Positions 1 to 50,059 of a stretch of 50,059 nucleotides of DNA are shown here, in pieces (the stretch's first letter is position 1; the number at the start of each line of letters is the position of its first letter). Location of the stretch: assembly GCA_030615945.1 (NCBI GenBank), contig JAUWYG010000001.1, positions 1 through 50,059 on the forward strand, written 5' to 3'. The notes below the pieces were generated by a model that saw nothing but the letters and a program-made list of their open reading frames with translations, was not told where the DNA came from and made no database searches. Origin of the DNA: Candidatus Bipolaricaulota bacterium. GTDB lineage: Bacteria; Bipolaricaulota; Bipolaricaulia; UBA7950; UBA9294. The position numbers were made by a program, and so were the translations under genes.

Positions 1-3000
1 CCCCAGCCGCCGTCTGTGTGTTGCTTCAGAATCAACCTGTTTAAGCCCTCTTCGACCAGCCCTGGCAACTTCTCCTCTAAGTTTTTATCTTCGATACCAA
101 GCTCGTGCAGGGCGCGGTAGGTAAGCACATTTGGCAGAAATCGGCTGACGATTTGCTCGGTGCACTCGTAGGGGAAGTGTTCGAGGTAGTCTAGCCCCTC
201 GCGCATCCCCGCCGCCAATGAGGGATCAAGTCGAATGGAAAGCTCGCCCTGACGGTCGTCATACTTCAATGGAAGTGCCACAACCTCGGTACGGCTGCCC
301 GCGTCTACCAGTTGCCCACCGGTTCCCACGATCTCCGGAGCGGTGTAGCGGTAGACAAGAAGCGTCCCCTCAGGCCCGGTAGTCAGGCGCGGGCGGGCAG
401 CGTCGGAGTACTCGCCGGAGACGACGCTGAACGCCAGATCCACATAAGGCATGTCCTTCACCGTCACCCACCAGCTCACCTTCACTTCTCCGCCGGCAGG
501 TACGTCGACCTGTTGCGTTGCTGCTTCTTCGAGCTTAAGGCCGTTGTAGCCGATCGTAACCTCGACGGTTCGCAGCGTGTCGGTGTTGTTGTTTACGATG
601 GCGGCAAGTTTCACCCGGTCGCCGACGACAAAGAATCGCGGCGTGACCGGCCGGATCAGAAGTGGCTTTGTGACCACAAGCTCGGCTGTCTCCTCGCCTA
701 CCTGCGTCTGTCTCGTGACCCCGACACCTCGGAAGACCCACGTGGTCAGGTTGTCGGGAAGGCCGATCGTTACCTGAGCCATGCCATCAGGGCCAGTGAC
801 GACCCCCGCGTTCCAGTAGGCGGTATCGGCGAACTCCTCGCGCAGATCGATACCGGCAGGAAGCTGCTCAGCAGCGCTCCCCGGCGCGCGCGCGGCCTCC
901 TCCATGGCCGAGGGTGGCACTGCTCCCATCTCCGCACCCCTCGGGGCGAACTGCATCTCCTCATCGGCCAAGAGCTTGCCGGCCTCCTCCATCTGTTCGG
1001 CCACCAGTCGGCTGATGGAGATCGACAATCCGCTCGCTGTAACCACGCCCAACCCGCGTCGGCCGTAGAACGCTTGCAGGATCGCATCGGGGATGCGGGG
1101 CTTCAGGGTGAGGATCGCCTTGTCCACCAGATCAAGCGATAGAGTCGCCCTCACCGGTTCGCCTGTAGCATCGGTGACGAGCACGTCGCAAGTCACCTGC
1201 GACCCTGGGAGAGCCTGGGCAGCAGAGGGGGTAAGGGTGATGTTGAGCGTCTGCGGCACCGGTTCGACCGCCAGGGCGACGTAACCAACCTTGTAGCTCG
1301 AAACGGCCGGTATGTCTTCGGTTGCTGACAACGCGGCCTCGCGGCCCTGGACCAACACCACACTGACATAGACATTGGGAACGTGATCGGCAGTGATCGG
1401 CAGCTGATACACAGTGCTGTTCGATTCGAGCAACAACACCTCCCGCTGTAGAATGCCCCCGCGCTCAACGGTGACAAGCGCCCACTGTTTTCCGGGGAAC
1501 GGACTGGGGATGAGGATCTCCGCAGGCTCGCCGGGTACGTAGGTGGCCTTGTCGCTTACAAGCGTGATGCGGTCGTCATTGGTCCGCCGCCAGGAGACGG
1601 TCTCCGGCCCGCTGGCCCAGAGGAACAGGCTCGAGCGCACCGTCCGCTCACGCACATCGCGCCCGCGAACGATGACCTTATAGGAACCGCCCTCAGGCGG
1701 AGTGAAGGTGACCACACCCTCGGCCGTGGTGGAGGTGGTGAGCTTTCCATTCGCGACCTCGATGTCGTTTGACTCCCATTCCCAATGCCCGCCGCCGAGC
1801 TCATCCTCAACATAGGTGTTTGACCACTCACGTCGGTAGATGAGGTACTCCAACTGCTGGTTTGGCAGCCGCTCGCCGCTCCAGTCCACGGTGACCACAT
1901 CGACGCTCATTTTGTCGCCAGCGCGGCCGACGCTCTGCTTTGCCGCCAGCCCGACGTAGAACTCGCCGCGGTGAATGACGATGGTGGCGCGACCGGAGAG
2001 GACCTGTCCGTCGTTGCCGTAGACCGTGGCCTCGACGGTCAGTCGGCGGCTTCCCTGAGGCGGGTCGGCCGATGGATCCGCAGTCAATTCGGCTACATTT
2101 TCAGGTAACTCGATCACGAGCTGGCCATTAGCGTCGGTGTTACCAACCCCGCTCAGGATGACCTCGGGGGAAGCGTAGGGCCGCCACCACCAGCGCCAAT
2201 ACCTCCAGGGATCGTCGAGGTCGCTGAACGTATAGCGGCCGAACTGGAGAGGTTGGAAGTGGTAGTCATCGGCGAGTACGTTCCACTCCACCGGCACATC
2301 CACTACTGCACCGCCGAAGAAATAACGCACGTCCACCACCGCTTGGGTCGCCTCCCCACGGGCGATCTCGTCATCCTCGGGGGTGACGGTGATCTCAAAC
2401 TCCGGCGGACGGTAGGTGGCCACCTGGAAGGACCCGCTGAACCTCGCCTCGTCGAGCGCCGCCTCGATGTTGTACTGGCCCAGGGCCGCTCCTGCAGGAA
2501 GTACCAGCTCCCCTGCAAAGGCGCCGAACATGTCAAGGGGGAGCGTCTCCTCGTAGACCAGTTCCCATGCCGCGTCGTGGATCGTCACCACAACGCTCTC
2601 TGACCGCGGCAGTCGATAGCGTGCATCATCCTCCGTGCGGATGATCCCCTTGAAGTAGACCGTCTGATCGGGACGGTAGATGGGGCGGTCGGTGTAGATG
2701 TGCCCACGCCAATCCTCTAAGTACGCCGCGTTAAATCCAAACTCCCACACGGAGATACCCTCGTCCCACTGCGTACTTCCCAGGGTGAACGGCTTGCGCG
2801 CGAGCACGGTGATTCCGTACCACTTCCCGGACTGCGGCAGGTTTACCAGGCCGTTGCTATCGGTAACCGATGCTGCGTACTCCACCCCATCGTCATCATA
2901 AGCACGGAGGATCATTCCGGGAACCGGCGCACCGCTGTCAAGGTCGGTCGCCCAGGCGAGCACCTGATCTTCGCCGCTCTTGAGCGTCAGGTTGACCTTG

Positions 3001-4718
3001 CTTACCACCAGGAGGTGACGGTGCTGCCATCGGTTGTAAGAGACGCCGGCGGCACGCAGGTCAAGAAAGTAGACGCCCGGCTCCAAGCTGCCGCCCTCTT
3101 CGGCCAGCTCGACGGGGACGTAGCTCAGCTCGTTTAACAGCGCCTCGACTCCTACTGACCAGCGGTGGAGCTTCCCCTCGGATGAAGGAGCAAAGTCATA
3201 CCAGTCGTCCTGCGCCTTGAAGTACTCATCGATGGTGAGGCGGTACAGGGTGAGGTCGAGGCGCTTCGTGTTGCGGTAGGCAACGAACATCCGTGCCGGT
3301 TCGTAGGCGCTGTAGGTACCGACGCGGCCGGGCACGTGCAGCCAGGCTGTCGGGTCAAGCGGTGCAGTACAAAAGCGCACGCTCATGCGCTGGCCGGTAG
3401 TGTTGCCGTAAGGGTCTGCGATGTTCGGCCCGATGTGTACGACGTAGTCGCTACTAGGCTGCGCACCAAAGGTAAACACGAAGGTGTTGTCCCAGGTGCT
3501 AAAGTATGTGTAGATCCGTTCAGGGGAGAGGGCTGGGTCCATCTCGATGTTATCCATCACGGTGTCGGGATCAATGGGGGCGTTAAATTCGATCCTGAAT
3601 GAGGTATAGGGATAGGCGTCCTTTTCACCGTTGCGAGGGTCGGTGCTGATGATGCGTGGCAACGGGACCGTGGTAAAACGCCAGGTATAGTCATCCAGCA
3701 TCCCCAGGCCACCACTGGCACTGGTAATGCCTGCACCCAACGAGACAACGTATTTCTGGTTGAAGTTGAGCCACTCATTGGGTGTGAAGGTAAGCGTGTT
3801 GCCCTCGATGTCGAACGTGCCCTCCACGCGCTGTGCCAGAAGCTCGCCCAAAAGGCTTGTTCTCCTCAGGGTGAAGCGCTCGTGCACGCTTGCGAGGTCG
3901 ATCGGCATGTTGAACGTGATCATGATCGTCGTATCCACAGGGGCGAGTTTTGCCCCTTCATCGGGACTGATCCAGACCACGTCCGGCGGCTGTGTGGAGA
4001 AGGTCCAGAGGTAGTCCTCCGCCAGTATTCCCCCGGTCGTGTCGGTCAAACCTGCAGCGACACCGGCCGTGTAGGTCGTCCCACCCGCCAGCGGTTTAGC
4101 CGGGGTGAAGAGATAGATCGAGGTATTCAGCCACTTGCCTTCACCTTCAATTCCCGGGTTAAACGTCACCGGATCGGGAAGAGTTATATACGCAGGATCG
4201 GAGACCGCCATCAAGGGTACAACAGGACGGTTGAAGATTACGGTGATCGTAGAATCGGCCTCGGTCTCCTTCGTACCAGGAGCGGGTATGACCTGTGTGA
4301 CTTCAAGATAGCCGACGGTACGAAAGCAGAACCTGTAGGCCTCCTTTAGAGGGTGTCCCTCTCTGTCAGTGGCCGCGGTGCTCAGGATGACCTCGTAGGT
4401 CTGATCCCGTGCCAGCAGGGAGGCTGGGCTGTAGCAGAGAGTCCGCCCATCCGGCCACGTAAAGGCGCCTGCCACATGCGGGGAGAGCGAGAAAGCCGCC
4501 TCCACTGAGTTGCAATCCATCGCCCGGTCGAAGACCAACTCGATCGTGCCGTCGAGGGGCAACTCCTCACCCCGCTCTGGCGTACGCTGAATCACGATCG
4601 GCGAGGCGCCGGCGGCGGGAGATGCGGTCGTTGCCTGGGTTCCCAATCCTAAGATAGTCGCCAGGAAGCTAACTATGACAACCGCAACAAATACACTCAA
4701 TAGTTGTTTGATGCTCAT
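1..4718 (-). CDS. alpha-2-macroglobulin family protein with thioester motif; 5' complete, 3' end beyond left edge (>1572 aa)
   Basis: Absent from the ORF track because no stop lies in the window; translated by hand. ATG at 4718 is preceded by GGGGGAG plus a 6-nt spacer. N-terminus MSIKQLLSVFVAVVIVSFLATILG is a signal/anchor with no lipobox Cys. Repeated Ig/MG-like beta-sandwich segments follow. Near the left edge it reads LEHFPYECTEQIVSRFLPN...KQHTDGGWG; the CTEQ thioester motif is at 153..164. All listed minus-strand ORFs here lie in another frame, consistent with this frame being open throughout. Confidence 0.85.
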   Translation of the reverse strand, partial: MSIKQLLSVFVAVVIVSFLATILGLGTQATTASPAAGASPIVIQRTPERGEELPLDGTIELVFDRAMDCNSVEAAFSLSPHVAGAFTWPDGRTLCYSPASLLARDQTYEVILSTAATDREGHPLKEAYRFCFRTVGYLEVTQVIPAPGTKETEADSTITVIFNRPVVPLMAVSDPAYITLPDPVTFNPGIEGEGKWLNTSIYLFTPAKPLAGGTTYTAGVAAGLTDTTGGILAEDYLWTFSTQPPDVVWISPDEGAKLAPVDTTIMITFNMPIDLASVHERFTLRRTSLLGELLAQRVEGTFDIEGNTLTFTPNEWLNFNQKYVVSLGAGITSASGGLGMLDDYTWRFTTVPLPRIISTDPRNGEKDAYPYTSFRIEFNAPIDPDTVMDNIEMDPALSPERIYTYFSTWDNTFVFTFGAQPSSDYVVHIGPNIADPYGNTTGQRMSVRFCTAPLDPTAWLHVPGRVGTYSAYEPARMFVAYRNTKRLDLTLYRLTIDEYFKAQDDWYDFAPSSEGKLHRWSVGVEALLNELSYVPVELAEEGGSLEPGVYFLDLRAAGVSYNRWQHRHLLVVSKVNLTLKSGEDQVLAWATDLDSGAPVPGMILRAYDDDGVEYAASVTDSNGLVNLPQSGKWYGITVLARKPFTLGSTQWDEGISVWEFGFNAAYLEDWRGHIYTDRPIYRPDQTVYFKGIIRTEDDARYRLPRSESVVVTIHDAAWELVYEETLPLDMFGAFAGELVLPAGAALGQYNIEAALDEARFSGSFQVATYRPPEFEITVTPEDDEIARGEATQAVVDVRYFFGGAVVDVPVEWNVLADDYHFQPLQFGRYTFSDLDDPWRYWRWWWRPYASPEVILSGVGNTDANGQLVIELPENVAELTADPSADPPQGSRRLTVEATVYGNDGQVLSGRATIVIHRGEFYVGLAAKQSVGRAGDKMSVDVVTVDWSGERLPNQQLEYLIYRREWSNTYVEDELGGGHWEWESNDIEVANGKLTTSTTAEGVVTFTPPEGGSYKVIVRGRDVRERTVRSSLFLWASGPETVSWRRTNDDRITLVSDKATYVPGEPAEILIPSPFPGKQWALVTVERGGILQREVLLLESNSTVYQLPITADHVPNVYVSVVLVQGREAALSATEDIPAVSSYKVGYVALAVEPVPQTLNITLTPSAAQALPGSQVTCDVLVTDATGEPVRATLSLDLVDKAILTLKPRIPDAILQAFYGRRGLGVVTASGLSISISRLVAEQMEEAGKLLADEEMQFAPRGAEMGAVPPSAMEEAARAPGSAAEQLPAGIDLREEFADTAYWNAGVVTGPDGMAQVTIGLPDNLTTWVFRGVGVTRQTQVGEETAELVVTKPLLIRPVTPRFFVVGDRVKLAAIVNNNTDTLRTVEVTIGYNGLKLEEAATQQVDVPAGGEVKVSWWVTVKDMPYVDLAFSVVSGEYSDAARPRLTTGPEGTLLVYRYTAPEIVGTGGQLVDAGSRTEVVALPLKYDDRQGELSIRLDPSLAAGMREGLDYLEHFPYECTEQIVSRFLPNVLTYRALHELGIEDKNLEEKLPGLVEEGLNRLILKQHTDGGW

Positions 4719-4967
4719 TGTCTTCTCCCCCTTGTTCTTGGAAACAAAAAACACGTTCCTACTTCCCTAAACTACCGCGAATGCGCGTACCGTGCAAATA
4801 CGTGAACGCTACCCTAATTAACACATTGGTAAGGGTAGGGTTTCATTAGACCCGGAGAACCCGCGGGTTGGTAGAGACTCCCCAATGTCCGCTTTAAAAC
4901 ACCCAAAGAAAGAGACTTCGATCAGGAGACGCTTCTATATTCTGGTGAACTCCAAGGGGAAAAGGAA

Positions 4968-5381
4968 GTGAACGGGATGCGAGACGCCCGTCTAAGAAAG
5001 GAACTCGTTATCCGGACGGAGAACCGGGTGGGGCTGTTGGCAGAGATCTCCCGGATCCTTTCGGAAATGGGGATTAACATCCTCGGCGTCACCGTACAGA
5101 CGGAAGGCGACAGCGTGGCTCTCCATCTAGTTGCCGATGCTCATCTCTACGCTCGGGACGTCCTACGGGCCGCGCAATTTCCGGTGGAAGAGCGGGAGGT
5201 CATCGTCCTTGAACTCCGCAACTACGCAGGCTTCCTTTGCAAGCTAACCATGGCCCTGGCACGTAAAGACATCGACATCGAAGACCTGTACGCAACCGTT
5301 CCTGAAGGCAGCCCCAAGGCCCTGGTAGTCTTCACCTGTTCGAACAACAGCAAAGCCGTGCTCATGCTGCGTAGTGGCTGA
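4968..5381 (+). CDS. ACT domain-containing protein (two ACT-like halves)
   Basis: ELVIRTENRVGLLAEISRILSEMGINILGV and VIVLELRNYAGFLCKLTMALARKDIDIEDL resemble tandem ACT folds. ATG at 4977 (AAGGAAG 8 nt upstream) may be the true start rather than GTG at 4968. Confidence 0.65.
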   Translation: MNGMRDARLRKELVIRTENRVGLLAEISRILSEMGINILGVTVQTEGDSVALHLVADAHLYARDVLRAAQFPVEEREVIVLELRNYAGFLCKLTMALARKDIDIEDLYATVPEGSPKALVVFTCSNNSKAVLMLRSG

Positions 5382-5439
5382 GCTCCAGCGTAACCGGCTC
5401 CTTCTGGCGGAGGTCGTCTCTTAAGCCTGCGCGAGGATG

Positions 5440-5797
5440 CTAAACCTCCTTGACCATCTCGTGGGCGCCGTTGAAGCCGAACACCCTACTCCAGGGGAAG
5501 GGCATCTTCTGGTATCGAACGGTTCTAAACCCCAACCGTTCCTAGAGTACCTTTGCCCGGATGTTGCTACCCACCACATGGAGCCTCACCCGTTTCAATC
5601 CTTCCCCTTTTGTAAACTCAAGAATGACATTCAGCAGCTTGGTTCCGATTCCCTTACTTCGGTACTCTGATGATTTCTGCGGCCCGCGCGCGTGGGCCAA
5701 AGATCGGCCTAAACTCGTTCTCCAGGGCATCGTAGAGGATCATTGCAACCGCTTCTCTCTGCCCCGCCGGAATCCCGAGGGCTACCTCGATCTCCAT
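5440..5797 (-). pseudogene. GNAT family N-acetyltransferase remnant (frameshift plus in-frame TAG)
   Basis: Motif A region SSEYRSKGIGTKLLNVILEFTKGEGLKRVRLHV...NIRAKVL is followed by TAG (5542..5544). The same frame continues ERLGFRTVRYQKMPFPW, so TAG sits where GNATs have Tyr in the xYExxGF motif. The N-terminal part MEIEVALGIPAGQREAVAMILYDALENEFRPIFG is in a different frame; the 358-nt span is not divisible by 3. The region before motif A is too short for an intact GNAT fold. Confidence 0.5.
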
Positions 5798-6140
5798 GCC
5801 CCACCTCACAGACTTATGATAACGGGCCTCCGGAAATTAGGCGACAGAATCGATCGTATCTCACAGCTGCTGACTGGATCTACACCTGGGGAACGCTGCT
5901 GGAAAGGAGAATCTGGAGAAGAGACTGAGGCCTAAGGGTTTTTCGCCGGGCGACCATAGCCCACAGAGGCGCCGTGCGGAGGATTCCCCTCTCCGCCTTT
6001 GGGAGCCCCGAGGATGCCGTCGATGGGCTGGTGCCCAGCCTTCACCGGGTGAACTTTGACCGGTCTACGAGAAGCTTGCAAAGGATAGGGCTTGACCTCG
6101 ACCATGGCGGTGGCTATCCTCCCTGTAGAAGGGGGAAGGG

Positions 6141-7856
6141 ATGCAGCTTGGGATCGACGTTGGTTCTCTAACCATTAAGGTGGTGCTTCTAGACGGCGGG
6201 GGGGAGGTGGTGGCAGACAGGTACTTGCCTTCGCAGGGCGTCCCGCTGCCCACGGTGCTCTCAGCCCTAGACGAGCTATTCTGCGACCATTCCCCGGAGA
6301 GGATCCATGGCGTAAGCGTTACCGGGTCCGGGGGGAGGCTCCTTGGAGAGCATCTATCCGCTCAATATGTGAACGAGCTTGTGGCCCAGACGCGCTCCGT
6401 GGAACTCTATCACCCGGAGGCGCGGATCATCATCGAGATAGGTGGTCAGGACTCAAAGCTCCTGGTGCTCGAAGAGCGAGATGGGAGGCTTGTGCTCGTG
6501 GACTTCGCCTTGAACACCCAGTGCGCCGCCGGGACCGGCTCCTTCCTCGAACAGCAGGCGGGCCGGCTCGGGACCACCATTGAGGAGTTCTCCGAGCTTG
6601 CCACCCAGGCCAAGGATCCCCCCTATATCGCCGGTCGCTGCGCCGTGTTCGCGAAGTCTGACATCGTCCACCTCCAGCAGGTTGGGACCCCACTCCCCGA
6701 GATCCTCGGGGGACTGTGCCTGGCGCTTGCCCGCAACTTCTGCTCGGATGTAGCTAGGGGGAAGCCCTTCCACCGACCGATCCTCTTCCAGGGAGGGGTT
6801 TCCAAGAACCAGGGGATGGTGCGCGCCTTCGAGGAGGTGCTCGGCCTTCGACCAGCGGAACTTATCGTCCCCGAACACCAGGTCCTGATGCCGGCCATCG
6901 GGGCGGCCCTCATTGCCGGGGAACAGGATGGGGATGGGCTTAAGTGGAAAGATACCCGCGAGAGGCTTCGGCAAGCGGCTTCTCAGGAGGTCGGGGTGGC
7001 AAGGCACAGCCGGCTCGTGATGAGGGAAGCTACACCCCTTCAGGATTCCCTCCCCGTCTTGAAAAGACAGACACCAGGGTTCCTGGGGATAGATGTAGGC
7101 TCCATCAGCACCAAGGCGGTCGCGATCGACGCGGAGGGAAGGCTGCTGGCCAAGGTGTATCTCTGGACCCGGGCCGATCCCTTAGAGGCAGCGAAGGAGT
7201 GCCTCCGTGTCCTGGGCGAAGGGATGGGGAGATGGCTTAAGGTACGGGGAGTGGCGGTGACCGGCTCGGGCCGGGAGCTTGTGGCCCGCTACGTGGGTGC
7301 AGACGTGGTGAAGAACGAGATCACCGGCCAAGCCCGTGCAGCGGCGGCCATCGATCCCGAGGTCGATACCGTGTTCGAAATCGGGGGACAGGACTCAAAA
7401 TACATCCGGCTCGAGGATGGGATTGTGGTGGACTTTGCCCTGAACAAGGCCTGCGCCGCCGGGACCGGCTCCTTCCTCGAGGAGCAAGCGGCCCGCCTCG
7501 CGATCACGGTCGAGGAGCTGGTGGAGCTCGCCCTCTCCTCCCCCCACCCGGTCCAGCTGGGGGAGCGGTGCACCGTGTTCATGGAGTCGGACCTCATTCA
7601 CCACCAACAGCGCGGGACGGCGAAAGGGGACCTGACGGCCGGGCTGGCCTACTCCATCGCCATCAACTACCTCAACCGAGTCGTGGGAGATATACCAATC
7701 GGCCAGAGGATCCTCTTTCAGGGAGGGGTCGCGGGGAACCGGGCGGTGGTGGCCGCCTTTGAGAACCTCTTGGGAAGCCGCATAACCGTCCCCCCGCACT
7801 TCGAGGTGACAGGGGCAGTTGGGGTCGCCCTGATCGCCCAGGAGGTGCTAGGATGA
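6141..7856 (+). CDS. BadF/BadG/BcrA/BcrD-type ATPase with two tandem activase domains (2-hydroxyacyl-CoA dehydratase activator-like)
   Basis: Two repeats each show GIDVGS(L/I)(T/S)xK ... IGGQDSK ... NxxCAAGTGSFLE(Q/E)QA ... F(Q)GGV. GGGGGAAGGG lies before the ATG. The stop overlaps the next start (ATGA at 7853..7856). Confidence 0.85.
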   Translation: MQLGIDVGSLTIKVVLLDGGGEVVADRYLPSQGVPLPTVLSALDELFCDHSPERIHGVSVTGSGGRLLGEHLSAQYVNELVAQTRSVELYHPEARIIIEIGGQDSKLLVLEERDGRLVLVDFALNTQCAAGTGSFLEQQAGRLGTTIEEFSELATQAKDPPYIAGRCAVFAKSDIVHLQQVGTPLPEILGGLCLALARNFCSDVARGKPFHRPILFQGGVSKNQGMVRAFEEVLGLRPAELIVPEHQVLMPAIGAALIAGEQDGDGLKWKDTRERLRQAASQEVGVARHSRLVMREATPLQDSLPVLKRQTPGFLGIDVGSISTKAVAIDAEGRLLAKVYLWTRADPLEAAKECLRVLGEGMGRWLKVRGVAVTGSGRELVARYVGADVVKNEITGQARAAAAIDPEVDTVFEIGGQDSKYIRLEDGIVVDFALNKACAAGTGSFLEEQAARLAITVEELVELALSSPHPVQLGERCTVFMESDLIHHQQRGTAKGDLTAGLAYSIAINYLNRVVGDIPIGQRILFQGGVAGNRAVVAAFENLLGSRITVPPHFEVTGAVGVALIAQEVLG

Positions 7857-10345
7857 CCAGGTTCAAGGGGTTTGACCTTTCGGAGCGTCCCTATAAGACC
7901 CGCAACTTCACCTGCCGGGGTTGTCCCAACGTGTGCCGGATCACCGAGGTGGGATTCGCCGGGGAGCCGTCATTCTATTACGGCTCCCGCTGCGACCGAT
8001 TCGACGAGCGAGCGAAGGAGGAAAGGGACCTTCCGGACCTCTTCTGTAGGCGAAACGAGATCATCTTCGACTGCGACGGCAAAAACACTTCAACGGAGGG
8101 GACCCTTCGGTTTGCGCCGCATGGGGCGCCCCGGGGCCGGATCGGTATCCCCAGGGCCCTGCTCATGTGGGAACTGTTTCCCTTCTTCTGTGAGTTCTTC
8201 CGCTCCTTGAGGTATGAGGTCGTTCTCTCCCTGAAAACGAACCAGGAGCTTGTCCGCACCTCCCTTGCCGGGGCCCCACCGACAGCATGTCTTCCGGTCA
8301 AGGTGGTCCACGGCCACGTGGAGGCGCTGCTTGGCGAGGGGATCGACATCCTTTTCATCCCCGCTCTGATCGATGCCGCCCACCCCAACACCCGCACCAA
8401 GACCAACTACAACTGCCCCCTGGTCCAAGCCCAGCCCTACATCCTCGCCTCCGGGTTCGATTTTCCTTCCCTCAGGGTGGAGGCGATCACCACCCCACTC
8501 CACTTCTACCAGGAGGGGCGGATAAGAGAGGAACTCCTCTCCCTCGCTCGCCGCCTTGGGGGGAGTCGAAGGCAAGCGGAGAGGGCGCTCGCGGCTGCCT
8601 GGGAGGCGGAGAGGACCACAAAGGAAAGGCTCCTGGCTCTGGGAAAGGAGGCCCTGGAGCTTGTGGCGACCGGGGCAACCGGCCTGGTGATCCTCTCCCG
8701 GCCTTACAACGGCTGCGACCGAGGGCTGAACCTGAGGGTTCCGGAGAAGCTCCGGGCGCTCGGGGCCCTGCCCATCCCGATCGACTGCCTCCCCTGGGAG
8801 GAGGTGGCAGTTGATCCCCTCTACCCCTTTATGCAATGGCACGCGGGCAAGAGGATCCTCGCCGCGGCGGAGATCGTGCGCAAGACCGATGGCCTTTGGA
8901 CCGTGTACCTCTCTCACTTCAGCTGCGGCCCCGACTCCTTCATCACCCACTACGTGCGGGAGGCCCTGCGGGGAAAACCGTTCCTCACGGTCGAGCTCGA
9001 CGAGCATTCGGCCGACGCCGGGGTAATTACCAGGCTTGAGGCGTACCTAGACTCGATCGCCTCGCTTAAGCGACGGCCCCGGCCCCTGGAGCCGCGCCCC
9101 ATACCCCGCCCCCGGGAGGCCTTCGACCGTAAGAAAACCATCTACCTCCCCTATATGGTGGACCACAATTACGCCATGGTGGGGGCGCTCGCGCACTTCG
9201 GGTACCAAGCGGAGACCCTGCCCCCGCCGGACGAGGAGAGCCTGGCCTTGGGGCGCAAGCACGCCACCGGCGGGGAGTGCCTCCCGTTCATCCTTACCAC
9301 CGGGGACTTCCTGAAGCTCGTGCGCCGGGAGGGCTTCGACCCGGCCCGATCGTGCCTGTTCATGGCCACGAGCACCGGGCCGTGTCGCTTCTGCCACTAC
9401 TTCGCTGCCCAGAAGATGATCCTTAAGCGGCTCGGGTACGATGTAGATTTCATCGCCCTCGAGGCCTACGATGCTTACACCATAAAGGACCTGGGGACCG
9501 CGTTCCGCCGCACGACCTGGTACAGCATCGCCGCCGTGGACCTCCTCCAGAAGCTACTCTGGCAAACTCGACCGTACGAAGTTCACCCTGGGGAGACGGA
9601 GACGATCTACCGGGAGGCACTAAAGAGAATCGAGGCGGCCCTGGCCGAGGGCGGGATAAACGGGCTCCTCAGGGTTCTCCCGGGGATCGTCGAGCACTTC
9701 CTGAAGGTGGAGCGCCAAGAGGGAGAACGCTCCCTGATAGGGATTGTGGGGGAGATCTATGTACGGGCTAATCCGTTCAGCAACGCCGATCTTGTACGGC
9801 TGATCGAGGAGCTCGGAGGGGAGGTCCGCATCTCCCCGGTCGGGGAGTGGCTCTCGTACACCTTCTACAAAAAGCTCGGGGATACCCGTCTGCGGGGCGA
9901 GTGGTTCGCGCACATAAAGACACGCTTGGAGAGGCTTGTGCTGCGACAAGATGAACACCGGCTCGCGCGGGTCTTCACCGCGGCCCTTCCTGCCTGGGAG
10001 CTCGAGGAGCCCCCGATCGAGGTGGTCACCCGCCACTCGGAGCCCTACATCTCGGAGGCGTACCGGGGGGAACCGGTGCTCACGGTGGGAAAGGCAGTGG
10101 ACTACGCGCTCAAGGACTTTGACGGGATCATAAACGTGATGCCCTTCAGCTGCATGCCCGGGACGATGGTTGCCGCGGTCTCCGCACGGACGAAACGCGA
10201 TCACCAGATCCCCTGGATCAACCTCACCTTCGACGGCCAGGAGCAAACTCATTTGCGCACACGGCTCGAGGCCTTCCTCCATCAGACGGAGCTCCACCGC
10301 CGCGCCAGCACAGGTCTCAGTCCGCGGGCCAGCCCACAGGCATGA
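7853..10345 (+). CDS. DUF2229 / 2-hydroxyacyl-CoA dehydratase D-component-like protein (activase-related partner)
   Basis: N-terminal Cys cluster CRGCPNVCRITEV...GSRCDRF. GIPRALLMWELFPFFCEFFRSLRYEVVLS...CLPVKVVHGHVEAL matches the pattern seen in the C-terminal halves of large fused CoA-enzyme activase proteins. Translationally coupled to 6141..7856. Confidence 0.75.
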   Translation: MTRFKGFDLSERPYKTRNFTCRGCPNVCRITEVGFAGEPSFYYGSRCDRFDERAKEERDLPDLFCRRNEIIFDCDGKNTSTEGTLRFAPHGAPRGRIGIPRALLMWELFPFFCEFFRSLRYEVVLSLKTNQELVRTSLAGAPPTACLPVKVVHGHVEALLGEGIDILFIPALIDAAHPNTRTKTNYNCPLVQAQPYILASGFDFPSLRVEAITTPLHFYQEGRIREELLSLARRLGGSRRQAERALAAAWEAERTTKERLLALGKEALELVATGATGLVILSRPYNGCDRGLNLRVPEKLRALGALPIPIDCLPWEEVAVDPLYPFMQWHAGKRILAAAEIVRKTDGLWTVYLSHFSCGPDSFITHYVREALRGKPFLTVELDEHSADAGVITRLEAYLDSIASLKRRPRPLEPRPIPRPREAFDRKKTIYLPYMVDHNYAMVGALAHFGYQAETLPPPDEESLALGRKHATGGECLPFILTTGDFLKLVRREGFDPARSCLFMATSTGPCRFCHYFAAQKMILKRLGYDVDFIALEAYDAYTIKDLGTAFRRTTWYSIAAVDLLQKLLWQTRPYEVHPGETETIYREALKRIEAALAEGGINGLLRVLPGIVEHFLKVERQEGERSLIGIVGEIYVRANPFSNADLVRLIEELGGEVRISPVGEWLSYTFYKKLGDTRLRGEWFAHIKTRLERLVLRQDEHRLARVFTAALPAWELEEPPIEVVTRHSEPYISEAYRGEPVLTVGKAVDYALKDFDGIINVMPFSCMPGTMVAAVSARTKRDHQIPWINLTFDGQEQTHLRTRLEAFLHQTELHRRASTGLSPRASPQA

Positions 10346-11012
10346 TCGCCAAGGGCTCCTCTTCGATCCCCAAGAGCGTCTTCACGTCCTGATCGTCGAA
10401 CGCTCCCACCATCACCGTCCCCAGACCCAGAGCCTGGGCCTGCAGGTACACGTTCTGGCCCACGTGGCCGACTTCTATGTGTACGTAGCGCACTCCCCGC
10501 TCACCATACCGTCCGGTGGTCCGCTCGTAGCGAGCGACGATCACTAGGCTGACCGGTGCCTCACGTACCCACCCCTGCCCTAGGGCCGCCGAGGCGAGCT
10601 CTGCCCGCAGGTCCCCGGCCTTTTGGCGCACCAGATGGTGGCCGGCGGGGCGGTAAACGTACAACCCTGCTTCCAGCCCCGTAACCTCTCCCACCACAAC
10701 GTACACCTGCAAGGGATAGGTTGCCCCGGCCGAGGGGGCGGTCCGGGCCCCCCAATCTGCAGTGATCCCCTGCGCCGCCCACAGGAGCTGAGCCAGCTCC
10801 GCCAGGGTAAGCGGCTCTTCCCGGTACGCCCGCACCGAGCGCCTTAAGGCCAGGGCCTCCTCCACACTGAGATCCCCCACGAGCCGGGCCGCGGGAAGCT
10901 TCACCTCGACCGGTTCCTCCTCTATGGACCCCAGCTCGCCCCCACAACCCAGGACCAAGATCCCCAGGATTAACGCCATTCCACCGATTCCCTTGCGCGG
11001 GAGTCTCCTCAT
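10317..11012 (-). CDS. nitroreductase / SagB-type dehydrogenase family protein with lipoprotein-like signal peptide
   Basis: RRSVRAYREEPLTLAELAQLLWAAQG...GATYPLQVYVVV...HVGQNVYLQAQALGLGTVMVGAFDD is typical of the family. I place the start at ATG 11012 (AAGGAGGTGAGGATC directly upstream), giving MRRLPRKGIGGMALILGILVLGCGG with Cys in a lipobox-like context. The track's start at 11180 looks like an over-extension. Confidence 0.75.
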   Translation of the reverse strand: MRRLPRKGIGGMALILGILVLGCGGELGSIEEEPVEVKLPAARLVGDLSVEEALALRRSVRAYREEPLTLAELAQLLWAAQGITADWGARTAPSAGATYPLQVYVVVGEVTGLEAGLYVYRPAGHHLVRQKAGDLRAELASAALGQGWVREAPVSLVIVARYERTTGRYGERGVRYVHIEVGHVGQNVYLQAQALGLGTVMVGAFDDQDVKTLLGIEEEPLAIMPVGWPAD

Positions 11013-11339
11013 GATCCTCACCTCCTTCGCGATTATATCGGACCGACATGTCCCCAGGGGTGGAGGCGGAGGGTGTCCGAGGTGAAGCTCGCCGTTGTCT
11101 TTACTGGTTACCGAGGTGATACTCATCCAGACGGGGCGGAAGGAAAGGCAGTTCCACGCCTTCCACGTGAGGCTGGCCACGTCAAGAAATTGGGGATCAG
11201 GGTCGAAAACGCGCCCGAGACATTGCTGAGTAGCAATTCTTCAACAACGAAACATCCATGCCTAGCCATTGTTTAGATGGTGAGGCAATGTGTCCGATTG
11301 ATCGAGCGTGATCCTCCACCTATAATCACGCCGGAAAGG

Positions 11340-11413
11340 CGGGGAGTGGCGCAGCCTGGTAGCGCGCCTGCTTTGGGAGCAGGAAGTCGCTGGTTCAAAT
11401 CCAGTCTCCCCGA
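11340..11413 (+). tRNA. tRNA-Pro (anticodon UGG)
   Basis: Cloverleaf folded by hand. Acceptor CGGGGAG/CTCCCCG, D arm GCGC-AGCCTGGTA-GCGC, anticodon arm CCTGC-TTTGGGA-GCAGG, T arm with TTCAAAT loop. 74 nt, no encoded CCA. Confidence 0.9.
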
Positions 11414-11430
11414 AAAGAAATGGTGATCTT

Positions 11431-13038
11431 GTGGTGAGCGATACGTCAGCATATATCTCCCTTTACCGGCGCTTCAGGCCGCAACGTTTCTCTGAGGTGG
11501 TTGGCCAGGAGGAGATCGTCCGCACGTTGCAAAATGCGGTGATTGCGAATGAGGTAGCGCACGCGTATCTCTTCGCCGGTGAACGTGGGATCGGCAAGAC
11601 CTCAATCGCCCGCATCCTCGCGCGCGCGGCCAACTGCCTTAACCCGCAAGGGGGAGAGCCATGCAATAACTGTACCAACTGCAAGACGATCCTTGCCTCT
11701 CGCTCCTTGGATATCTTAGAGATCGACGGTGCCTCCAACCGGGGAATCGACCACATCCGCCGCCTACGCGAGGAGGTGAACTTCGCTCCCACCGACCTTA
11801 AGACAAAGGTCTACATCATCGACGAGGTCCATATGCTGACCAACGAGGCGTTCAATGCTCTTCTAAAGACCCTGGAGGAGCCACCACCGCACGTCGTGTT
11901 CATCTTCGCCACCACGCAGCCGCATAAGGTCCCGCGGACGATCGTCTCCCGCTGCCAGGCGTTTGACTTCCGCAAAATTCCATCAGAGAAGATCGCCGCC
12001 CGCCTCGCTGAGATCGCCCTAGGCGAGGAAATTACGATCTCCAAGGACGCACTTCACCTCCTCGCCCGCAAGGCCAATGGAGGGATGCGTGATGCGATCG
12101 TAATGCTTGAACAGGCAGTGAGCTTTAAGAGCGGGGAGATCACTACAGAGGCGCTTTTGGAGATGCTTGGTCTTGTTGGCCACGAGGTGCACGCACTCAC
12201 TTTAAAGGCCATCGAAACAGGGGACCGCAAGACCGTCCTTGAGACGATCGACTCGCTCGTCGAGCGGGGGAAGGATCTAGAGGTCTTCCTCGACGATCTG
12301 GTTGGGAACCTGCGCGATCGGCTTATCCACGGCGGTGATACCGAGAGGCGTGATATAAAGCTTTGCCGCGGTCTGCTCGACATTAAGCAGCAGTTGTACC
12401 GCTCGCTCGATCGGCGGATCCTCCTTGAAATCGGCCTTCTCACCCTGATGGACGAGCTTGGATCGCACCCACAGCCTCCCCTCCTAGAGAAAGCGCCGGT
12501 GTCTACCGGCAAGAAATCAGACCAGAAAGCAAGTACCCCGCTCCTTGAAGGAAAAAGTGTGGGGCAAGCCGCGCCTGAAGCGGTGTCCCATCCAAAGGAA
12601 CCGACTGCACCCAACGCGGGGGCCAAAGCAACTTCCCCCATAGGAGAATCGCACTCAGAGACACCTGCAACACCTGAACCGGTCATCGCTACTGAGGCGG
12701 ACAACTTCACCGGTCGCTGGAAGAGGATGATCGAGGAGATCGAGCGCGAGCGGATCGCCATCGCTGCCTTCCTCCTTGGGGGAACTGCGCGCCTTTCTGG
12801 GAACAAGGTGACAATCGCCTTTCACCCTGAACACACCTTCCACAAGGAGAGCCTGGAGAAGTCTGAAAACCTGCAGTACCTGGCGGGGATGGTCCATCGC
12901 CATCTGGGAGATCAATTTTACGTGGATATTGAGTTCAATGACGGGGTAGTACGCAAGCCTTCTCCACGGAAAAAGCTGCTGGAAAAGGCACAACTCGTTT
13001 GTCAAACATTTAACGGAAAGATTGTCAAGGAGGGATGA
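11431..13038 (+). CDS. dnaX: DNA polymerase III subunit gamma/tau
   Basis: YRRFRPQRFSEVVGQE, Walker A GERGIGKTS, Cys cluster CNNCTNC, DEVHML, SRCQ sensor. Sits in the conserved dnaX-ybaB-recR order. Confidence 0.92.
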   Translation: MVSDTSAYISLYRRFRPQRFSEVVGQEEIVRTLQNAVIANEVAHAYLFAGERGIGKTSIARILARAANCLNPQGGEPCNNCTNCKTILASRSLDILEIDGASNRGIDHIRRLREEVNFAPTDLKTKVYIIDEVHMLTNEAFNALLKTLEEPPPHVVFIFATTQPHKVPRTIVSRCQAFDFRKIPSEKIAARLAEIALGEEITISKDALHLLARKANGGMRDAIVMLEQAVSFKSGEITTEALLEMLGLVGHEVHALTLKAIETGDRKTVLETIDSLVERGKDLEVFLDDLVGNLRDRLIHGGDTERRDIKLCRGLLDIKQQLYRSLDRRILLEIGLLTLMDELGSHPQPPLLEKAPVSTGKKSDQKASTPLLEGKSVGQAAPEAVSHPKEPTAPNAGAKATSPIGESHSETPATPEPVIATEADNFTGRWKRMIEEIERERIAIAAFLLGGTARLSGNKVTIAFHPEHTFHKESLEKSENLQYLAGMVHRHLGDQFYVDIEFNDGVVRKPSPRKKLLEKAQLVCQTFNGKIVKEG

Positions 13039-13364
13039 TGAAAGGGATGGGGAACCTGGGGAACCTGATGAAGCAGGCGAAGAAACTCCAAGAGGAGCTT
13101 GAGAAGAAGCAGGCAGAGATTGCGGCAATGAAGGTGGAGGCAAGCTCCGGTGGGGGGATGGTGAAAGCAACGGTGAACGGCCGCGGGGAACTGTTAAACC
13201 TGCTGATCGAAAGAGAAGTCGTCGACCCGGACGATGTGGAGATGCTCATCGACCTTTTAATCGCCGCAGTGCAAGAGGCGCAAAAGAATGCGCAGGCCAT
13301 TTCGCAAGAGAAGCTAGGACCACTGACACAGGGGATGAAACTCCCCGGAATGCCCGGCCTATGA
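13035..13364 (+). CDS. ybaB: YbaB/EbfC family nucleoid-associated protein
   Basis: MKQAKKLQEELEKKQAEIAAMKVEASSGGGMVKATVNGRGELLNL is the classic YbaB pattern. ATGA overlap with dnaX. Confidence 0.9.
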   Translation: MMKGMGNLGNLMKQAKKLQEELEKKQAEIAAMKVEASSGGGMVKATVNGRGELLNLLIEREVVDPDDVEMLIDLLIAAVQEAQKNAQAISQEKLGPLTQGMKLPGMPGL

Positions 13365-13951
13365 TCGCGCCGTTGGAAGAACTCATTGAACGACTGAAGT
13401 CCCTTCCCGGGATCGGTCGCAAGAGCGCCGAACGAGTGGCTTTTCACCTGCTAAACGCGCCAGAAGAGGAAGTCACTAGGCTCGCCGAAGCGATCGGTGA
13501 AATTAAGACCACGGTACACCGCTGCCAACGCTGCTACAACTTCGCCACTGGGCAGCTGTGCGAGATCTGCTCCAACCCCAAGCGCGACCAAGAGATGATC
13601 TGCGTAGTTGGGCGGCCTTGGGAGATCCTGAAGCTCGAGCGAACCGGGGAGTTCCACGGGCTCTACCACGTCCTCGGAGGGTTGATCTCGCCGATGGACG
13701 AGGTCAGCGCCGCTGACCTGACTATCGACGCTCTCCTCGAACGAATCAAGGAAGAGGGAATCAAGGAGGTCATCCTTGCCCTGGAACCAAAGCTCGAGGG
13801 TGAACTAACAGGAATGCACATCCTCTCACTCGTCAAACCTCTCGGGGTGCAGATATCGCAGATCGCCCAGGGGATACCGGTCGGTCGCGACCTCGAGTTT
13901 GCCGATGCAATTACCCTTGGCCGCGCCTTACGGGGGAGGACCGAACTGTAG
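13361..13951 (+). CDS. recR: recombination protein RecR
   Basis: LPGIGRKSAERVAFHLL helix-hairpin-helix, C4 zinc finger CQRCYNF...CEIC, Toprim region ICVVG...; ATGA overlap with ybaB. Confidence 0.95.
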   Translation: MIAPLEELIERLKSLPGIGRKSAERVAFHLLNAPEEEVTRLAEAIGEIKTTVHRCQRCYNFATGQLCEICSNPKRDQEMICVVGRPWEILKLERTGEFHGLYHVLGGLISPMDEVSAADLTIDALLERIKEEGIKEVILALEPKLEGELTGMHILSLVKPLGVQISQIAQGIPVGRDLEFADAITLGRALRGRTEL

Positions 13952-14190
13952 CATCACCACGCTTCTATTAATCCCCAAAATTACATCAACGAGGGAACCG
14001 TATGGAACCCTGCTGACCCAAATGCTATGAGGAAGCCAGGAGTCCAGGAAGCAGGCAGACCCGAGCGGCACGATGGGTTTCTCAAGCCCAAAGACTTTCA
14101 AGACCTCCTGGATTCCGGGTTTCCTTTCCTTATGGATTCTAACTTAGTGCCTTTGATGCGCCTTCTTGAAAAGTGCAAAATCTGGGTTTA

Positions 14191-15276
14191 TCACTTGGCT
14201 CCAAACGCGCTCTCTAGTCGCTTGAATGTTCGTAACTCCTGAGTCTTGTTGAGCTTGGCGCGGCGGATCGCTCGGCCGAGGAGTTCGATCGAGCTGTCGT
14301 AGAGATCACGATCAACCGGGTAAGGGGTCCCGTCTTTTCCTCCATGGGCAAAGCTGTAGCGAGCCGGGTCGTCAAAGCTTGGAGGTTTCCCGTAGACAAG
14401 CTCAGAAATCAAGGAGAGAGCACGCAGTGTCTTGGCACCTACTCCTTTAAGGGTGAGAAGCGACTCGAACCCCTGTGGCTGTGCCTGGTAGGTCTTGAGG
14501 AAGATCCGCTCCAACCGCCCTGGGTCGATATCAGCGAGCATTACATCGTGTCGACGTGGTAGGGCGAGAGTCTTCAGGTGATAAAGCTCGGAGACGAGTT
14601 GCTGCGGGCGTTGTCGAGCGATCTCTACGCTTGCACGCCGTGTCCCTTCACTCTCCCGCGCCACAAGGTTAAGGGTTAGCCCACGCCTGTCACAGCAGAT
14701 GGCAGCATGTGGCTCACAGACAAAGTCCTCAACATCTATGGATAGCCAGTGGTAACGGCGGGCCATCCTCGTCCCTATATTCATCCCCTGCTGCACTACC
14801 GCCCAGTTTCCCTGTGCATCAAAGAAAAAGACATGATGGTAGATCTGGTAGCCATCCTGCACTGCGGCGCTGTCCACCTTTGCTGCTGTGCGACTCGAGT
14901 AGACGAGGGATTCAGCGTCGATGCCGGTTCGCTCCCCCCAAGCAACGATCTCCGCGGGGGTCTTGCGTGAGGTTGATCCTTTTCCTCCGGCAACAAACAG
15001 GCCAAGTTCCTCCTCTTGCCCTTTGACCCCCTCCTTGATCGCGCCGCAGGTGGTAGTTGTGAGCCCGCTCGAGTGCCAGTCGAACCCGAGCACACAGCCA
15101 AGGGCCTGAAACCAGAACGGATCGGAGAGGTGCTTTAAAAGTCCGGCTGGCCCGTATTCGAGGACGATTACCTGCGCGATCTCTCCGGCGAGCTGCTTCA
15201 TCCGTGAAAAGAGCCACCGCGGGGCACTTCCGTAATGTAAAGGGAGATTGGCCGTTCCCGTTTTCATACGATTCAC
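14191..15276 (-). CDS. DUF763 domain-containing protein
   Basis: N-terminus ANLPLHYGSAPRWLFSRMKQLAGEI...LSDPFWFQALGCVLGFDWHSSGLTTT matches my recollection of the DUF763 family. Function unknown. Confidence 0.65.
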   Translation of the reverse strand: MNRMKTGTANLPLHYGSAPRWLFSRMKQLAGEIAQVIVLEYGPAGLLKHLSDPFWFQALGCVLGFDWHSSGLTTTTCGAIKEGVKGQEEELGLFVAGGKGSTSRKTPAEIVAWGERTGIDAESLVYSSRTAAKVDSAAVQDGYQIYHHVFFFDAQGNWAVVQQGMNIGTRMARRYHWLSIDVEDFVCEPHAAICCDRRGLTLNLVARESEGTRRASVEIARQRPQQLVSELYHLKTLALPRRHDVMLADIDPGRLERIFLKTYQAQPQGFESLLTLKGVGAKTLRALSLISELVYGKPPSFDDPARYSFAHGGKDGTPYPVDRDLYDSSIELLGRAIRRAKLNKTQELRTFKRLESAFGAK

Positions 15277-15375
15277 TATACCATACCACCCTCAGACGGT
15301 CGAGGAAACTTGCGCACGGCCAGTTCTATACTTATAGTCGGACAAAGACCAGCTAAGTCGACCGAGGGGGTGAGC

Positions 15376-16077
15376 GTGAGCGAAGAGATCACGTTGCTGC
15401 TCACAGTGCAGGAGAAGGACCAACAGGGTGTAGATCTGTCCTCCCAAGTTGAGCGTTTGGAGGAGCAGAAGATACAAGTGCAGCGCAGGCTGGATGAGGA
15501 ACGAGCAGCGGTCGACCGGGTCCGACAACAATTACAACACTTGGAGCACAATAGCCGCCTGAAGAACCTTGAGGTCGACGACCTTGATATGCAAATTCGT
15601 GAGTACCAGAAGCGCCTGAATCAGGGGATCATCAGTTTCAAGGAGATGGAGGCACTAGGGACGAAGATCTTAAACCAGCGGGAGCGGATAAGCGAGATGG
15701 AGGACGAAGCCCTCGCCCTTATGGACGAAATAGAAGTCACAAAAACGAGGCTAGCAGAGGAGGAGAAGGCACTCGGGGAACGTGAGAAGGAATTCACCGC
15801 CCGCAGCCAAGAGATCGCCTCCCGTATCGCGCAGCTGAAAAAGGAAATCGCCTCCTGTATGGAGAAGCGGGCCGAAGTCGCTGCGAGGATCCCCGCTCAT
15901 CTTCTCACCCGCTACGAGAATCTGCACACCAAGTTCAACGATCCAGTGGTAACAATCGTAGGTGGAACCTGCTCAGGATGCAAGCTCAAGGCAAGTGGCA
16001 ATGCGATCGAACGAGCTCGAAATGGCGCGGAAATCGTCACCTGCGAGAATTGCTCGCGCATTCTCTACATCCACTGA
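15376..16077 (+). CDS. coiled-coil protein with C-terminal C4 zinc ribbon (COG1579-like)
   Basis: Long heptad-rich region ending GGTCSGCKLK...IVTCENCSRILY. The track ORF starts at 15310; I favour GTG 15376 (GAGGGGG 5 nt upstream). The start is uncertain. Confidence 0.6.
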   Translation: MSEEITLLLTVQEKDQQGVDLSSQVERLEEQKIQVQRRLDEERAAVDRVRQQLQHLEHNSRLKNLEVDDLDMQIREYQKRLNQGIISFKEMEALGTKILNQRERISEMEDEALALMDEIEVTKTRLAEEEKALGEREKEFTARSQEIASRIAQLKKEIASCMEKRAEVAARIPAHLLTRYENLHTKFNDPVVTIVGGTCSGCKLKASGNAIERARNGAEIVTCENCSRILYIH

Positions 16078-16085
16078 TCCGCCCG

Positions 16086-16775
16086 ATGAGGGTCACGATC
16101 CTCCTTGCTATATTCATCGGGATTGCGGTGGAAACACATTCCCTTCCCCTTCCCATCGGTTGGCTATCGGATTATGCGAACGTTCTCGATCGTCACGGCC
16201 GTGAGCGAATATCCGCTTTAATCGAAGGGGTTAAAAATCAGTTTGAGATTGAGATCTACATCCTCGCTAGCTGGGAGGCCCCTTACGCGGAGATCGATCG
16301 CTACGCCTACGCTCTGCTCGACTCCTGGAACCTCGCCCACGGGAAGACCGTGCTCGTCGTTTTTCTCAAGACGGGTACAGACTGGGAAGTGAAGGTCCTC
16401 GCTGGCGAGAAAACCGTCGCTACCCATCCTCAGCTTGCTCGTAATGTGGAAGAAGGGATCACGGACCTTGTTGACTACCACCGTATCGAGGAGGCGATGG
16501 TTGATCTGTTCGCGGTCCTCGAACGCCAGCTGTCGCCAATAGCTCCTTCTCCCCAGCCCGCGGTGAAGAAACAAGGAAGTCGGGTTCTCCCGGTTCTACT
16601 TCTGATTCTCTCCCTTGGCCTTCTCGCATTCTTCATCCATCGGCGGATCTGCCCGCGATGCGGACGAATTCTGTGGGTTCACAAGAGTAAAGCATTCGGC
16701 CCACACGGGGGAGACAATGTGGTATACTATTGCCGAAGGTGCGGTTACTCTCGCACCAAAAGGGGAGAGGGCTAG
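16086..16775 (+). CDS. TPM domain-containing protein with C-terminal TM helix and zinc ribbon
   Basis: From ATG 16086: signal MRVTILLAIFIGIAV, then WLSDYANVLDRHGRERISALIEGVKNQFEIEIYIL...KTVLVVFLKTGTDWEV (TPM/YgcG-like). TM helix VLPVLLLILSLGLLAFFI, then CPRCG...CRRCG. Confidence 0.65.
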   Translation: MRVTILLAIFIGIAVETHSLPLPIGWLSDYANVLDRHGRERISALIEGVKNQFEIEIYILASWEAPYAEIDRYAYALLDSWNLAHGKTVLVVFLKTGTDWEVKVLAGEKTVATHPQLARNVEEGITDLVDYHRIEEAMVDLFAVLERQLSPIAPSPQPAVKKQGSRVLPVLLLILSLGLLAFFIHRRICPRCGRILWVHKSKAFGPHGGDNVVYYCRRCGYSRTKRGEG

Positions 16776-17111
16776 GTGGTCGCGGAGGGAGACCCTTTCG
16801 AGGGTTCCTCTGAGGAAAGTCCGGACTCCACAGGGCAGGCCACTGGGGAAATCCCAGCGGGGGTGACCTCGGGAAAGTGCCACAGAGAACAGACCGCCGA
16901 TGGCCAGTGGGTATTTTCCGCGGGCACAGGTGACGGTGAAACGGTGGTGTAAGAGACCACCAGCGGCCTGGGCGACCAGGCCGGCTCGGTAAACCCTGGC
17001 CGGAGCAAGGCCAAGTAGAAAGGCATCTGAGGGCTGCCCGTCCGAGCCTTTGGGTAGGCCGCGCAGATGAATGACCCCCCAGGACAGAATCCGGCTTACA
17101 GGCCCTCTCCC
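16762..17111 (+). ncRNA. rnpB: RNase P RNA, bacterial type A
   Basis: P1 pairing GGGAGAGGGC (16763..16772) with GCCCTCTCCC (17102..17111). Universal P4 strands GAGGAAAGTCCGGACTCCACAGGGCA (about 16812) and ACAGAATCCGGCTTACAGG (about 17084). GGTAAACCC element near 16988. Confidence 0.9.
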
Positions 17112-17129
17112 TTAATCATCGGAGAAAAC

Positions 17130-17540
17130 GTGAGAAGACAAAGAGTGCTATGGGCCATCCTCCTCCTTTTCTATGCCGGTGCAATCTTTATCCTCTCAAG
17201 TTTCCCGTTAGAGGCGGGCGAGCCACTCGTCCCGTTTCCACACGGAGATAAACTCCTTCACTTCTTGGAGTTCTTTGTCTTCTTTATCCTTTCTTGGAAG
17301 GTCCTGCCGGCCCGGCGTCGACTGTTCTCCTCCTTAGTACTTACCGCAGTCTACGCAGGAAGTGATGAGTTTCATCAGTTCTTCATCGTCACCCGGGCAG
17401 CAAGTCTCTTGGACTGGCTTGCCGATCTCGCCGGTGGAGCGGCTGCTGCGGGCTTAATCGTCCTTCTCGTCCGCTTTCCCTTGCCGTTGTCTGCTAGAGT
17501 ACGTATACTTAAACGGCAAGATTGCGATAAGGAGGGATAG
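17130..17540 (+). CDS. VanZ family protein
   Basis: Multi-TM pattern with HGDKLLHFLEFFVFFIL and AVYAGSDEFHQFF. I start it at GTG 17130 (GGAGA 5 nt upstream). The track's start at 17067 lies inside rnpB. Confidence 0.65.
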   Translation: MRRQRVLWAILLLFYAGAIFILSSFPLEAGEPLVPFPHGDKLLHFLEFFVFFILSWKVLPARRRLFSSLVLTAVYAGSDEFHQFFIVTRAASLLDWLADLAGGAAAAGLIVLLVRFPLPLSARVRILKRQDCDKEG

Positions 17541-17542
17541 GG

Positions 17543-18229
17543 ATGTTCTGGGGACTTCCGTTTTTTATGGGGCCAAGTATTCTGATCTTGCTGCCAGCGC
17601 TGGCCTTGGCAATCTACGCCCAGTACAAGGTGCGTTCGACCTATTCGCGCTATTCTCAGGTGCAAACTGCGAACGGGACCAGTGCTTCGCAGACTGCGAA
17701 ACGGATCCTGGAAGGAGCAGGGGTCAGTGATGTCGCCGTTGAGGGAACCCGGAGGAAGCTCTCTGACCATTACGATCCACGGGGAAAGGTATTACGTCTC
17801 TCCGATCCCAAGTCGGTGTCGGTTGCAGCGGTCGGTGTGGCAGCACATGAGGCCGGCCACGCTATTCAGCATGCGCGTGGATACAAACCGCTCGTGCTTC
17901 GTACGGCGATAGTGCCCCTAGCAAACTTCGGATCACAGCTTGCCCTCCCGCTATTTTTCGTAGGGCTGATCTTTCGCTACCAAATGCTTGTCACCGTCGG
18001 GATTTTCGCCTTCTCTCTCGCCGTACTGTTCACTCTGGTGACCCTCCCAGTGGAATTCGACGCCAGCCGGCGGGCGGTCGTCGCCCTCCGCTCAAGCCTC
18101 CTGGTAAATGAAGAGGAACTAGGAGCGGTGAAGGAGGTTCTGTTCGCCGCTGCGTTAACCTATGTCGCCGCTGCCGCGATGGCCGCACTACAGCTTCTCA
18201 TGCTCCTATCGGTGAATAGAAGACGATGA
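17543..18229 (+). CDS. zinc metallopeptidase (membrane, HExxH; COG2738-like)
   Basis: N-terminal TM helix, GVAAHEAGHAIQH zinc motif, C-terminal TM helices. Confidence 0.8.
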   Translation: MFWGLPFFMGPSILILLPALALAIYAQYKVRSTYSRYSQVQTANGTSASQTAKRILEGAGVSDVAVEGTRRKLSDHYDPRGKVLRLSDPKSVSVAAVGVAAHEAGHAIQHARGYKPLVLRTAIVPLANFGSQLALPLFFVGLIFRYQMLVTVGIFAFSLAVLFTLVTLPVEFDASRRAVVALRSSLLVNEEELGAVKEVLFAAALTYVAAAAMAALQLLMLLSVNRRR

Positions 18230-18867
18230 AACTTGCCCCATCGCTCCTTGCCGCTGATTTTGGACAACTGCGGCAGGAGGCAAAAGAGGTTGAGCCTCTT
18301 GCTTCTTACTTCCATATAGACGTGATGGACGGCCACTTCGTTCCCAACCTGACGATCGGTCCACCGGTGGTCAACTCCCTTCGTCGCGGCCTTCAAAAGC
18401 CGTTTGACATCCACTTGATGATCGACCACCCCGCGATACACGCCCCCCACTTTGACGTGAAACCCGGTGACTTCATCACGTTTCATGTTGAAGCAAAGGA
18501 CGATCCTGCGCTTACGATCGACGTGATTAAGAAGATCGGCGCGAATGTCGGAATTTCACTGCGACCAAAGACGTCTCTTGAGGCGATCTTCCCTTACCTC
18601 GATGAAGTTGCCCTCGTCCTGGTGATGAGCGTGGAGCCAGGGTTCGGCGGGCAGGCGTTCATGCCGGAAGCCATCGAGCGGATCCGCTGCCTCCGCCGAA
18701 AGATCGGTGATCGATCGATCATGATCGCGGTAGACGGAGGAATCGGGCCGGAGAACGTCCGCGACGTCGTGGAAGCCGGAGCACAGCTCATCGTGGCCGG
18801 TTCGTCAATCTTTAAACAGGAGGACCGCTTGGCAGCGATGCGTGCCCTGCTGGAGGCGGCAGGATGA
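18226..18867 (+). CDS. rpe: ribulose-phosphate 3-epimerase
   Basis: APSLLAADFGQL...HIDVMDGHFVPNLTIGPPVV...VMSVEPGFGGQAF...DGGI; ATGA overlap with the upstream gene. Confidence 0.92.
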   Translation: MKLAPSLLAADFGQLRQEAKEVEPLASYFHIDVMDGHFVPNLTIGPPVVNSLRRGLQKPFDIHLMIDHPAIHAPHFDVKPGDFITFHVEAKDDPALTIDVIKKIGANVGISLRPKTSLEAIFPYLDEVALVLVMSVEPGFGGQAFMPEAIERIRCLRRKIGDRSIMIAVDGGIGPENVRDVVEAGAQLIVAGSSIFKQEDRLAAMRALLEAAG

Positions 18868-18870
18868 CCC

Positions 18871-18924
18871 CCAACGAACTCAATAAACCCAATGAACCCA
18901 ACGAACTCAATAAACTCAACGAAT
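18871..18924. repeat. six tandem degenerate 9-nt units (two 27-nt copies)
   Basis: CCAACGAAC TCAATAAAC CCAATGAAC CCAACGAAC TCAATAAAC TCAACGAAT, read directly from the sequence. Spans the rpe-ribD junction and contains the ribD ATG (18892). Confidence 0.8.
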
Positions 18925-20010
18925 GACGAGCGCTTTATGGAGATTGCCCTTGAGCTCGCTAGAAGAGGCGAGGGGTGGGTCAACCCAAACCCGATTACCG
19001 GTGCAGTCGTAGTTAAGAACGGAGTCATAATCGGTCGGGGCTATCACAAGGCGTTCGGAGGACCGCACGCCGAGGTGTTTGCCCTCGAGGAGGCTGGAGA
19101 GAATGCTCGTGGTGCCACCTTGTATGTGACCCTGGAGCCGTGCTGTCATCACGGGAAGACCCCTCCTTGCACGCGGCTAATCGTTGACGCAGGGATCAAG
19201 CGGGCAGTGATCACCTGTCGGGATCCTAATCCGTTAGCCAACGGGCAAGGAATCGGCCACCTGCACGAGGCAGGGATCGAGGTCACAGAAGGGGTGTTAA
19301 AAGAGGAATCGAAACGGGCAAACGAGATCTTCTTCAAGTTCATCACCACCCACCTTCCGTTTGTGCAGCTCAAACTCGCCATGAGCCTTGACGGAAAGAT
19401 CGCCACCCGAACAGGAGATTCAAAGTGGATCACAGGAGAAGCATCCCGGAGGGAGGCACACCGGCTTAGGCGAAAGTTTGCCGCTGTCTTAGTCGGTCTA
19501 AAAACAGTGATCGTCGATGATCCCAGGCTCACCGTGCGCCATGTCCTCGGTAAAGATCCGATCCGGGTCGTGCTGGATGGACAAGGCAAGATCGCAGTTG
19601 AGGCGACGCTCCTTCGCGACGCGGGGAGAACGATCATTGCCACCGTCGCAATGTCTAGAGACAAAGAACAAGCGCTACTCGACTTGGGGGTGGAAGTATG
19701 GCGACTCCCCGCAGACCAGGGTCAGGTTGACCTCCAGTCGTTACTGAAACGCCTCGGCGAGGAAGGCATCGATTCGGTCCTCGTAGAGGGCGGTGGTGAG
19801 ACGGCCGCCTCGTTCCTTAGTGCTCGCTTGGTGGACAAGGTTTCATTCTTTATCGCCCCGATCATCATCGGTGGCCGCGATGCGGTCCCTGCAGTGGGGG
19901 GAATCGGCAGCGAATACGTCTCCGAAGGGATCCTGCTGCACGATATCGAGGTAGAGCAAGTCGGGGAAGACACTCTCTACACAGGCTACCTTGAAAGGAG
20001 GAAGAAATGA
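18892..20010 (+). CDS. ribD: bifunctional diaminohydroxyphosphoribosylaminopyrimidine deaminase / 5-amino-6-(5-phosphoribosylamino)uracil reductase
   Basis: DERFMEIALELARRGEGWVNPNPITGAVVV, HAEVFAL and PCCHHGKTPPC deaminase zinc motifs, C-terminal reductase domain LVEGGG. Confidence 0.92.
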   Translation: MNPTNSINSTNDERFMEIALELARRGEGWVNPNPITGAVVVKNGVIIGRGYHKAFGGPHAEVFALEEAGENARGATLYVTLEPCCHHGKTPPCTRLIVDAGIKRAVITCRDPNPLANGQGIGHLHEAGIEVTEGVLKEESKRANEIFFKFITTHLPFVQLKLAMSLDGKIATRTGDSKWITGEASRREAHRLRRKFAAVLVGLKTVIVDDPRLTVRHVLGKDPIRVVLDGQGKIAVEATLLRDAGRTIIATVAMSRDKEQALLDLGVEVWRLPADQGQVDLQSLLKRLGEEGIDSVLVEGGGETAASFLSARLVDKVSFFIAPIIIGGRDAVPAVGGIGSEYVSEGILLHDIEVEQVGEDTLYTGYLERRKK

Positions 20011-21284
20011 TCAACCGCTATACCCTCTCACCGATGAAGGAGTTGTGGACCTTAAAGGCCCAGTACGAGCGGTGGCTTGAGGTGGAACTCGCTGTCCTTA
20101 CGGCAATGGAGAAACTCGGGGAGGTCCCCACGGGGACGCTTGCTGCTGTTAAGAAGACTGTTCGCATCGACCTTCCCCGTATCCAGGAGATCGAGGGTGA
20201 GATTCAGCACGACTTGCTTGCCTTCATACGCTCGTTAGAGGAGCAGGCCGGTGATGCCGGCCGATACATCCATCGTGGCCTCACCTCGTCTGACGTGAAA
20301 GACACCACCCTCGCACTGCAGATGCGCGATGGACTCAACATCATTTTGGAAGTAGCGTACCGGCTTCAGGAGGCGCTCCTTAAAAAGGCACGCCAGTACC
20401 AGGACCTAGTGATGGTTGGCCGAACACACGGGATGCACGCTGAACCGACGACGCTCGGGCTTAAGCTCTTCCTTTGGCATGAGGAGGTCGGCCGCGACAT
20501 CCAGCGCCTCGAACGAGCACTTAAAACGATCTCAGTGGGAAAGATCTCTGGCCCGGTGGGAACCTACTCGCAGGTCTCTCCTGAGGTGGAGAGGCTCACT
20601 TGCAAGAACCTCGGCCTTCAACCGGTGAGGGTGTCAAGCCAGATCCTCCAGCGCGACCGGCACGCCGAAGTGATAGCAGCTATTGCGATCACGGGGGCAA
20701 CGTTGGAGAAGATGGCTCTGGAGATCCGCAACCTCGCGCGCAGCGAGGTCGGTGAAGTCGAGGAGCCAGTTCCGGAGGGCTCCTCCTCTATGCCCCACAA
20801 GCGCAACCCGATCACCTCAGAGCGTATCTGTGGACTGGCGCGGTTGTTGCGGGGAAACCTTCAAGCGGCGTTGGAGAATGTCGCCCTGTGGCACGAGAGA
20901 GATATGTCTCACTCCTGCGTCGAGCGAGTTATCATTCCTGACAGCTTCCTCCTCGCCCACTACATGCTTGTTAAGATGACCACCCTTATTGACCGGCTTG
21001 TGGTCCACAAAGAGCAAATTCAAAAGAACCTCGATCTGACGAAAGGAGCGATCTATTCCCAGATTCTCCTGATTGAGTTAGTTGAGCACGGAATGGTGCG
21101 AAGCAAAGTGCATGAGGTGCTCAAGGCGGCATCGAAGCGAGCACTTGACACAAATACATCGCTTCTGTCCGTTCTCAACGATGATCCCCAGGTAGCAGAG
21201 CTCCTGAAAGAGCAAAAGATTGACGAGGACGCCCTGCTCGAGCGGCTACGCGCCACTAGCCACAGAATTATCGGGCATGAGTGA
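20007..21284 (+). CDS. purB: adenylosuccinate lyase
   Basis: RYTLSPMKELW, GLTSSDVKDT, fumarate-lyase signature GSSSMPHKRNP; ATGA overlap with ribD. Confidence 0.92.
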   Translation: MINRYTLSPMKELWTLKAQYERWLEVELAVLTAMEKLGEVPTGTLAAVKKTVRIDLPRIQEIEGEIQHDLLAFIRSLEEQAGDAGRYIHRGLTSSDVKDTTLALQMRDGLNIILEVAYRLQEALLKKARQYQDLVMVGRTHGMHAEPTTLGLKLFLWHEEVGRDIQRLERALKTISVGKISGPVGTYSQVSPEVERLTCKNLGLQPVRVSSQILQRDRHAEVIAAIAITGATLEKMALEIRNLARSEVGEVEEPVPEGSSSMPHKRNPITSERICGLARLLRGNLQAALENVALWHERDMSHSCVERVIIPDSFLLAHYMLVKMTTLIDRLVVHKEQIQKNLDLTKGAIYSQILLIELVEHGMVRSKVHEVLKAASKRALDTNTSLLSVLNDDPQVAELLKEQKIDEDALLERLRATSHRIIGHE

Positions 21285-21366
21285 AACACATCTTTTCTGA
21301 GTGGTGGAGTGGGTGCCCTAGGCTTGTAATCAGATCCTACGCCATATTAAACCGTTTCTATCATGA

Positions 21367-22560
21367 GTGTGGACGCAGAATATGAATGAAGCACTCTTAA
21401 CGCATGTGGAAGCCCTCGCGCGAGAGATCGGCCCGCGGGGGACAGGGACGGCAGGAGAGGCGCAAGCGGCGCACTACGTCCGTGAACAGTTACAAAAGCT
21501 CGGCCTGGCAGCAAATGAACAGCGTTTTCTTGCAGTGGGGGATATGAACTGGTTTCCCATCTCCGCTGCCCTGTTGGCTCTGTGCGGAACGATGATCTAT
21601 CCCTGGGCGGGCTGGACGCGCTGGTTAGGGGCGCTTTTGGCCGGGCTGGCTGCACCGCTCCTTTGGTGGGCGATCGTCCGCGCCGATAGCCCTCTCTGGT
21701 GTCTTCTTCCTCGCGTTACGAGCCGGAATGTCGTTGCTCGCGTTACTCCAACAGGAAAGACCCAACAGAGAGTGGTGGTCCTTTCACACCTCGACAGCAA
21801 CCGCTGTCGTCTTACCTGGTGTGCAGGGAAGGCCAAGACCATCAAGTACGGCTCGATCGCTACACTCACCGCCTACGGCCTGAACGGACTTCTTTACCTC
21901 CTGGGAGCCGCGAGCAGGTCTCAGTGGCCTTACCTGGCCTCTCTCCCCGGCGCGGCCTACGCCATGGCAACGTTGGTCGTCCTTATCGTGGATACACGTC
22001 GTCCCTACTCACCAGGGGCGAATGACAACGCGGCGAGCGTCGCAGTAAACCTGGAACTAGCGACACGACTCGCGATAGAACCGCTGGAAAGGACAGAGGT
22101 CTGGCTTGCCTTCACCGGTGCGGAAGAGGTAGATCATCGTGGGTTGAAGGTCCTTCTAAGGGAGCACACCGAGTTCCGCGAGGCTCTCTTCATCGATCTG
22201 GAAGGGGTCGGCGGAGGAGATCTCTGTTACCTCACGCAGGAGGGACTCATCAAACACTACCGGCCCGATCCAAGGCTCCTCAAGCTTGCGGAAGAGGCGG
22301 CGAAGAGGCGGAGCGATTTGCAAGTAGGATCGACTGAGATGCTGGTGGTCGATGAGGTGCAGACCCTGCGGCGGTTGGGCTACCGCGCGATCTGCCTCGC
22401 GGGTAGGGACCCACAGACCGACTCTATTCCCTACTGGCACACCTGCGAGGACACGCTGGAGCACGTTTCCGCCGTGGCGCTCGGGCGGGCAGCGGAGTTC
22501 GTCTGGGAGATGCTTAACCAGATCGATGCCGCACCGAGAGGTGCTCACACCTGTCCTTAA
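21367..22560 (+). CDS. M28 family metallopeptidase with membrane-spanning insert
   Basis: VVVLSHLDS, PGANDNAASVAVNLELA, FTGAEEVDHRG, plus several hydrophobic helices. ATG 21382 (MNEALL) is an alternative start. Confidence 0.7.
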   Translation: MWTQNMNEALLTHVEALAREIGPRGTGTAGEAQAAHYVREQLQKLGLAANEQRFLAVGDMNWFPISAALLALCGTMIYPWAGWTRWLGALLAGLAAPLLWWAIVRADSPLWCLLPRVTSRNVVARVTPTGKTQQRVVVLSHLDSNRCRLTWCAGKAKTIKYGSIATLTAYGLNGLLYLLGAASRSQWPYLASLPGAAYAMATLVVLIVDTRRPYSPGANDNAASVAVNLELATRLAIEPLERTEVWLAFTGAEEVDHRGLKVLLREHTEFREALFIDLEGVGGGDLCYLTQEGLIKHYRPDPRLLKLAEEAAKRRSDLQVGSTEMLVVDEVQTLRRLGYRAICLAGRDPQTDSIPYWHTCEDTLEHVSAVALGRAAEFVWEMLNQIDAAPRGAHTCP

Positions 22561-23939
22561 CGCAGAAGCGCTCCTTTGACGAGATCTTTTCCCACCTTCC
22601 ACAGGCCGCCGGGGAAGCGATGCGCGTCGGCGAGCACCTTATCGAGTGCGTCGAGGGCGTAATCGACCTCCTTCTCGCCGATGACGAGAGGCGGTAGGAA
22701 CTTGACGATGTTCACCCGGTGTCCGGAGACCTGAGTAAGGAGACGATGATCGTGCATCAGGCCCATCACCACCATCTGGGCGAACAACCCCTCCTGCACC
22801 TTTTCGAGCGCGGTCCATCCTCCTTTCAGCTTGAGCGATTTCGGCGGACCGAACTCGATAGCCACCATCAGTCCCTTCCCGCGCACGTCCTTCACCATCT
22901 CGTAGCGGTCCTTCAATCGTTCGAGCCCGGCCAGGAACCGCTCCCCCATCCGGGCGGCGTTTGAGACTAGATCCTCCTCCTCCAGAACCTCAAGCATCGC
23001 TAGCCCCGCCCCCATTGCGAGTTCGTTCATCCCGAAGGTGTTGGAGTGAACGACCGCGCGTTCGAGCCCAGAGAAGACCTTCTTGTGAATCTCCCGCCGC
23101 GCGAGTATCGCCCCCACTGGGACGAAGCCACCGCTGAGCGCCTTAGAGATAGGAACGATGTCTGGCGAAATTCCCCAGTGCTCACCGCAGAAGAACCTCC
23201 CTGTCCGGCCGAGTCCAGCCTGAACCTCATCGGCGATGAAGAGCGTCCCATACTCGTGGCAGAGGCGCCCTGCCTCTGGGAGAAACCGATCATTCGGGAT
23301 ATAGACCCCCTTCCCCTGGATCGGCTCGGCGATGAACGCCGCCACGTCCCCCTTCTTCAGTTCGCGCTCCAGGACGTCGAGATCGTTCATCGGAATCGGC
23401 GTCGCCGGAAGGAGTTCCCCAAACCCGGAGGTGAAGTGCTCGCTCCCGTTGACCGATAGTGCTCCCAGTGTCAGGCCGTGGAAAGCATGATCCAGATACA
23501 AGAATCGCTCACGACCGGTCGCCGCACGGGCGAACTTCAGCGCTCCCTCGACCGATTCTGCCCCGGAGTTGGTGAAGAAGACCGCGTCGAGCCCGGGATA
23601 GCTCGCCTTTCCCATCTGCGTTAATCGCTCCGCCAATAGACCCGCAAGCAAAGGACAGTCCATCTGAATCAGGTTTGGTCGATCCAGGTTGAGCAGCTCA
23701 CGCAAGACCCGTTTGATTTTGGGGTGGTTTCGTCCCAGGTGAAAGACGCCATACCCACCGAGGAAGTCCAGATACTTGTTTCCATCCTGATCGTAAAGGT
23801 AAGCACCCTCGCCTTTAGTATAGACCTCATCATAGCCGATTATTCGTAGCACCCGGACAAAGGCCGGATTGATGTATTTCCTGTGTAGATCGTAATTCTC
23901 TCCGTTGTGCTCCGCGAGAAGCTGGGCAATCTCCATCAT
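22557..23939 (-). CDS. class III PLP-dependent aminotransferase (acetylornithine/ornithine/putrescine type)
   Basis: YLDFLGGYGVFHLGRNHP, FFTNSGAESVEGALKFAR, LFIADEVQAGLGRTG, DIVPISKALSGG (PLP lysine). Confidence 0.85.
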   Translation of the reverse strand: MMEIAQLLAEHNGENYDLHRKYINPAFVRVLRIIGYDEVYTKGEGAYLYDQDGNKYLDFLGGYGVFHLGRNHPKIKRVLRELLNLDRPNLIQMDCPLLAGLLAERLTQMGKASYPGLDAVFFTNSGAESVEGALKFARAATGRERFLYLDHAFHGLTLGALSVNGSEHFTSGFGELLPATPIPMNDLDVLERELKKGDVAAFIAEPIQGKGVYIPNDRFLPEAGRLCHEYGTLFIADEVQAGLGRTGRFFCGEHWGISPDIVPISKALSGGFVPVGAILARREIHKKVFSGLERAVVHSNTFGMNELAMGAGLAMLEVLEEEDLVSNAARMGERFLAGLERLKDRYEMVKDVRGKGLMVAIEFGPPKSLKLKGGWTALEKVQEGLFAQMVVMGLMHDHRLLTQVSGHRVNIVKFLPPLVIGEKEVDYALDALDKVLADAHRFPGGLWKVGKDLVKGALLR

Positions 23940-23995
23940 GCCACCTCCTTTTGCGATCTTAGCGCCCCTGGCAGAAGTTGTAAAATCCCTTTCCC

Positions 23996-24024
23996 TTGAC
24001 TTGTAAAGCCCAATCCGCTAAAGA
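23996..24024 (+). promoter_or_regulatory. candidate sigma70-type promoter (TTGACT, 17 nt, TAAAGA)
   Basis: Read from the sequence, about 40 nt upstream of AAGGAGG and GTG 24063. Prediction only. Confidence 0.25.
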
Positions 24025-24062
24025 AGAGATTTGAGGATCACATCATACAAGGAGGATGTAAC

Positions 24063-24980
24063 GTGAGAAGCCGATACTTCTATTTAGCGGCATCTTGCTT
24101 GATCTTTTGTAGCATCCTGCTCACCCTGCCATTTGCTGTTCCGCTGGTCAGCGGTAACCCCGCTATCCAGTCCATCGCGCAAGGTGACCAAGCCTACAAC
24201 CAGCGATTCGATATCGAAACTGATGAGCCTATGGAGTTCCTCAAGGCTTATAAGCCCCATATCGAAAGAGCTATCGGCTACTATGCGATTCCTATACAAG
24301 ATCCAAGCACCCTGTCGATCCAATCTCAGGCCTATGTGTACAACCGCCTTGCTCAGCTCAATTATGAGCTTGCCAAGGTCTTGATCTTAGAAGAGGGTAA
24401 AGAGCAAGAGATCACGGATGCACTCGTCCAAGGTAAGGAATACGGGTTTATGAGCCTCGAGCTTCACTCAGGCTTTGACAGAGAAAGGTTCATTGATACC
24501 CTCAACTGGGTCAAAGATGTGGCCGCCCTGGTGTGGACAGCGGACTGTTGGGGAACATGGCTTGGGTATAATCCAATAGAAGGTTTCCTGAATCTTTCCA
24601 AAGTCAAAAAGATGTACGAGCAAGCCATAGCAGTAGATGAGTATTTCTGGGGCGGTAGTAGTCATATTGGACTAGGGGCACTTCTTGGAACAACACCGAG
24701 CATGCTCGGTGGAGATCCGCAGGAGGCCCAAGAGCAGTTTAAAAGAGCATTGGAAATCGATCCTGATTATCTCCCTACCTCAGTTGTCTATGCTGAAAGC
24801 TACGGTTTCACTCATTTCTTTGGCACCCGGAATGGCATCCGCAACCGGCAGCTTATAGAGGAGCGGTTGACTTTCGTCACTGAAGCTCCGGTGGGCGAAG
24901 AAAGGCCTTTCTGGAACTGGGAGGCCAAAGCCGAAGCCGAGCTTCTATGGTCGGAATTGGAAAGGTTCTCTTCTCGATGA
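24063..24980 (+). CDS. secreted helical-repeat protein, TRAP-T-associated TatT-like (tentative)
   Basis: Signal-like N-terminus. C-terminal GGDPQEAQEQFKRALEIDPDYLPTSVVYAESY...FWNWEAKAEAELLWSELERF resembles the TatT family pattern as I recall it. Visibly more AT-rich than its neighbours. Confidence 0.45.
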   Translation: MRSRYFYLAASCLIFCSILLTLPFAVPLVSGNPAIQSIAQGDQAYNQRFDIETDEPMEFLKAYKPHIERAIGYYAIPIQDPSTLSIQSQAYVYNRLAQLNYELAKVLILEEGKEQEITDALVQGKEYGFMSLELHSGFDRERFIDTLNWVKDVAALVWTADCWGTWLGYNPIEGFLNLSKVKKMYEQAIAVDEYFWGGSSHIGLGALLGTTPSMLGGDPQEAQEQFKRALEIDPDYLPTSVVYAESYGFTHFFGTRNGIRNRQLIEERLTFVTEAPVGEERPFWNWEAKAEAELLWSELERFSSR

Positions 24981-25021
24981 GGATTCCGATAGACAGGGCC
25001 CGGCAGCCGTTCTACAATGCG

Positions 25022-26020
25022 CTAGCTAGGTGCGGTGCGGACGTAGCCGTTATCGTGAAACCAGTCGACGGCTTTTCGAAGCGCACCCTTGGCGGAGTTT
25101 TGAGGGAGACCGAGCTCGCGGATCGCCTTGCCTGGATCGTAGTACATGTAGTGACACGACATGCGGATCGTGTCCGGAGTCATGCGCGGCGTAGCTCCCG
25201 TAATCTTGCAGAAGGCGGCGTTTAAGTACGATAGCCCAAGGATCGGATAGTAGGGAATCTTCACGCGTGGTGCGGGGATCCCGGTGATCTCGGAGAGGAG
25301 GCCGAGTAGTTCGCCCATCGTCATATCCTCCCCACCGAGGATGTAGCGCTCGCCGATCCGTCCCTTTTCAGCGGCTAGGAGGTGTCCAAGTGCCACGTCC
25401 TCGACATCGACTACATTCATCCCAGTCTCCACGTATGCGGGGATACGGTTATTGAGAAAGTCGAGGATCGTCTGGCCTGTCGGGGTCGGCTTGATGTCGC
25501 GCGGGCCGACCGGGAATGAGGGATTGACAATCACCACGGGAAGGCCGCTACGGGCGTAGTCGAGAGCAACCTGTTCGGCACGGTACTTACTCTTCTTATA
25601 GTCACCGATGATCTTTCCGGGGTCGACCGGCGTCTCCTCAGTCACAGGTTCTTTTCCCTCGGGAACCGCCAGAGCGGCGACTGAGCTCGTGTACACAATA
25701 CGTTCTACGCCCGCTTCCTTTGCGACCTCAAGAACGTTACGGGTTCCCTCAACGTTCACCCGCTCGATCAGCCCGGGCTCACGGACCCAGAACGAATACA
25801 GAGCCGCCGCGTGAAAGACCCGCTCACACCCCTGCACTGCTCGCCGCAGGGAATCGACATCGGTGATATCCCCTTGAACAAGCTCGATCTCAAGGCCATC
25901 CAGGTTGCGCATATCTGCGCCCTTACGGACGAGAGCGCAGACCTCATAGTCGGCTTTCAACAACTCCCGCACGATGCTTGAACCGATAAACCCCGTTCCA
26001 CCCGTCACAAATGCCTTCAA
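25022..26020 (-). CDS. NAD-dependent epimerase/dehydratase (extended SDR, dihydroflavonol-reductase/HpnA-like)
   Basis: MKAFVTGGTGFIGSSIVREL Rossmann motif, catalytic YKKSK, overall extended-SDR layout. Confidence 0.85.
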   Translation of the reverse strand: MKAFVTGGTGFIGSSIVRELLKADYEVCALVRKGADMRNLDGLEIELVQGDITDVDSLRRAVQGCERVFHAAALYSFWVREPGLIERVNVEGTRNVLEVAKEAGVERIVYTSSVAALAVPEGKEPVTEETPVDPGKIIGDYKKSKYRAEQVALDYARSGLPVVIVNPSFPVGPRDIKPTPTGQTILDFLNNRIPAYVETGMNVVDVEDVALGHLLAAEKGRIGERYILGGEDMTMGELLGLLSEITGIPAPRVKIPYYPILGLSYLNAAFCKITGATPRMTPDTIRMSCHYMYYDPGKAIRELGLPQNSAKGALRKAVDWFHDNGYVRTAPS

Positions 26021-26326
26021 AACAAGTCCCTCCTCTCCGGCGATCGCTCAAATCACGCAGGGGACAGATCACGCTTCTTCCATATCTTGGCTAAAGTTAT
26101 AATAAGAAAGAGATCACTCCCAATTTTAAGGGAGGTGATTCTTCTGAGACGGGACTCTCACGTCTTGGTATCGTTGCTTGGGATCGCGCTCCTCATCTCT
26201 GGCTGTTCTTTAGTTTAGGCATGATCGACTACGCGGGAACAATCATGCGATTAACCTACCAGATGAGTATTGCGCACGAAAAGCGGCCTATCCTCAATCT
26301 CCTGGCGAACCCTTAAGGATCAAGAG

Positions 26327-26626
26327 TTACTCTCCTTGGATTCGGTAAACGGTGTTCCCATTACGGGGAATGTTCGCTGGCCACTCCTCCTCGGCTTGGG
26401 GAAGGGTCACCAACAGACCAACCTCGCTTCCTCCACCAACTTCCGTCACCGCTTTGTGATCGACCTCCAGCGACTCAACCGTCTGCTCGATGTAGGTGTG
26501 CGGACCTCTGATACAGATCCGGTCGCCCACTTTGAGTGTCTGGCCTGCGAGGATCTTTACCGCGGCTACGCAAATCCTCTGAAAGAAATCGGTGACTCGT
26601 CCAATCTCAATCTCCGAGTGCGCCAT
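26327..26626 (-). CDS. translation elongation factor-like small beta-barrel protein
   Basis: From ATG 26626 (AGGAGG upstream): MAHSEIEIGRVTDFFQRICVAAVKILAGQTLKVGDRICIRG...VESLEVDHKAV resembles stand-alone EF-Tu domain-2-like proteins. Confidence 0.55.
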   Translation of the reverse strand: MAHSEIEIGRVTDFFQRICVAAVKILAGQTLKVGDRICIRGPHTYIEQTVESLEVDHKAVTEVGGGSEVGLLVTLPQAEEEWPANIPRNGNTVYRIQGE

Positions 26627-26733
26627 GTGCACCGCCTCCTTCCGCACGTAACAAACTTCCCTCTACTTCATCCGTCATCACCCTAGGCGGAAAAGGCAGG
26701 AAAGTCAACACGGCAGACAAGCAAGAGAGATAA

Positions 26734-26806
26734 TGGGCGAAGCAGGGCTCGAACCTGCGACCTTTCGGATGTGACCCGAACGCTCTTCCAACTGAGCTAT
26801 TCGCCC
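26734..26806 (-). tRNA. tRNA-Val (anticodon CAC)
   Basis: Reverse complement GGGCGAA-TA-GCTC-AGTTGGAA-GAGC-G-TTCGG-GTCACAT-CCGAA-AGGTC-GCAGG-TTCGAGC-CCTGC-TTCGCCC-A folds as a 73-nt cloverleaf. Confidence 0.9.
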
Positions 26807-26858
26807 AATAGGCACTCCTCCACGTTCTTCTTTATTCTAGCGAGCCTAAGGCGGGGAA

Positions 26859-28040
26859 TCAAGCATCAAATTCCGCATTCCCCAGTAGGTCAGTCAGGCT
26901 CTCCCCCGCCCGCTTCCTCGTGATTTCCACCAGTCCGAGACCGGTGATGTCGATGAAGTCCGTCGGAACTCGATCCTTTTTAAACTCTTCTTTGACTTTG
27001 TTGACCACCTGCTGCTCATAACGTTGGGTCTCCATATCCACAAAGTCAACCACGATAATCCCGCTGATCTGCCGCAGGCGCAACTGTCGCGCGATCTCCT
27101 GTGCTGCCTCCAGGTTCGTGTTCAGAATTGCCGCCTGTTGGTTGCGGTGCCGCACATCCGCCCCTGTATTGACATCGATCGCAGTGAGGGCTTCGGCTTC
27201 ATCAATTACTAGAAACCCACCGCCAGCGAGGTTGACCCGACGAGAGAGGGTCTCTTGAATCTGTTCCTCCACATGAAAGTTTTTGAAGAGTTGAGTCTTA
27301 TCCTGATGCAGGCGGATACGATCTTTGTACTCCGCCATCTGCACGTAGTCAAGAAAATAGAGGATTTTCTCCTGAAAAAACTTCGAGTCGACAATCACCT
27401 CATGGACGTCGGGAAGAAGTCGATCACGAAGGATCGTTTGCACCAGCCCCATCGTCTTATGCAATAGTTGCGGAGCCGACGAATTACGGGCTGCCTCCTG
27501 AGTCCTTTCCCAGGTTTCAGCAAGGAGCCGGTAGTCGCGCTCCAGAGCCTCCTTACTCGCTCCCTGCGCGGCTGTGCGGGCGATCATCCCCTCGCCATCC
27601 CTCTTTAACCCACGCGCGATCCGCCGAAGGCGACGCTGGTCCCGGACGTTCTCGATCCGGCGCGAGACACCGAGGCGGTCCTCCGTAGGAAGTAATACCC
27701 AGTACCGCCCGGGGAGGCTGATCTTTGTCGTCCCCTGTGGGTTCTTTGAACCTATCCCACTACGCCTCACCTGCAAGATCAAAGTCTGACCAGAACGGAG
27801 GATCTTATTGATTGGCGCCGCTCCATGCCACGGCTTAAACCCACAGCTCAAAAGCATTGCATCATTGATCTCCCCTTGGGAGAGGAACAAACTCTTCTTC
27901 TCTCCAACATCGACAAACGCCGATCCCAAACCAGGAAGGACATCTTCCACCCTCCCTTTATAGATATTCCCAACGATCTTTTCCTGCGTCGGGTGCCCGT
28001 AGTAAATCTCCATTAGTCGGTCGTCCTCCAGGATTGCCAC
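26859..28040 (-). CDS. rng: Rne/Rng family ribonuclease (RNase G-like), short form
   Basis: S1 region GNIYKGRVEDVLPGLGSAFVDVG, catalytic core ...FLVIDEAEALTAIDVNTG..., ends ...EITRKRAGESLTDLLGNAEFDA. Coordinates use the first canonical start (GTG 28040). Conserved N-terminal residues are encoded upstream, so the start is probably ATT 28103 (see findings). Confidence 0.85.
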   Translation of the reverse strand: MAILEDDRLMEIYYGHPTQEKIVGNIYKGRVEDVLPGLGSAFVDVGEKKSLFLSQGEINDAMLLSCGFKPWHGAAPINKILRSGQTLILQVRRSGIGSKNPQGTTKISLPGRYWVLLPTEDRLGVSRRIENVRDQRRLRRIARGLKRDGEGMIARTAAQGASKEALERDYRLLAETWERTQEAARNSSAPQLLHKTMGLVQTILRDRLLPDVHEVIVDSKFFQEKILYFLDYVQMAEYKDRIRLHQDKTQLFKNFHVEEQIQETLSRRVNLAGGGFLVIDEAEALTAIDVNTGADVRHRNQQAAILNTNLEAAQEIARQLRLRQISGIIVVDFVDMETQRYEQQVVNKVKEEFKKDRVPTDFIDITGLGLVEITRKRAGESLTDLLGNAEFDA

Positions 28041-28081
28041 GCGCGTACGCTTGGCCTGCTGATCGGATGAATCGACCGATA

Positions 28082-28615
28082 TCAGAATCCTTTTTCCTTT
28101 AATTTGGTCACCTTCTTTCCCTCATCGAGTCCTGCCAGAATCTTGGCAAATCGTTTCCCATTTCTCGGATCTACTATCTTGGGTGCAATCTCGAGGAGCG
28201 GAACCAGGACGAACCGCCGTTCGTGCATGCGCGGATGCGGGATCTCCAACCCCTCTTCGCGGACTACCTGACCCTTATATAGGAGCACATCAATATCAAG
28301 CACGCGCGGTCCGAACCGAAACGTCTTTTTCCTACCTCTCTCTCTCTCGATCCTCTTGCACAGGACGAGAACCTCCCGTGGCATGAGGTTCGTCCGACCA
28401 GCGACGACCGCGTTCAAGTACCACGGTTGCTCAATAAGGCCAACCGGTTCGGTTTCATAGAGAGAAGAACGTCGTCGTACAGTTACACCCCCGTTCTCAA
28501 GCGCGGCGATCCCCCCCTCAATATGCAATCTACGCTCTTTGATGTTCGAGCCGAGGCAGAGGAAGACCCACTCCGTAATTACCTCCGCTCCTTGATCAAC
28601 TCGATTGCAGCACAT
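28082..28615 (-). CDS. folK: 2-amino-4-hydroxy-6-hydroxymethyldihydropteridine diphosphokinase
   Basis: VFLCLGSN...SSLYETEPVG...QPWYLNAVV...GPRVLDIDVLLY...IPHPRMHERRFVLVPL; follows folB. Confidence 0.88.
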   Translation of the reverse strand: MCCNRVDQGAEVITEWVFLCLGSNIKERRLHIEGGIAALENGGVTVRRRSSLYETEPVGLIEQPWYLNAVVAGRTNLMPREVLVLCKRIERERGRKKTFRFGPRVLDIDVLLYKGQVVREEGLEIPHPRMHERRFVLVPLLEIAPKIVDPRNGKRFAKILAGLDEGKKVTKLKEKGF

Positions 28616-28959
28616 GCCACCTTCCCTAAGCCCGGTGGGCTGAGCTTCTGCACCCGTACGAGTATCCTCAGTATCTTGGAGAACCGCGCAAGCAGACCGT
28701 TTGCGATCGCATCGGCAAAGGACTCGATGAGAAAATATTGTCGTGTCCGATTGATCCCGCGAACAGTGCTTACTATCTTGCGGTAGTCAATACTATCCTC
28801 TAAACTATCGCTGCTTGTGACCTTCTCAAACTTCCCTTCCAATTCAAGATCGATTCGAAAACAGTTTCCCTTCGTGCGCTCTGCGTCAGTGCAGCCGTGA
28901 AAACCGACCAGCTCAATTCCCTCAACAACAAGGCGGACACTTTCTAAGCGAGCTCCCAT
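28579..28959 (-). CDS. folB: dihydroneopterin aldolase
   Basis: IELVGFHGCTDAERTKGNCFRIDLEL...DSIDYRKI...FLIESFADAIA is typical of FolB. Confidence 0.85.
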   Translation of the reverse strand: MGARLESVRLVVEGIELVGFHGCTDAERTKGNCFRIDLELEGKFEKVTSSDSLEDSIDYRKIVSTVRGINRTRQYFLIESFADAIANGLLARFSKILRILVRVQKLSPPGLGKVACAAIELIKERR

Positions 28960-28995
28960 ACCTACCCTTTTCTCTATTGCGAAGGCGAGAGACTT

Positions 28996-31065
28996 TCAAG
29001 AGGGCGCGTTATCGGTAACGATCACTGAGAAGTCCCCAATACGAAGGAACAAACCGGCAAGAGCGCTAAGGAATCCGAGACGATTTCGCTTGAGATCTTC
29101 CTCCTTAGCCATTACGAGCACGTCATCAAAATAGCGATCAATCGGCTCCTTTAGTACAACTAGGCGCTCGATCGCCTCCGCGTAGTCTCCCGTCTTGAAA
29201 AAGCGCGTGAGTTGCCCCTCCACCTTCAAGTACTCTCTCCACAGAACCCGTTCGGCCTCTTGCGTAAACAGCTTCGGGTCAAATTGATCAGTCTCGACGG
29301 ACTTGGTAATGTTACGCACCCGAGAAAACGCAATAACGAGTGACTGAAACGTCTCCCGCTTGCGCCAGGTAGTGAGCACCTGGGCGCGCCGGAGCAGGCG
29401 GTAGAAGTTTCCCACCTCAGCTGCCGAGACGGCAGCGATCACATCGGCGGGAATATTGCAGTAGTGCCTGAGAAATTGGCGGACACGCTCGGTAAGGAAC
29501 TTCACTACATTCGACATCTCCACCTTTTGCTCGATCGTCGTGTAGATCTCTTGCGAGACGTGGATGAGGTCAAGAAAGTCGAGGTCGATCCCCTTCGCGG
29601 TCGCTAGGTGAATAAGACCGTTCGCCTGGCGCTTGATCCCGTAGGGATCGCGCGAACCAGTCGGTTCCTCCCCCGCAAGGAGCGCTCCCACTACCGTATC
29701 GAGCTTATCCGCCAAGCTGATTACAATACCTACATCACTTTGCGGCAGTTCACCGCCAGAGAATGAAGGAAGATAATGCTCGTGGATGGCCACGGCAACT
29801 GTGTCCGGTTCACCGTCGAGACGCGCATAGATCTTGCCTGCAACCCCCTGCAACTCGGGAAATGCCTTCACCAACTCGGTGACGAGATCCGCCTTGCACA
29901 GGAAAGCAGCCCGATCGATATCGGCAGGGGTTCCTCTTCCTGTACGGATGACAATCTCACCGGCCAGCGCACGAATCCGCTCCACCTTATCCCATAGCGA
30001 CCCGAGACGGACATCGTAGATCACCTTGCGTAACTCGCGCACTCGCTCAGCTAATGGGCAATGCCGATCTTTGTCGAAGAAGAATTGCGAATCGCGCAGG
30101 CGTGCACGCACCACCCGCTCGAACCCAGCACGCACAATCCCTTTCTCATCACGAAGCCCGTCGCGGAACCCCATGAAGTAGGGCGAGGTCCCATCGGAAA
30201 GGATGAAGGGAACGAACTTTCCCTCCTCTCGCAGAGTTGCCTGTACCACCTCAGCTGGAAGGTTGATGAACTCGGTTGAGACGTGACCGAGAACGGGAGT
30301 CGGATGTTCCCCACCGTTGACGATCCGCCCAAGAAGCTCCCCGTCGATCAGATACTCCCCTTTGAGCTTTCTCGCCGCCTCCTTGAGACTTCCGATAACA
30401 GCTTCTTCCCGCGCTTGTGGATCCACCGTAACCAAGGCCTCTTCCAGAGCTGTCTCATATACTGCTGCGCTCTCAAGGGTGACCTCTTCCTGTTCGAGGA
30501 ACCGATGCCCACGGGTGACACGGGAGGCGCGAAGGGTCCCCAAGGTTACAGGGATAACCTCTTTCCCATACAGGCAAACGAGCCAGCGAATCGGCCGGAG
30601 GAAGGTGATGCCGGAGTTATCCCAGCGCATGCTTTTGCTCGGATGAAGCCGCTTTACCAATGGGGGAAGGATCTCAGGAAGAAGATCTACTGTCTTGCGA
30701 CCGGGGACGGTCTGTCGGGCAAACGCGTAGACCTTCTTCTCAACCTCTACCCGTTCAAGGGCCTCAACAGCTACTCCCTGAGTCTTGGCAAACCCGATCG
30801 CCGCTTGCGTTGGGCTCCCGTCAGGATTGAAAGCTACCGCCGCGGGTGGGCCCTTTACCTCTTTCACTTGGTCCTCCTGGACTGAAGCGAGATCCCGCAC
30901 GATAAGCACCAGCCGGCGCGGAGTATAATGAAGATCGACCCGCTTGTAGGCTAGATGGGCAGCGGAAAATGCCCTCTCAGACTCTGCCTTCAACTCCGCC
31001 GCTAAGCGCGGCACCTCCAGCGCAGGCATTTCTTCGGTCCCGATCTCAAACAGCAGGTCAGGCAA
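28996..31065 (-). CDS. glyS: glycine--tRNA ligase beta subunit
   Basis: MPDLLFEIGTEEMPA N-terminus, about 689 aa; overlaps the glyQ stop by 8 nt. Confidence 0.92.
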   Translation of the reverse strand: MPDLLFEIGTEEMPALEVPRLAAELKAESERAFSAAHLAYKRVDLHYTPRRLVLIVRDLASVQEDQVKEVKGPPAAVAFNPDGSPTQAAIGFAKTQGVAVEALERVEVEKKVYAFARQTVPGRKTVDLLPEILPPLVKRLHPSKSMRWDNSGITFLRPIRWLVCLYGKEVIPVTLGTLRASRVTRGHRFLEQEEVTLESAAVYETALEEALVTVDPQAREEAVIGSLKEAARKLKGEYLIDGELLGRIVNGGEHPTPVLGHVSTEFINLPAEVVQATLREEGKFVPFILSDGTSPYFMGFRDGLRDEKGIVRAGFERVVRARLRDSQFFFDKDRHCPLAERVRELRKVIYDVRLGSLWDKVERIRALAGEIVIRTGRGTPADIDRAAFLCKADLVTELVKAFPELQGVAGKIYARLDGEPDTVAVAIHEHYLPSFSGGELPQSDVGIVISLADKLDTVVGALLAGEEPTGSRDPYGIKRQANGLIHLATAKGIDLDFLDLIHVSQEIYTTIEQKVEMSNVVKFLTERVRQFLRHYCNIPADVIAAVSAAEVGNFYRLLRRAQVLTTWRKRETFQSLVIAFSRVRNITKSVETDQFDPKLFTQEAERVLWREYLKVEGQLTRFFKTGDYAEAIERLVVLKEPIDRYFDDVLVMAKEEDLKRNRLGFLSALAGLFLRIGDFSVIVTDNAPS

Positions 31066-31909
31066 CGTTCTCTCCTATTTCCAGATATCCTTTAGCACAC
31101 CCTTTAGCCAAGTCACGGATGCGAGCGATGAAGCTCTCCCGCTCGGTAACACTTATTACCCCACGCGCATCAAGGACGTTGAACAGGTGCGAGCACTTGA
31201 GCGCATAGTCGTAGGCGGGAAAGACTAAACCCACTGCCAGGCTGGCACGGCACTCCTCCGCACAGAGACCGAACATCTCCTGGATCCGCTCCACACCCGC
31301 TGCCTCGAAGTTGTATATCGAGAATTGGCGCTCCTTCTCCCACCACAGCGTTTTGTAGGTAACCTCGTCATTCCATTGAAGACCGTAGGTACTCTCCTTT
31401 TCTTGGAGAAGAAGGGCGATTCGCTCCAAGCCATAAGTCAACTCGACTGAAACCGGATCAAGGGTGACGCCCCCCATCTGTTGGAAGTAGGTGAACTGGG
31501 TGATCTCCATCCCATCAACCCAGACCTGCCAACCGGCCCCCCATGCACCTAGCGTCGGCGACTCCCAATCGTCTTCAGCAAACTTCACGTCGTGCTCGGC
31601 TAATTTCAGCCCCAATTCCTCCAGGCTTGTCAGATAGATCTCCTGAATCCCCGCTGGTGGCGGCTTAAGGACTGTCTGATACTGATGGTGTAATCGTAGT
31701 CTAATCGGGTTCTCCCCATAACGGCCGTCAGTCGGTCGCCGACTTGGCTCCACATATCCAACTCGCCATGGACTTGGTCCCAACGTTCCAAAGAAGGTCG
31801 CTGGATTGAACGTCCCCGCACCGGTCTCTACATCGTATGGGTGAAGGATCAGGCACCCCTGGTGTCGCCAAAAGTTATGTAACTGGAGGATGATCTCCTG
31901 AACGTTCAT
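31058..31909 (-). CDS. glyQ: glycine--tRNA ligase alpha subunit
   Basis: MNVQEIILQLHNFWRHQGCLILHPYD...GAGTFNPATF...YVEPSRRPTDGRYGENPIRL. ATG 31909 lies 1 nt after the rplT stop. The track's start at 31981 is an over-extension into rplT. Confidence 0.92.
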   Translation of the reverse strand: MNVQEIILQLHNFWRHQGCLILHPYDVETGAGTFNPATFFGTLGPSPWRVGYVEPSRRPTDGRYGENPIRLRLHHQYQTVLKPPPAGIQEIYLTSLEELGLKLAEHDVKFAEDDWESPTLGAWGAGWQVWVDGMEITQFTYFQQMGGVTLDPVSVELTYGLERIALLLQEKESTYGLQWNDEVTYKTLWWEKERQFSIYNFEAAGVERIQEMFGLCAEECRASLAVGLVFPAYDYALKCSHLFNVLDARGVISVTERESFIARIRDLAKGCAKGYLEIGENVA

Positions 31910-31910
31910 C

Positions 31911-32273
31911 CTATTCCTCAGCCACCCCCTCTTTAGCCGTTCCAACAAGGACGGCGAATGTCTCCGCATCATGCACTGCAATTTCTGCTAGGATTTTGCG
32001 ATTTAGACCCACTTCCTGGCGCTCAAGGCCGCCAATGAACTTCGAGTAGGACATTCCATTAAGCTTTGCTGCAGCGCTGATCCGTGTGATCCACAGCCGA
32101 CGAAAGTCACGCTTGCGCCGGCGACGATCGATGTAGCTATTGCGTAGGGCTTTCATCACCGCCTGCTTGGCGATTCGGTGCGAAGTCCCTCGCTTTCCTT
32201 TGAACCCTTTTGCGAGAGCCATGATCTTCTTGCGGCTCTCCTTACGCTTACTTCCTCCACGTACTCGTGGCAT
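31911..32273 (-). CDS. rplT: 50S ribosomal protein L20
   Basis: [29 protein letters not shown]...[22 protein letters not shown]. Confidence 0.96.
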
Positions 32274-32297
32274 CTTCCTCTCCTCCTACCGCCTGAC

Positions 32298-32492
32298 CTA
32301 GTCTCCGATCATTTTTTTGATCATCTTTGCCTGTCCGCCAGTAAGCTCCTTCCCTTGCCGCGCTTGGCGCTTAGCCTTCGGCCTCTTCTTGATGTTTTTA
32401 TGGAAGTAGTTGGACATGTGGTGGAAGAGCTTACCGCTCTTCGACCGTTTGAACCGCTTGCTTGCCCCCCGGTGCGTTTTCTGCTTAGGCAT
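32298..32492 (-). CDS. rpmI: 50S ribosomal protein L35
   Basis: MPKQKTHRGASKRFKRSKSGKL...; lies between infC and rplT. Confidence 0.95.
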   Translation of the reverse strand: MPKQKTHRGASKRFKRSKSGKLFHHMSNYFHKNIKKRPKAKRQARQGKELTGGQAKMIKKMIGD

Positions 32493-32513
32493 TCCAATTC
32501 CACCTCCTCCTGT

Positions 32514-33023
32514 TCATCGTTGCTGAGTCGGAACCAATAGCATCTGCAGTACCTTCCCTTTTGCCTTTGGCTGCTCTTCCACCTTGGCAATGTCACTCAC
32601 CTGCTCGGCGACCCTCGCTAATAGATCCCGGCCGCGAGAGGCATGCACGATCTCGCGGCCGCGGAAGAAGACGCTAATTCGAACCGTGTCTCCGCGACTC
32701 AAGAACTCACGCACTCGCTTCATCTTCGTTTGGAAATCGTGCTCCCCAATCTTGATCGTGAACTTCATCTCCTTCAACCGAGAGCGGCGCTTCTGTTTAC
32801 GCTCGCGTTTCTCCTGCTGATAGTGGTACTTCCCGTAGTTAACGATCTTGCAAACGACCGGCTGCACTTGGGAGGCTACCTCTACCAAGTCGAAACCGCG
32901 CTCCTTCGCCAAAGCGATAGCTGCGTCGGTAGCCATCACCCCGAGGTTCTCTCCCCGCTCGTCGATCACCCGGATCTCAGTCTCACGGATCCGCTCGTTA
33001 ACTCTTAATTTTCTTTTGACTAT
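32514..33023 (-). CDS. infC: translation initiation factor IF-3 (ATA start)
   Basis: The track ORF begins at internal GTG 32969, but conserved N-terminal RVNERIRETEIRVIDERGENLGV is encoded upstream. The only plausible start after the in-frame TAG is ATA at 33023..33021, 5 nt after AGGAGG (33034..33029). Confidence 0.88.
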   Translation of the reverse strand: MVKRKLRVNERIRETEIRVIDERGENLGVMATDAAIALAKERGFDLVEVASQVQPVVCKIVNYGKYHYQQEKRERKQKRRSRLKEMKFTIKIGEHDFQTKMKRVREFLSRGDTVRISVFFRGREIVHASRGRDLLARVAEQVSDIAKVEEQPKAKGKVLQMLLVPTQQR

Positions 33024-33032
33024 AGTCGCCTC

Positions 33033-33668
33033 CTATCTTGTTTGACGTATTTCCGTCAACTGTATATCTCGATACAGATTGTGCTTTCCAATGTAGGTCG
33101 CAACCTGAGGTGGTACCCACTCCTCGAACGCTTCTCCATGCTTCACCTGTCGGCGCACCCAAGTGGAGGATAGGTCGACCTCCTCCATATCGATAAAGTG
33201 AATCTCCGCAAGGGCGAACGGCGAAGCGGAAAAGGCTTCGCATGCAATCCCGTCTCGCGGTGCGAGAATAAAGGGGACGCTCGCCAGGAGAGCCTTCGGT
33301 TCCTTCCACGTCTCGATCTGCAACAATAGATCAGCCCCTACAATGAAACAGATCCCCTGTGGGTAGATCTCCCTCATGGCGCGGATTGTGTCGATCGTAT
33401 ACGAGGGACCCTCACGGTCGATCTCGATCCGTGAGACCGAGAAGTTCCGATAAGGGGCGATTGCTCGCTTCACCATCTCGTAACGGTCCTCCTTACTCAC
33501 ACCATTCTCAACTTCCTTATGCGGTGGGATCCCACTGGGGATGAACACTACCTCCCCCAGCGCAAACTGCTCAAGCGCCTTATCTGCCACCAGCAGGTGC
33601 GCATCATGCAGAGGATTGAATGTCCCCCCGAATAACCCTACCCTAGTCTCTAAGCTCAAGTTCCACAT
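33033..33668 (-). CDS. nadD: nicotinate-nucleotide adenylyltransferase
   Basis: GLFGGTFNPLHDAHL, IPSGIPPHKE, SSTWVRRQV. Confidence 0.88.
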   Translation of the reverse strand: MWNLSLETRVGLFGGTFNPLHDAHLLVADKALEQFALGEVVFIPSGIPPHKEVENGVSKEDRYEMVKRAIAPYRNFSVSRIEIDREGPSYTIDTIRAMREIYPQGICFIVGADLLLQIETWKEPKALLASVPFILAPRDGIACEAFSASPFALAEIHFIDMEEVDLSSTWVRRQVKHGEAFEEWVPPQVATYIGKHNLYRDIQLTEIRQTR

Positions 33669-34911
33669 CTCCTATGCGGAGAAGATCCCCACTAGCAAAC
33701 CCCCGCCGATTGAGTTCTCGCAAGACTCCCATCTTCCTCAGTCGTTCGCTTAAGTATTCCCACGCATCGTGGCTGTCGAGGTTCAGCTTTTTCACTAGTC
33801 TCTCCACCGCTTCCCCCTCGACGATGAACACGTTCCCATCCCGATCAATTCGGAACCCCTCCTCGCCGTGATAGCGGTAGACACGGCGTAAGGGGGCTGG
33901 TTCCTCTTCCTTCACAGTGGCGGCCTGCAAACTACGATAAACCTTCATAATCAACTCGCGTATCCCACGACGGTTTGCGACCGAGATTGGGAGGATCTCC
34001 ACTCCGTTGGCGGCGAAGCGCTTTCTTGATTTCTCTATCTCTTCGGACCCAAGTAGGTCAACCTTATTCCCGACAACAACCTGCGGCCGCTTCATCAGCG
34101 CCTCACTGAACGCAGCCAGCTCCGCGTTGATGTGGTGGTAGTCTTCAAGTGCGTCCCGTCCTTCGAGCATGGCTAAATCGATCATGTGGACTAACACGCG
34201 CGTCCGCTCCACATGACGGAGAAAACGATCGCCTAATCCCCTACCAGCGTGTGCCCCTTCGATCAGGCCAGGAATATCAACAGCAACGAACTGGTGCTTA
34301 CCATCAACATCAACTACCCCCAGGTTGGGGACGAGGGTAGTGAACGGGTAGTCCGCTACTTTAGCTCTCTTCGCGGAGATGCATGAGATGAGGCTCGACT
34401 TACCAACATTGGGATAACCGATGATCCCGACGTCCGCGATGAGCTTCAGTTCCAGGCGAAGGGTCTTCTCCTCCCCTTTTAATCCGCGTTCGCAGATTCG
34501 TGGCGCCTGCCGAACCGAGGTCGTGAAACTCCGATTTCCGCGACCACCTTCGCCCCCGTGCACGAGGATCACCTCGTCCCCCGGCGAGGCGAGATCGACC
34601 AGAGCTTCCCCGCTGGTCACGTCTCGAACGAGCGTACCCACCGGAACCAGAATCAGCTTGTCCGCGCCCCGTGCTCCGCGCCGGGTGTTCTTCCCCCCAT
34701 TTTTCCCGTCACCAGCGCGGAATTTCGGCTCATTGCGGAAGGCATACAAGGTAGATAGGCCTGATAAGGCCCGCATCACTACTGATCCACCGCTCCCTCC
34801 GTTTCCACCATCCGGCCCTCCCTGTCGGCTATGTCGATTGGAGATAAAACTGATTACACCGTCCCCCCCACGCCCTCCTTGGACGCGGATCGTCGCTTCA
34901 TCAATGAACAT
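33643..34911 (-). CDS. obgE: GTPase Obg
   Basis: MFIDEATIRVQGGRGGDGVISF, glycine-rich Obg fold, G1 GYPNVGKSS, DIPGLIEGA, NKVDL, C-terminal OCT-like domain. Confidence 0.95.
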   Translation of the reverse strand: MFIDEATIRVQGGRGGDGVISFISNRHSRQGGPDGGNGGSGGSVVMRALSGLSTLYAFRNEPKFRAGDGKNGGKNTRRGARGADKLILVPVGTLVRDVTSGEALVDLASPGDEVILVHGGEGGRGNRSFTTSVRQAPRICERGLKGEEKTLRLELKLIADVGIIGYPNVGKSSLISCISAKRAKVADYPFTTLVPNLGVVDVDGKHQFVAVDIPGLIEGAHAGRGLGDRFLRHVERTRVLVHMIDLAMLEGRDALEDYHHINAELAAFSEALMKRPQVVVGNKVDLLGSEEIEKSRKRFAANGVEILPISVANRRGIRELIMKVYRSLQAATVKEEEPAPLRRVYRYHGEEGFRIDRDGNVFIVEGEAVERLVKKLNLDSHDAWEYLSERLRKMGVLRELNRRGFASGDLLRIGDVELELRD

Positions 34912-34948
34912 AGAAAGAAAAACCTGAAGGGGTAAACATCGGGAGGGA

Positions 34949-35206
34949 TTAAGCCTCCTGCGTCGGCAGGACGCTCACGTACTTTTTCTTGCGACCTTCG
35001 AATTGGACATAACCGGGGACGGTAGCATAAATCGTGTAATCCCGCCCCAAGCCAACGTTCTTTCCTAAACCGTACTTGGTGCCACGCTGGCGGACAATGA
35101 TCATCCCCGGGTTTACCCACTCTCCACCGAAACGCTTCACACCCAGACGTTTGCCTGAACTGTCGTGAACATTCGACGTTGAACCTGTACTCGTCTTGTG
35201 TGCCAT
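34949..35206 (-). CDS. rpmA: 50S ribosomal protein L27 (no N-terminal propeptide)
   Basis: [28 protein letters not shown]... Confidence 0.95.
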
Positions 35207-35218
35207 TGATACTCCTTC

Positions 35219-35542
35219 TTACACCCGTACACCTACAGTGGCCTCGTGTACCACGAAGTCACCGGGATATTCCTTTGCCAACATCTTGAGACCAATTACA
35301 AGGGTCTCCATAATCGCGTCGATCTCGCGGTTAAGATAAGGATCGCTCCGATCAACGACGAGGCGGAGCTCCTTTCCAACGGAAAAATCAGGGGCTACGT
35401 GCAGGTAGTCGGTCATCGAGGAGATCGTCGCCTGCAGGAAGTGGAGAGTACTCGTTGTAGCGATGCTTCCCTCTCCCATTCCCCTGCCGGTAAGCTCGAG
35501 AATCCGGTTTTGTTCGTCACGCTGAATGATAATCTCTTCCAC
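35219..35542 (-). CDS. Prp (ribosomal-processing cysteine protease, DUF464) homologue lacking the catalytic His/Cys
   Basis: Lies between rplU and rpmA, as Prp/YsxB does. The tail DAIMETLVIGLKMLAKEYPGDF parallels the Prp C-terminal helix. The 107-aa product has no cysteine at all, and GRG replaces the GHA motif. Confidence 0.55.
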   Translation of the reverse strand: MEEIIIQRDEQNRILELTGRGMGEGSIATTSTLHFLQATISSMTDYLHVAPDFSVGKELRLVVDRSDPYLNREIDAIMETLVIGLKMLAKEYPGDFVVHEATVGVRV

Positions 35543-35553
35543 GTCTATTCCCC

Positions 35554-35868
35554 TTAGGATTCGATCTTAGTGATGAGCGTCGTCATGTAGGGCTGACGGT
35601 GCCCTTGCTTACGCCGGTATCCTTTCTTGCTCTTGTACTTGTAGACAATGATCTTGTCCCCCGATCCCTCCTCTCGCACCTCTCCCTTCACTTTCACATC
35701 ATCGAGATAAGGAGCTCCCACTCGAACACCAGTCTCGTCGACAAGGAGTAAAACCCGTTCGAATTCAACTTCCTCTCCTACCCCAACGCCATCGATCCGC
35801 TCGTGCTCGAATAACGTTCCCTTCTCGACTCGATACTGCTTGCCACCTGTTTCAATTACTGTATACAT
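35554..35868 (-). CDS. rplU: 50S ribosomal protein L21
   Basis: MYTVIETGGKQYRVEKG from ATG 35868; the track start at 35883 adds 5 residues. Confidence 0.95.
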   Translation of the reverse strand: MYTVIETGGKQYRVEKGTLFEHERIDGVGVGEEVEFERVLLLVDETGVRVGAPYLDDVKVKGEVREEGSGDKIIVYKYKSKKGYRRKQGHRQPYMTTLITKIES

Positions 35869-35926
35869 TAAAAAGCACCTCAATCAAATCAAATTTTAGC
35901 GATCCTTGTTCCTCTTTTCAACGGGC

Positions 35927-36265
35927 CTACCCGATTGGCGTGCCCGGTGGGACCTCCCGGTCGGGGACCAGGAGGGTAATCTTTTCACCCTTGGCTGCAA
36001 GGAGCATGCACTCTGAAGTGATTCCCTTGATCTTCGCCGGCTCGAGGTTAGCCAACACGACAACTTGGCGACCGACGAGCTCCTCAGGAAGATAGGCCCG
36101 CTTTATCCCAGCAACGGTCGTTAGGACTTCATCACCCACCTCGATTGTCAACCGATAGAGTCTGTCCGCACCTGGGATTGCTGATGTCGATCGGATCGTC
36201 CCTATGCGAAGGTCAAGTTTGCTAAACTCCTCAACAGTAATCGTCTCTCGCTTGATGTCCTCCAC
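35927..36265 (-). CDS. tRNA-binding domain protein (Trbp111/CsaA-like; MetRS C-terminal-domain equivalent)
   Basis: ITVEEFSKLDLRIGTIRS...DRLYRLTIEVGDE...VVVLANLEPAKIKGITSECMLLAA. GTG 36265 follows the metG TAG directly and in the same frame. Confidence 0.8.
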   Translation of the reverse strand: MEDIKRETITVEEFSKLDLRIGTIRSTSAIPGADRLYRLTIEVGDEVLTTVAGIKRAYLPEELVGRQVVVLANLEPAKIKGITSECMLLAAKGEKITLLVPDREVPPGTPIG

Positions 36266-37870
36266 CTACTTTTCGATCTTTTCCACGTCGATCCGCTCGA
36301 TGAGCACGCGTTCGTTGGTGAGTCGTCGACCAGCATCAGGTTTCTCAAGCTCCTCCCAACTGGCGCCATCGATTCCCATTACCGCCAGGACGGATGAGGC
36401 AAACTCAGGAATAAACGGAAAAAGGAGGATCACAATCCCCTTAACCAAATGAAAGGCACCTGCCACCGCCCCCTTGTCCTTAGTCTCCCACGGCTCCTTG
36501 CGCTGAAAGTACTCGTTTCCAGCTACCGCAAGCAAGCAGACGGCGCGCAGTGCCTGGCTAAGGAATCCTGCCTCCATGGCCCTCTCGTAATCAGATATCG
36601 TGTTTTCCAGCCGCTCTTTTACCTCCGAGTCGGCCTCATCTATGGGAACAACACCGGCGTAGCGAGTCTGGATGAAGGAGAGAACGCGGTTGATCAAATT
36701 AGCAATATTAGAGATAAGGACTCCATTAACTGCCTTCTCCAGTTCCTCCCATGAGAAGTTGACGTCGCGCCCCTCCGGTCGGTTATAGAGGAGGTAGAAG
36801 CGCCACAGCTCCGCATCTATTACCTTGAGGGCGTCATCACAGTAGAGGCCTACCCCGCGGCTTTTGGAGAAGCTTTGCCCACCAATCCAGTTCAAGTACT
36901 CAGTTGCAGCAATCTGGTCGGGGAGGTGATATCCCCGACCGGAGGCGATCAACTGTCCAGGGAAGATCAGGGTATGGAAAGGAATGTTGTCCTTACCGAT
37001 AGTGTAGATCTGATGAACGTCCTCTCCGAACCAGAAGTCCTTCCAGGCCGGCTCGCCGTCGAAGTGTTCCACCGTCGCCGAGACATAGCCAAGCGCCGCC
37101 TCTCCCCAGACGTAGATTACCTTCCCTTCGGCCCCTTCGAACGGGGCTGGGATTCCCCAAGCGATGTCTCGGGTCATCGCACGCGGCTTCAAGCCCTCTT
37201 CGATCATTCGCTGCGTAAGGCGGTGGACGTTTCCCTGGAAGTGGCGTGAGTCCACGTAGTCGGAAAGCCTAGGAGAGAGCTTGGCCAGATCGAGGTACCA
37301 GTGACGCGTTCTGCGAAACTCAATGTCCTCCTTCCCACAGAGGCTGCAAACAGGGTCGATCAACTCTTCTGGCTCGATGATCGCCCCGCAGGCGTCACAC
37401 TGGTTTCCCATCGCCCCGGAGGCACCACAACGCGGGCAGGTACCGGTGATAAATCGATCGGCGAGGAACAGACGGCAGTTACGACAGTAGGCACGTTCCT
37501 CCTCGCGTGTTAGGATGTACCCTTGTTGTTCCATCTTCAGGTAAATCTCTCGTATAAACCGTTTGTGCACAGGCGCCTCAGTCGTCGTGTAGTTGTCAAA
37601 CACAATTCCGAACCCCTCGATTATCGAGCAAATCCGCTCGTGGTTTAAAGAGGCGAGCTCCGCTGGAGGTATCCCGAGATGTCTTGCCTCGTACTCGATC
37701 CGCGTACCGTGTGCGTCGGTTCCGGAGACATAAAGCACATCATGCCCGCGCATCCGATAGTAGCGTGCAAACACATCGCCGGAAAGCAGTGATGAAACGA
37801 GGTTCCCCAAGTGCGGCACCCCAGAAGCATACGGCCAAGCACTGCAAACGAGTACTTTACGCTTTTCCAA
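36266..37870 (-). CDS. metG: methionine--tRNA ligase (core, without appended tRNA-binding domain)
   Basis: HIGH-type PHLGNLVS, zinc knuckles CRNC...CPRCG...CDACG, KMSKS-type SFSKSRG, anticodon-binding helices. Confidence 0.95.
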   Translation of the reverse strand: MEKRKVLVCSAWPYASGVPHLGNLVSSLLSGDVFARYYRMRGHDVLYVSGTDAHGTRIEYEARHLGIPPAELASLNHERICSIIEGFGIVFDNYTTTEAPVHKRFIREIYLKMEQQGYILTREEERAYCRNCRLFLADRFITGTCPRCGASGAMGNQCDACGAIIEPEELIDPVCSLCGKEDIEFRRTRHWYLDLAKLSPRLSDYVDSRHFQGNVHRLTQRMIEEGLKPRAMTRDIAWGIPAPFEGAEGKVIYVWGEAALGYVSATVEHFDGEPAWKDFWFGEDVHQIYTIGKDNIPFHTLIFPGQLIASGRGYHLPDQIAATEYLNWIGGQSFSKSRGVGLYCDDALKVIDAELWRFYLLYNRPEGRDVNFSWEELEKAVNGVLISNIANLINRVLSFIQTRYAGVVPIDEADSEVKERLENTISDYERAMEAGFLSQALRAVCLLAVAGNEYFQRKEPWETKDKGAVAGAFHLVKGIVILLFPFIPEFASSVLAVMGIDGASWEELEKPDAGRRLTNERVLIERIDVEKIEK

Positions 37871-38809
37871 GTGCTTTCTCTCCCCACGATCGGTGATAAG
37901 GTAAAATTATATCTCGCTTCGAGGAGGTCGCCAATCAACAATAGACGACTCGGGTATCTGCTTGTCATCACCGCCACTGCCTGCTGGGCTAGCCTTGGTC
38001 CCTTAGGAAAACTCTCTTTCAATCTAGGAGTCGGACCGCAGACAGTGGTTACGCTACGGACGATCACCGCAATTGTAATCGTCTTTCCAGTCCTTCTCGT
38101 CCACCAGCGACAGCTTCTGCGTCTGCCAAGAGGTTCGCTCCCCTTGTTCATCGCTCTCGGCCTTTCGGTAGCAATCAACTACAGCAGCTTTTTTCAGGCG
38201 GTCGCCCGACTGCAGGTAGGAGTTGCTACCTCGTTGTTTTACCTCTATCCCGTGCTTGTCACTGTGGGGGCCCGATTCACGCTCAAGGAGCGTTTCCCAC
38301 TCGAAAAAGCAACCGCTCTTCTAACCACCGTCTTCGGGTGCAGCCTTGTTTCCGGAGTCTGGGAGAACTCCGTTTCAATCTCCGCGGTGGGAATCTTTTT
38401 CGCCCTCGCCTCCGCCTCCGGCTGTGCCGCCTATACACTGCTGGTCAAAGTGGCAGTTCGCGAGCATCCGCCGGAACGTGTTCTCGCCTATTCCCTCGCC
38501 TTTGCTCTCCCCTTTCTGCTCCTGGCAAATCTCCTCACTCGCGAGCCGGTTCTTGCACCTTGTCCACTCCCCGCTTGGGGGATCATTCTCTTGCTCGCGC
38601 TTGTTCCCACCCTCCTTGGATACTATCTCTTCGCCCTCGCCTTGAGACGGATCGAGTCGAGCCGGGCAAGCATTACCGCCACTGTGGAACCAGTTCTCGC
38701 CAGCCTCCTCGCGTACGCGACACTGGGAGAGCAGCTGAGTGCCCTCCAAATCCTGGGGATGAGCCTCATCCTTGTTGGAGCAGTCCTTATCCAGCAGGAG
38801 AGAGGTTGA
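37871..38809 (+). CDS. DMT superfamily (EamA-like) transporter
   Basis: Ten-TM-like hydrophobic pattern with two EamA-type halves. The start is uncertain. GTG 37871 abuts the divergent metG start, and the track start at 37811 would overlap metG. Confidence 0.7.
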   Translation: MLSLPTIGDKVKLYLASRRSPINNRRLGYLLVITATACWASLGPLGKLSFNLGVGPQTVVTLRTITAIVIVFPVLLVHQRQLLRLPRGSLPLFIALGLSVAINYSSFFQAVARLQVGVATSLFYLYPVLVTVGARFTLKERFPLEKATALLTTVFGCSLVSGVWENSVSISAVGIFFALASASGCAAYTLLVKVAVREHPPERVLAYSLAFALPFLLLANLLTREPVLAPCPLPAWGIILLLALVPTLLGYYLFALALRRIESSRASITATVEPVLASLLAYATLGEQLSALQILGMSLILVGAVLIQQERG

Positions 38810-38879
38810 CTCGGCATGACGTCATCGACTAATCTGGACGGAGAGAAAGCGGATTTGAGCTCTCAATGGAGAGAAGCCC

Positions 38880-39185
38880 ATGTCAACAGGTACCTCGCAC
38901 GATAAGAGGATGACTATTACAGTGAAGGTCTTCGGTGGCCTGCGTGAGCTTGCCGCCTCCTCCGCCATAACCATTTCGCTTCCTCTTGGGACAACGGTCG
39001 CCGCCCTTCTCGTGGCGCTTCACCGCCGCGTTCCAGCACTTCACGAGAAGCTAGAGACAGGCCTCGCCGACGGCTACATCAACATCCTTCTTAACGGCCG
39101 CAACGTCCGCTTCCTTGATGGCTTGAAGACGCGTCTCCCTGCGGGAGCCACTATCGCCTTCCTCCCGCCGATCGGCGGCGGATAA
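38880..39185 (+). CDS. MoaD/ThiS family ubiquitin-like sulfur-carrier protein (C-terminal GG)
   Basis: ITVKVFGGLRELA...ILLNGRNV...LPAGATIAFLPPIGGG then stop. GGAGAG lies 6 nt before ATG 38880; ATG 38910 is an alternative start. Confidence 0.75.
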   Translation: MSTGTSHDKRMTITVKVFGGLRELAASSAITISLPLGTTVAALLVALHRRVPALHEKLETGLADGYINILLNGRNVRFLDGLKTRLPAGATIAFLPPIGGG

Positions 39186-39302
39186 AAAGAGCTATAAAGG
39201 ACTGTCTTTAGAAGAAGGACCAAGCCAGAGGCTAACGGGGATTGGATCCTCCTCTAACTGATGGGAATCACTACGCGGTGGTCTGGTGAGCACCTTACAG
39301 GT

Positions 39303-40064
39303 TCAGTTAAGAAACTCGTAACGCCCTTGGCAGCAGCAGAGGCAGTCCTCGTTTCGCAGGATTTCTTGTGCACTGAAACTCGCTTGCCAGATATCGTAGG
39401 TGACGAGTTTCACAGGGTAATCGGGCGATCCAAGGAGGATTCTCATTGCCTGGGTAGTCTGTATCGCCGTGATCGCCCTGGCGATCGTGTTGATCAGCCC
39501 GGCGTTCCTCGCGGTAAGAACCACCTCTTCTGGGGCGGGATTCGGTAAAAGGCAACGCAGGCACGGTCCCTGCCCAGGGAGGATCGGCATCGTTATCCCA
39601 TAGGTCCCGGCAACCGTCGCGAACACCCACGGGATCGTGTGCTTGACGCAGGCATCATTTAACAGGTAGCGAGAGGGAAGGTTATCAAAACCATCCAACA
39701 CAAGATCGACGTTCCTGACCAACCGCTCAACGTTCTCTTTGTCCACGCGCGTGATCTCGTAGCCAATCTCAATCTGAGAGTTGATCTTTCCGAGGAGCTC
39801 CGCCATTACCTTTGCCTTGGGCCGCCCCACGTCGTCCTCCGTCATCAATACCTGCCGTTGCAGATTGCTCAACTCAACTCGGTCATGATCGACAAGGGTT
39901 ATCCGTCCAATACCGGCGCGGGCGATCGTTTCGGCGTTGTTTGACCCCAGGGCGCCACAACCGGCGACGAGGACGCTCGCCCCGGCCAATCGTCGCTGTC
40001 CTTTCTCCCCGATCTCAGAGAGAATACGTTGGCAAAAATAGCGATCATCCTTGGCTGTATTCAT
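39303..40064 (-). CDS. ThiF/MoeB/HesA family E1-like adenylyltransferase
   Basis: RYFCQRIL..IGEKGQRRL, nucleotide loop VLVAGCGALGS, DHDRVELSNLQRQ, paired CxxC motifs (CLRC and CLCC). No rhodanese domain. Confidence 0.85.
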   Translation of the reverse strand: MNTAKDDRYFCQRILSEIGEKGQRRLAGASVLVAGCGALGSNNAETIARAGIGRITLVDHDRVELSNLQRQVLMTEDDVGRPKAKVMAELLGKINSQIEIGYEITRVDKENVERLVRNVDLVLDGFDNLPSRYLLNDACVKHTIPWVFATVAGTYGITMPILPGQGPCLRCLLPNPAPEEVVLTARNAGLINTIARAITAIQTTQAMRILLGSPDYPVKLVTYDIWQASFSAQEILRNEDCLCCCQGRYEFLN

Positions 40065-40146
40065 TCGCGCTTTGTCCTTTCCTCTCCTTGTAAACGATCA
40101 GAAGAGATTTACCTGTCGGGCAGGTGGATCTGCCGCGAGTGCTCTA

Positions 40147-43100
40147 TTAGAACATCACGGCAATGAACAGTTCAAGCAGGAGGCTATGGTAGAGTCCGCC
40201 GCTACTCTTTGTCCCGGTGAAGTAAGAGGCCCCAAGAGAGGCTCGCCAAGTCTCGGAGAGAGTGAGATTAACGTCTCCTCTCAGACTGAGGTCGAGATCA
40301 TCAAGCCCCTCTTCGGAAGCCGCATAGTGCCCGTCAAGATCGACCTGAGAGGAGATCGCGTCAGTAATAGCATACGAGAAGGAGTTGCGAAAGATAGCAG
40401 TAATCGTATTCTCGCCGTCTCGCGTGACACTACGCAGCGAGATCGACAGGGTATTGCGGGGACCGTCTTGAGGGATCCAGGAGAGCCGACCGGTGAGGGT
40501 ACGGTTGAGCGTCGGACGCGCCTCGCCTAAGTAGATCACTGCGCTTGAGTTCTGCGTGTAGATAAGGGTCGGCTTCAGGTCTGGGAAGCCGTTGTAGCCA
40601 AAGTTCAGTGAGAACCGATCGCGTCGCTGCTGTCGCGGCTCTCCCAAGCCAGAGACCTCTTCGCTAAATGTCACACGCGTAGAGAACATATCGAATGTGC
40701 CGTATAGTGTTCCCCGTCCACTTAAAGAGATGATCCCTTCCTTGTCCTCAAGGCTCAGGTCGAGACCCGGTGTCAGCTGACACTCGCTGATGTTGAAGCG
40801 TTCAATGCGCAGGTCGAGTTTCACTGTCTGAGTAGTGCGGAAGGTCCCTAAAGGAAGGGAACGACCAGCGGAGAGGGTGTAGTCTGCACTGGCGTTCACA
40901 ACGTCGAAGCGATGCGACCAATCGGCCGATAGTCCCCATTTCTCACTACCGGTCGGCTCACCGGTGGCAAAGGCCATTGGGCGCCCCCAATCAGCTGATA
41001 TAGAGAGATCTGGTAACAGTTGACAAGCCCCCTTTACCCCCAACCGATTATCGCGGCGGAGGGTCCCGAGGAGAAAATCCCCACTTAGCGCCTCATTCCA
41101 GTGCAGGGAAAGATCAAGTCTCTCATCGAATAGCTTATCCCGCAGGTTGACTTCATAGGATATCTTCCCCTCGTCGAACCCTTTGTGAATCCGGTCATCG
41201 TTTACCACCCCGTGCTTCAAAGAGAAGCCGAGATGGGGTCCGAAATCCCAGGCAAAAGAAACGTTGTTTTCCATCGTGCTTCTCCCTCGGTCGCTCCCCT
41301 GATCAATCAAGTGATAGCTGTGGGAAGCGGTCAGCTTGATATCATCGGTCGGGTGAGCTGTCCCGGAGAGGCCCCAACCTGTCGAGTCACTTCGGCCGAG
41401 CCGACCGATCGAGGTGAAAGCCGGAGAGATACTCTCGAAGCTCCCTGAGAGGGTGAATCGCCCCATGTCACGCTGGAAGCTGACCCGCCCGAGCAACCCG
41501 CGGTCGGTGTGATCTTCGGCGGAAATGTCCGTGAATCGGAAGCGGTCGCGTCCGTCGATTTCGGTCAGTGCGTTAGCAAAGGGTGTAATAACTTCGTCTA
41601 TCTCCCAGACCATCAACCGGTAATCGAGATCGGCCCGACTCCCCGCCCACAGCGTCCCCTCCGGAGTGCTGGCGAGACCGGTTACCCCCCAGTCAGCGAG
41701 GATGGGCTCGTCAGAAGAGATGCGGAAGAGGCCACTTTCGCACCCATACAATAGTTCGCCGTCGATAGATGCAAGCGAGTGAACCGCCTTCCCAAAGACG
41801 AGCCAGCCTGTTCCCGTTCCGTCGTGAAAGGCGCGCAGCCCAAGCTCGGACGCCATGTATAGAGTCCGATCCACAAAGAGGAGATCCCAGACCCGAATTC
41901 CTTCCGTCCCAGGAAGCTCGATAAGCGTTTTATTCAAGTCATCAAGCGCAAACAGTCCCCTCTCACTCCCAATGTATAAGGTCTCCTCATCTACGGTCAG
42001 GGCGAGGATACTCCCCACTTCAATGAACAGCTCATCTGTGTAAGCCCTCCAGCTTGCAGGGGTGTCTATTTCCGCAACCTTCACTGATGCAAGTCCTTCC
42101 GCAGTCCCCACCCACAAGGTTCCATCGATGAGCGTCAGGGCATGAATAGAAGCATGAGGAAGACCGTCCTCCACGTAGTAACGACGCCAGTTCCCTACAT
42201 GGGCCAACGGTGCCTCTCCCTCCAGGGTAAGAACGGTCAACCCAGAACTGGTGGCTATAAAGATGCGCTCTTCGTCGCTTACGATATCGTAGATGCGGTT
42301 TCCCGCAAGACCGTCCGCGGTGTTATACCCACTCCACTTTCCGCCGTGGTACACGCTGATCCCGCCTAAGTGTCCAACGAAAGTGTAATCCGGAAGAGTG
42401 AGAATTGCAGTCACTTCGTTAGGAAGCTCGATCCGAAGGTTGTCATCAAACGGGAACCGGTCATAGTTATAACCGAGCGTGAACTCGGCAGTGAAATCCT
42501 CCAGCTGCACCGAGCCAACAACGCCGGAGACAGTATGGGTGTTGGGCATAGTGCGTGCCTTATCAGGGTCTACAAGCGGGGTCGGACTATCTGCTGCCTG
42601 TAGGAGGCTGAACTCGAGTGTGAGCACATCGAAAAGAGGGAGACCGAAGCTCACCCCATAGAAGTCACGTGGGTATTCAGCGAAGCCCCCCAGGCCACCA
42701 CGAAAGCGCTCATAATCGATGCGAATTGTATCCTCATCTCCCACCTCTACAAACAGGGTCAATGCACCGATCTCGTAGTCGATCGAGTAGTCGACGTCGC
42801 GTTCAAGGAGCGTCCCGTTGAGATAAACTTTTTCACTTCCTGGCACAAGCGACAGCCCAAGCATAAACATATCCCCCGAGATGGCGTAATCGAACGATAC
42901 GCGCACCGCGCTGTCGCTCCCCACAAAAAAGCTCGCGGGAAAATCTAGCTCGATGATCCCTTCATTCGGGTAAAGAACCGTCCGATAATCGGCGAAATCT
43001 GGGTCAGTAATCGGCCGGAAGGTCCCTCCGGCCACACTCACCTCTACCACCAGCGAGTCCTCTTTCAGGTTCGTTCGCCGAAGATCGTAGTAGCGACGGC

Positions 43101-44103
43101 GCCCCCCCTCAGTGAGAGGGTAGTCCTGCCCATCGACAACCAGAGAAACAAAGACCGCAAGCTGCTCAAGAAAGGCCAGTTCGTAGTCGGTCCCGATGTT
43201 GAAAGGGTAGCGCTTCTTCTGCTCCTCGGTGAGTTCATCCTCGTTATTGTAAGCCTTGATATAGTCCTTTAACCGCTCGCGGAGGAAGGTTGCTGGTTCG
43301 CTTCTTAAGAGAAGGACATCCTTTGTGTCGCTGACGACGATGAAACTCCCCACTGACAACTCTTCGGAGGGAGAAGCAGCGACTAGATCGAACAGGTAGG
43401 CAAGGTTGTAGGTGGTGAGCAGTCCCCGCAACGGTTCTGAGGGATCGAAGGCAAGACTGACCAGAGAGAAGTCCTCCACAAATGGCTCTTCTAGTTCATA
43501 GTGGTAGAGTCCATCGATGTTTCGTAGATATGGCTGGTGGAGCCAGGGTTGCCCGGGTGGCGAAGCGGAGAAGAGAACCTCCTCATGTGCCGTGCGACCA
43601 ACGAAAGTCCTCGACTCCGAGATCCCCTCGATCTGGGAGAGGATCCCGGTCAGTCGCGCCTCCCCCATTTGATAATCAAGGCGAGCCCCTTTGAGTTTCT
43701 TGTTGTAAACGGCAAACACTTCCTTTCCACTGATGGAGAAGTCTCCAAAGACTCCTTTGAGGTCACCAGCATCGAGGTTCACCCTCAGCGACTGCATGCT
43801 CATCGGCTCCTGATCGTTGAAGTGAGCGTTGATAGTGAGGATGGAGAGGGCTTCGCCAGTGATGTCGACCGCGAGCGACTGATCGAGGATGAGTTGATAC
43901 GCTGCAACACCAGCTTGAGCCAACCCTTGTGGGTCGCCGAGGCCGTAGCGCAAGCTCCAGGTCTTCTGGCCGTTAATATCGGCACGAAAGGCCTCGTCCT
44001 CCTCTGAAAGGACAGGAAGGTCAACCAGGAGAAGGCACAACGCTATGATTGTCAACATCACTACTTTCGTTGTGTTTCCCTTCACTTTCGCTTGCGCACG
44101 CAC
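40147..44103 (-). CDS. 1318-aa outer-membrane protein: SprA-like N-terminal region, Reg_prop-type beta-propeller, C-terminal beta-barrel
   Basis: GTG 44103 lies 5 nt after AGGAGG. Signal peptide VVMLTIIALCLLLV. Middle repeats (about 41600..42370) read like two-component-regulator propeller blades: YNTADGLAGNRIYDIV, YYVEDGLPHASIHALT..GTLWVGTAEGL, LYIGSERGLFAL. The C-terminal ~450 aa have alternating amphipathic strands ending ...LLLELFIAVMF (terminal Phe beta-signal). Confidence 0.7.
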   Translation of the reverse strand: MRAQAKVKGNTTKVVMLTIIALCLLLVDLPVLSEEDEAFRADINGQKTWSLRYGLGDPQGLAQAGVAAYQLILDQSLAVDITGEALSILTINAHFNDQEPMSMQSLRVNLDAGDLKGVFGDFSISGKEVFAVYNKKLKGARLDYQMGEARLTGILSQIEGISESRTFVGRTAHEEVLFSASPPGQPWLHQPYLRNIDGLYHYELEEPFVEDFSLVSLAFDPSEPLRGLLTTYNLAYLFDLVAASPSEELSVGSFIVVSDTKDVLLLRSEPATFLRERLKDYIKAYNNEDELTEEQKKRYPFNIGTDYELAFLEQLAVFVSLVVDGQDYPLTEGGRRRYYDLRRTNLKEDSLVVEVSVAGGTFRPITDPDFADYRTVLYPNEGIIELDFPASFFVGSDSAVRVSFDYAISGDMFMLGLSLVPGSEKVYLNGTLLERDVDYSIDYEIGALTLFVEVGDEDTIRIDYERFRGGLGGFAEYPRDFYGVSFGLPLFDVLTLEFSLLQAADSPTPLVDPDKARTMPNTHTVSGVVGSVQLEDFTAEFTLGYNYDRFPFDDNLRIELPNEVTAILTLPDYTFVGHLGGISVYHGGKWSGYNTADGLAGNRIYDIVSDEERIFIATSSGLTVLTLEGEAPLAHVGNWRRYYVEDGLPHASIHALTLIDGTLWVGTAEGLASVKVAEIDTPASWRAYTDELFIEVGSILALTVDEETLYIGSERGLFALDDLNKTLIELPGTEGIRVWDLLFVDRTLYMASELGLRAFHDGTGTGWLVFGKAVHSLASIDGELLYGCESGLFRISSDEPILADWGVTGLASTPEGTLWAGSRADLDYRLMVWEIDEVITPFANALTEIDGRDRFRFTDISAEDHTDRGLLGRVSFQRDMGRFTLSGSFESISPAFTSIGRLGRSDSTGWGLSGTAHPTDDIKLTASHSYHLIDQGSDRGRSTMENNVSFAWDFGPHLGFSLKHGVVNDDRIHKGFDEGKISYEVNLRDKLFDERLDLSLHWNEALSGDFLLGTLRRDNRLGVKGACQLLPDLSISADWGRPMAFATGEPTGSEKWGLSADWSHRFDVVNASADYTLSAGRSLPLGTFRTTQTVKLDLRIERFNISECQLTPGLDLSLEDKEGIISLSGRGTLYGTFDMFSTRVTFSEEVSGLGEPRQQRRDRFSLNFGYNGFPDLKPTLIYTQNSSAVIYLGEARPTLNRTLTGRLSWIPQDGPRNTLSISLRSVTRDGENTITAIFRNSFSYAITDAISSQVDLDGHYAASEEGLDDLDLSLRGDVNLTLSETWRASLGASYFTGTKSSGGLYHSLLLELFIAVMF

Positions 44104-44118
44104 TTTCGCCTCCTTTTC

Positions 44119-44964
44119 TTAAAACCGGAAGGTGAGCGAGATGCAGTAGCCCTCCAAAAGATCGAGGCGGGTGGCGTAGGCCCAATCAACCTGGAAGTTG
44201 GCAAACTGCACTGTCAACCCGAAGGTGGTACCAAAACCGTCATAGCCAACGCGCGCGGCAAGCCCGCCAACCCACGCCTCAAGCCCGCCTGCTACGCTCG
44301 GGTTGGTCGAGAAGAGGCCAGAGGCCTCAAAGACCGCATTCCAACGAACTTCCTCAGATGGTCTCAGGGTTATTGCCGCACCAACCCGCATCCCCGTCTC
44401 CCACTCCTCCGTGTGCCCGCCCTCGAAGGTAATCGCTTGCGAGTAGAGGTTCTCGACCAAGAACCCTACCCGTACGATATCAGTGACTATGAGTATTGCC
44501 GGATCGAGTGCCCACCCTTCGGCGGTGTATGGTTCTCGCACCCGATAGAGCTTCCACCTCACGCCAACGCCCAAGGGACCGATGGAGAAGCCAGAGGCGA
44601 TCACCCCACCCTGGCTCACGTAGCGCAACCCGTCATCCGCGTTTGTGATCCACCCCGAGTCAATCTGGAGTACGGTAACACCGAAATACGGGAGTGTAAG
44701 ACCGAGCGTTCCATAGGTCACCGCCTCGAACTGTCGTGCAAAGAGCGAGGTTACGCCAATCCGCTCGATCCATCCCAAGCCAGCTGGGTTATAGAAGGCC
44801 GCATTCTCGTCATCCGCCAGGGCAAGAAACCCTCCACCCATCCCCAAAGGACGCCCTCCTGTCCCCAACTGGAAGAGCGCTGCCACGTTTGAAAACTCCG
44901 CCCCGCAGTCAGCCACAACAATGAAGACAACCCCTAGCAATGCAAGTACCCATGCCCGTTTCAC
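44119..44964 (-). CDS. PorV/PorQ-like outer-membrane beta-barrel protein
   Basis: GTG 44964 overlaps the S8 stop (GTGA). Signal AWVLALLGVVFIVVA. Hallmark N-terminal motif GTGGRPLGMGGGFLALADDENAAFYNPAGLG. Ends ...CISLTFRF. The track start at 45072 is an over-extension into the S8 gene. Confidence 0.6.
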   Translation of the reverse strand: MKRAWVLALLGVVFIVVADCGAEFSNVAALFQLGTGGRPLGMGGGFLALADDENAAFYNPAGLGWIERIGVTSLFARQFEAVTYGTLGLTLPYFGVTVLQIDSGWITNADDGLRYVSQGGVIASGFSIGPLGVGVRWKLYRVREPYTAEGWALDPAILIVTDIVRVGFLVENLYSQAITFEGGHTEEWETGMRVGAAITLRPSEEVRWNAVFEASGLFSTNPSVAGGLEAWVGGLAARVGYDGFGTTFGLTVQFANFQVDWAYATRLDLLEGYCISLTFRF

Positions 44965-47129
44965 CGCTCGATCACCAACCTTTCTACCCGGGAACGGCCG
45001 GTATCGGTAATAAGGACGTAGAGGTAGAGACCGCTTCCCAACGGGTCGCCGCGGTCGCTTTTGAGATTCCACTCGTATTCGTTTGCCCCCGGGGCAAGCG
45101 CTACCTTGAGCAGAGGCCTCCCCGCAATGTTGTAGATGTAAAGAGTAGCCTCCGTGATCCCTGCTGGAAGCTCGTAGGTGAAAAGCGCATGGTCATGTAC
45201 CGGATTCTCACCGACCATGATCACAGGTATTTCCTTTTCCCCGTCGTCCTGCGGTGGTTCAACTGCGGCCACTACCGTCTCGGCAGCAACCTTTCCCCAT
45301 CCCCAGCGAGGGTTAGGAACGCTACCGGTGAATACATCACTTGCCACAGTTGTTATAAGTCTCTCCCTGACATCTCTAGCGGTTAATTGGGGATTGATCG
45401 AGAGCATCAACGCGACCACCCCACTGATATGCGGCGCGGAGATGCTCGTCCCAAGGAGCATAGTGTGCTCGCCGTCAGGATGGGTGAGATAGCTCAAAGA
45501 GGTGCTATCTGCGGATAGTGCAGCCGCGACCCAAGCCCCGGGGGCAGTCAGCTCCGGCTTCTGGCGGCCGTCGCGTGTCGGCCCCTGACTGGAGAAGTAG
45601 GAGAGGGCACCGACTGGGTACTGTGCTAAGAAGTCCTGTTCACCGGAAAGCGAGGGCCAACTGGCCTTGGTGTTGAACGCTCCTACAGTGATCACCCGCT
45701 CAGCGTTCCCCGGCTCGTCAATGGTATGCGTAGAATCACCTCCAAGGATCGTCCCCCCGTCCGTAGAGGTAATCCACCCATCGAACCGTCCCCCTCCTCC
45801 CTCATCACTCACGGTGAAGGTCAATGGCAACCCAGAAACGAGGTCACTTAGCGTAACCATGATTTCCTTGTCACCATTGTTCGGGTTTACCCCAGCTGAT
45901 GCGTTATCCACATATATATTCCCACTCGCTGTGCTGGTATATCCAGTCGATCCCGCCAGCACCACAAGCGCCCCTCCGGTAGATGGGGCGACGGTGAGAG
46001 TGAAAAAGGACCCGCCGGGATACCATAGGGAAAGTTCAACTGAATCCGAAGCAGGATCGACCGAGAAGGTGGACGAGTTGCCGTATAGGGTATGCGAAAC
46101 ATGGATCGATCGGTCGCCCTCGTTTCCCGCCGAGACGATGATTGCTCGCCCCGGCTCCCCCACAAGTTCATCCAACCCCTGCTCGAACAGGCTCGTCCCG
46201 TCGTGTGGCCCAGAGTGCCCTCCCAGGCTGAGGGTGACAACGGCTGGAAGGTCGTGTTCCTCCGCCCGCTTGAAGATGTAGTCCACCCCAGCAAGAATGT
46301 CAGACGTATAGAATGGCGTCTTCACCATGATGAGCTGGGCTGCGGGCGCCACCCCAACGAACCCGGCAGTGGAAGATGAACCATCTCCAGCCGCAACACC
46401 CATCACGTGTGTGCCATGCCCTTCGGTGTCTGCTTGGCGCACGAGACCCTCCCCTGAGTCAAACCCAAGGGCAAGGTCACTCTCTATCTGCGCCTTGTCA
46501 TAATAGGTCCCGAAGAATCCCCCAGTTTGGTCCCAGATGTAAAGAATGCGCGAGGACTCTTCAAACCCATCGCCGTCCGCATCATAACGAAAATCGAGGT
46601 GGGTGTAGTCGATCCCGGTATCGACTGCCCCGATGATCACCCCTTCGCCGATCACCGGCGGAGATTGCGTATGCACCCGATCCACTCCAATTGCAGGGAG
46701 GCTGCGGTCAAGCTTCGGCTCTGTTCGCCAAGCTGGCTCCACATAAATGACATCTGGCGAAGCAGCAAGGAGAAACAGATCCTCCAAGGTAACCCTCATG
46801 CAAAGGATTGTCCCCGTGCTCACTCCAACCGGCAAACCGAGAAAGCTAGCCCCCCACATTGGACGGGTCACCTTCACCAGTACACCGATCGATTCCCCCT
46901 TTTCTTCCACGCCTCCGAAAAGGGGCAAGAAAGGAAGAATCACTCCATCCGCACCGAAGACCTGCAGAAATGAAGAGAGTCCCGCAAGGTTGAGGGCACC
47001 CGTGCGCTCCGTTTGGGAAAGGACAGCCCGCAAATAGGGGTGAAGCTGCTCCTGACCGCCTGAGGCGAACAGTTCAACAATAAGACAAAGGCTAGCGGCA
47101 AAAAACAGAGCCGCAGCGAACTTTCGCAT
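44961..47129 (-). CDS. S8 family serine peptidase with T9SS-type (FlgD-Ig-like) C-terminal sorting domain
   Basis: Signal MRKFAAALFFAASLCLIV. Catalytic triad contexts GAVDTGID, HGTHVMGVAAG, GTSISAPHISG. Last ~80 aa: ENPVHDHALFTYELPAGITEATLYIYNIAGRPLL...NEYEWNLKSDRGDPLGSGLYLYVLITDTG..RVERLVIER. Confidence 0.85.
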   Translation of the reverse strand: MRKFAAALFFAASLCLIVELFASGGQEQLHPYLRAVLSQTERTGALNLAGLSSFLQVFGADGVILPFLPLFGGVEEKGESIGVLVKVTRPMWGASFLGLPVGVSTGTILCMRVTLEDLFLLAASPDVIYVEPAWRTEPKLDRSLPAIGVDRVHTQSPPVIGEGVIIGAVDTGIDYTHLDFRYDADGDGFEESSRILYIWDQTGGFFGTYYDKAQIESDLALGFDSGEGLVRQADTEGHGTHVMGVAAGDGSSSTAGFVGVAPAAQLIMVKTPFYTSDILAGVDYIFKRAEEHDLPAVVTLSLGGHSGPHDGTSLFEQGLDELVGEPGRAIIVSAGNEGDRSIHVSHTLYGNSSTFSVDPASDSVELSLWYPGGSFFTLTVAPSTGGALVVLAGSTGYTSTASGNIYVDNASAGVNPNNGDKEIMVTLSDLVSGLPLTFTVSDEGGGGRFDGWITSTDGGTILGGDSTHTIDEPGNAERVITVGAFNTKASWPSLSGEQDFLAQYPVGALSYFSSQGPTRDGRQKPELTAPGAWVAAALSADSTSLSYLTHPDGEHTMLLGTSISAPHISGVVALMLSINPQLTARDVRERLITTVASDVFTGSVPNPRWGWGKVAAETVVAAVEPPQDDGEKEIPVIMVGENPVHDHALFTYELPAGITEATLYIYNIAGRPLLKVALAPGANEYEWNLKSDRGDPLGSGLYLYVLITDTGRSRVERLVIER

Positions 47130-47156
47130 TTAATTTCCCCCTCAAACAAGTGAGTG

Positions 47157-47185
47157 ATTGTACCATGCCGGCCTTTCCCATACAA
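47157..47185 (-). promoter_or_regulatory. candidate sigma70-type promoter for the S8/PorV-like/giant-OMP operon (TTGTAT, 17 nt, TACAAT)
   Basis: The minus strand reads TTGTATgggaaaggccggcatggTACAAT, about 28 nt upstream of GAGGGGG and ATG 47129. Prediction only. Confidence 0.3.
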
Positions 47186-47369
47186 AACCTTATCCAAGGA
47201 GACTTAACCGACCCGCCTTTACAAGCTGGGACGGGCTGTGCTATCATTGTTGAAGCTATCGCGCAGCTAAAAAAAGAAGGCAGACCATGTTTGGGAGGGT
47301 GGCACCGGCGGTGATCCACTTCATGTGTTGTAATCCCGGCTGGAGAAGGGAAAGAGGTTATCTCTACCA

Positions 47370-47663
47370 TTGAATACTGCAACTGACGGGTTTACCAAGG
47401 AGGAGATGCTCACCCGCTACAAACAGGCGGTGGAGCGCGCGATTCCCCACCTCGCCGTCAAAAACGGTGTTGTCAACATCGACTCGATCTGGGTGGCAAC
47501 CTCTATCCCCTATGACCTATTGCAGGAAATCCTCGCCCGGGAGGATCTCATCCTCCCAGAGAACGTGGAGCGAATTAGCATCAGATCGCGGGTACACGCA
47601 GGAGAGCAGGGTGGAAAGCCAAGAGGAAGAACAAAGAGCAGGAGACGTAAGGTTCGGAACTGA
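47370..47663 (+). CDS. hypothetical small protein with Arg/Lys-rich tail (weak call)
   Basis: ORF with AAGGAGGAG just before the internal ATG (MLTRYKQAVERAI...). No recognisable family. Its 3' end overlaps the likely phosphohexomutase start. Confidence 0.25.
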   Translation: MNTATDGFTKEEMLTRYKQAVERAIPHLAVKNGVVNIDSIWVATSIPYDLLQEILAREDLILPENVERISIRSRVHAGEQGGKPRGRTKSRRRKVRN

Positions 47664-49095
47664 CGGCTGGCGTGGGGTGATCGCGCGTGAGTTCACGTTC
47701 GATAATGTTGCCCGCGTTGCTCAGGCGACCGCTGGGTTCCTCCTTTCTAAGACTCGCAAGGAGCTTGCCATTTACCGGGAGTGGGGAGCTCAGTACCGGT
47801 CCGCTGCTAATGGGGTAATTATCGGTTACGACACGCGCTTCCTCTCACGCGAGTTTGCCTATCACTTCGCGCGCGTGCTCCACGACAGTGGAATCCCGGT
47901 GATAATCTCCGATGCCCCAGTCCCTACACCGGCTCTCTCCTATGCTGTAGTCGAGCGCCGCGCTGCCGCAGGAATCATGTTCACCGCCAGCCACAACCCG
48001 CCGATCTATAACGGGATCAAGTACAAGGCGGAGTACGGCGGTTCCGCTCCTGGTGAGGTCACCTCCGCAGTAGAGCGACTCCTACCAGATAAGGTGACTC
48101 CCCCCTGCTCGCCTGAGGGGGCAATTGTGAAGGCGGATTTAAGAGAACCCTTCCTGGCCAAGGTCCGCACCCTCGTTGACCCCGCTCGGCTCACCGCCTC
48201 GCCAGTGCGGGTAGTGATCGACTCCATGTACGGCTCGGCGCAGGGTTATGTTTCCCAACTCCTCACCGAGTACGGCGTCCCATACGTGCAGATTCGTGGG
48301 ACACGCAACGTCCTCTTCGGCGGCAAGAAACCAGAACCGATCGAGGAGAACCTCATCCCTCTACGAGCGGTGATCGCCTCCACACGCCGAGGTGGGGAAC
48401 CCCTGATCGGTGTAGTGACCGATGGGGACGGCGACCGTATCTCGGCAATGGATGAGCAAGGCAAGTTCATCGATGCCCACCGCAGCTTTGCCCTCATCCT
48501 CCGTTACTTGATAAAGGAGCGGGGTTGGCGCGGAGCGGTCGTCAAGTCGTTTGCCCTAACGGACATGGCACAGAAGATCTGCCGCGAATACAACCTGGAG
48601 CTGATCGAGGTCCCGATCGGGTTTAAATACGCCTGTGAGCAGATCCTAAAGCGCGACGTGCTGATCGCCGCGGAGGAGAGCGGAAGCATCGCCATCCGCG
48701 GCCACATCCCTGAGCGTGATGGGGTCCTCCTCTCTCTTCTTCTGACCGAGATTGCGGCGAGTGCGAAGCGCCCCATGAGCCAGGTGGTGGCAAAGATGCT
48801 TGACGACCTCGGTCCACACGTCTACCATCGCCGCGACATCGAGGTAGAAGGGCGCTTGGAGGTGGTTGCCCGGTTGCGTCAGAACCCCCCGGAGCGATTC
48901 GCCGGCCACCGCATACGCGCGATCGAAACCCTGGACGGCCTCAAGCTGCGCTTCGATAAAGGATGGCTCCTGTTCCGCGCCTCCGGAACCGAGCCGATCC
49001 TGCGCCTCTACTGCGAGATGGAAACAAAAAAGGATGTCCAAGTCATGTTGGAAGAAGCGGAGAGACTGGCACGAGGAGATCTAACGCTGTGGTAG
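47611..49095 (+). CDS. phosphoglucomutase/phosphomannomutase family protein
   Basis: [12 protein letters not shown], active-site [14 protein letters not shown], metal loop [27 protein letters not shown] place the start at GTG 47611; the track's start at 47467 looks over-extended. Confidence 0.85.
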
Positions 49096-50059
49096 AACGA
49101 TACGCTTTTGTGAAAATTGAAGAACGCTGGCGCGACTTCTGGCGCGAGCAAGGGTTCTTCCACGCGGAGACCTCCGACACAGAGAAGAAGTTCTATTACC
49201 TAAATATGTTCCCCTACCCCTCGGGGTCGCTGCACGTGGGACACGGGAGAAACTATATCATCGGGGACGTGGTGACACGGTTTTACATCATGCGCGACTA
49301 TAACATCCTAAATCCAATGGGCTGGGACGCCTTCGGGCTTCCAGCGGAAAACGCCGCGATCGACCAAAAGACCCACCCCCGTGAGTGGACGCTTAAAAAC
49401 ATCGCCCAGTCAAAGGAGCAGTTCCGCGCCTGGGGAATCGAGTACGACTGGGACCGGGAGGTGACAACCTGCCTACCCGACTACTACCGCTTCACACAAT
49501 GGCTGTTTCTGAAACTCTACGAACACGACCTCGCTTATAAGAAGAAGGCGACGGTCAACTACTGCCCCACTTGCGACACGGTCTTAGCCAACGAGCAGGT
49601 GGTGGGTGGGGTCTGCGAGCGCTGCGGGACACCGCCTCAGCCAAAGACCCTGGAGCAGTGGTTCTTCCGCATCACCGCCTACGCCGACCGTCTCCTCGAT
49701 GACCTTGAGAAGCTCACCGCCTGGCCGGAGCACGTTAAGAAGATGCAGTCAAACTGGATCGGAAAGAGTGTCGGCGCCGACGTGACCTTCCATACCGACG
49801 ATGGTCAGGAGATTGTTGTGTTCACCACCCGGCCCGACACCCTGTGGGGAGCCACTTTCATGGTCCTTGCCCCAGAGCATCCACTCGTTGATAGCCTGAC
49901 CACCCCGGGGCAACGCGAAGCAGTGGAAGCCTATTGCCAGCAGGCGAGCCGGCAGAGCGAAGTGGAAAGGGTCTCAATCGAGCGCGAGAAGACCGGAGTC
50001 TTCACCGGCGGATATGCGATCAATCCCGTAAACAAGGAGAAGATCCCGGTATGGATCGC
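49089..50059 (+). CDS. leuS: leucine--tRNA ligase, N-terminal part (runs off right edge)
   Basis: Absent from the ORF track because no stop lies in the window; translated by hand. [44 protein letters not shown] (HIGH), [16 protein letters not shown], zinc motif CPTCDTVL...CERCG. GTG 49089 overlaps the upstream stop. Confidence 0.9.

Follow-up and report, generated by a model that had tools for sequence, protein, structure and literature searches.

[quoted passage not shown] Sequence comparisons and predicted folds argue for a genuine compact variant of this core that has not been described before. Its three genes show translational packing and are conserved together across Candidatus Bipolaricaulota. 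No protein of the three clearly attains its own curated family cutoff, the scores lying far below it or only at it. Given the conservation of this compact three-gene unit in Bipolaricaulota, a T9SS core would thus exist in compact form far outside Bacteroidota.

The host phylum, by the names of the homologues, is Candidatus Bipolaricaulota, which is deep-branching and LPS-free. These Gram-negative bacteria have an outer membrane of the toga-like kind and no genes for LPS (PMC6092417; 10.1101/2025.11.21.689855; 10.1101/2021.05.31.446380), and they are predicted to ferment peptides and amino acids (PMC6092417).

Organization and conservation of the operon

The three tightly packed open reading frames, all on the minus strand, were read at the same coordinates as in the preliminary description. 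Gene 1 (44961..47129; 722 aa, ATG start) specifies an S8 protease precursor, the presumed cargo; gene 2 (44119..44964; 281 aa, GTG start) a PorV/PorQ-family outer-membrane barrel, the presumed carrier; and gene 3 (40147..44103; 1318 aa, GTG start) an SprA-like giant outer-membrane barrel with an inserted propeller, the presumed translocon. The junctions also read as described before. Genes 1 and 2 overlap in the sequence GTGA, which combines the GTG start of the latter with the TGA stop of the former. The TAA stop of gene 2 is followed by a 15-nt spacer (44104..44118, minus strand), GAAAAGGAGGCGAAA, which contains a Shine-Dalgarno AGGAGG for gene 3 and leads directly to the GTG start of that gene. 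Phe is the last residue of both barrels (...LTFRF and ...IAVMF). The sigma70-like promoter proposed upstream of gene 1, however, did not hold up: the weak promoter-like site TTGTAT-N17-(TG)TACAAT (47157..47185, minus strand), 28 nt ahead of the ATG of gene 1, matches the -35 consensus at only 3/6 positions and is absent from the list of the consensus scan, in which such sites were as numerous in the region as in shuffled sequence, i.e. at chance level.

That the gene order might be conserved in related genomes proved correct. Protease with C-terminal sorting domain (CTD), PorV-like barrel and giant follow one another in all 26 of the 26 Bipolaricaulota loci with upstream DNA, where the identity of the giant ranges from 99% down to 34%, and the same order is present in loci L029 and L036. 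The distant cassettes L028 and L032 retain the order CTD protein, PorV-family protein, SprA-like protein, and it is the upstream CTD protein that differs: that of L028 has 884 aa and FlgD_ig domains and is not of the S8 type, and of that of L032 the contig covers just the last 221 aa, which bear the CTD, and a second CTD-bearing S8 protease is encoded downstream. The PorV-family partner in these distant cassettes is nearer to the curated family (88 bits). Neither the window nor the neighbourhood within 8 kb, inspected in 27 loci, contains genes for a motor, hub, sortase or plug.

The protease and the PorV-like barrel

Judged from its sequence, the gene 1 product is a subtilase with an intact active site, in which a signal peptide at the N-terminus precedes the catalytic domain and a type-A-like CTD. 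Peptidase_S8 matches it with an E value of 1.3e-40 (Pfam). The S8 catalytic domain, delimited by Pfam and NCBIfam stretches and by conservation of the triad, spans about residues 159-612 (45294..46655, minus strand), and among 24 orthologues neither the triad D170/H238/S562 nor the oxyanion N336 varies. The sorting domain, residues 636-722 (44964..45224, minus strand), is T9SS type-A-like and FlgD_ig-like, with the motifs NP, W.L and GLYL[YF] and with G[RK]LVI.R at the extreme C-terminus. A T9SS sorting or FlgD-Ig module had been suspected at this end, and the assignment stands: the tail scores 23.1 bits with TIGR04183, barely over the cutoff of 23, and 16.8 bits with Pfam FlgD_ig, under the gathering score, and is kept in 27/27 orthologues. 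The cargo proteins of L028 and L032 have tails that align with this one. A count of other CTD-bearing reading frames returned none in the 401 kb of window and loci. NCBI's own name for a Bipolaricaulaceae fragment is 'T9SS type A sorting domain-containing protein'. The tail of the protease, moreover, touches NF033707 in the C-terminal region of PorU.

As had been proposed, the product of gene 2 is a PorV-family barrel, by its sequence and its AF2 model (pLDDT 90.5, pTM 0.84). It comprises a signal peptide, a conserved N-terminal segment, about 14 strands connected by short loops only, and a C-terminal Phe. The start at 44964 is preferred over a longer reading frame from 45072 because the N-termini of orthologues and the signal peptide support it. 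The N-terminal segment, GxGxRxxGMGGAFxAxADD..NPAGLG, confirms the hallmark noticed earlier, and the motif LGTGGRPLGMGGGFLALADDENAAFYNPAGLG is nearly invariant across 15 to 34 orthologues. The PorV_fam HMM matches over the full length (E 3.3e-11), at 43 bits against a cutoff of 90; the first match of the profile among PDB sequences is PorV 6h3i_F (E 7.1e-7), and the first Foldseek match is PorV 8gl6_F (E 1e-10, TM 0.77).

The SprA-like giant barrel

Gene 3 encodes a remote but genuine SprA homologue, predicted to fold as a very large single-chain barrel (AF2 model, pLDDT 85.6). Its N-terminal half (residues 40-559; 42427..43986, minus strand), delimited by hhalign, BLASTP and a local TIGR04189 match, runs through the first ~9 strands and an alpha/beta insert to 4 further strands. 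The best-conserved SprA blocks are residues 42-175 and 410-471, the latter a GSEKVYLNG..L.RD.DY.IDYE.G domain. With hhalign the match to the SprA family has a probability of 100% and an E value of 2.4e-40 over 441 columns (residues 34-553). A phmmer search of the giant against 1.84 billion representatives gave direct matches to P0325 (E 5.9e-16) and P0359 (E 1e-8), both of which are over the TIGR04189 cutoff (204 and 243 bits, respectively). BLASTP against P0325 aligned two blocks in collinear order, with E 1e-13 and 4e-11, and the first of these, residues 42-175 at 31% identity, bears out the likeness to the SprA N-terminal block that had been proposed for residues ~70-170. TIGR04189 is matched by 36/37 members of the giant's family (best E 5.9e-9), and by the giant itself only locally, at residues 410-465, with 22.9 bits against a cutoff of 200. 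Pfam SprA_N gave no match in the Pfam scan, and F. johnsoniae SprA is missing even at E 10 when the family profile is compared with PDB sequences. In the structural comparison by Foldseek, the top four PDB matches are SprA chains (8gl8_A, 8gl6_A, 6h3i_A and 6h3j_A; E 5e-17 to 2e-9, TMq 0.41-0.53), with superpositions that reach a TM of only about 0.5, about 0.52 for the leading match, at an rmsd of 17-18 A. The next class is SlpA (E 8e-7), ten orders of magnitude behind SprA.

Inserted in the barrel, at about residues 563-833 (41605..42417, minus strand), is a Reg_prop-type beta-propeller, which upholds the earlier assignment; it was recognized by Pfam Reg_prop and by profile comparison with the PDB, where HTCS propellers (4a2l) match at E 5e-25 and PorZ (5m11) at E 1.7e-4. 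The PorZ family NF052228 is weakly matched by 5/37 members of the giant's family. Strand parity in the DSSP count places the propeller probably on the extracellular side. The C-terminal barrel wall, about residues 852-1317 (40150..41550, minus strand; from DSSP of the model and the family-alignment consensus), has about 25 long strands, short turns, poor sequence conservation and a terminal Phe, with pLDDT mostly 80-95. Counted on the DSSP string, the model seems to have about 38 long strands in all, and the barrel is therefore probably as large as that of SprA (36 strands). The half-size translocon of the preliminary description is thus one of half length only, at 1318 aa; what is missing is probably most of the cap and loops.

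Proposed mechanism and alternative explanations

By analogy with Flavobacterium SprA/PorV (PMC10994853; PMC12635249), all three proteins would be exported across the inner membrane by Sec, given their signal peptides, and both barrels would become part of an outer membrane that is toga-like and free of LPS. The giant barrel would be the docking site of the PorV-like barrel, at which the protease CTD would bind inside the giant, and the protease might then leave the pore tail first, with the PorV-like carrier or handed to it. It would probably end as a cell-surface or released enzyme that feeds the peptide- and amino-acid-fermenting host. SprA's large extracellular cap is probably replaced by the alpha/beta insert and the propeller, and cleavage of the tail, if any, may be carried out by the cargo protease itself. 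Besides the low family scores, further observations count against a T9SS-like reading: the loops of gene 2 are short, whereas in Flavobacterium the CTD is gripped by long PorV loops, and motor genes are absent nearby; release of the carrier-cargo complex in the known T9SS needs an energy chain (PMC10994853).

This energy requirement would be satisfied if the operon were one piece of a complete canonical T9SS, with a motor and hub of the GldKLMN/PorKLMN type, a PorU-type sortase and many CTD cargoes elsewhere in the genome, the translocon genes merely happening to adjoin one cargo. We consider this unlikely. The window and the +/-8 kb flanks of the loci are a small part of each genome, and at least one other Bipolaricaulaceae fragment bears the NCBI type A label; however, the translocon genes keep one and the same cargo throughout the family and distant cassettes change cargo along with the cassette, a pattern that fits a dedicated system. 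Moreover, the 401 kb hold no further CTD, anchoring through A-LPS lacks LPS in this phylum, two papers describe the T9SS as specific to, or distributed in, Bacteroidota (PMC7463736; PMC10202324), and our literature search found nothing connecting it with Bipolaricaulota or Acetothermia.

The absence of LPS also leaves no cargo attachment site for a surface attachment and processing complex like PorU-PorV-PorZ-PorQ, in which the CTD protease would be a tail-cleaving peptidase on the PorV-like barrel and a PorZ-like propeller would bind a surface polymer. The weak PorZ matches, the contact of the protease tail with NF033707 and the strict co-conservation of the protease, as for an integral subunit, would suit such a complex, but generic Reg_prop sensor propellers fit far better, the barrel part resembles SprA rather than PorQ, the peptidase is S8 rather than a PorU-type cysteine peptidase, and the CTD protein of L028 is no protease; we therefore hold this explanation to be very improbable. 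A nutrient-acquisition machine seems the least probable: the giant would be chiefly an uptake pore or a major structural protein of the toga's outer membrane, like Deinococcus SlpA, partnered by a peptide-generating surface protease and a FadL-like channel. The predicted peptide and amino-acid fermentation speaks for it, as do SlpA-type giant barrels as the second-best structural class and the membership of PorV in the FadL channel family, which includes barrels with non-T9SS roles such as BamG (PMC12578637; Foldseek matches). Yet the structural lead of SprA over SlpA and the unambiguous sequence homology to SprA oppose it, distant cassettes repeat the CTD, PorV-like and SprA-like components whatever the enzyme, and neither an SLH nor a TonB-plug domain was found in the cassette proteins with Pfam and NCBIfam.

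Comparison with known systems

The compact translocon core proposed here is closest to SprA-PorV of Flavobacterium johnsoniae (PDB 6H3I, 8GL6, 8GL8), with which it shares a homologous giant single-chain barrel and a homologous FadL-type carrier barrel; like type A substrates, its cargo bears a CTD of ~85 aa that scores at the TIGR04183 mark and has a conserved basic residue near the C-terminus. In contrast to the flavobacterial system, the translocon has 1318 aa instead of about 2300-2400 (23 bits against the 200-bit cutoff), is probably without the greater part of the cap and loop insertions, carries an inserted Reg_prop propeller, and the carrier has 281 aa instead of about 400, with short loops only. 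It is encoded in one operon with a fixed cargo, in an LPS-free diderm outside Bacteroidota, and genes for motor, hub, PPI, Plug and SprE are absent nearby.

PorU-PorV-PorZ-PorQ of Porphyromonas gingivalis likewise combines a CTD-bearing peptidase, PorV/PorQ-type barrels and Reg_prop-like propellers, but here the peptidase is S8, the phylum has no A-LPS and the propeller is fused into the SprA-like barrel instead of forming a soluble PorZ. Two-partner secretion (type Vb) is a functional analogy only, with a dedicated transporter and a single cargo per operon and no inner-membrane motor, and has no homology to the cassette proteins. TpsB is of the Omp85 type, with 16 barrel strands and POTRA domains, and the signal of its cargo is an N-terminal TPS domain. 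SprA-like proteins of 1545-1730 aa in other non-Bacteroidota diderms (e.g. MBE3584128.1 of Limnochordaceae; L028, L032), likewise unannotated, are homologous to the giant over both barrel halves (phmmer E 1e-52 to 1e-64); they are longer, have no Reg_prop propeller and go with different or additional cargo. Finally, in SprB-SprF a type B cargo is encoded beside its cognate PorP/SprF-type carrier (PMC12635249), and here, too, the presumed cargo adjoins the gene of its own putative outer-membrane carrier, which may hold it on the surface; the tail of the present cargo, however, is type-A-like, the carrier is PorV-like and the operon also includes the translocon gene.

Results

Organization of the three-gene module

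Three co-directional ORFs lie on the minus strand exactly where the preliminary description had placed them: gene 1 (44961..47129, 722 aa), an S8 protease with a C-terminal sorting domain (CTD); gene 2 (44119..44964, 281 aa), a small PorV-like barrel; and gene 3 (40147..44103, 1318 aa), a giant SprA-like barrel. Reading of the junctions bore out the tight packing claimed for them. The gene 1 TGA is overlapped by the gene 2 GTG, and the gene 2 TAA is followed by GAAAAGGAGGCGAAA and then by the GTG of gene 3. The short start of gene 2 is favored by orthologue alignments, and both barrels do end in Phe. The sigma-70 promoter proposed upstream of gene 1 did not hold up. Although TTGTAT-N17-TACAAT is present, its -35 hexamer matches at 3/6 positions, the site is absent from the list returned by a consensus promoter scan, and the number of sites in the region is no higher than in shuffled sequences. 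We therefore do not take this site as evidence for a promoter.

The base composition of the module (GC 0.55-0.57) resembles that of its surroundings, and the ten other large ORFs of the window that were tested are housekeeping genes (DnaX, GlyS, Obg, RNase E/G, adenylosuccinate lyase and others). A bacterial class A RNase P RNA (16764..17114, plus strand, 263.6 bits) and tRNA genes at 11340..11413 (plus) and 26734..26806 (minus) are also encoded. A methionyl-tRNA synthetase ORF (36266..37870, minus, 534 aa) is abutted without a gap by a separate 112-aa ORF (35927..36265) that looks like a C-terminal tRNA-binding appendage; the MetRS at 35927..37870 may be split, or its interruption may stem from sequencing or be a read-through stop. 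Elsewhere, overlapping genes at 6141..10345 (plus), one for a 571-aa BcrAD/BadFG-type ATPase and one for an 830-aa DUF2229/HGD-D protein, resemble a 2-hydroxyacyl-CoA dehydratase activase-type pair, in keeping with fermentation of amino acids.

The protease and its tail

The gene 1 product matches Peptidase_S8 (Pfam, E 1.3e-40), and its triad D170/H238/S562 and oxyanion residue N336 are unchanged in 24 full-length orthologues. This invariance marks the gene 1 product, judging from its sequence, as an active subtilase. The C-terminal ~87 residues score 23.1 bits against TIGR04183 (Por_Secre_tail; cutoff 23) and 16.8 bits against FlgD_ig (cutoff 27), and the Pfam Por_Secre_tail model is not listed for the window protein. 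Other tails score similarly with TIGR04183, at 22.5 bits for the orthologue of the related locus L029 and 23.6 bits for locus L032. The CTD tail is found in every gene 1 orthologue. Cargo tails of two distant cassettes align with that of gene 1, having in common NP, W.L, GLYL and a basic end, and this end, G[RK]LV[IV].R, is conserved across 18 aligned tails. A type A sorting domain typically spans ~70-90 residues, folds as a seven-strand beta-sandwich, has a conserved basic residue close to its end, and is removed by PorU when the cargo is released or linked to A-LPS. One Bipolaricaulaceae fragment is named a 'T9SS type A sorting domain-containing protein' by the NCBI pipeline. No second CTD-bearing ORF was found among the 401 kb made up of the window and the loci. 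The matches of a CTD profile search are six short fragments, which are uninformative on the number of CTD cargoes in the phylum.

The small PorV-like barrel

Gene 2 matches NF033709 (PorV_fam) over profile positions 6-325 of 326, with E 3.3e-11 and 43.3 bits, below the 90-bit cutoff. When a profile of 34 gene 2 sequences was searched against PDB sequences, F. johnsoniae PorV (6h3i_F) came first at E 7.1e-7, with both ends aligned. The AlphaFold (AF2) model of gene 2 (pLDDT 90.5, pTM 0.84) has ~14-15 strand elements after a conserved N-terminal segment, and Foldseek again placed PorV first (8gl6_F, E 1e-10, TM 0.77; 6h3i_F, TM 0.70), with OmpG and FadL behind. The PorV-like identity proposed for gene 2 is thus supported both by family homology and by a predicted FadL-like fold.

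Gene 2 is also a reduced version of its relative, being about 30% shorter than PorV (~400 aa). The PorV of the Flavobacterium translocon has long loops that reach into the pore and fold around the CTD (PMC10994853). In contrast to these CTD-gripping loops, the gene 2 model has short loops only: no long loop is present, and every inter-strand connection is at most about 10 residues. A 361-aa PorV-like paralogue (P0222) seemed to lie on the same contig as the module, both contigs being 25,337 bp, but it belongs to a different one.

Sequence links between the giant barrel and SprA

The sole Pfam match of gene 3 is a Reg_prop propeller; SprA_N gave no match. A profile of the gene 3 family, searched against PDB sequences, matched propeller proteins alone, namely those of sensor kinases (4a2l, E 5e-25) and, less strongly, of PorZ, with SprA absent even at E 10. 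The sequence link to SprA is therefore made via intermediate SprA-family proteins. The SprA/Sov model TIGR04189 (2319 positions) scores 22.9 bits on gene 3 against a cutoff of 200, in a local match at residues 410-465, and the same local match recurs in 36/37 family members (best E 5.9e-9, all local). A single sequence, gene 3 stripped of signal peptide and propeller, was searched with phmmer against a set of 1.84 billion representatives and gave 271 matches, proteins of 1700-2160 aa among them. These include the homologues P0325 (E 5.9e-16) and P0359 (E 1e-8), which score 204 and 243 bits with TIGR04189, both above the cutoff; P0361 scores 159 bits.

BLASTP aligned gene 3 with P0325 in two collinear blocks, residues 42-175 (31% identity, E 1e-13) and 417-471 (50%, E 4e-11). 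The first of these confirms the resemblance to the SprA N-terminal block that had been noticed at residues ~70-170. Profile-profile alignment (hhalign) of the family with 11 longer matches, 3 of which had been checked with TIGR04189, gave a probability of 100% and E 2.4e-40 over 441 columns, covering residues 34-553. Conservation across the family alignment is very uneven: it is high over residues ~40-560 and in the propeller, and the C-terminal ~450-residue barrel wall is almost without conserved positions save a few Gly, Pro and Trp and the terminal Phe. Some family proteins of 1446-1455 aa (P0082, P0087) bear additional Ig-like or cadherin-like domains (PF17963, PF17892) N-terminal to the SprA-like barrel.

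Predicted fold of the giant barrel

The modelled construct comprised residues 34-562 and 834-1318 of gene 3, without signal peptide and propeller. Its AF2 model (pLDDT 85.6, pTM 0.56) consists of nearly all long beta strands, in the predicted order (DSSP) of ~9 strands, a ~290-aa alpha/beta insert, 4 strands, the propeller site and ~25 strands with short turns. The predicted total is ~38, compared with 36 in SprA. In a Foldseek search against the PDB, SprA chains were the best four matches (8gl8_A, E 5e-17; 6h3i_A, E 1.4e-15), with query-normalised TM scores of 0.51-0.53, and the next class was Deinococcus SlpA at E 8e-7. The model thus agrees with a very large single-chain transmembrane barrel like that of SprA.

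Together, the sequence links and the predicted fold argue that gene 3 is a genuine, though highly divergent, SprA homologue. It is the fold of the model alone that ties the C-terminal half of the barrel to SprA. Gene 3 is half the length of SprA, and this shortness probably reflects a missing cap and missing loop insertions, not a small barrel. By strand parity in the model, the alpha/beta insert and the propeller should both be extracellular, which would make them candidates for a cap; SprA itself has an extracellular cap and opens laterally to the outer leaflet.

Conservation of the module and its distant relatives

Full-length homologues of gene 3 number 106, every one metagenomic. Their named sources are Candidatus Bipolaricaulota or Acetothermia, apart from single records labelled Fraserbacteria and 'archaeon', and the 27 species-representative genome loci belong to Bipolaricaulota MAGs or to MAGs loosely labelled Thermotogae. 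The giant and PorV-like proteins are 'hypothetical protein' in all named sources. The gene order is conserved: S8 domain, CTD, PorV-like gene and giant follow one another in 26/26 loci with upstream DNA, with the giant ranging from 99% to 34% identity and the PorV-family gene 2 directly upstream of it. L029 and L036 show this order too. The 27 loci were gathered with 8 closer family sequences as query and are biased towards closer relatives. A ThiF-like gene lies downstream of the giant in most loci. Recent horizontal transfer of the module was set aside because of this retained synteny and of a GC content like that of the surroundings.

Two distant cassettes keep the order with another upstream CTD protein. 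That of L028 begins with an 884-aa protein that is not a protease, carries two FlgD_ig domains and ends in a Por_Secre_tail-like segment; it is followed by a 369-aa PorV_fam protein (E 2e-11) and by a 1561-aa giant in which the local SprA match recurs. In L032 (1-11316, Logan ERR14790949), two CTD proteins flank the PorV-like and SprA-like genes: a 221-aa CTD-bearing C-terminal end, cut by the contig edge (23.6 bits), a 305-aa PorV_fam protein that at 88 bits almost reaches the curated cutoff of 90, a 1621-aa giant, and a 1488-aa S8 protease with CTD. No adjacent PorV-like gene was found around P0293, P0294 (whose gene is at a contig end), P0325 or P0359, so not every SprA-like protein is encoded in such a cassette.

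Another unannotated family of SprA-like barrels, 1545-1730 aa long, was also encountered (P0288, P0290, P0293, P0294, P0297, P0299, P0301, and L030 313-5124), intermediate in length and score between the Bipolaricaulota proteins and true SprA. One member, MBE3584128.1, comes from Limnochordaceae (diderm Bacillota), which places SprA-like proteins in at least two non-Bacteroidota diderm lineages. At L033 8001-11450 and L034 7247-10696, a 1149-aa protein matching giant residues ~42-467 (phmmer E 2e-25) is encoded directly after flgA, flgH, flgI and a FlgJ-like gene for a rod-binding protein, which places an SprA-N-terminal-like protein within a flagellar P/L-ring gene cluster.

Discussion

All three parts of the module are homologous to the T9SS translocon core, tightly packed and co-conserved. 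Published accounts have type IX secretion depend on a large energy chain driven by protons. No gene for a GldLM/PorLM motor, a GldKN/PorKN hub, a sortase or a plug was found in the window or in the +/-8 kb flanks of the 27 loci. The SprA-PorV-CTD core may be a self-sufficient three-gene secretion system in Bipolaricaulota, and likewise in related non-Bacteroidota diderm cassettes (e.g. Limnochordia-type), working without a GldKLMN/PorKLMN motor, PorU sortase or LPS anchoring. This would be a minimal, possibly ancestral, type IX form whose release is powered otherwise, e.g. by cargo folding or autoproteolysis; we put the probability of this tentative reading at roughly 35%. The fixed cargo suggests a dedicated system.

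By analogy with Flavobacterium (PMC10994853, PMC12635249), all three proteins would most likely be exported by Sec and both barrels would be inserted into the outer membrane. The PorV-like barrel would then dock on the giant barrel, the protease tail would bind in the pore of the latter, and the protease would exit with, or via, its PorV-like carrier. The exported subtilase would stay on the surface or be released, and would serve an organism predicted to depend on peptides and amino acids; its proteolytic activity is a candidate means of removing the tail.

The same homologies would also be expected if the three genes belonged to a complete canonical T9SS whose other components lie elsewhere in the genome, beyond the window and flanks in which motor and hub genes were sought; set beside an unvarying operon with a single CTD protease among the closer loci, we find this explanation unlikely. 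The weak PorZ match of the propeller, together with a PorV-family partner, recalls a PorU/PorV/PorZ/PorQ-like attachment complex. This is less probable still, given a giant whose model finds SprA chains as its four best matches. Marginally less credible again is an uptake or structural barrel accompanied by a surface protease, to which the lower-ranking FadL and SlpA matches might point; the SprA chains ranking far ahead of SlpA, and the recurrence of CTD, PorV-like and SprA-like genes in the distant cassettes, fit better with a secretion module.

Bipolaricaulota is a phylum near Thermotogota. Its Gram-negative envelope comprises an S-layer and an outer membrane of toga-like type (bioRxiv 10.1101/2025.11.21.689855), and this membrane is tethered in the manner of Thermotogae by OmpAlpha/OmpBeta (10.1101/2021.05.31.446380). 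LPS genes are absent and BamA-type genes present, and peptides and amino acids are the predicted food of these organisms (PMC6092417). In such an LPS-free, toga-bearing host, the module represents a stripped-down, operon-encoded translocon core with one fixed cargo, and offers a first functional way into the question of how proteins cross this unusual outer membrane. A cultured Bipolaricaulota strain is now reported in a preprint.

The least understood step of the T9SS is the extraction of the carrier-cargo complex from SprA. With three genes, the module is of a size that suits reconstitution in a heterologous host and structural studies, which would make a minimal translocon and the site of its energy need directly testable. 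The triad of SprA, PorV and CTD is much wider in distribution than the motor-coupled Bacteroidota system. It may also be old, the module being conserved phylum-wide without compositional anomaly.

Two published accounts (PMC7463736, PMC10202324) treat the T9SS as a system that is specific to Bacteroidota or distributed among them. Full-text literature searches found no paper tying the T9SS to Bipolaricaulota or describing SprA-like/PorV-like mini-systems, and the supplements of the Acetothermia genome paper contain nothing on T9SS, gliding or secretion genes. In its logic, the module is like type B cargo-carrier pairs and two-partner secretion. Its closest counterpart is the SprA-PorV-CTD core, to which it is homologous and which it probably resembles in operation, although it misses or only grazes every curated membership cutoff and differs from that core in size, inserted domain, loop architecture, operon organisation, host envelope and phylum.
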